This document shows, one piece after another, positions 1-64,000 of a stretch of DNA of 64,000 nucleotides; within the stretch, counting starts at the first letter, position 1; the number at the start of each line of letters is the position of its first letter. Below the pieces are notes generated by a model, which saw only the letters and a list, made by a program, of their open reading frames with translations, ran no database searches and was not told the DNA's origin. The stretch is taken from the NCBI RefSeq assembly GCF_035594765.1, contig NW_026943821.1, positions 20,305,608-20,369,607 on the forward strand, in the 5' to 3' direction. Source of the stretch: Anolis carolinensis (Eukaryota). The translations under genes and the position numbers were made by a program.

Positions 1-1208
1 AGAATTCTAGAGTTGGGACCCCCAAGGACCTTCCTGTCCAACTCCTTTCCGTCAAGCAGGAAGACACAATCAAAGCCCTCCCGACAGATGGCCACCCAGC
101 CTGTACTTAAAAGCCTCCTGAGAAGGAGATAGGTAGATAGAATCATAGAGTTGGGACCCCCAAGGACCTTCCCGTCCAACTCCTTTCCGTCAAGCAGGAA
201 GACACAATCAAAGCCCTCCCGACAGATGGCCACCCAGCCTGTACTTAAAAGCCTCCTGAGAAGGAGATAGGTAGATAGAATCATAGAGTTGGGACCCCCA
301 AGGACCTTCCTGTCCAACTCCTTTCCGTCAAGCAGGAAGACACAATCAAAGCCCTCCCGACAGATGGCCACCCAGCCTGTACTTAAAAGCCTCCTGAGAA
401 GGAGATAGGTAGATAGAATCATAGAGTTGGGACCCCCAAGGACCTTCCCGTCCAACTCCTTTCCGTTAAGCAGGAAGACACAATCAAAGCCCTCCCAACA
501 GATGGCCATAAAGCCTCTACTTAAAAGCCTCCAGAGAAGGAGATAGAGAGATAGTATCCTGGAGTTGGGACCCCCAAGGATCTTCCTGTCCAACTCCTTT
601 CCGTCAAGCAGGAAGACACAATCAAAGCCCTCCCAACAGATGGCCATAAAGCCTCTACTTAAAATCCTCCTGAGAAGGAGATAGGTAGATAGAATCCTGG
701 AGTTGGGACCCGCAAGGACCTTCCCATCCAACTCCTTTCCGTCAAGCAGGAAGACACAATCAAAGCCCTCCCAACAGATGGCCACCCAGCCTGTACTTAA
801 AAACCTCCTGAGAAGGAGATAGAGAGATAGAATCATAGAGTTGGGACCCCCAAGGACCTTCCTGTCCAACTCCTTTCCGTCAAGCAGGAAGACACAATCA
901 AAGCCCTCCCGACAGATGGCCACCCAGACTGTACTTAAAAGCCTCCTGAGGAGATAGGTAGATAGAATCATAGAGTTGGGACCCCCAAGGACCTTCCCGT
1001 CAAGCAGGAAGACACAATCAAAGCCCTCCTAACAGATGGCCCCCCAAGCCTCTACTTAAAAGCCTCCTGAGAAGGAGATAGAGAGATAAAGTCCTAGCAT
1101 TGGAAAGGACCCCAAGGGCCATCCAGTCCAGCCCCTTTTGTCAAGCAGGAAGACACAATCAAAGCCCTCCCGACAGATGGCCACCCAGACTGTACTTAAA
1201 AGCCTCCA
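1..1208 (-). repeat. Tandem array of about 9 copies of a 138-bp unit derived from a CR1 LINE 3' end
   Basis: The anchor TTGGG recurs at 13, 151, 289, 427, 565, 703, 841 and 976, with a diverged copy near 1100. The unit contains AGAATCATAGAGTTGG...CAATCAAAGCCCTCCCGACAGATGGCC, the reverse complement of the CR1 3' tail seen as single copies elsewhere in the window. Confidence 0.9.
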
Positions 1209-1359
1209 AGGCAAGCCAAACAGCATCTTATACTCAGGAGCGCCTTCCTGGTGTTTAGGTAGAATCTTTTCTCGCCCAAGCCCTGGATTTCGCTCTTCTC
1301 AAATTGCATTAGAACGGGTCTGGTCTCCTCTGAGCATCTGCAGAGTGCATTTCCGTTTC

Positions 1360-1790
1360 CAAGGGGCGGCTCGGAGGACCAGGCGCCGGAGAGGCGTGGC
1401 TCCTGGAGGGAAGGTGGCCCAACTTCTTCCTCCTTTCCTTCCTTCCTTCCTTTCTCCCTTCCCTTTTTCTTTGGCTCACAGCAAGTGATGCGGGTCGAGA
1501 AGGACAATGGCAGGGAGGGAGGGAGGAGGACCCATTCCGGGTGGGCAGAGGCTCAAGGGAAAGGCAGGACGGGGAGAGGGTGGCTTTGGGGGGCTCTCCT
1601 TAAGGAAGGAAGGAAGGACAGCTCCTCGTGGACCCCCCCGCCCCCTCCTCGCAGTCTTTACCTGTCCGCGGGTTTCACCTGGAGCCACAGCCTCCGCCTC
1701 CAGCCGAAGGGCAAGCAGCCCCTTCCATCCTGATGCTGGGGAGGCGCCGGGGCTTTCAAACTCCTCCTCTTGCGCCGGGTTTTCTGGGAT
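1360..1790. promoter_or_regulatory. GC/CpG-rich island-like segment, possibly the promoter or first exon of a gene running off the left edge
   Basis: CpG-rich, with a GC box (CCCCGCCCC near 1636) and a minus-strand donor-like CAG|GTAAAG at 1662/1661. Confidence 0.35.
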
Positions 1791-2249
1791 TTGCAGTTCC
1801 AGTGCTCTTCAACAGCTCCATCCACGACCGAACATCCACATCCCACCTGAACATTAGGAAAAAACTTCCTGAGCTGTTCAACAGTGGAACTCACTGCCTC
1901 TGAGCCTGATGGAGCGCTCCTTCCTTAGAGGCTTTGAAACAGAGCATGGATGGTCATCTGTCAGGGGTGTTAAATTAAATTTCCAATTAAAAGAGAAATA
2001 TAATATAGGTAAGAATATTGGATTTAGTGAAAAGGAAACCTTTTGGGGAAAAAGTGTTGAACTTTGATAAGAAAATAATCACAAGTATATACAGTAGAGT
2101 CTCACTTATCCAAGATTCGCTTATCCAAGGTTCTGGATTATCCAATTATCCTCCTTTCTTGGAGGCTTTGAAACAGAGGCTGGATGGCCATCTGTCAGGG
2201 CTGTTAAAATAACTGCACCCAGTCTCTGGGCAATATATTATTATTATGA

Positions 2250-2710
2250 TTATTGACACAACAACATTGTATGACACAGCAAACGAGATAGACATGCTGG
2301 ATTTCGTATCACAAAATCACAAGTTGAACACTTCCCAAGTGTCTAGGACTGTGTGATGTACTTTCGGATGATGTGTGCAGATCCCAGTAGGGTGGCCTTT
2401 TGCAGTTGGCAGATCGTAATTTTGTCAATGTCTATTGTTTCCAAATTATTATTATTATTATATTGTATGACACAGCAAACAAGATAGATGTGCTGGATTT
2501 CGTATTACAAAACTACAAGTCGAACACTTCCCAAGTGTTTAGGACTGTGTGATGTATTTTCGGATGATGCGCGCAGATCCCAATCGGTTGGCTTTTTGCA
2601 GTTGGCAGATCGTGATTTTGTCAATGTTGATTGTTTCCAAATGCCGGCTGAGATCTTTTGGCATGTCACCCAGTGTGCCCATCACCACCAGGACCAGCTG
2701 CACTGGCACT
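2250..2710 (-). mobile_element. Two 5'-truncated R4/Dong-clade non-LTR retrotransposon 3' fragments
   Basis: The minus strand encodes the C-terminus ICQLQKATLLGSA..I..YITQS also seen in the 5.8-7.3 kb copy. Each fragment abuts a (TTA)n tract. Confidence 0.75.
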
Positions 2711-2870
2711 AATGCACTAGCATGAAATTACTATATTGTACTATATCATTACATTGTAATATTATTAGTAATATTCCCTTTAATATATAATATATAATAA
2801 ATATTATTAAATTGTATTATTATCAGTATTATATTGAAATACATTATAATATTATCAATACAATATATTA

Positions 2871-3843
2871 TCTATCTATATATATAAAAGGGTAATGATA
2901 TTTCGGCCTAGGACAAAACAACAAAACTACACATCCCAGAAACACTAAACTTGGCAGCACAACCCCTCATCCATGCCTCTACTTCCATACAACAAAAAGA
3001 AAAAAAAGTCCTAATTAGAGGGAGAGAAATAATTGTTTTTATTCAATTGCTGCCAGTTAGAAGGCTAAGCTCTGCCCACTTGGTCTCCTAGCAACCCACT
3101 CAGCCCAGGGGACAGACAGAGTTAGGCCTCACTTAGGCCTCTTCCACACTGCCTATAAAATACAGATTATCTGATTTGAACTGGATTATATGACAGTGTA
3201 GACTCAAGGCCCTTCCACACAGCTATATAACCCATTTATAATGGATTTAATGTCAGGAGAAAACCTTTACCCTTTACCTTAACTACCACCAATTCCTCAA
3301 TACTTTATTTCCCATACCACCATACTTTGCCACAGCAACGCGTGGCCGGGCACAGCTAGTATATATATAAAAGGGTAATGAAATTTCGGCCTAGGACAAA
3401 ACAACAAAACTACACATCCCAGAAACACTAAACTTGGCAGCACAACCCCTCATCCATGCCTCTACGTCCATACAACAAAAAGAAAAAAAAAGTCCTAATT
3501 AGAGGGAGAGGAATAATTGTTTTTATTCAATTGCTGCCAGTTAGAAGGCTAAGCTCTGCCCACTTGGTCTCCTAGCAACCCACTCAGCCCAGGGGACAGA
3601 CAGAGTTAGGCCTCACTTAGGCCTCTTCCACACTGCCTATAAAATACAGATTATCTGATTTGAACTGGATTATATGGCAGTGTAGACTCAAGGCCCTTCC
3701 ACACAGCTATATCACCCATTTATAATGGATTTAATGTCAGGAGAAAACCTTTACCCTTTACCTTAACTACCACCAATTCCTCAATACTTTATTTCCCATA
3801 CCACCATACTTTGCCACAGCAACTCTTGGCCGGGCACAGCTAG
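2871..3843 (+). mobile_element. Two near-identical ~485-bp non-autonomous Helitrons, one apparently inserted into the 5' end of the other
   Basis: 5' TCTATATATATAAAAG start; 3' hairpin GCCAC-AGCAACGC-GTGGC followed by CTAG at 3356-3359 and 3840-3843; A|T insertion site with no TSD. Confidence 0.75.
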
Positions 3844-5346
3844 TATTAGTATATATTATAAATTAAGTTTATATTTCTTTTTCCTTGTCTTTGGGCTATT
3901 TGTGCAATGCCCGTATCTCTGCCCTCCTTAGACCATGCTTTAGATTCTGCAGTTTAAAGGAGAAGATGCAGGTTGCTGGCCCTCTCCTGTCTTCCCTGCC
4001 TCTCTTCCTCGCTCTCCTAGCTTTGCTCTGGAGGGAATTTCCAGAGGAAATGCGCTTGGATGAGAAAACAGCCCATGCATTTGCGCCACCTGCTTCCAAT
4101 CAGTGGCGGCCTCCAAGTCCGGCTTTTTCTTCGCAGGAGTCAGTGAGCCCAGCCATGGCATGTGCCCAATGCACACGAAATGTGGTTTAATGCAGCACAT
4201 TTCCTTCGCTTCTAGACGCACAAAGAGATTGCCATCGGCAATGGCATCATGAAGGATGGAGCGGGTTTGTGGCTGCAATGCAGTCCATCCCTGGCCTGAA
4301 ATCTCTCCTCCTCCTTCCTCCATCAAAAACATAAACGCCTGTACTTTCACCTCCCCAGGTATCGCAGCCACAAAAGCACCCAGTTTATATTTCAATGTTA
4401 ATTAGCAGAACCTCTTTGTTCCAAAGCATCGTTCTCTCCAGGCGTCTGTCACTTTCCCCTTTCCCTCTATTTGGAATATTTCCAAACAGACCCAGGTGGG
4501 ACCCAATGGGCAAAACCCGCAGCAGAGCTTCTCAGCTGTCCTTCCCAGCTGCTCCCTTCATCCGTGGGCTGGCTCTGTTGAACGAGAAGCCAATGCTCAC
4601 GGAAAAAGAGAGCCAACATTGCAAAATAGAGTGGGAAACAGGTTTTTTGCAGGCAGGGATATAACCAAAGATCATTGGAAAAAAAGGTGTCACCAATGCC
4701 ATCTCTGTTCCAAGGTTTTGTGCTTCATCCAAAGACTAACACTATCCAACACTATGCTTTTCAATGGGAAAAGCACCTTATGTAATCCACTGCCACTAGT
4801 GGTGCATCCACACTGTAGAATTAATGCAGTTTGATCCCACTTTAACTGCCCTGGATGATTGCTATGTGCCCAGGCTTTTAACGAATAAATGACAAAGACG
4901 ACCCAGACTGTTATATGGATAAAGTAGGAGGATATTGGACAAACGGATTTTAAGCATATGTTTTATATTGTATACTGTATTTAATTGGTTGTAATACATT
5001 TTTTATATGTTGTTGTTTTTAATGATGTGTCGGCATCGAATTGTTGCCAATTGTACGCTGCCCTGAGTCCCTTCGGGTGAGAAGGGCGGGATAGAAATAT
5101 TGGAAATAAATAAAATAAATATTACATTTATATATATATCATCCCGAAGGGGACTCAGAGCGGCTTACCAATTAAATTTACACACAATATTATATTATCA
5201 GCATAGCACAATACTGGCAATAAATTACCATATTGTACCATATCTATATATTGTAATATTATTAATATTAAATGTAATATATGATTAATATTATTATATT
5301 GTGTTATTAGTATTATATTGTATTACAAAAAATATTATTAATATTA

Positions 5347-5653
5347 CAGTAGAGTCTCACTTATCCAAGCCTCTGGATTATCCAAGCCATTTTTGTAGTC
5401 AATGTTTTCAATATATCGTGATATTTTGATGCTAAATTCGTAAATACAGTAATTACAACATAACATTACTGCGTATTGAACTCCTTTTTCTGTCAAATTT
5501 GTTGTATAACATGATGTTTTGGTGCCTAATTTGTAAAATCATAACCTAATTTGATGTTTAATAGGCTTTTCCTTAATCCCTCCTTATTATCCAAGATATT
5601 CGTTTATCCAAGCTTCTGCCGGCCCGTTTATGTTGGATAAGTGAGACTCTATG
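5347..5653. mobile_element. Tc1/mariner (Tigger/pogo-like) MITE, ~310 bp
   Basis: TIR CAGTAGAGTCTCACTTATCC, TA flanks; same family occurs about 10 times in the window. Confidence 0.8.
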
Positions 5654-5782
5654 TATTAAGTATGTATTTTATTCTGTTTTATTGTAATTATCCGGGTTTG
5701 GCTTCATGTTAGCCACCCCGAGTCTCTTCGGGGAGATGGAGGCATGATACAAGAATAAAGTTACTATTATTATTATTATTAT

Positions 5783-7318
5783 TTGAAACACAACAAGATG
5801 AGTCCACAGCAGACACTCTGCTGGCTGTTGTACTGGATCATACGTCAGACACTTCCCAAGTGTCTAGGACTGTGTGATGTATCGGCAAATAATGCGTGCA
5901 GATCCCAGTAAGGTGGCCTTCTGCAGCTGGCAGGTGGTAATTTTGTCAGCGCCAATTGTGTTTAAGTGCAGGCCAAGGCCTTTAGGCACTGCACCCAGTG
6001 TGCCAATCACCACTGGGACCACCTTGACTGGCTTGTGCCAGAGTTTTTGCAGTTCGATCTTTAAATCCTCATATCGTGTCAGCTTTTCCAGTTGTTTCTC
6101 CTCAATCCTGCCATCATCTGGGATTGCGACATCGACAATCCATACTTTGTTTTTTAACACGATCGTGAGGTCAGGAGTATTGTGCTCCAAAACTGTCTGT
6201 CTGAATTCGGAAGTACCAGAGTAGCTTGACATGTTCATTCTCTGTAACTTTTTCTGGCTTGTGATCCCACCAGTTCTTTGTTGCAGGCAGATGGTATTTA
6301 TGGCACAAGTTCCAATGAATCATCTGAACAACGGTGTTATGCCTCTGCTTGTAGTCAGTCTGTGCGATCTTCTTGCAGAAGCTGAGGATGGGGATCTATT
6401 GTTTCATCTGCTTCCTTGCAGAGTCTACATTTGGGATCTGTTGTCAACTTTTGAATTTTGGCTTTGATGGCATTGGTTCTAATGGCTTGTTCTTGGGCTG
6501 CCAGAACCAGGCCCTCCGTCTCCTTCTTCAAAGTTCCATTTGTGAGCCACAGCCATGTTTTTTCTTTGTCAATTTGTATCTCAATTTTTCCCAGGAACTG
6601 TCCATGGAGAGCCTTCTTTCGCCAGTTTTCTCTTCTGCTCTGGATTGTGTTTTTATGGTATTCATTCTTTGTCTTTTGCACTTGAAGCAGTTTACTACTC
6701 TTGACTTCCCTCAATGCTGGTTCTTGACTGCCTTTCACATAATCTGCCAGGGCATGTTTCTCTTCTTCTACAGTTTGTTTCACTTGCAGAAGCCTTCTTT
6801 CTGCCTCCCGATTTTCTGGGCAGGTAAAGTCTGTTGACATCACTATGTGGGTGTCATGAGTAGTGGATTGTCATGTTTTCTTGTTTTTCTGTCCAGATCA
6901 TCCAGCTCTGCTTGTATCCAGTTCACAATTCCAGCACTGTATCTATTGACAGGGATGGCCCAGGTGTTGATAGCCTTGATCGTATTTCCGCCATTTAATT
7001 TGCTCTTCAAAACTTTTCTGACTCTTTGGATATATTCTTTGCTGACCACATTTTTCACATGCCCATGCGTGACATTTTCTAACTGTAGTATGCCCCGATA
7101 TTTATAGGCTTCAGGCTGATTGCATTTTATGGTTTGTCCATTAGGCATCTCTATGCCCTTGCTGTGAGTACTTTTCCCTTTCTTTAATGCCATTGTGGCG
7201 CATTTGTCTAGGCCGAACTCCGTACTGATGTCAGTGCTGAAGATTCTGACTGTGTTGGTCAGTGATTGGATTTCTGTTTCTGATTTTCCATAAAGCTTTA
7301 GATTATCCATGTACAGCA
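5783..7318 (-). mobile_element. 5'-truncated, frameshifted R4/Dong-clade non-LTR retrotransposon (RT C-terminus, CCHC finger, restriction-like endonuclease)
   Basis: Broken ORFs contain LYMDNLKLY (degenerate YxDD), FGLDKCA, YKYRG, KAINTWAIPV, CRLCKEADETID and PDL...IVDVAIP. (TTA)n tracts flank both sides. Confidence 0.85.
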
Positions 7319-7579
7319 TTATTATTATTATTATTATTATTGTTATTATCCAGTCCACCCCCATTCTGCTAAGAAGTAGAAAAATCGCATTCAAAGCACC
7401 CCCGACAGATGGCCATCCAGCCTCTGCTTAAAAGCCTCCAAAGAAGGAGCTTATCCCAGGTTCCACCAAAAGCAGTCTTGTCCTTTGGTGGAAAGGAATA
7501 ATAGAGCTGGGTGTAGTTTGCAGTTCAAGCCATGTAGACGGGGCCTTAAGAGTCAGTTGCTTAGCGTCCTCCCAACAGG

Positions 7580-7735
7580 AATGCGACCCCGCCCCTTTCT
7601 GAGCCGGAAGTGTCTCCATGTCAACATTGGCCGCTCCGCCCTTTGATGGGAAGCCGCCGGAAGTGACGGTGCCTGGAGGGGCGGGTCCGAGGCCAGTAAA
7701 TATTGGTGACGTCAGGCTGCCAAGATGGCGGAGGG
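7580..7735 (+). promoter_or_regulatory. BSDC1: BSDC1 CpG-island housekeeping promoter
   Basis: ETS/GABP CCGGAAGTG at 7604 and 7657 (the latter as ETS-CRE CCGGAAGTGACG); GC box at about 7678; reverse CCAAT at 7702; palindromic CRE TGACGTCA at 7707-7714; YY1-type CAAGATGGCGG overlapping the ATG. Confidence 0.8.
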
Positions 7736-10700
7736 GTGAGCCTCAGAGGGAGCGCGGGGGGAGGAAAGGGGAGGGGTGGGGAGGGGGGTCTCTCGACTCC
7801 GCTGGGTTTCCAAAGCAAGGGGCCCAAAGCAGCTGGGTGCCTTGTTGGGGAGAAAGGCCGGAGGAGGAGGAGGCACTGGGAGGCTGAGTCTTCAGGGGAA
7901 GGAGAAGCCGGTCTTGTTGGGCGTCCACACTGCAGAACTAATCCGTTTTGACACCGCTGTGGGATTCTGGGAGTTGTACTTTACCAAGGCAGTTCAACTG
8001 CGTTATATGAGTCTACACCAGGCATGGGCCAACTTCGGCCCTCCCTCCAGGTGTTTTGAATTTCAACCCCCACAATTCCCAACAGCCGGTAGAAACAAAA
8101 CCGGTTTTCTTTTTCATCCAAAATATTAGTGGGAAAGGAACCCTTTCAGCTCGGAGCCATTGGTTCCATTGACAGGAAAGGATATTCCATTTGAACCTTA
8201 GGAAGAACTTCCTGACTTTAAGAAGAGCAGTTTAACAGTGGAACTCTCTGCTGCGGAGTCCGGTGGAAGCTTCTTCCCTGGAGGCTTCTAAACAGACTGG
8301 ATGGCCATCTGTTGGGAGGGCTTTGATTGTGCTTTTCCTGCCTGATAGCAGAAGAGCGTTGGTCTGATAGCCCTCTTTGGGGTCTCTTCCAATTCTTTGA
8401 TTCTATTATTCTGTGTTTCAAAGATCCTCGAAGATGTGTTGTCGAAGGCTTTCATGGCCGGGATCACAGGGTTGTTGTATGTTTTCCGGGCTGTATGGCC
8501 ATGTTCCAGAAGTATTCTCTCCTGACGTTTCGCCCACATCTATGGCAGGCATCCTCAGAGGTAGCCTGCCATAGAGGTAGGCTGCCTCACAACCTCAGGA
8601 TGCCTGCCATAGATGTGAGTGAAACGTCAGGAGAGAATACTTCTAGAACATGGCCATACAGCCCGGAAAACATACAACAATCCTCGAAGATGTTCCCAAA
8701 ATGTGTTCTTGATGGCTGGAAATGTATATTATTAGTACATCCAATAGGAAGAGATAAAGGATATCAGCGTAGTTCTGATTCTGAGGTTGGCCCCATCTAC
8801 ACTGCCATATAAAATAATTTCTGAATCTATATCCAGTCGTTCCTTTGCTATTGAAAGGCGAATTTCTGAATTATAGCTGAGGAAGGATTAATAGTTTAAT
8901 GTTTAATAGAAACAGAATCAACTTATAATACCGCAATATTCATAACACACTCCTTGAGTTTATGATGTAAAATTCCCACTTTCAGCTTCATATGTTTGTC
9001 CTGTAACAGGGAAGATGGAGGCTGGTGGCGGAGCTGGCTGCAGCAAAGCCTTCAAACAGTCAAAGAGAAGGTGGGTGGACTGGCCTTTTATCAAAAAGTG
9101 TGTCTCTCTCCCGACTCTGAGCAAACAGCTTCCTTTTGTACACTTCTCACTTCAAGTTGTGGCCGTATTTCCTTTCTTGAGCCCACTTCTGAAATGAGCT
9201 GGAAGCTATGTCTTTGAATTCTTGTATGCTTGGTTAATAAATGTTTTTTCTAGGCAAACATGAATGCTTTAGTGGTTGCTTTGATGGCAAGTGATGTCAG
9301 TTGTTATGGCTCTCCTTATTTTTCATCATACCTTCATCTTAGACCTATTATGGTCTTGGAACAGCATGTTGAATCTGCAAGATGTCATTTCAAATTCTTT
9401 CCCTGTTGTCAACCCACTCCAGTTTTTTCCCCCTGTTGTTAACCCACTCTTTTCACCTGACTTCCTCTGCTATTAAATTAGAGGTAATGATAGAGTCCTA
9501 CCTCCACAGACTTGTTATGCAAACAAACAAGTTAATGATTGAGAACTGCTTCAGTGCTGTTATAATGAAGCCTTTACTTGAACGGAAATACCATTGTTTC
9601 CAGCAAAGCTTACTCCTTGACTGGTAGATTTTTTTATATATAAGTAGTTATACTCGGCCCTTTATCAAGAGAGCACAGAGCATCTTACAATAGCATTAAA
9701 ATGGATTAAACAGCCCAAAAGCAGTAAATTATTATCTGTCTGTCAGGGATGCTTTGATTGTGCTTTTCCTGCATGGCAGGGGGTTGGACTACATGGCCCA
9801 TGTGGTCTCTTCCAACTCTATTATTCTATTATTCTATGAAATGAGCTGAAAATATATGAAATAGCACAGCCCAACAAAAAGCAATTCCTTCATGTCTTGG
9901 TTTTTATGTCTGTTCCTGGGATTATTTTGGTCTGATTCAGAAAATTGCATTGGACAGACTGCTCTAGTTTCTTAGATATGATTATCATGGTTTTGTGTGG
10001 GCGAGAAGATGAAGACTATAAAGTACATTTTTGGAATCAGCAGGTCAGATATACCCAAAAAGAGGGCTAACATTTGAAGCACCAAAATGTTTGTTGGCCA
10101 GTGTAATTTGAAAAATGTCAAGTTTTTTAAAACTGTAAATAATGGACTTTGAGTTGCATTAATGAGAGCCAAAGGTTTATGAACAATCCAAGTTTTAACT
10201 GGGCATCTAAACTGGGCCTTCAGGGTGATAGCATTCTATTCAACACTAAGCACAAATCTGTTATCTTCTTCCTTTGCTGCAGTCCACAGAGGCCTTGGAG
10301 TTCATGAAGCGAGACCTGACAGAATTCACGCAGGTGGTCCAGCATGACACGGCCTGCACCATTGCGGCCACTGCCAGCGTTGTCAAGGAGAAACTGGCAG
10401 TGAGTGGGCACCAGATTCTGAAATAAAGTGATCTGGGTGGGAGGGAAGGCATAGTGGGTCTTCTTTTCCCTCCACTGTAATGATTCCCACCTTTCCCTGT
10501 TGCTACTTTGGTGCCTCTCATTTGGACCCAAAGGAATACAGCCATGTCTGATTTCTTGTCTGTATTGTCTGACTGCCTTTTTAAAAATGTTTTTGAGAAG
10601 ACGGAGAACTCCTCGGGTACCACTGAAAAGGTGAGGAAAGGGCTTTCCAACTTCCTGGGCGTCATCTCAGACACATTTGCCCCTTCGCCGGATAAGACCA

Positions 10701-13700
10701 TCGACTGTGACGTCATAACCCTGATGGCCACCCCTTCGGGGACGACGGAATTGTACGACAGTGCCAAGGTGCCCCTTCTTCTGTCTTGTCCCCCAGACCA
10801 TTCTGTTTCTCTCTATTTGCTGTCAGGATCTCATGCTCATACGCCTCTCCTTGTTTCTCCTCTTCTAGGCGCGACTATACAGCCTTCAATCAGACCCAGC
10901 CACTTATTGCAATGAACCTGATGGTAAGACATAGTATGGAGAAGTGTGAGGGTTAAGAGCTGTTGGGAGAGGAAATGAGCCAGCTGCCCAGTGGTGACTG
11001 CAGTCCACAATATGCTGTTGTCTTCATAGAGTCAAACCTTTCCCATTTTTGCAGTGAATGCCTTTCTTCTAGTACAAAGACAGGCAAAGTACAGCTGTGG
11101 CCTGCACTCAGCCCCAGGGTCATTTTTATGGTACCCAGAGCTTACAAGGTTTTATTTTAAAGCTCCAATGTCCTATGCTTAGCCATGAAACATCCCGAGT
11201 GACCTTTGTTGGAAAAGGCCCATGAGAATGTGATGCAACTGTCCCAGATAAGAACCAAGCTTCCCTTGTGCTGCCCCTTCTTCCTTCCCTTCCTCTTTTG
11301 CTCTCTTCTTCCTCCCTCACTTTCCAGCCATCTGCATGATGGAAGCAGTACAAGCTGGTTCTGAGGAACAGGAGAAACCCAGCCCAACATCTCTTGAGTT
11401 CTCCTTATTGCAGAGTATCACCATCCCAGAGTAGGGATGATGAATGTGTGTGTGGGAAGTCTGCCTCCTACCTGTTAAACCTGTTCTTCGGATAATGGAA
11501 CCTGAGCTTGGAGGAGGCAGCATGTGAATAGGGTGGAGTTTCAAGCGTTCTGAGTCAGCCTGGTCGGGTCTAATCACTTGTTTCTCTCTCCATTCTCCCC
11601 AAATTTTTATTCTACTAATGAAACACCCAAACAAACAGATGCCAAGGCGCTTCACATGACACGGTTAATACCGTCATGAAGTGGAAGAGGGAAATTCTAG
11701 AACAAACCTAGATGCTAAATTCTTGATGCTAAACCCAGGGCAACCCAATCTGATTGATGAGTCAATGCAATGGACCAAGCTCCTTTTGATTCAGCAGCTC
11801 AGCAGTAATTGAGACTAACCTATGGATTTTACCTGACCTCACCGAGGTAAAACCTTCTTCAAACATTGGCCTGAGTACTGAAGTGCTTCTCTTACATTCT
11901 TGTCACCAAAGGTCAGCATTCCACAGTTAGGCAGGCTGTGCTTCCTCTCTAAAAAGTGCAGCTTTATCTTCTGGCAGCCTTGTGGCTTGAAGGTTGGGTT
12001 GCTGACCTGAAAGCTGGCAGGTTCGAATCCCACCCGGGGAGAGTGCGGATGAGCTCCCTCTATCAGCTCCATGCGGGGACATGAGAGAAGCCTCCCACAA
12101 GGATGGTAAAAACATCAAAAAACATCAGGGTGTCCCCCTGGACAGCCAATTCTCTCCAGAAGCAACTCAAGTTGCTCCTGACACTAAAAAAAAAATCTTC
12201 TGGCAGGAATCCAGACTGTTTAAATGTGAGGAATAGAGCAGACTTTGCAGACTAGCAAATGGGCACTGAATTGTAGCATAGTTATTTTGTGATCCAGTCT
12301 CTACCAATCTACACCCAAAGCATCCCTTGCAGGTGTCCATCCAAGCTGTCCAAAACCTAATGGAGGGGAGTCAGCCACCTTCTGCTGAGCACGTCTTGCT
12401 GTCAGGCATTTCTTCCTGATTCTAAGTTGCAATGTCTGTGGTCTTGCATCCATTGTTTCAGGTCCTGCTTTTTAAGATCACAGCACCAAGCTTGCGATAT
12501 CTTCAGTCTGACATTTGAAGACCGTATCACCTTTCAAGAGTCTCCTTTTATTTTCGCCACCACCAAGGATGGCTGCAGATCTGTTATTAGAGTACTTTGG
12601 CTGATTTTGTTATGATGTGACCTCTTCTCCAAGTTCGTTCCAGCCACGTGCCTCTCGTCCATTGTGTTTTGATAGTCTTATTTCTTCACTCCTCCCTTTG
12701 CAGGACCCTCTCAACTTTTTGAGGCCTGGCTTTCACACTTCAACTTAGAGGAGAAAAAGGGGGAGATCTCGGACTTGCTGGTGAACAGTCCTTCCATCCG
12801 TTCCCTCTACTCCAAGATGGTAAGGGATCCTACTCCCTTGATCTCCGTGGTCTTTTTCCCAAGCCAGATGTTCTGGGTTAGTCCCTTCAGAACATTCTCC
12901 AGTGCCATTCTCCATTAGATGTATTGTATGAAACTGCAAGAGTGGTAGGAACCTTGCTTCCTTTGCTTATCAAATTCTGTTTTAAGCCATGCTGTGCCCA
13001 TGAACCTGCTCTTACTTTTCCTTCCCATAATCCCAGGTCCCAGCAGCTGTCTCCCACTCGGAGTTCTGGCAGCGCTATTTCTACAAAGTCCATCAGTTGG
13101 AGCAGGTGAGTTGGCAGAGGCCCCGCAAGAGTGAGATAAATACCTTGTTCCTTTAGAAGGTACAGCATGATGGTTCTCCATCACATCTCTGAAACATAGA
13201 ATCTGTTCTTTGCTGAACTGTAATAGCCATTAAGCTTCCCTCTCTCAGGAGAATCAGGCCTTGGGCCTTGCTTTGAGACTCTGCCCAGAGAAACCACTGG
13301 ACAAGGACGCCAAGGAATCACAAGACCCTTACAAATTCCTTTTATTTCCTAGGAGGAGGTACGAAGGGAGGCCCTCAAGCAACGAGCAGAGCAGAGTGTT
13401 CACTCAGAGGAGCCCAGATGGGAGGAGGAAGAAGGTAAATGAGCCATAACTATGTCCTAGAAAAATTCAGAATAACTTTTCCCTCTTTTTTCCAAAGTTG
13501 TTCTTGGTAGAAAAAATGACAAATGGATTGTGGGATATGTTCTCTTTTAGAATGATGAATAAAATATTTAGAGCAGGATGTTCTTATGTTTAACTCCTTC
13601 AAACTGTTTCTAAAAGATCTGGAGTAAGAACACACTTGAATGAAAGCACCGTATATACTCAAATATAAGCCGACCCGAATATAAGCCGAGGCATCTAATT

Positions 13701-16700
13701 TTACCACAAAAAAACTGGGAAATCATAAGCCGAGGGTGGGAAATTTCAGACATAAAAATAGATACCAAATAATTACATTAATTGAGGCATCAGTAGGTTA
13801 AATGTTTCTGAATATTTACATCAAGCTCTAAGATAAGACTGTCTAACTCTGATTAAATCATTATTCTCATCTTCTTCAATGTAAATGTGCTTATGTAATA
13901 GAGTAAAATATTATATGTAATAATAATAAATACAGGAAAATAAAACATGTAATAATAAATAGAGTAGAATAATAAATGTAATAATAATAATAATAATAGA
14001 GTAAAATAAATGTAATACAGTAGAGTCTCACTTATTCAAGCCTCGCTTATCCAAGCCTCTGGATTATCCAAGCCATTTTTGTAGTCAATGTTTTCAATAT
14101 ATCATGATATTTTGGTGCTAAATCCGTAAGTATAGTAATTACAACATAACATTACTGCGTATTGAACTACTTTTTCTGTCAAATTTGTTGTATAACATGA
14201 TGTTTTGGTGCTTAATTTGTAAAATCATAACCTAATTTGATGTTTAATAGGCTTTTCCTTAATCCCTCCTTATTATCCAAGATATTCACTTATCCAAGCT
14301 TCTGCCGGCCCGTTTAGCTTGGATTAGTGAGACTACTGTAGTAGCAACAATAATAGAGTACAATAATAAATGTAATAATAATAGAATAAAATAATACATG
14401 TAATAATACCAATAATAATAGAGAAAAATAATAAATGTACCGTGTATTCCCAAGTATAAGCTAACCCAAATATAAGTCAACGAGGATATAAGCCGAGGGG
14501 GGCTTTTTTAGTCCTAAAAAAAGTGCTGAAAAACTAGGCTTATACTCGAGTATATACAGTATATACCAGGTGTGGGCAAACTTTGGCCCTCTAGGTGTTT
14601 TGGACTTCAACTGCTACAATCCCTAACAGCCGGCTGTTAGGAACTGTGGGAATTGGAAGTCCAAAACATCTAGAGGGAGGGCCGAAGTTTGCCCATGCCT
14701 AATATATACCGTATCTCACATGGTGACCACATTATGGCTTCTTTCTCTCATGCATCAGAGGAGTTTCTAGGGTCGTCGTCATCATCTCCCCAGCCCCATA
14801 CACAGCCTTCCCATGAGGCAAAACCTGCTCCTGCCTTGACAACAGAGGTGACTCCAACCCTGGAGGTATCCGTGGAAAGCTGGGCCACACTCAGCCCGAC
14901 CCTAACTGAGGCCACCCCATCCGAAAGCAGCGAGAGCGTCTCCCTGATGACGCAGGTCACAAACCCAGCTTCAGCCGCCGCCACTGTGCCCGCCCTGCCC
15001 TCACAGACCAGCGCCCAGCTCTCTGGGGCAGGGGACCTCTCCCCAAGGCTGCCGGAAGTCCCCAGAGAAGAGCCCAAGGCACCAGAGCCCACACAGCTCG
15101 CCACAACGCCCCAGGACGGGAAGCCTTCGCCAGAGAAGCAGCCCAAGGAGGCAGCCGAAGGCAAGGGGCAAAGCCGGACAGACGGTCCCCGAGAGGAAGC
15201 GCCAATGGACCTGCGACTCTTTGAGCTCAACTCGGACAGCGGAAAGTCCACTCCCTCCAACAACGGGAAGAAAGGTGGGCAGTGTGGGAAGGGCAACGTG
15301 GGTCAAACCTAGTCTCTGCATAGGTGGAGGAGCGGGTAAAAACTAATGAGCACCAACTACTATGGAAAAAAAGTGATTGTTGCCCCTCTATCTCCGTGGA
15401 TTCTCCATCCATGGAACCAACGACCCATGAAACTGATGTGGTCCTCTAGGAAAATGAGTTTGACACCCTTGCAGTACACAATGCTGGCTCACACTATTAT
15501 GTGGCAGTCCTTCCCAACCTCAGAGGGACAGTCAATGTATATTAGTTACTGGCTGTACGTCAGAAATTGCAAAATCACCCTCTGAAATTCATGGAGTATC
15601 GTAAGTCCCAAACAACATATAGATGCACAATAGCAATTGCTAAAGTCCTGGGTTCTGGCTGTAAATAATTTCCCATCCGGAAAGCCTTGCAATAGTGATC
15701 CCCGGATTGTCCTTCTCCCTCTTTCAGGTTCAAGCACAGACGTCAGCGAGGATTGGGAGAAGGACTTTGATCTGGACATGACTGAAGAAGAGGTTCAGCT
15801 GGCTCTCTCCAAGGCTGACATCTCTGGGGAGGTGACTCATTATTATCCTTACTGCTATTATTAAAATATTTATTTATATCCCACTTTATCTCTCTAAAAG
15901 GAGACCCAAAAGAATACAATATGGAGCTTAAAACAGGTCCCTAAATGCAGGGACCTGTAATTTTTATTGTCTTTCTGGTTTCTGATTTTGATGTGTAAAG
16001 TAAAATATTTGGCAAGTGATTGCTTACACTATGTAACAAAGTTTGAAAAATGTTCTGTTCCTGGTTTGAAAATGTTATTTCCTGTTTAATTGTGCGGTAC
16101 TTACGTTAAAAGTATTTGTTCCACTCCAGAAACTTTGTTTTTGCGGCTGCCACAAACTATGTTGAATTGGTTGAGACTCGATGAGATACTCATTGTAAAA
16201 CTATAGCATAATGTGCTGCAAAATGTCTCGCAAAACAAAGTTTTTTTTTAAATTTAATAAACTTTTTTCATGTTTTTATTATAGAGCCCATTAGGAAATG
16301 GCATTTGTAACCCAGGGACAAAAATCGTGTTACATAGTATTATCTCAAAGACTGAACTGAGTTTAGCACAGGCATGGGCAAACTTCAACTCCCACAATTC
16401 CTAACAGCCTTTACTTTGGTACTCTGTTTTAGCTGGCTTTTAATGGTTTAAATGATGTTTATTTAAGGATAATTGTTTAATTTACTTGTTTTAATTTATT
16501 ATATAATGTATTGTGTGCTTTTATATATATTTTTTATTTTATACTGGCATTGAATGTTTTCCTTTATTATGTTGAGAGCTGCCCTTAGTCCCCTTGGAAA
16601 TATAGGGTGGGCNNNNNNNNNNNNNNNNNNNNNNNNNNNNNNNNNNNNNNNNNNNNNNNNNNNNNNNNNNNNNNNNNNNNNNNNNNNNNNNNNNNNNNNN

Positions 16701-16890
16701 NNNNNNNNNNNNNNNNNNNNNNNNNNNNNNNNNNNNNNNNAGATAGGGCCAAAGTTTGCCCATGCCTGCTTTAGCACAATAGAAAGTACTTCCTTGAATA
16801 TAGCGCTCCGAAGTCTCATCTTGCGTATCTTCTCCCTCTCTCTCCCTATCTGCTTAGCTGGATGATGAAGAATGGGCAGACTGGGAGTAG
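7725..16890 (+). CDS. BSDC1: BSD domain-containing protein 1, 11 coding exons, 443 aa
   Basis: Exons 7725-7735, 9010-9070, 10283-10399, 10601-10768, 10869-10923, 12704-12819, 13037-13105, 13353-13434, 14759-15274, 15728-15831, 16858-16890; all GT-AG and phase-consistent (1332 nt). The protein MAEGEDGGWWRSWLQQ...VSHSEFWQRYFYKVHQL...DWEKDFDLDMTEEEVQ...EWADWE matches recalled vertebrate BSDC1. Confidence 0.96.
8175..8415 (+). mobile_element. CR1 LINE 3' fragment
   Basis: AGGAAGAACTTCCTGAC...CAGTGGAACTCTCTG...GGATGGCCATCTG...GATTCTATTATTCTGTG, ending in an (ATTCTRTG)-type tail. Confidence 0.75.
8438..8679. mobile_element. Penelope-like element fragment with inverted pLTR arms carrying hammerhead motifs
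   Basis: Inverted arms at about 8472-8555 and 8597-8680; 14-bp TSD ATCCTCGAAGATGT at 8424-8437 and 8680-8693. Confidence 0.8.
8521..8561 (-). ncRNA. Minimal type I hammerhead ribozyme motif (intact, antisense to BSDC1)
   Basis: Minus strand reads CCU-CUGAGGA-U-GCCUGC-CAUAGAU-GUGGGC-GAAAC-GUC-AGG. Confidence 0.7.
9010..9070 (+). CDS. BSDC1: BSDC1 coding exon 2
   Basis: cag|G GAA GAT...GAG AAG|gtggg; EDGGWWRSWLQQSLQTVKEK. Confidence 0.95.
9735..9838 (+). mobile_element. CR1 LINE 3' tail
   Basis: CTGTCAGGGATGCTTTGATTG...GGGGTTGGACT...TTCCAACTCTATTATTCTATTATTCTATG. Confidence 0.7.
9865..10103. mobile_element. Putative Chapaev3-like non-autonomous DNA transposon
   Basis: CAC...GTG termini with imperfect TIR (CACAGCCCAACA / TGTTGGCCAGTG) and TAG/TAA flanks. 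Confidence 0.4.
10283..10399 (+). CDS. BSDC1: BSDC1 coding exon 3
   Basis: STEALEFMKRDLTEFTQVVQHDTACTIAATASVVKEKLA; AG/GT flanks. Confidence 0.95.
10601..10768 (+). CDS. BSDC1: BSDC1 coding exon 4
   Basis: TENSSGTTEKVRKGLSNFLGVISDTFAPSPDKTIDCDVITLM...; NAGNAG acceptor (GAGAAG). Confidence 0.93.
10869..10923 (+). CDS. BSDC1: BSDC1 coding exon 5
   Basis: ARLYSLQSDPATYCNEPD; tag|...g|gtaag. Confidence 0.95.
11978..12194 (+). mobile_element. Anolis-type tRNA-derived SINE (SINE2), 5'-truncated
   Basis: B box GGTTCGAATCC, oligo-A tail, 12-bp TSD ATCTTCTGGCAG at 11966-11977 and 12195-12206. Confidence 0.8.
12704..12819 (+). CDS. BSDC1: BSDC1 coding exon 6 (BSD domain)
   Basis: PSQLFEAWLSHFNLEEKKGEISDLLVNSPSIRSLYSKM. 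Confidence 0.95.
13037..13105 (+). CDS. BSDC1: BSDC1 coding exon 7 (BSD domain FW motif)
   Basis: VPAAVSHSEFWQRYFYKVHQLEQ. Confidence 0.95.
13353..13434 (+). CDS. BSDC1: BSDC1 coding exon 8
   Basis: EEVRREALKQRAEQSVHSEEPRWEEEE. Confidence 0.93.
13649..14559. mobile_element. Tc1/mariner (Tc2-like) non-autonomous element with a nested MITE at 14018-14338
   Basis: TIR CCGTATATACTC(G)A / TCGAGTATATACAG with internal TATAAGCCGA repeats; nested CAGTAGAGTCTC-TIR MITE. Confidence 0.7.
14567..14701. mobile_element. Short hAT MITE (CAGGCATGGGCAAACT-type TIR)
   Basis: Palindromic body; near-identical 8-bp flanks GTATATAC/ATATATAC. Related copies near 8019, 16368-16769, 55886-56018 and 60603-60764. 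Confidence 0.65.
14759..15274 (+). CDS. BSDC1: BSDC1 coding exon 9
   Basis: Lies within ORF 14689-15312; TPSESSESVSL...DLRLFELNSDSGKSTPSNNGKK. Confidence 0.93.
15728..15831 (+). CDS. BSDC1: BSDC1 coding exon 10
   Basis: SSTDVSEDWEKDFDLDMTEEEVQLALSKADISGE. Confidence 0.95.
16027..16339. mobile_element. Chapaev3-like non-autonomous DNA transposon
   Basis: TIR CACTATGTAACA / TGTTACATAGTA with 3-bp TTA target duplication. Confidence 0.55.
16613..16740. other. Assembly gap (N run) in the last BSDC1 intron
   Basis: 128 consecutive N. Confidence 1.
16858..16890 (+). CDS. BSDC1: BSDC1 last coding exon
   Basis: Pyrimidine tract, then tag|LDDEEWADWE*. Confidence 0.92.
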   Translation: MDDEEWADWE

Positions 16891-17663
16891 CAGCTGGGGC
16901 CCTTGCTTCCTGTGCAGCAGAAGCACATCCTGGCCCCTTCTCTGGCACCCCACGCACCCCTCCGCACCATCCAATGTGAATTAAATCACAGAGCAACCGG
17001 CTTCTTGCCCCTTGTGTCCGTGTGTGTTCTGGCCTGGCTGCATCTCATCTCTGCTCACGTCCCGCTGGGAAACTTGGACCACGAGGATGACGCTGGGATC
17101 CTTGCCATGGAGGCCGGTATCTCACTTGGGAAGGGAAGGGGCCATCTTCTCTTAGGACAATGCTCCTTTCCACTCAGACTAATAACTCTTTCAGAACTGC
17201 TGCTCCTGGGTGGAAGTCTCTTTTTCCTCTTTGTTCCCTTTCCACCGCCTTTTTTTGTTTTGTTTTGAACCTTGAGGTGGATGTTAGTTGGTGGTGGATT
17301 GGATTGAAGTGTAGAAGGAATTCTCTCTGGATTGACTGGACTTTGCAGAATAGTTAGGCTTCCTTTTCTGGCCGCTCTGAACCAGCAGCTTTGCTCGCTG
17401 TGTGGCCATTGGTTTCATGAAATGTAGCAAGCTTCTAGTGGGTCCCAGAACTGGGTCCTCTCTGCCTCCCACTGGGAACAATGGTCCTGAGGAGCGCCAG
17501 TGTGGACCCTGGCAGCCTTGTCGGTCTCCTTCCTTCAAAAGAGGCTTCTGTACCACCTAAATGGAACCCACAGTCTCCCAAGTTTTTGAGCAGCCCACCT
17601 TCATCCTGTCTTACGCTGCCTCCTTTCTCTGCTCTCCAGGGACCTGAAGCACTTTTCAAAAAT

Positions 17664-17669
17664 AATAAA
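17664..17669 (+). terminator. BSDC1: BSDC1 proximal polyadenylation signal (distal candidate ATTAAA at 19475-19480)
   Basis: AATAAA about 770 nt after the stop codon. Confidence 0.55.
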
Positions 17670-20158
17670 AGTTCTTGTGCTGAATCCTTTCTTGAGCATG
17701 CAACCCCATGGAAGGGGCACTTCCCATGCAAGCTCAGCAAAGGGGCTGTTGTGCAGGAGATGTTATTTCTGTGTTCTCTGGAGGAGGCCCCTTTCCAAAG
17801 TTTCCCTGGAAGTAGCCCCCTTCCTCAGACGGACGCTAATCTTGGCCTGCCTGTAAGGACCAGCGTTTGCCAAAGCCTTGTGCCCCTATCCACTACCATT
17901 GAGCCGGCATCATCTGTTGAACATCTCACTCAAACTGCCTCCGAGTCTGTTGTCTTGCCCGTAGCCTCCAGTTTAATTTTCCTTCCTAGGTATGTATGTG
18001 TTTTCAGGGAGAGCACAGTGCGTTTGCCCTTTTTTCTGCCCTGTCTCCCAAGACGTAGCCTAGCTGCCTTGCAACCAAGTCAAAGAGTCTGAAATTGCTT
18101 TGGAAGCTCTGACCTAAGAACCGATTAGCTGCAATGATGCTTTTCTAAAAAGGTTCCAAACTGTTGGCCGATCTCTTTGAGACACAATTCATCCTAGGAT
18201 GCATTATGTGCCCTTTTGAAATGAATAGGAGCTAGCTTGAATCCACTGTCTACTTGCAGAAAGCATGCTCAGCTGCTCCCTAGTGGCGCAAGAGCCTTGT
18301 CTTTCCTGACTTGGAACAGGTCCATATCATAAAATGTTGAGCCTCTATGAGATTAGAATAATCTAATGACAGGAGCAAGCATGGGTTTTTCCAAGAGCTG
18401 CAACTCTCATGTGCAGTTAGGTCCCTTCCACTCTTCTCAGTGCTTCTACTTAATTGCTCACTTGTTCAACTGTTCCTGGCTTCTTGGGTACTAGAGGAGA
18501 ATGAAAGCATTGTCGCTACCATTTTAATTCTCCTCTGCAAGAAGTACCCAGAGAAGATGAGGCAAATGAGCAGAAACACTAAATAGTGACTGGTGTAAGG
18601 CTGTCAATGGACAACTGTAGCCGATGTTAGAGTCTACAGACACTACAGTCACCTGGAGGAGATTAACCACATGATTATAGGCTCCTCTGGGAAATGGACC
18701 CTTAAAAATCCCCCCTTCGGGGAAAGCTAATGTGGGAGTCAGCTCTGAAAGCAGGTACATTCTAGGAGAACCAGTCTGCCCCCTTCTCTCTCTGGAGGGG
18801 TTCCCCAAATGCTGTACTCAGCAGACAAATAAGACGACTTCTTACATTCCTGTGATCTAGAACAGCAGCCGGAGTCAAGGGAGAAAGGCCGGAAAAATGT
18901 GTCAGGTTCTTCTTGCAGTTTGCAGCTTGAGTTGAAACGCTTGGGAGGTACCTGCCTCTTGCAAGTACTGGTCCCACCACATTCTTGCAGGAATGGATCT
19001 TTGGCTGCGTCTTAAGGATCCGCACAAGGGCCCACAAGACTTCCTTCTTGGCCAAAGGGACCACAAAGCAAGCTGTGTTCCAGGCATTTCCCCTCCCCTG
19101 TTTAAAAACTGGATCCAAGAGGATCCAAGCCTGGTGTCCGAGACTTCCGAACCTTGCCTTGGAGGCAGCATCCGCCTTGAAGACCCACAGCGAAGGGCTT
19201 GTGCGGACGGCAGGAGCCAAAACGAGGCTGGAGACCTGCAGCCATGTCCCTTCTCAAGGCAGTTGAGACGGGGAAGGAGCACGGGCGTCTCTGGCTTCAT
19301 CGTAATTCTTCATTTTCCTCTTCTCGGTTGTGCAATATTCTCTCATTTTTAAATTATACCGCATCTCCCTGGACTGTTTTCGAAGCTGGGGGCAAACAAG
19401 TGACTCTAACAAGCTGTTAGTTTTGTAATTATGACTTTCTCCCCGAACCTTTTACAGACTTGCTGTTAACAGCGATTAAAAGAGTTCTACAGAAATGGCC
19501 TGCTGGTCTCCGTCTCTTTCCTATCCCTGTCCTGCAAATGCACTGAGTGGCCCGGGTTTGTTCTTGGCCACTTGCTATCGGGGTGACCTGAGTATGTTGA
19601 GATCAAAGTAGAGGAGCTGTGAAGCCAAGAAATGGCCGTATCAAAGGCATAGTTAATGGCATAGAAACTTATAGCCCTGGCAGCCACAAGGCAAGCAGGA
19701 GTCGAGGGCCAGTCAAGGAAAAGAGGGACAAGTAGTTAGGTAGAACAAATGTGCCTTCCCTTGGCTCAACTACTGCCTTCCATGTGCCTGCCAGAGCTAT
19801 GGGAGTTCACTCCTTCCCATTCATCACATGGGAATGCTCTTTGCCAGGAGGCAGTCAATAGAAGGAGAGGCCGTTGGTGGTGGGAAAGCTATACTTTGCA
19901 TGCTTGAGCCTCTAGCCTGTGTGTGGCATTAACAATGGAATCAAAAGTGTTCTTATCCTGCAGGATTTGGAAAGACCTCCCCTGAGAATCTGGGGTGAGT
20001 CATCTTCCCAAAAGCCAGCACAGAAGAATTATGGGAGCCGTAGTTTAAAAACCTCTGGAGAGCCACTGCTGGCTCACTCCTGGCCTGTTTGTGTTTGGAC
20101 TTAGACAGGCAACTCTTTTTGATCATATTTAGGAAGCTGAGGAGATCAAGATCTCCAA

Positions 20159-20485
20159 GGTAAAGGTAAAGGTTTCCCCTGACGTTAAGTCCAGTCATGT
20201 CTGACTCGGGGTTGGTGCTCATCTCCATTTCTAAGCCGAAGAGCCAGCATTGTCCGTAGACACCTCCAAGGTCATGTGGCTGGGATGACTGCATGGAGCG
20301 CAGTTACCTTCCCGCTAGAGTGGTACCTATTGATCTACTCACATTGGCACGTTTTTGAACTGCTAGGTTGGCAGAAGCTGGGGCTAACAGCGGCCGCTCG
20401 CTCCGCTCCCGGGATTTGAACCTGGGACCTTTCGGTCTGCAAGTTCAGCAGCTCAGCTCAGCAGCACTTCGCCACCGGGGCTCCC
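20159..20485 (-). mobile_element. Sauria SINE, full length
   Basis: (ACCTTT)n tail and tRNA-like head on the minus strand; 11-bp TSD AAGATCTCCAA at 20148-20158 and 20487-20497. Confidence 0.9.
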
Positions 20486-20802
20486 TAAGATCTCCAAAGC
20501 CAGGCCAATTTTAAAATCCTAAGGCATGGCTGGGCAAAGCCTAAGTCTCCTTTGAGATCCCTTGAACGCCACCAAGGGAAGGGAAGGAGGCACATTTGGC
20601 ACAGAGAGCCAAGGCTTATGTTTCAAAATACATAGCTTTCTTTTTGCCAGAGCCGCCACAAACGAATATTTGAACTCCCCAGTGAATATGCACAATGCCG
20701 TGAACGGACTCTGCCCACAGGCGCTCCCCGGGTTAAGGATAGATGAGAAACTGAACATCCCGTTAAAATATATGTGAGCGTTTTGGAAACAGACTGTCCC
20801 CT

Positions 20803-20808
20803 TTTATT
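20803..20808 (-). terminator. TSSK3: TSSK3 polyadenylation signal
   Basis: AATAAA on the minus strand about 50 nt after the stop codon. Confidence 0.75.
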
Positions 20809-20858
20809 GGGGGAAGAGTGTGTGTCTGGGGGGGTGGGGGTGACGTGGTCCTCAGCCC

Positions 20859-21520
20859 TCAGGAGCTGGCCAGCCACGGGTGCCAGCTGACCTCTTCGAT
20901 GGAGGGCCGAAGGACCATGTCCGGCTCCAGCAGGCTCTTGAGGAGGTCCTGGCACTCCTCGGAGACCCCTAAGTGCCCCGGGATGGAGACCCCCTTCTGC
21001 TGGTGGCAGAGCATCTTCGGGATGTCGGTGTCGTCAAAGGGCAGGTTGGCGCAGAGCATGACGTAGAGCACCACGCCCATGCTCCAGATGTCCCCCTTGC
21101 GGCTGTCGTGGGGCACCCCCTGCAGCACCTCGGGCGCCGCGTAGGCCGTGCTCCCACAGAAGGTTTGGCTCAGCTCCTTCCGGTTCTTGGGCAGCAGCTT
21201 GGCGAAGCCGAAGTCGGTCAACTTCAGGTCGAAGCCCTGCAGGAGGGCGTTCTCGCACTTCAGGTCCCGGTGCGCCACCCCACAGCTGTGGCAGTAGCGG
21301 ATGGCATCCACCAGCTGCAGGAAGAGGGCCTTGGCGCGCCCCTCCGGCAGCGGGCCCCCTTGCAGCACGCAGTCAAACACATCCCCGTCCTCCGCCAGCT
21401 CCATCACCAGGTAGATCTTCCCGTCCGTCGACTCCAGCATCTCAAACACCCGGATGATGTTCTTGTGGTCCAGGCGCTTGACGATCTGCAGCTCCCTGGG
21501 CAGGAAGCGCTCGATAAACT
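20859..21520 (-). CDS. TSSK3: TSSK3 exon 2
   Basis: Contains the kinase catalytic and activation loops; acceptor cttgcag at 21521. Confidence 0.96.
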
Positions 21521-23148
21521 CTGCAAGATGAAAAGGAGAAAGAAAGCATTAGCTTATTCCAGGGGCGCCTAAGAATCATAGAATAGTAGAGTTGGAAGAG
21601 ACCACATGGGCCATCTAGTCCAACCCCCTGCTAAGAAGCAGGAAAGCCTAAGGCTCTTATTGTCACACCTCAGAATAGTTCACCTTGCTATAGATAGCCA
21701 ACCAGACACAGAAGGAAGTCTTTTGTACGAGGGCTATCCAGAAAGTAGGCTACGTTTTGGATTTTAAAAAGATCAAAGTATAGGATAAATCATTTACCAT
21801 ATGCAGCTGAAAGACACATCCCACAACTACAATCTCATGTAATCCCCATTTAAATTTAGCCACGTTTCTTATAGATGAATGAGTTTGAAAAGTACTGCAC
21901 CAGTAAATTTGCCGCCTCCCTCCTCCATTTTCAACAATGGGGCAGCACAGCATTTTGGCTACGCTGCAGGAAGGGAGAAGGGGGAAGAGCCGAGGACACA
22001 GGCGGGGAATTTACTGGTGCAGTACTTTTCAAACTCATTTATCTATAAGAAACGTGGCTAAATTTAAATGGGGATTACATGAGATTGTAGTTTTGGGATG
22101 TGTCTTTCAGCTGCATATGGTAAATGATTTATCCTATACTTCGATCTTTTTAAAATCCAAAACGTAGCCTACTTTCTGGATAGCCCTCGTAGTTTTATTA
22201 AGCAAAGCAATAATATAAACCAAAGCAGGCGGTTGAAAAAGGTTTTCAAAGTTGCAAGGAAAGAGTCAATAAGAATCCAAATACATCATAAGTCATGAAA
22301 GGTCCATAAGTCCATAAAACTCAGCAAAACTAATAATCCATGAGGCAAGGCAATAGTCAATAGTAATAATCCATGAAGCAAGGCAGTAGATCCCAAGAGC
22401 CAAAGCCCCAAGAGCACAAAGATCCAAGAACTCTCTTCTTAGGCATGAAACGAGAACATCCACACAGATGAAGCGAGGATTTGCTTTGACAAAGAGCTAT
22501 CTGCAAAACACACATTTAAAAGCAACCCAGAAAAGCATTCCTTTTCCCAGAACTCCCAGAATTCTATCCTGACGTTTCGCCCACATCTATGGCAGGCATC
22601 CTCAGAGGTTGTGAGGTATGGAAAAACTAAGCAAGGAATGTTTATATCTGTGGGAAGTCCAGGGTGAGGGAAGAACTCTTGTCAGATGTGGGCGAAACGT
22701 CAGGAGAGAATCCTTCTGGAACATGGCCACACAGCCCGAAAGACATACAACAACCCAGACAGTGTTGTTCATGCCCGTCTTATAGCACATATATGGTGGG
22801 TGTCTAGAGCCCTGTTTGTGGACTCTTCCAAATATGTGGCCTGCGTTTGTCAATGAAACAAGGTCTGCAGTTGAAGAATGTAACCTCAAAACCCCAAATC
22901 CCCTTCTGCTTGCAAATGTTTCCCAGGAAGACGAGATGTAGCCAGTCACACCGCACTTCCAGGGATGTCTGGCTGCATCAGTTCCAGCGTGTGCCGTTCT
23001 TACCTTCCGGTCCTCCCCTTTTGTCTATAATTTTCACGGCCACTTTGCGTTGGTGCTTCTTCGAAAACGCTTCCTTGACCTTCGAATAGGTCCCTTCTCC
23101 AATGGTCTTGCCCACCTGGTAACCATGGGAGAGTAGGAACTCCTCCAT
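20859..23148 (-). CDS. TSSK3: Testis-specific serine/threonine kinase 3, 2 exons, 268 aa
   Basis: Exon 1 is 23148-23004 (MEEFLLSHGYQVGKTIGEGTYSKVKEAF...GGPE) and exon 2 is 21520-20859 (HRDLKCEN, DFG, TFCGSTAYAAPE, ...SWHPWLASS*). Phase-1 GT-AG intron; 807 nt in total. Confidence 0.96.
21661..22555 (-). mobile_element. Possible solo LTR-like element, interrupted by the fold-back MITE
   Basis: Begins TGTCACA (a ...TGTGACA end on the minus strand), has a minus-strand AATAAA near 22195, and the sequence is continuous across the MITE. The other terminus was not found. Confidence 0.3.
21728..22189. mobile_element. Mariner-type fold-back MITE with ~182-bp near-perfect TIRs
   Basis: TA|CGAGGGCTATCCAGAAAGT...ACTTTCTGGATAGCCCTCG|TA; arms at 21728-21909 and 22008-22189. 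Confidence 0.9.
22555..22757. mobile_element. Penelope-like fragment with inverted partial arm
   Basis: Same pLTR sequence as 8438-8679 and 25251-25381; inverted half-copy at about 22683-22757. Confidence 0.75.
22568..22608 (-). ncRNA. Minimal type I hammerhead ribozyme motif (intact, sense within the TSSK3 intron)
   Basis: Minus strand reads CCU-CUGAGGA-U-GCCUGC-CAUAGAU-GUGGGC-GAAAC-GUC-AGG. Confidence 0.7.
23004..23148 (-). CDS. TSSK3: TSSK3 exon 1
   Basis: Gly-rich loop GEGTYS and VAVK; donor g|gtaag at 23003. Confidence 0.95.
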
Positions 23149-23637
23149 CGTGCCTTTAACCTGCTCCGCGGTCATCCTCAGGGCATCCTGTCCTCGCCTC
23201 GCCTAGGCATCGCCGTCTGGTCGCCTCCCAGGCCAGGCTCTGCATCGGATGCAGCCCAGGGCGCTAGAGCATTATTATTTTTCCTGCTCAGGCAGAGAGC
23301 CCTGTGATGGAGGGGTCCCTGAGGTGGGGCCCTGAAACCGGCAGCCCCCATTGTGATGCGGGCATGTGTCGCCCATGGCCTGGGGGCTGCAGGGAGGGGG
23401 CTTTGCACCAATGGGAGGAGGAGGGGTCAAGTGCCCCCCAGAGCCCTGCGGACAGGGCACGGGGTCAATGGCTATTAGGCCCCGCCAAAGAGACCTTGAA
23501 GTAGCTTAGGTAGGCCCCTTAGTCCGGCATGCCGAGTTAAGTTAGTGTTTCGCCCTCCACCATGGAAGTCTGCTGGCTTGAAAGCTTTGGGCAGGGCTTG
23601 GGTTCGGCTACGTAAGACGCATCCTAAGAGTAAGTAC

Positions 23638-24318
23638 TAGACATGTCCAAAAAATCGTTTTGAATTGTATATCGGATTTATTTCGGAATGTTCTCGCTTT
23701 TTGATACGCATTCCGAGACATTGTCTCACAGCGCAAGCAGCAATGTAATTCGAACCATTGTTGGCACATTCTCTAATTGTCTCTTAATGTTTCATTAATC
23801 CCCCCCCCTCCAAATTTGATTTCCAGTGTCCTTCTTGCTTACAAATATAGCAAGGGAATTTCTAGTTTTCAAAGTATCTTTGCATTCCTTGCCAGGGCAT
23901 TGCTTGGCGTGGTGGTCACTGGTCCATTTATAATTGAAGGCATTGGGTTGAGGCTTGTGGGATTACATAGCCAGATACACCATTGATTTCCAGTGTCCTT
24001 CTTGCTTACAAATATAGCAAAGGAATTTCTAGTTTTCAAAGTATCTTTGCACAACTTGCAAGGGCATTGCAAATTTGATGAGGATAGCTCAAGAAATGAC
24101 CCGCCCCTGTAAAAGCCCCCCCCACCCCGGTTCCTTTTTGGGGTGATTGCACATGCGGGTCTGCCATTTTAGAAACATTTAGAATCATTACGAATTTTCG
24201 GAACTATCCAAAATTTTGGGGTGAAAAAAATCGGAAATACTTTCTATATCGAAGCGCCAGCGTCCCCTACTTTAGAAACGAGAATTGAAACATTTTTTTC
24301 ATTGATCAGACATGCCTA
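23638..24318. mobile_element. hAT non-autonomous element upstream of TSSK3
   Basis: TIR TAGACATGTC / GACATGCCTA; perfect 8-bp TSD GTAAGTAC at 23630-23637 and 24319-24326; internal ~70-bp duplication at about 23817 and 23985. Confidence 0.8.
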
Positions 24319-24349
24319 GTAAGTACACCTTGGAAAGCTGTTCCTTCTT

Positions 24350-25035
24350 GCTGCTGCTGCTCAGTCATTTAGTTGTCTCCGACTCTTCGTGACCTCGTGG
24401 ACCAGTCCACGCCAGAGCTCCCTGTCAGCCGTCGCCGCCCCCAGTTCCTTCAAGGTCAAACCAGTCACTTCCATCCATCTCGCCCTTGGTCGGCCTCTCT
24501 TCCTTTTTCCTTCCATTTTCCCCAGCATCGTGATCTTTTCCAAGCTTTCCTGTCTCCTCATGATGTGGCCAAAATACTTCAACTTTGCTTCCAATATCCT
24601 TCCCTCCAGTGAGCAGCTGGGCATTATTTCCTGGAGGATGGACTGGTTGGGTCTTCTTGCCAAGGTCCAAGGCACTCTCAGGATTTTCCTCCAGCACCAG
24701 AGTTCAAAAGCATCTCTCTTCCTTCGCTCAGCCTTCCTTATGGTCCAGCTCTCACATCCATAGGTCACTATGGGGAATACCATTGCTTTGACTATGCGGA
24801 CCTTTGTTGTCTCTGCTCCTCACTATTTTGTCAAGGTTGGCCATTGCTCTCCTCCCAAGAAGGAAACGTCTTCTGATTTCCTGGCTGCAGTGATCTTCAC
24901 GCCTAGAAATATAAAGTCTGTCACTGCCTCCACGTTTTCTCCTTCTATTTGCCAGTTGTCAATAGGTGTAGTTGCCATGATCTTGGTTTTCTTGACGTTT
25001 AACTGCAACCCAGCGTTTGCACTTTCTTCTTTCAC
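24350..25035 (-). mobile_element. RTE (BovB-like) LINE 3' fragment
   Basis: ORF pieces GLQLNVKKTKIM, VTDFIFLG, VFPIVTYGCESWTIRK..DAFELWCWRKILRVPW, KLKYFGHIMRR and GRPRARWM; (CAG)n tail. Confidence 0.88.
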
Positions 25036-25117
25036 CTCCTCAGCTCTTCCTCGCTTCCTTCTTGATGGCCAAATATTAATATGGGGCCAAAATTGGTTTA
25101 GGATTCACTCTTTAAGA

Positions 25118-26035
25118 CAGCATTTCTCAACCTGGGGGTCGGGACTCCTGGGGGGCTTGTGAGGGGGTTTCAGAGAGGTCACCAAAGATCATCAGGAACC
25201 ACATATTTCTGATAGTCTTAGGAACCCCTTTGGCAGAGAAGGTTGTCCTCACAACCTCTGAGGATGCCTGCCATAGATGTGGGCGAAACGTCAGGAGAGA
25301 ATACTTCTGGAACATGGCCACACAGCCCGAAAGACATACAACAACCCTGTGATCCCGGCCATGAAAGCCTTCGACAACACATTGTCCTCTTCCTTTTTGG
25401 AAACAGATGGCGAATCCTCCCACCAAAAGCCCAATCTGCCCCAGTCTATCATTGGTTGGATTCAAGGGTAAACTATGATAGTAGGTGAACTATAAATCCA
25501 AACTATAAATATCAAGGTATATTTTCCCCAAACTCCATCCACCAGTCTTCAAATTGGGGCATATTAAGTATTTGAACCAAGTCTGGACCACATTCATCAT
25601 TGTTTGAGTCCACATTGCTCTCTGGATGTAGGTGAACTACAACTCCAAAACCCAAGGTCAATGCCCACCAAACCCTTCCAGTATTTTATGTTGGTTATAG
25701 GCGTTCTGTGTGCCAAGTTTGGTTCAATTCCATTGTTGGTGGAGTTCAGAATGCTCTTTTATTGTAGGCGAACTATAAATCCTGGCAACTACAACTCCCA
25801 AATGACAAAATCATTCCTCCCCCCCTACCCCACCAGTATTCAAATTAGGGCTTATCGAGTATTTGTGCCAAATTTGGTCCGACGAATGAAAATATATCCT
25901 GCATATCAGATATTTACATTACGATTCACAACAATAGCAGAACGACAGTTAGGAAGTTGCAACAAAAATAATGTTATATTTGGGGGATCACCACAACATG
26001 AGGAACTGGATCAAGGGGTCGTGGCATTACGACTG
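25118..26035 (+). mobile_element. SPIN/URR1-type hAT non-autonomous element with a nested Penelope fragment
   Basis: 5' CAGCATTTCTCAACCTGGGGGTC; 3' ...TTACGATTCAC...CACCACAACATGAGGAACTG...; 8-bp TSD CTTTAAGA at 25110-25117 and 26036-26043. Confidence 0.75.
25255..25295 (+). ncRNA. Minimal type I hammerhead ribozyme motif (intact) in Penelope fragment 25251-25381
   Basis: CCT 25255-57, CTGAGGA 25258-64, helix II GCCTGC/GTGGGC, GAAAC, GTC (predicted cut after 25292), AGG; TSD TTGTCCTC. Confidence 0.7.
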
Positions 26036-26732
26036 CTTTAAGAGTCCCCTGTATTGCTTTCTATCCATCGTCCCCCTTATATATCAAGCTGGGGATGCTG
26101 CCTTGGTTCTTAGAGCAACAGCTTTTGCCTTGGAAAACTGTTTCTTGGAAAGCTGATCTCAGGCTTGGAAAGCTATTTTTTCATGTTCACCAAAAGCGAA
26201 TCTGGGGGCCAAACATGCCAGTCTGGTGGGCTTATGACTCATCCTTTAAGAGCCTCATCTTTCATTGTCAGACCATCTTACCATCTTTCTCCAACACACC
26301 AAACACAACAATTTACTACCCATTATTTCATGGGTGTCTCAAGACCAGCATTTTATTCCCATAGCAAAAGATTGACCAGTTGCCCATTTTTATTTTTACT
26401 GCACTTTATTCCTTTAGCCGGCCATAGTCTCCTTTGTTTATGCCTTTCCCAGCACTTTAATGGGATAATGGTTTTGTATCGTCCTCTCCCCGACTGTATC
26501 TGATACTACTAGCATTTTTATGGCCCAGTTCTTTTTAGGAGCCAACCCAGGATTTTATCAAGCATGTTTGTTTTATATGATTTTATTTGTTTTATGACTT
26601 GCTTTATTGTTGATTGATTTGTGTTATTGTTGTGTTTTATATTGTCTGTTTGTCCTGGGCTTGGCCCCATGTAAGCCGCCCCAAGTCCCCTTGGGGAGAT
26701 GGGGCGGGTATAAAAATAAAATTATTATTTTA

Positions 26733-27473
26733 TTGTATGACACAGCAAACAAGATAAACATGCTGGATTTCGTATCACAAAATCACAAGTCGAACACTTC
26801 CCAAGTGTCTAGGATTGTGTGATGTATTTTCGGATGATGCGTGCAGATCCCAGCAGGGTGGCCTTTTGCAGTTGACAGATCGTAATTTTGTCAATGTCTA
26901 TTGTTTCCAAATGCTGGCTGAGATCTTTTGGCATGGCACCCAATGTGCCCATCACCACCGGGACCACCTCTACTGGTTTCTACCAGAGTCTTTGAAGTTC
27001 AATCTTGAGGTCCTGATAGCGGCTGAGTTTTTCCTGTTGTTTTTCATCAATGCGACTGTAGTCTGGGATGGCGACAACAATGATCCAAACCTTTTACTTT
27101 TCCACAACTGTGATGTCTGGTGTGTTGTGTTCCAGAACTTTGTCAGTCTGGATTTGGAAGTCCCACAGTATCTTTGCATGTTCATTTTCCACGACCTTTG
27201 CAGATTTGTCATCCCACCAGTTCTTTACTGCAGGGAGGTGGTACTTGAGGCATAAGTTCCAATGAATCATTTGGGCCACATAGTTGTGCCTCTGTTTGTA
27301 GTCTGTCTGTGCGATTTTCTTACAGAAGCTGACGATATTATCAATGGTTTCGTCGGTTTCCGTGTACAGTCTGCATTTTGGGTCATCAGCTGATTTTTCG
27401 ATTTTGGCCTTAATTACATTTGTTCTGATGGCTTGCTCCTGGGCTGCAAGGATCAGGCCTTCTGTCTCCTTCA
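26733..27473 (-). mobile_element. R4/Dong-clade 3' fragment (zinc finger and REL endonuclease)
   Basis: ORF 27094-27495 reads ETEGLILAAQEQAIRT...DPKCRL...RHNYVAQMIHWNLC...WDFQIQTD..PDI; (TTA)n on both sides. Confidence 0.85.
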
Positions 27474-27639
27474 GTATTATTATTATTATTTGCAAAACCC
27501 TAAACCACCCATGTGCAAGTTTCTCGTAAAAATCAGAAGTATCAGTGGATAGAGCTCATGTAAATACTGTTCAATTTTGTGATTTTCCAACTCCATAATT
27601 TTGCAATTATGACAACTTAGGAACGTGCAACTGTGATGG

Positions 27640-27904
27640 AGATGCCCTAAAAGTAAGCAGAGGCGGCAATGGGGTCCGTTGAGGAAAGCCCGGGGCGGCT
27701 GTCTTGAGCCAAGCAGGACGGAATTTCCCAGCCAAGAGAAGGACAGGGAGGCTTGTGATGCGAGCGCCATGCACTGCCCGGGTCACAATGCCCCTGAGAG
27801 GTCAGCTGCCTCTCTCTGGGCTCCATCCTAGCCTCTTGCCCTTTGCAAGAAGGCACAGCAGGCTGGCTGGTTGACTTCAGGGAGCATTCCTCTGCCTTTG
27901 AGAG
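27640..27904 (+). other. FAM229A: Candidate upstream (first) exon of FAM229A
   Basis: Non-repetitive GC-rich island between TEs that ends in the strong donor GAG|GTAAGG at 27904/27905. The 5' boundary is a guess. Confidence 0.5.
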
Positions 27905-28186
27905 GTAAGGACAGGTAGACGGAGGGGCTGAGAGACAGGAAGGGGGTTCAGGAGGAGCAGGGGAACCCTAAACCCCACGGTTAGAAGGAGCCATGACAGT
28001 CATAAAGTTCAACCCTATTGGGAGACGCCCATCCAACCTTGGTTGGAAGATCTCCAAAAAGGGAGAGCCCAACACCCTTTGGACTAGTGAAGGTGTTCTT
28101 CCTAATGTTTGGTTGTGTGGGCATTTTTCTGTATCAATGGGATGGTTTTGGCTAACTTTAGCTGGATGCTATAAGAATGGTATATA

Positions 28187-29464
28187 CAGTAGAGTCTCAC
28201 TTATCCAACATACACGGGCCGGCAGAAGCTTGGATAAGTGAATTTGTTGGATAATAAGGAGAGATTAAGGAGAAGCCTATTAAACATCAAATTAGGTTAT
28301 GATTTTACAAATTAAGCACCAAAACATCATGTTATACAACAAATTTGACAGAAAAAGCAGTTCAATGCGCAGTAATGCTACGTAGTAATTACTGTATTTA
28401 CGAATTTAGCACCAAAATATCACGATGTACTGAAAACATTGACTACAAAAATGCGTTGGATAATCCAGAACGTTGGATAAGCAAATGTTGGATAAGTGAG
28501 ACTCTACTGTATATAGAAAAAGTCCTTCAGGTTGTGGATATTTATGCTAGATCTTAAACAGTCTTTTGATGTATGGTAATTCTCTTCTTATTGTGATTCT
28601 CAGAATCTTCTCATTACAGTAGAGTCTCACTTATCCAAGCTAAATGGGCCAGCAGAACCTTGGATAAGCGAATATCTTGGATAATAAGGAGGGATTAAGG
28701 AAAAGCCTATTAAACATCAAACTAGGTTATGATTTTACAAATTAAGCACCAAAACATCATGTTATACAACAAATTTGACAGAAAAAGTAGTTCAATATGC
28801 AGTAATGTTATGTTGTAATTACTGTATTTACGAATTTGGCACCAAAATATCACGATATATTGAAAACATTGAGTACAAAAATGGCTTGGATAATCCAGAA
28901 GCTTGGATAAGCGAAGCTTGGATAAGTGAGACTCTACTGTATCTACGGTATGCTGTGGATATGTTGCTTTCTCTCTCTTAATCATAATTGCTTGCTTGGT
29001 CCTGCTTGAATTCAAGGCCTTTCAATGTTGTCAATCTTCTAAACATAAACTTAGGCACATACTAATAGTAACTGTGATTGTTATACCAAAATAGATATGT
29101 ATAAACACCCCATATGTTGTCCAATTCTTAATCTAGTACAGTAGAGTCTCACTTATCCAACATAAACGGGCCAGGAGAACGTTGGATAAGCGAATATGTT
29201 GGATAATAAGGAGGGATTAAGAAAAAGCCTATTAAACATCAAATTAGGTTATGATTTTACAAATTAAGCACCCAAACATCATGTTATACAACAAATTTGA
29301 CAGAAAAAGTAGTTCAATACTCAGTAATGCTATGTAGTAATTACTGTATTTACAAATTTAGCATCAAAATATCATGATGTATTGAAAACATTGACTACAA
29401 AAATGCGTTGGATAATCCAGAATGTTGGATAAGCGAATGTTGGATAAGTGAGACTCTTATACTG
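28187..29464. mobile_element. Cluster of three Tc1/mariner MITEs (28187-28509, 28617-28939, 29139-29464)
   Basis: Each has CAGTAGAGTCTCACTTATCC TIRs and TA flanks, and all have the same orientation. Confidence 0.85.
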
Positions 29465-30039
29465 TATATAAAAGAGTTTACAGAAATACAATATCCACAA
29501 TCTGAAGAAGGACTTCCCGAAACGAGGCATTGTACCCGGGATTATTTGTTGTTGTATAGTTTTGTTTGTATACACCCAATAGTTGTGGACAGTTTTTGGT
29601 TGGAGATTGATGTGTGTTTTGCTTTATATGTTACATAATAAGATAGTACCCAGTAGGGACTGTAAAGAAAATGCTCAACAATATTAGCATACTATAATAC
29701 ACACGTTTAAACCTGGATGGGAATATATACATTTAAGTTTTTTCTATATATACCATTCTTATAGCATTTTGATATAGATATCTGTGCCCTATCGATAATT
29801 TTAGCTGGACTCTCCAAGGACCTACTTGTCAGATGGCATCCAGAACCTTTGAAGGCTATTTTGAAACCAGAATATGCCCCAAATATTGTTCATTGCCTCA
29901 CTCACATGGGAGGCACCAATCTCCACTCTTCTCCAGCCTTTTAGGATGGCGCATCCCCAAATCCCCATTTATTGTGGATCAGGCTGGTATGGGATGATAG
30001 GAACTGGTCCAAAACACATGGAGAAGTGAAGACATTGTT

Positions 30040-31275
30040 TTGAACTACTTCGCGGTTCACTTTTCGAGGATTCGCTGTTTTGCGGTTTTTCAATAAACTC
30101 TAAAAGACTATTATAATTTTTTTAAAAAAATTACAATTTACAGCCTAAGGAAAGGAGGAAGGAGAAGCCAAGGGGAGAGAAAAGGAGCCCAAGTGGCAAC
30201 AGGAGGAGAAGCAGGCAATTTACCAACACACAATTGGTTGATAAAGACTTAAAATTGTGTATCTATATATATAAATGAGTGATGGCATCACGGCGACCAA
30301 CAAAACAACAAAACTACAGGCCCCCCAACCTCAAAATTTGACAACACAACCCATCATCCATGCCACTAGGTTGATACAACAGAAAGAAAAGAAAAATAAA
30401 GTCCTAATTAGAGGAAGAGCAATAATTGTTTTTATCCCATTGCTGCCAGTTTAGAGGGCTAATCTCTGCCCACTTGGTGTCCTAGCAACCCACTCAGCCC
30501 AGGGGACAGGCACAGTTAGGCCTCACTTAGGCTTCTTCCACAGATTATCTAATTTGCACTGGATTATATGGCAGTGTAGACTCAAGGCCTTTCCACACAG
30601 CTATATAACCCATTTAGAATCTTACATTATCTGCTTTGAACTGGATTATCTTGACTCTACACTGCCATATAATCCAGCCTTCCAAGCAGCAAGTCTATTC
30701 CTTTGTATTCCAGCTCCTCAAACAAGGATTCCCATAAAAAGAAAATGGCCAGGCTTTGAGGCTGCAAGGCTATTCACAGCTATTCCACCTGGCCAACAAA
30801 GCATTCCCATAAGCCACAGCAACGCGTGGCTGGGCACAGCTACTAACTACTAAAATAATGTACAAGGAACCCCAGTGGCGAAGTGTGTTAAAGCGCTGAG
30901 CTGCTGAACTTGCAGACCGAAAGGTCCCAGGTTCAAACCCCGGGAGCGGAGTGAGCGCCCGCTGTTAGCTCCAGCTTCTGCCAACCTAGCAGTTCGAAAA
31001 CATGCCAATGTGAGTAGATCAATAGGTACCGCTCCGGCGGGAAGGTAATGGCTCTCCATGCAGTCATGCCGGCCACATGACCTTGGAGGTGTCTATGGAC
31101 AATGCCGGCTCTTCGGCTTAGAAATGGAGATGAGCACCAACCGCCAGAGTCAGACATGACTGGACTTAATGTCAGGGGAAACCTTTACCTTTACTAGTGT
31201 CCCTACTTTGCAGATTTTCACTTATTGCGGGTGGTCCTGGAACCTAACCCCCGCGATAAGTGAGGGAACACTGTA
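30040..31275. mobile_element. Tigger-like MITE carrying a nested Helitron (30262-30843) and Sauria SINE (30866-31194, +)
   Basis: Right end ...CCCGCGATAAGTGAGGGAACACTG|TA; Helitron with TC start and hairpin-CTAC end; SINE with (ACCTTT)n tail. Confidence 0.7.
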
Positions 31276-31477
31276 ATCCCTTCTTGGCTTGAAATGATCC
31301 TACGAGGAGAAAGGAGATACTGAAAGCTTGCTGGTTACGGCTTGTCTCCAAATGGGGTCTGGCTGTCTCTTTCTTAACAGTTCTCCTCTTCCCATGGGGC
31401 GCTTTTTTGGATCTGAAGAAGACCCCAACCTCCCTGACCCTTTCCTGCTTTCACAGACAGGTCTGGGGCTCTCGGTC

Positions 31478-31596
31478 ATGAGCTCCCAAGAGACCCCACA
31501 AGGTCGGAGATTTCCCATAGAGGCAGGAGACTCTCCCAGCCTGGCGACGGCCCCCGAAACACAGGAGCCAGTTGCACCTGAGCGCCCTGGAAGCAG
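31478..31596 (+). CDS. FAM229A: FAM229A coding exon A
   Basis: RRFPIEAGD motif; donor ag|gtgag. Confidence 0.9.
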
Positions 31597-32427
31597 GTGA
31601 GACAATACAGAGCAATCCCTTGGCAGCCCCATTGGCACCAATATTTAAGTTTGGATGACTTTATATTACAACCTTTGGGGCCAATTTTTCGTAGTCCTTA
31701 AATTACTGTATATACTCGAGTATAAGCCTAGTTTTTCAGCCCTCTTTTTAAGACTGAAAAAGCCCCCCTCGGCTTATACTCAGGTGAGGGCCCTGGTTGG
31801 CTTATATTTGGGTCAGCTTATACTCGAGAATATATGGTACATTTATTATTTTTCTCTATTATTATTGGTATTATTACATTTATTATTTTTCTCTATTATT
31901 GTTGCTACTATATACTCGAATATAAGCCAACCCGACTGTAAGCCGAGGCACCTAATTTTACCACAAAAAACTGGGAAATCATTGACTCAAGTATAAGCCA
32001 AGGTGGGAAATTTCAGAAATAAAAATACATACCAAAAATTACATTAATTGAGGCATCAGTAGGTTAAATGTTTTTGAATATTTACATCAAGCTCTAATTT
32101 AAGATAAGACTGTCTAACTCTGATTAAATCATTATTCTCATCTTCTTTAATGTAAATGTGCTTATGTATCCTTTTAATAATAATAGAGTAAAATAATACT
32201 CTAAAATTAGGCAAAATTAGGTGTCTCGGCTTATATTCGGGTCGGCTTATACTCGAGTATACACAGTATATGGGTTTTGCCTTTTCTCCCATTTTCAGCA
32301 TAATTTCTGGTATGGTAGAAAATGGGGTATAGTATGAGTTAGACCTATTTAAATAGTTATTCTCAGGCAATCAAAAACTGGCATCCACCAATATCCATCA
32401 GTGCCATGGGTTCACTGAGAGGCTATT

Positions 32428-32482
<55 letters not shown>

Positions 32483-32776
32483 TGATGATGTATGGTATTG
32501 TATGGGGTATGGTATAAGTTAGGCCTATTTTTAATACATACTCTTTATCAGTGTCGTTGGATAAGTGAGACTCTACTGTATATAACTGTATTTATAAATC
32601 AATAACTATTTAGTACCATTATTTCCATGTACAACAATCTATGGTACTTCTTGCAGTTTCCATGCTGATTTCTCTCTATTGTAGTTTCAATGTAGTCATG
32701 AATAATGAATAATATAATAATAATTTAATAGTAATATGATAATATACCACAATAATAATAGAATACTAATATAATG

Positions 32777-32828
<52 letters not shown>

Positions 32829-33460
32829 TGTGCATAATTCCCATGGAGTAAACAACAAAACCACTGGACGAAATCACACCAAATTTGGCCACAAAAGACA
32901 TAGTCATCCAATCAATCTGCATGCGGCAGTGTGTCAGCAAAAATGCCTAGGCATGTCAGTGCTGACATGCGTGTCATAGGTTGGCCATCACTGAGTTAGG
33001 CCTATTTGAATAGTTACTCTCAAAGCAACCAGAAACTACATTTATCCAGCATCAATTGCTATATGGTACCAGTGAACTAAGATACTATTCTATATTAATT
33101 CTACAGCATAAATGCACCGAATGCTGTGGAATCCTGGGATTTGCAATAATGTGAGATGCTAGCACTCTGGAAGAGAGGGCTTAAAAAGACAAGATTCCAT
33201 AGACTTGATGTCTATGGTTGGTGTCAAGGTTCCATAGCCATGGTGGTTGAAAGTGGCACCAAACTGCACTAATTCCACAGTGTAGATGCATGTATATGTT
33301 GATGGGATCTAGTTTGTATTCCTGCATGACCAGCCCTTTCTCTTTGTCTCGGTCCAGGCAGCTGCGAAGATGCCCCGGGTGCCACTGCCTGACCTTGCCC
33401 AACGTCCCCATTGACGTCTACATTGCCATGGGAGGCAGCCACCGGCCACGGACCACCTGA
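31478..33460 (+). CDS. FAM229A: Protein FAM229A (73-aa core, 2 coding exons)
   Basis: Exons 31478-31596 (MSSQETPQGRRFPIEAGDSPSLATAPETQEPVAPERPGS) and 33358-33460 (RQLRRCPGCHCLTLPNVPIDVYIAMGGSHRPRTT*). RRFPIEAGD and LRRCPGCHCLTL..VPIDVY.AMGG are FAM229 motifs. The gene is head-to-head with TSSK3, as in mammals. AATAAA at 33570. Confidence 0.92.
31706..32266. mobile_element. Internally rearranged Tc2-like element (same family as 13649-14559)
   Basis: TIR CTGTATATACTCGAGTATAAGCC at both ends; an internal segment is inverted relative to the 13.6-kb copy. Confidence 0.65.
32428..32490. repeat. (TAA)n/(TGA)n microsatellite
   Basis: About 17 TAA units followed by TGA units. Confidence 0.95.
32782..32827. 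repeat. (TG)n microsatellite
   Basis: About 23 TG units. Confidence 0.95.
33358..33460 (+). CDS. FAM229A: FAM229A coding exon B
   Basis: CPGCHCLTL motif; acceptor tccag|. Confidence 0.92.
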
Positions 33461-34287
33461 GGCTCCCCCGGCACGAGAGGCCACGGCGGCCGCCCCCCTT
33501 GGGAACACGCGGACGGACAGACGAGGGGCGGCCGCACAGCAAGCCACACAAAACAGCGACCCACATTTTAATAAAAGGACACCTTAAAATGTTTCGGTGG
33601 CCGTCCTTCCTGGAGGCCTGGTTTGCTTCTCTCTCTTTGTGAGGAAGGGGTGGAGCGGGGCCACAATTTGTGGCCTCGTTTGAACTTGGGGGCCCAGGAC
33701 AGAGGCACGTAGCAACATAGAGATGGAGAGGAAACCTTCTGTCGGGCAGGACAACACAATCCAAGCCCTCATGACAGAGGGTCCTCCAAGCCCATAGACA
33801 GAAGCAGGTTCATGGAGAAATAGGGCTGTAGGATCAGAGTATCCTAGTTATAATAGACTCCAACAGCCATCCAGTCCAACTCACTGGACACCATCCAATC
33901 CCTCCAGACAGATGGCCATCCATCCCCAGATATGATTGAGATAAGTAGGTATTTATTTATATTTATTTATTAGCGACATTTATATGCCGCCCTTCTCACC
34001 CCGAAGGGAACTCAGAGCGGCTTACAAGCCATATGTACATACAATATATTATACTATTCGTACAGAACAATATAAGCATTATACATTACTATATTGTACT
34101 ATAACACTATATTGTAATAATATTAGTAATATTACATATAATATAAATAATATATTACATATAGGTAGATATGATTTATATATATATATGGTAGTTATAC
34201 CATAGAATTCTAGGGTTGGAGGAGACCCCAAGGGCCATCTAGTCGGCCAGCCAGACTCAGAGACATAAGCAGACTCATGAAGAAATA

Positions 34288-34603
34288 GGTAAAGGTAAAG
34301 GTTTCCCCTGACGTTCAGTCCAGTCATGTCTGACTCTGGGGGTTGGTACTTATCTCCATTTCTAAGCCGAAGAGCCGGTGTTGTCCGTAGACACCTCCAA
34401 GGTCATGTGGCCAGCATGACTGCATGGAGCGCCGGAGAGGTACCTATTGATCTACTCACATTGGCATGTTTTCGAACTGCTAGGTTGGCAGAAGCCGGAG
34501 CTAACAGCGGGCGCTCACTCCGCTCCCGGGATTTGAACCTGGAACCTTTCAGTCTGCAAGTTCAGCAGCTCAGCGCTTTAACACACTGCGCCACCAGGGG
34601 CCC
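34288..34603 (-). mobile_element. Sauria SINE
   Basis: Same sequence as the 20159-20485 copy, with an (AAAGGT)n end. Confidence 0.88.
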
Positions 34604-34724
34604 CATATAAATGCAATAAATAATAAATGCAGTCCAACTGCCTTCAGGCAGGAAGACACCATCCAAGCCCTCCCGACAGACAGACAGCCAAACTCATAGA
34701 CATAAGCAGGCTCATGAGGAAATA

Positions 34725-36379
34725 GGTAAAGGTAAAGGTTCTCCCCTGATGTTAAGTCCAGTCATGTCTGACTCTGGGGGTTGGTGCTCATCTCCATTTC
34801 TAAGCCGAAGAGCCAGCATTGTCCATAGACAACCTCCAAGGTAATGTGGCCATCGGCATGACTGCATGGAGCGCCGTTACCTTCCCGCCGGAGCGGTACC
34901 TATTAATCTACTCACATTGGCATGTTTTCGAACAGCTAGGTTGGCAGAAGCTGGAGCAACAGCAGGCACTCACTCCGCTCCTGGGATTTGTATCTGGGAC
35001 CTTTTGGTTCGCAAGTTCAGCTGCACAGTGCTTTAACAATAATATATAATAATTCTAACATATTGTATATACAGTAGAGTCTCGCTTATCCAACGTAAAC
35101 GGGCCGGCAGAACGTTGGATAAGAGAATATGTTGGATAATAAGGAGAGATTAAGGAAAAGCCTATTAAACATCAAATTAGGTTATGATTTTACAAATTAA
35201 GCACCAAAACATCATGTTAGACAACAAATTTGGCAGAAAAAGTAGTTCAATACACAGTAATGCTATGTAGTAATTACTGTATTTACGAATTTAGCACCAA
35301 AATATCACGATGTATTGAAAACATTGACTACAAAAATGCGTTGGATAATCCAGAACGTTGGATAAGCGAGTGTTGGATAAATGAGACTCTACTGCCTCAC
35401 AAGCGCGGCTGGTGGGGACGAGGGACAGGGCCTTCTCGGTAAACACCCTCCCCAGAGAAATACGGCACGCCCCAACCCTTTTGAGTTTTAGAAAAGCCCT
35501 GAAAACATGGCTATGTGCCCAGGCTTTCGAAGATTAAATGATAAAGATGACCCGGACTGATTTACGGCTACAGCACAAGGATTCTGGATGAATGGATTTT
35601 AATCATGTTTTATATTTTTATATTGTTTTAATTGGATTTTCATTGCTGTTTTAATTATGTGTAGGCATCGAATTGTTGCCAATTTTGTACGCCGCCCTGA
35701 GTCCCTTTGGGTGAGAAGGGCGGGATATAAATGTTGGAAATAAATAAATAATTAATAAATACTGTACATATAATATTCATAATATTATATTGTAATACGA
35801 TATAATACTAATAATACAATATAATAATATTAATTATATATTATATTTTACATGTAATATTACTAATAATATTACAATATATTGATACAGTACAATATAG
35901 TAATTTATTACCAGTATTATACTATGCTAATACAGTAGAGTCTCACTTATTCAAGCCTCGCTTATCCAACGTTCTGGATTATCCAACGCATTTTTGTAGT
36001 TAATGTTTTCAATATATCGTGATATTTTGGTGCTAAATTTGTAAATACAGTAATTACAACATAACATTACTGTGTATTGAACTACGTTTTCATTCAAATA
36101 TGTTGTATAACATGATGTTTTGGTGCTTAATTTGTAAAATCATAACCTATTTTGATGTTTAATAGGCTTTTTCTTAATCTCTCCTTATTATCCAACATAT
36201 TCGCTTATCCAACGTTCTGCCGGCCCGTTTATGTTGGATAAGTGAGACTCTACTGTAATATAATATTGTATGTGAATTTAATTTGTAAGCCGCTCTGAGT
36301 CCCGTTTCGGGGTGAGAAGGGCGGGATATAAATGTAGCAAATAAATAAATAAAATAACACACTTCGCCACCGGTGCTCC
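34725..36379 (-). mobile_element. Sauria SINE split by a ~1.3-kb nested insertion (two MITEs, L2 3' fragments, AT-rich cassette)
   Basis: SINE body at 34725-35038 and head at 36357-36379; flanking duplication ATGA(A/G)GAAATA. The insert holds MITEs at 35072-35394 and 35933-36255 and an L2 ORF2 end (RLVGTRDRAFSV) at about 35405. Confidence 0.7.
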
Positions 36380-36678
36380 ATGAAGAAATAAGGCTATATT
36401 ATTCAAGAATCTTAAAGTTGGAAGGGTTACCATTAGTGATCCCAAGCACTTCTGGGAAAGGGATCCTGTCTCCTTAAAAAGGGGTGCGTCCTGCGAAGTT
36501 TTTTTTTTTTGTCCCCCGCCGGCTCCCGTCGCCCCCCTCTTCCCTATTGAAGCCCCGCCCTTTCCGTTCCGGCTGCCCCTATTGGTCCGGCCCTGCCGCC
36601 ATATTGTCGCCGGAGGAAGCGGCAGTGGAGGAGGCGTTGGGGGCCCCAGCTGCGGCCCGCGCGACGGAGGAGGCGAAC

Positions 36679-57755
<21,077 letters not shown>

Positions 57756-59481
57756 CGCCCAGTCAGAGGCGGACGGAGGGGGAGAGACCACCGGGATGTC
57801 CATCCGCGGAGACCCTCTTTGCCTCAGGCCCTGTCCTCTCCTCTGCCGGAAGTGGAAGGTGGCAGCGCCCTCACACCTGTTGAGAAAGCAGCTTTTTTTT
57901 TTCACCGACACGTGGCGGCTGTGCTTCGCTCTCATGAAGAGGAGATCATCCTTAGTACACCTTTTCCCCCTTTGGCTGCTGTGTTTCGGGGGGAAAGAAG
58001 TAGCAGCAGCAGGTGGCCGGAAGAGGGGTCTGGGTCTGTGACACCTTCTTGCGTGTGTGGATTTTCCTCCAGGTTTTCTTTTTTTTCCCTTTGTGGTGTG
58101 GTTTTTTCTCTCTCCTCTTAAAACATTGACTCTTCACTAAGGTACTTGAGAGAAGAAGGCTTCTTCAGAGGAAGGAAGCCAAAGAAAAAAATAAATAACA
58201 AATCATAACCAAGGAATCTAATCTTGGACGCTTGGGTTCAACTATTTAAAAGATTTCTATTTTTGTTTTGGTTTTGCACATTAATTTTTATTAAAGACTC
58301 TATCCTCTGCCAAAAGCACCACTTTGGCCCACCGTTTATTGTTTTGATTCTTTTTTTGGTCTTTTGGAGCCCCTCTCTTGCCAAAACAAGGATTTGGGGC
58401 AAAGTTTCTTGCTGCTTTTTTTGTCCTCCCCTCCGAGAAAGAGAATATTCCCCATAAACAGACTGCAAGGGAGGAAAAGAAATTGGACCATGCCTTGAGG
58501 AAGAAGAAGAAGAGCTTTTGTGTGTTTGTGCATTTGCATTTGGGGGGGATCCTTTTTCTTTTTGTTGCGGTTGATCTTGGGAGACAAGGCTCCCAACTTG
58601 CCCTCCCAAAGGGATCCATAAGGCATTGAAGGCACACGAAAACTATTCAAAGCACAGCTCCCTCTCCAGGAGGGCTTCCCTTACATTTGCTACTGACTTG
58701 GACTGATTGGGAAAGAAAAGAGAGGAAGGAAAAGCAAAACAAAGTCCCCATCTTGCGTCTTTACTTGAAGAAAACCCGGAGCCTTTCGTTTTCATGTCTT
58801 CATTTGGGATTGTCCACCCCCACCCCCTCCTTTTCTTTGCAGGGACGAACCTCAAATCTCAAAACGGGTCAAAACCTGCCTGTTTTTTTCTCGGAATGAC
58901 CTCCTGCTCGCATTCTGTATCGTGTACATTTTCCTTCAAAATGAAGAAAGTCAAAGCTCTGTATTTTTTATATATTATATATACACACGTTAGATATTTG
59001 TCTAATTCGGTCTCCGGAGGGGGAGAGAAACTAATCCTTCTCATGAGATCCTGTGTGGAAGCAGGCCTTGCCTAGGAACATGGCTCTGGCAAAAAGAAAA
59101 AAGAAACTTTTATTTCTCTTGTGTTCCTGTCTTTGCCTACTCTTTGAGCCCCCAAATACATTCAGTTTCCTCCAACCCGGTTGCAATTGCTGGTCCGACT
59201 CGAGCAGAAAGCAGGAGACTCTTCGGGTGATGATAGATTTGGGATAATTATATATATTTGGGATGGGGACGGTCCCTTTGGTTGTCTTCATGTCTTTCCT
59301 TGTGCTCCAAAGGTTGAAACCTGGGCTCCCAAAACTTTCAAGAACAGATCTGATAATACAAGCAGGTGATACGTGGCGGTGTATCATCATAAGCCTCTGG
59401 CTGTATTTTGTAATAGAGAGAGATGCTTTCATTGTTTAAAAAGAAATGAAATAGAAAAAAAAACAAATGCCAAGGAAATTT

Positions 59482-59487
59482 AATAAA
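59482..59487 (+). terminator. KPNA6: KPNA6 candidate distal polyadenylation signal
   Basis: AATAAA at the end of a ~1.7-kb repeat-free 3' UTR-like region; a proximal AATAAA lies at about 58190. Confidence 0.55.
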
Positions 59488-59855
59488 CGACATCTCTGCA
59501 TTCGGTGACTGCAATCCCAGTGTGACTGGAGGTTTCCCTTAATATGGCCAGCTGCGTCTTAACACTATTATTGATGTTTCAGAATAGCATGAATATTTGA
59601 AATTGACCAGGTTTGGTGTTCTGGAATTAACATTATATCGGTAACAAAATGGATTTCAACAAATGTAGGATGCTTCACATATTTATTTATGGCATTTATA
59701 TCCTGCCCTTCTCACCCGGAAGTGGATTCAGAGTGGCTTACAAGTTATGTGTACATACATTATATTATATTAATAGCATGGCACAATATTAGTATCACAT
59801 ATTGCTATATTGTTCTAAACTACTATACTGCAATATTTAGTCATATTACTGTGTG

Positions 59856-59888
<33 letters not shown>

Positions 59889-60080
59889 TACATATATATA
59901 TAAATGTTGTATTTAAAACATGACGATCATATATATAACAATATATTAGCAAAGCACGATACAGTATTAGTATTATATATTACTATATTGCACTAAACCA
60001 CTATACTGCAATATTATTAGTAATATTACATGTAATATATAATTATATTTTATTTGTATTATATGATCAATATGATATGT

Positions 60081-60339
60081 AAGGTAAAGGTTTCCCCTGA
60101 CGTTAAGTCCAGTCATGTCTGACTCTGGGGGTTGGTGCTTATCTCCATTTCTAAGCCGAAGAGCCAGCGTTGTCCGTAGACACCTCCAAGGTCATGTGGC
60201 CGGCATGACTGCATGGAGCGCCATTACCTTCCTGCCAGAGCGGTACCTATTGATCTACTCACATTGGCATGTTTTCGAACTGCTAGGTTGGCAGAAGCTG
60301 GAGCTAACAGCGGCTGCTCACACCGCTCCCGGGGTTTGA
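60081..60339 (-). mobile_element. Sauria SINE, 5'-truncated
   Basis: Family sequence with (AAAGGT)n end; the head is missing. Confidence 0.85.
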
Positions 60340-60501
60340 TATGTACATGGAATATATTATATTACTAGCATAGCACAATATTAGCATTATATATTACTAT
60401 ACTGTTTACTTATAGTGCACTATTTAAAGTAAATAGTACACTATTTACTTATAGTACACTATTTACATAATATAGCACATATCAGTGTGATGCGCGATAC
60501 A

Positions 60502-60507
60502 TTTATT
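60502..60507 (-). terminator. Candidate polyadenylation signal of the MCC-like gene
   Basis: Minus-strand AATAAA about 355 nt after the stop codon. Confidence 0.5.
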
Positions 60508-60861
60508 ATGATATGGTATTACAGACAGTGTGCCGCAAAGCCATCCTTCCATTACCTTAGCAAATTGGAAGAGCACATTCATAAACACAGCATCCTTTAG
60601 AACAGGCATGGGCCAACTTGGGCTCTAGATGTCCCGGACTTCAACTCCTACTATCCCCAACAGTCCCAGGCCCCCTCTCTTTCCTTTTCCTTTCCTGTTT
60701 AAGGGGGGAAAGAAAAAGGGTCTGAGCCAGCCAGGAATGGTGGTCCCAAGTTGGCCCATGTCTGTTTCAGAATGATGCACTGGTTATTTGAGTTGCATCA
60801 GAACGCAATCAGGTTCCGGCTCCTCCATGAGGCCTTTAAAGATGGCTGCAGCCGCCTTCTT

Positions 60862-62913
60862 TTAGGGTTGCTCTCCTGACCCCTGGATGACCTTTGCCTC
60901 TTGCGGAAGAGTCCGGAAGCTCCCCAAGTCCTGCAGAGTCTGCACCAGGCTCTGCAACTGCAATGCATGGCGGTGACCCATCAGGGACACCTGCCTCTCT
61001 AGCTGCTGCACCTGGGCTTCCTGCTTCAGGCGGGCGTTTCGGAAGGCCGTCCCCAAGGCGCTGTGGGCCTGGAGGAGGTCCCTGGCCAGCTCAGCCTCCT
61101 GCCCGGCCAGGTCCCGGCCCTCCCGGCCCTGCTCCTCCACCTCCAGTAGGAGGGAGCCCAGCCGGCTTCTCAGGGCGTTCTGCCGAAGCAAAGACTGCTG
61201 GAGCTCCATCGCCTGAACTTCTGGGTCTTTGGGCTCTTCCGTCTTGCCTAAGGTTTCCCTTTTGGAACTGACCCTTGGTCCGTATTCCTCTGAGTCACTG
61301 CTGCTGGGACTGCTTTCTCCAGAGGAGAGGGACTGCTGCTGTTTTCCTTGAAGCTCGTCCCGTTCCTCCTGGAGGATGCGCACCATCAGCCGGAAGGCGG
61401 CCTCCTGGGACCGGAGGGTGTAGGTCTGGAGCCCCAGGCACTCCTTCTCCTTCTCCGCCAGGTGCAGCCGGCTCTTTAAGTCCGCCAAGGCCTCCCTGGC
61501 CGCCTGCAGCTCCTGCAGCAAATGCTCCTTCTCCATTGTGAAGGATGTACTTCTGGAAGGAAGGACCACTTGCAAAGCTTGACCTGCCTCTTCTACCTCT
61601 GTGGCCTCAATCCCAGTGTGGCATGGAGGGAGCTTCAGGGCGCGCTGCTCGGCTTTCAGGCACCGGATGTAGCCCCTCAAGAGCTTCTTTCTGTCCCTGT
61701 TCTCCTCCAAAGGGTTCTCTTCAGAGCAGACACTCCCATCGTCCACTCCATTACGGCTCTGCAGGAAATGCTGTGCTTTCTCCATCACGGCCAGCTGCAT
61801 CCGGTGAGGCGAGTCTCTGGGTTTGCCTGCACAAGGAGGTCCTCCTTCATCTTCCCGCTCCACTGCCATCAGTGAAAGCAGAGCTTCATAGGCCTCCAAG
61901 CAGTTTTCGCTATACTGGACAGCCAAGCGCAAGGCGGTGCCACCCGCCTCGCTGCGCCCAAGAGCGAGGCTGATGCGTTCGGCGCGGCCCTTGGTCTCCT
62001 CTAAAGACACCCGCAGGAATCGGTTGAGCTCTTGGAGCCCTCGGATTGATCTGTGTAACCGATCCCTTTGCTCTTCCTGGGGGTCTTTGCCATTGATTTC
62101 TGCTGGAGAAGAGACTTCTTGGGAGGAAAGGCCCGGTGTTGGCTGGATGCTGGCGGCGTTTCGGACACAGCAGAGGAACTTCTGGGTTGCAATGGCCACC
62201 GGATCCTGTTTGCAGAGAGGGCTGGAGGCTGTATCTTGGAGGCCCTCTTCTTCCGCAAGGGCTTCCTGCAATTCCTTGACCTTCCTCCTTAACCGGTCCC
62301 TCTCTTCCTCGTAAACCAAGAGTGTCCCTTTGCAGTGTTGCAGCTCCTCATTCCGGATGCCCAGCTGCTTCTCGAGGGCCGCCTTCCTCTCCCGGCAAAG
62401 GGCCACTTCTTGTCTGTAGACGATGCTCTCTGTCGACAGGAAGTCCAGATTCGGCGCAAAAGATTGCTGACTTTGGCAACCCTTTCGGGACCCCACTGGA
62501 CTTTCACCAAAGTTCTCAGCCACATTGGGACTTTGCTCTGTTCCGGATCCAGCGCTGGGCCGACGGTTGCGGTGAGAGGAGACCGCGTTCTCGAGGGAGG
62601 AGACTGCTTGGAGGGCAGCGAGGAAGAGGTCTGGATGCCTTTTCTCCGGAGGAGGCATCGTCGCTTCCAGGCTCAGAAACGGCACACTGCATCGTGGGAG
62701 GCTTGCTGTATATTCAGAGCAGAGATCAGAAAACTCTTCCTCCTCCTGCTCCCTGTCTTTCTCCCGCTCGAGGCGTTGGAGGTGTTGGTGAAGGCGGGAG
62801 ACCGTCACCAGCAGTGCTGTGATGCGCTCCTCGCAGCGAAGGGCTTCTCGCTCATCTGGTGGCAAAGCCTTTTCGGGGGATCCTTCTTCATCTCTGGATC
62901 CTTCCTGCTCCAT
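60862..62913 (-). CDS. Coding-intronless MCC/USHBP1-family coiled-coil protein (colorectal mutant cancer protein-like), about 683 aa
   Basis: Uninterrupted 2.05-kb ORF. Colinear family motifs: EERITALL..EEEFSDL.SE; LQELNRFLRVSLEETKGRAERIS...TALRLAVQYSENCLEAYEALL; LRGYIRCLKAEQRALKL; LLQELQAAREALADLKSRLHLAEKEK; ARDLLQAHSALGTAF..KQE.Q.QQLERQ. Likely start MEQEGS just after the acceptor-like cttttcag at 62919; the open frame extends up to 63066. Confidence 0.85.
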   Translation of the reverse strand: MEQEGSRDEEGSPEKALPPDEREALRCEERITALLVTVSRLHQHLQRLEREKDREQEEEEFSDLCSEYTASLPRCSVPFLSLEATMPPPEKRHPDLFLAALQAVSSLENAVSSHRNRRPSAGSGTEQSPNVAENFGESPVGSRKGCQSQQSFAPNLDFLSTESIVYRQEVALCRERKAALEKQLGIRNEELQHCKGTLLVYEEERDRLRRKVKELQEALAEEEGLQDTASSPLCKQDPVAIATQKFLCCVRNAASIQPTPGLSSQEVSSPAEINGKDPQEEQRDRLHRSIRGLQELNRFLRVSLEETKGRAERISLALGRSEAGGTALRLAVQYSENCLEAYEALLSLMAVEREDEGGPPCAGKPRDSPHRMQLAVMEKAQHFLQSRNGVDDGSVCSEENPLEENRDRKKLLRGYIRCLKAEQRALKLPPCHTGIEATEVEEAGQALQVVLPSRSTSFTMEKEHLLQELQAAREALADLKSRLHLAEKEKECLGLQTYTLRSQEAAFRLMVRILQEERDELQGKQQQSLSSGESSPSSSDSEEYGPRVSSKRETLGKTEEPKDPEVQAMELQQSLLRQNALRSRLGSLLLEVEEQGREGRDLAGQEAELARDLLQAHSALGTAFRNARLKQEAQVQQLERQVSLMGHRHALQLQSLVQTLQDLGSFRTLPQEAKVIQGSGEQP

Positions 62914-63407
62914 TCTGTCTGAAAAGTGGCTCCAAAGGCGGACAGCAGCATCAAAACAAGCCAAAGCCCAGCCCTTTGGTTCCTGTTTCTTCCCATAATA
63001 ACAATAATAATGAGAAGCCTTTCCTGTCTTTCCAGAGAGGAAGGAAGCCGGCTCCATCCGCACCAATGCTTTAACCCAGGGGTCTCCAAACTTTTTAAAC
63101 GGGGCCAGTTCACAGTCCGTCAGTCCGTTGGAGGGCTGGACTATAGTTGGAAAAACCCTATAAAGAAATTCCTATGCACACTACATATCACTTATTTTGA
63201 AGTAAAAAACAAAAACAAATGGGAACAAATACAGCCTCAATGTTAATAATAATCATAATCATAATAAAAATAATAAAGAGGGTGGGAAGAGATCCCTTGG
63301 GCCATTTAGTCCAATCCCCTTCTACTTTTGTGCACCAAAAGCACAAGCAAAGCACCCCTGACAGATGCCACCAAGCCTCAATGTTGTTGGTAATAATCAT
63401 CATCATT

Positions 63408-63515
63408 ATCATCACATAGTCCTAAACGCTTGGGAAGTGTTCAACTTGTGATTTTGTGATACGAAATCCAGCATATATTTCTCGTTTGCTGTGTTATACT
63501 GTGTCTTTGTGTCAA
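63408..63515 (+). mobile_element. R4/Dong 3' end
   Basis: ATCACATAGTCCTAAACGCTTGGGAAGTGTTC...GTCAATAATAATAAT; same 3' UTR as the 2250 copy. Confidence 0.7.
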
Positions 63516-63524
63516 TAATAATAA

Positions 63525-64000
63525 TCTATATATATAAAAGAGTGATGGCATCATGGCGACCCACAAAACAACAAAACTACAGGCCCCCCAACCTCGAAAT
63601 TTGACAACACAACCCATCATCCATGCCTCTAGGTTGATACAACAAAAAGAAAAGAAAAATAAAGTCCTAATTAGTGAGAGAGGAATAATTGCTTTTATCC
63701 AATTGCTGCCAGTTTAGAGGGCTAATCTCTGTCCACTTGGTCTCCTAGCAACCAACTCAGCCAAGGGACAGCCAGGGTTCAGTTAGGGGACAGGCAGACT
63801 TAGGCTCCTCCAACTTGGTCTCCTAGCAACCCAATAAAAAATAATAAAGAACACTAAAAAAATTAATACAATAAAATACTATAATAACAGAAAATAACTA
63901 AAAATAATACAAGAAAATAATAAAATATGATAAATAAAATATAACTTACAATAAAATTAATAAAAAATGCAAATAAAGTCAAATAAAAATTACACAACAA
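63525..64000 (+). mobile_element. Helitron-like non-autonomous element running off the window edge
   Basis: A|TCTATATATATAAAAGAGTGATGGC start, shared with the 30262 copy. Confidence 0.65.

Follow-up and report, generated by a model that had tools for sequence, protein, structure and literature searches.

A processed USHBP1 retrogene in Anolis that is constrained, transcribed and has probably replaced its multi-exon parent

Orphan retrogenes, i.e., retrocopies that have replaced their parents, have been described in studies of human and other mammalian genes, with RNF113A, MARS2, TRMT12, and CHMP1B as examples (Ciomborowska et al. 2013, PMC3548309; Carelli et al. 2016, PMC4772013). CpG-island promoters were found in nine of ten orphan retrogenes, and a head-to-head arrangement by a CpG-island promoter has been reported for retrocopies using bidirectional promoters (Carelli et al. 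2016, PMC4772013). Our literature search found no paper tying USHBP1 (MCC2, the harmonin-binding protein) to retroposition. The USHBP1 genes of squamates provide the closest described counterparts of the gene considered here. In Phrynosoma, USHBP1 has 14 coding exons distributed over 8.8 kb and adjoins ANKLE1, the multi-exon gene from Pogona (7.2 kb) is flanked by ANKLE1 and NR2F6, and that from Elgaria, also multi-exon, extends over 17 kb.

We analysed a window of 64,000 nucleotides from Anolis carolinensis (GCA_035594765.1, JAWQEF010000010.1). On its minus strand, positions 60862-62913 hold a complete open reading frame (ORF) of 2052 nt, which comprises 683 codons and a TAA codon and contains neither stops nor frameshifts. 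The intact ORF devoid of coding introns had already been recognized in a preliminary description of this DNA. An open frame of 2 kb with a match to a known protein family over its entire length would not arise by chance. The ORF encodes a long helical scaffold with a single central domain, PF10506 (USHBP1_PDZ-bd), which was the sole domain found by the Pfam scan that the preliminary description had proposed (residues 285-348, E = 7e-15).

The anole ORF is USHBP1. The preliminary description had considered it a third member of the MCC/USHBP1 family, a view it would have given up for a USHBP1 orthologue, and had called for a phylogeny; the phylogeny identifies the anole gene as the USHBP1 orthologue. 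The closest matches are squamate proteins named USHBP1, among them that of A. sagrei (76% identity at a query coverage of 100%), which already carries this name in the anole annotation, and that of Sceloporus (49% identity). The A. sagrei protein is collinear with the A. carolinensis protein, and both ends are alike. In the maximum-likelihood (ML) tree, with support of 100/99 for Squamata, 98/99 for Iguania, 100/99 for Anolis + Phrynosomatidae, and 100/100 for the Anolis pair, the anole gene lies inside squamate USHBP1 at its species-tree position as the sister to Sceloporus + Phrynosoma. Because the tree nests the gene within squamate USHBP1, it is USHBP1 and not a third paralogue. The N-terminal block EE.I..L...EEEFSDL..EYTASLPRC, previously regarded as MCC-like, turned out to be common to all sauropsid USHBP1 proteins, and only the mammalian protein is devoid of it. 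The anole protein likewise shares the C-terminal AHSAL...KQE block with other squamate USHBP1 proteins, and a single central PF10506 domain is also present in Sceloporus, Pogona, turtle, and tarsier. Among the squamates searched, we found no separate paralogue clade beside USHBP1, the Heteronotia model excepted. This "USHBP1-like" model of Heteronotia represents one possible second lineage among squamates.

Comparison with the Phrynosoma model revealed that 13 of 13 coding-intron positions map within the uninterrupted anole ORF, to which at least 10 separate exons of Phrynosoma align in collinear order. The parental intron 1 divides ATGGAGAAG/gt from the following exon, and this junction right after the ATG is fused in the anole gene. 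The multi-exon structure and the ANKLE1-(BABAM1)-USHBP1-NR2F6 synteny are not found for the anole gene, which has a single coding exon and sits between KPNA6 (an IBB/Arm importin-alpha, tail-to-tail) and TXLNA (Taxilin domain, head-to-head), in agreement with the location beside KPNA6 given previously. DNA-like sequencing runs from other studies provided contigs that read from flank through the ORF to flank (60376-63099). The intronless locus is not an assembly artefact because these independent contigs span it from flank to flank. As all 13 intron positions fall inside the ORF, the anole gene is a processed USHBP1 retrogene that occupies a new locus.

Two further runs from different studies, X2 and X10, were taken as RNA-like, based on their uneven depth and on the size of their contig sets, which is that of a transcriptome (~80 M letters each). 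In both runs, contigs cover the retrogene up to exactly 62915, starting at 60491 (X2) or 60470 (X10). The depth is 5-6x over the retrogene and 59-77x over the KPNA6 3' UTR, bearing in mind that such contigs give neither strand nor expression level. At 62916-63000, the depth of X2 and X10 drops to nothing, while X1 and X8, which are DNA-like, carry on through this stretch with a flat depth over the whole region. Nothing unique was detected in X2 and X10 between the KPNA6 3' UTR and the retrogene, nor upstream of 62915. The retrogene is thus transcribed in the runs taken as RNA.

The minus-strand sequence directly preceding the ATG is TTTTCAGACAGAATG, in which a short pyrimidine run is followed by two AG dinucleotides, the acceptor-like one noticed before at 62920-62919 (5 nt ahead of the ATG) and another at 62916-62915 (1 nt ahead of the ATG). 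We placed the 5' exon boundary at 62915 because the contigs of X2 and X10 both stop exactly there, which agrees with the boundary just ahead of the ATG proposed from the sequence. The segment 62915-62920 (minus strand) is accordingly a probable splice acceptor 1-2 nt ahead of the ATG, and we infer a non-coding exon further upstream. The RNA-like contigs contained no junction to such an exon, so that a transcription start site at 62915 is formally possible, and a strict donor scan (G/GTRAG) from the CpG island described below to the ATG returned no candidate for it. About 120 nt at 62914-63030 (minus strand) show weak similarity to exon 1 (5' UTR) of USHBP1 genes of the parental type. The local-alignment scores exceeded those of shuffled sequences in 500/500, 487/500, and 497/500 trials, and the stretch matches the parental exon-1 regions about as well as these match one another. 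This weak homology is suggestive of a probable remnant of the retroposed 5' UTR, now situated upstream of the present exon boundary. A longer frame encompassing the ATG at 62913 is listed at 60862-63066 (minus strand), and a gene-caller model (P0001, 731 aa) extends the protein in-frame by 48 upstream codons (62914-63057, minus strand). The extension is probably not translated because every relative begins with ME[KQ][GE], as opposed to MEPASF in P0001, and because the RNA-like contigs end at 62915.

At the other end, the 3' UTR occupies 60470-60861 (minus strand). The AATAAA reported downstream of the ORF is present at 60507-60502, 355 nt beyond the stop codon, and the ends of the RNA-like contigs place the transcript end at ~60470-60491. 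The anole 3' UTR does not align with the parental 3' UTRs, which do not align among themselves either. Neither a poly(A) relic nor a target-site duplication (TSD) was recognizable downstream of the AATAAA or in the flanks; both are expected to be gone from an old insertion.

The promoter of the neighbouring TXLNA lies in a CpG island ~2 kb off, head-to-head with the retrogene. The island, at 7801-8200 of L001 (window-equivalent 64858-65257), has a GC content of 0.64 and a CpG o/e of 0.8-1.4 and contains three TGACGTCA motifs. The retrogene is probably driven by this CpG-island promoter, or at least located close to it, and we infer promoter sharing. Its head-to-head position parallels that of the retrocopies with bidirectional promoters mentioned above.

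As for constraint, the ORF contains 19 polymorphisms, 10 synonymous and 9 non-synonymous with no stops, giving a pN/pS of 0.28 (binomial p = 0.006). The two anole proteins retain 67/74 and 69/74 (91-93%) of the sauropsid-invariant columns, and the leave-one-out retention in other species is 88-100%. Judged from these comparisons, the retrogene looks functional and under purifying selection. In the ML tree, the tip branches are of similar length in the two anoles (0.15 + 0.11) and in Sceloporus and Phrynosoma (0.12 + 0.11). The function of the retrogene may, however, have shifted along the anole stem because this branch measures 0.58, roughly five times the 0.12 of the phrynosomatid stem. Of the earlier suggestion of an old retrogene kept by selection and lost in mammals, the retrogene (most likely) and the selection (pN/pS 0.28) hold, whereas "old" and "lost in mammals" do not agree with the nesting within Iguania.

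The anole protein terminates in GEQP and has no class I PDZ ligand, as the preliminary description had stated. It had further treated the loss as a special property of the copy, but the feature is common to all squamate USHBP1 proteins examined. An E-T-x-[IL] tail occurs in none of ~20 squamate USHBP1 proteins, including those from multi-exon parental-type genes. Turtles and crocodilians have ETCI or ETFI, and tarsier has ETFL. The missing PDZ tail thus appears, from the protein termini, to be squamate-wide and not specific to the retrogene, which suggests that the interaction between harmonin and the tail might be dispensable or rewired in squamates.

We also considered the fate of the multi-exon parent. 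A search with Sceloporus USHBP1 identified one USHBP1 in nearly every squamate (~25 squamates). In Anolis, two full-length protein searches returned no parental-type USHBP1 protein but only the protein of the window and its A. sagrei counterpart. A search for fragment-sized USHBP1 relatives was blank, which carries no weight regarding the presence of the parent. Because no parental-type protein is known in either anole, the retrogene probably replaced the parent of the ANKLE1-USHBP1-NR2F6 locus. By this absence among annotated proteins, anole USHBP1 would probably be an orphan (parent-replacing) retrogene, and the retrocopy may be the sole USHBP1 left in the anole, where it would do the ordinary job of USHBP1.

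On the other hand, a working multi-exon USHBP1 might persist between ANKLE1 and NR2F6 in Anolis, and the copy described here might be an ordinary extra retrogene diverging toward a new or narrower role. This possibility bears on the orphan sub-claim only, and we consider it tenable, though with clearly less than an even chance. The stem branch of 0.58 is as would be found for a redundant, neo-functionalizing copy. Moreover, the probable loss of the parent is judged from annotated proteins, and GC-rich microchromosomal genes are frequently missed in annotation. However, the Sceloporus query that matched USHBP1 in ~25 squamates did not find the parental type in A. carolinensis or A. sagrei, although an intact parent would be expected well above the 49-50% identity of the retrogene to Sceloporus and hence near the top of the matches. 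One source also calls the A. sagrei protein plainly "USHBP1" and not "USHBP1-like". In addition, divergence inside Anolis is no quicker than in phrynosomatids, and 91-93% of the invariant residues are retained.

The remaining alternatives concern the retrogene itself. A functionless processed pseudogene that stayed open by chance would fit the low RNA-like depth relative to the KPNA6 3' UTR, the fast stem branch, and the lack of a poly(A) tract or TSD for dating. Yet both anoles have an intact frame of 683 codons, with 24% of the positions differing between their proteins, nonsense variants are absent, and the transcript is delimited by a defined exon boundary and a defined poly(A) site. We regard the pseudogene as ruled out by the polymorphism pattern, the residue retention, and the transcription, leaving it very improbable. 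Slightly more improbable still is a DNA-based relocation followed by the in-place loss of all introns, e.g., by gene conversion with a cDNA, even though neither a poly(A) tail nor a TSD can be demonstrated for a retroposition. At least 13 introns would have to be gone together, including the one directly after the start codon, and the flanking genes are foreign to the ancestral neighbourhood, no ancestral neighbour having moved along. A single retroposition explains the intron and locus signature far better. We give the lowest probability to an ancient third MCC/USHBP1 paralogue, retroposed or intron-stripped early in vertebrates, kept in squamates, and lost in mammals. Such a paralogue could account for the N-terminus resembling MCC, as the alignment of the anole protein starts at residue 24 with a shark MCC-like protein but at residue 95 with tarsier USHBP1, and to our knowledge mammals have no such gene at the KPNA6 locus. 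It is contradicted by the nesting within Iguania (support 98-100) and by the presence of the N-terminal block in all sauropsid USHBP1 proteins. Furthermore, other iguanians have only the multi-exon gene at the ancestral locus, and apart from the Heteronotia model no second USHBP1-like lineage was found in other squamates. The tree and the N-terminal comparison rule this paralogue out, which removes a false lead, as the locus does not harbour a third member of the MCC/USHBP1 family.

The best explanation as a whole, to which we assign a probability of roughly 85%, is that Anolis USHBP1 is a processed retrogene, constrained, transcribed, and probably parent-replacing. Of its elements, the identity of the gene, the lack of introns, the new location, the constraint, and the transcription in the RNA-like runs are shown by our data. 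According to this explanation, a fully spliced USHBP1 mRNA extending from its 5' UTR through the whole set of coding exons into the 3' UTR would have been reverse-transcribed, and the cDNA copy would have been inserted between TXLNA and KPNA6. The insertion would date to the anole lineage, after the phrynosomatid split and before the divergence of A. carolinensis and A. sagrei. The frame of the retrocopy would have remained open under purifying selection, and its mRNA would be spliced such that the coding exon begins 1-2 nt ahead of the ATG. It could go either way, with about equal odds, whether all of the following hold jointly: the parent by NR2F6 was lost, the retrocopy replaced it, and a new non-coding exon from a bidirectional TXLNA CpG-island promoter is spliced to an acceptor that arose within the former 5' UTR. 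If so, the locus would be a clear-cut reptile case of an orphan retrogene that captured a promoter, added to the squamate-wide loss of the name-giving PDZ ligand. For Anolis as a model, and for any transfer of regulatory or expression data, it matters that the promoter, the chromosome, and the neighbourhood of anole USHBP1 differ from those of USHBP1 elsewhere.

Among the known systems, MCC (mutated in colorectal cancers) shares PF10506 and the coiled-coil build with the anole protein at 25-27% identity. Insect MCC (P0036) differs from it by its N-terminal EF-hands, by having two stretches of PF10506, and by its ETSL tail. The USHBP1 proteins of Sceloporus undulatus, Phrynosoma platyrhinos, and Pogona vitticeps resemble the anole protein in family, clade, the single PF10506 domain, the N- and C-terminal blocks, and the missing ETxI/L tail. 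Their genes, in contrast, possess at least 13 coding introns, compared with none in the anole, and reside between ANKLE1 and NR2F6 in Phrynosoma and Pogona, compared with TXLNA and KPNA6 in the anole. The accelerated stem branch and the new 5' exon boundary just ahead of the ATG also set the anole gene apart from its squamate relatives. The known orphan retrogenes are mammalian, whereas the anole copy belongs to a lizard genus and its parent is absent at the level of annotated proteins. It has in common with them an intact frame, constraint, expression, and a lineage in which no parent was found, and it would thus offer a reptile example of a retrogene apparently taking over from its parent, a class known mainly from mammals.

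The intronless gene beside TXLNA is the USHBP1 of the anole, present as a relocated retrogene that is expressed and under constraint, and it is already annotated as USHBP1. The window was placed in assembly GCA_035594765.1 (record JAWQEF010000010.1), where an ORF scan delimits an open frame at 60862..63066 on the minus strand and translation gives a coding sequence of 683 residues from the ATG at 62913 to the TAA at 60864-60862. The ATG is preceded by TTTTCAGACAGAATG, with AG dinucleotides at 62920-62919 and 62916-62915, and an AATAAA lies on the same strand at 60507-60502. The preliminary description had reported the ATG, the length, the AG at 62920-62919 and the AATAAA accurately, and the Pfam search that it proposed returned a single domain, PF10506 (USHBP1_PDZ-bd), at residues 285-348 (E = 7e-15). 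TXLNA, a Taxilin-domain gene, lies head-to-head with the retrogene, and an IBB/Arm importin-alpha gene lies tail-to-tail with it; we name the latter KPNA6 since it neighbours TXLNA, as KPNA6 does on the human map. A microsatellite of combined (TA)n and (TG)n repeats (59850-59900) lies in the 1-kb spacer separating the retrogene from the KPNA6 3' UTR. About 150 nt downstream of the retrogene poly(A) site, a SINE-like element (60080-60340; depth bins 60001-60400) reaches a summed contig depth in the millions in the DNA-like runs, indicating a very high copy number.

The gene had been proposed as a third member of the MCC/USHBP1 family, lost in mammals. In a protein word search, its matches were squamate proteins named harmonin-binding protein USHBP1 by their sources, with identities of 76% over the full length for A. 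sagrei, 49% for Sceloporus, 40-45% for other lizards, geckos and snakes, 34-37% for turtles and crocodilians, 31% for tarsier and 25-27% for MCC-type proteins. The maximum-likelihood tree of 27 proteins supports Squamata (100/99), Iguania (98/99), Anolis with Phrynosomatidae (100/99) and the two anoles (100/100), placing the gene as a descendant of squamate USHBP1 exactly at its species-tree position; we therefore rejected a third paralogue, on a ground that the preliminary description had itself named as refuting it. The MCC-like N-terminal block, which had seemed to set the protein apart, occurs in every sauropsid USHBP1 aligned. Alignment of the anole protein begins at residue 24 against a shark MCC-like protein but only at residue 95 against tarsier USHBP1, and the chimeric look of the anole protein arises because the tarsier protein is unaligned over this block. 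The USHBP1 proteins of Sceloporus, Pogona, turtle and tarsier share the anole architecture of a single central PF10506, whereas an insect MCC carries EF-hands and two PF10506 stretches. Among the protein models compared, P0014 (Hemicordylus) looks mis-built, being a USHBP1 with a transposon-derived-looking tail filed as an NR2F6 isoform; P0018 (Heteronotia) also seems mis-built, with an unrelated N-terminus, and P0030 (Platysternon) is a USHBP1 apparently mis-named "lysozyme G-like".

The retrogene reading of the preliminary description was borne out by gene structure and location. USHBP1 spans 8.8 kb in Phrynosoma, adjoining ANKLE1 and a 255-aa gene, 7.2 kb in Pogona (gene order ANKLE1, 436-aa gene, USHBP1, NR2F6) and 17 kb in Elgaria; the anole copy lies apart from this ANKLE1-NR2F6 locus. 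Of the 14 coding exons in the Phrynosoma model, at least 10 are matched piecewise by the anole ORF, and all 13 intron positions of the model fall inside the unbroken anole frame. Exon 1 of the parental-type gene ends in ATGGAGAAG immediately before gta in three species, and the anole ATGGAGCAG is contiguous with the sequence of the next parental exon, fusing the exon 1/2 junction. The ~120 nt that precede the anole ATG bear a weak likeness to parental exon-1 5' UTRs, about as strong as that among the parental 5' UTRs themselves, and are at most suggestive of common sequence. Neither a poly(A) relic nor a target-site duplication was found at the retrogene ends and flanks, and the 3' UTR gave no alignable match to parental 3' UTRs, which fits an old insertion. 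In DNA-like runs of other studies, contigs run continuously from flank through ORF to flank (60376-63099), so the arrangement is real genomic DNA and no cDNA contamination.

That the gene has been kept by selection, as first supposed, is upheld by both polymorphism and divergence. Contigs of four runs differ from the reference ORF at 19 positions (10 synonymous, 9 non-synonymous, 0 stops), giving a pN/pS of 0.28 (binomial p = 0.006 against neutrality). Thirteen of the 19 lie within 340 nt (61531-61868) and occur as a set in runs X1, X8 and X10; the cluster appears to be a divergent haplotype across the weakly conserved central part of the protein. The A. sagrei protein, 694 aa long, is collinear with the A. 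carolinensis one and homologous to it at both ends, and the two anoles keep 67/74 and 69/74 of the alignment columns unchanged in the other 20 sauropsid proteins, leave-one-out retention in the other species being 88-100%. The stem branch is 0.58 for the anoles versus 0.12 for the phrynosomatids, and the tips are 0.15 and 0.11 for the two anoles and 0.12 and 0.11 for Sceloporus and Phrynosoma; this long stem with ordinary tips suggests that the sequence changed rapidly once retroposed and then came under normal constraint.

USHBP1 owes its name to a C-terminus that binds harmonin PDZ1. The anole protein does lack a PDZ tail, ending in GEQP, as had been noted, but this is not special to the gene: the E-T-x-[IL] ligand occurs in none of ~20 squamate USHBP1 proteins (including P0005-P0015 and P0037-P0042), which end in SPAST (lacertids), FPKE (Sceloporus and Phrynosoma), GQPS (Pogona), SSLA (Varanus), LNVK (eublepharid-type geckos) and GEQP or RGQP (anoles). 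The ending is ETCI or ETFI in turtles and crocodilians and ETFL in tarsier. Since the lacertid ending ...LEGRAGSPAST aligns with the turtle ending ...LEERRVAGSETCI, the tail has been altered and not mis-annotated. The loss is hence older than the retroposition and is no feature peculiar to the anole copy; across the squamates examined, the order has lost the feature behind the name, which turtles, crocodilians and one mammal keep.

Transcription was assessed in sequencing runs whose RNA or DNA status is a guess from contig-set size and depth evenness. X2 and X10, with ~80 M letters of contigs each, are transcriptome-sized and cover the KPNA6 3' UTR at 59-77x and the retrogene at 5-6x, with no unique contig coverage between them; X1 (1.4 G letters, flat 23-26x throughout) is DNA-like, and X8 is a second run with contigs continuing across the exon boundary. 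The KPNA6 3' UTR contigs of X2 and X10 end near 59462-59514, and their retrogene contigs run 11-32 nt beyond the AATAAA, to 60491 or 60470, which we read as the poly(A) site. At the other end, the contigs of both runs stop exactly at 62915, and bin arithmetic gives zero depth at 62916-63000. We read the AG at 62916-62915 as a splice acceptor with a non-coding exon further upstream. No contig joint linking the coding exon to such an exon was reported in the RNA-like runs, and transcription might instead, though this is less likely, start just 2 nt before the ATG. Upstream of the true start a further 48 codons stay open (62914-63057), running through the former 5' UTR; they misled a gene caller into a 731-aa model, which is probably too long because the contigs stop at 62915.

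With Sceloporus USHBP1 as query, the protein word search found one USHBP1 per species in nearly all squamates. Among annotated Anolis proteins, the only matches were the window protein and its counterpart in A. sagrei; no parental-type protein was found, which would be expected near the top rank and markedly closer to the query than the 49-50% of the retrogene. This supports, short of proof, an orphan retrogene as defined by Ciomborowska et al. (PMC3548309). We give the loss of the parental gene from Anolis slightly better than even odds, and the retrogene has probably replaced it.

The coding sequence of TXLNA starts near window-equivalent 69030. A 400-nt CpG island (GC 0.64, CpG o/e 0.8-1.4) lies beyond the window end at 7801-8200 of locus L001 (window-equivalent 64858-65257), ~2 kb upstream of the retrogene ATG and on the retrogene's side of TXLNA. 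It contains three TGACGTCA (CRE-like) motifs and a ACTACATTTCCC motif, which we take to be ZNF143-like. A second very-high-copy repeat block (63400-64000, depth up to millions), together with AT-rich low-complexity sequence, sits between the ATG and the island. The island probably serves as the TXLNA promoter and may be active bidirectionally. Retrocopies that lie head-to-head within 2 kb of a neighbour and use its bidirectional promoter have been described, and CpG-island promoters were found in nine of ten orphan retrogenes (Carelli et al., PMC4772013); with the same layout and a CpG island here, sharing of the TXLNA promoter would be the most economical model for the anole retrogene.
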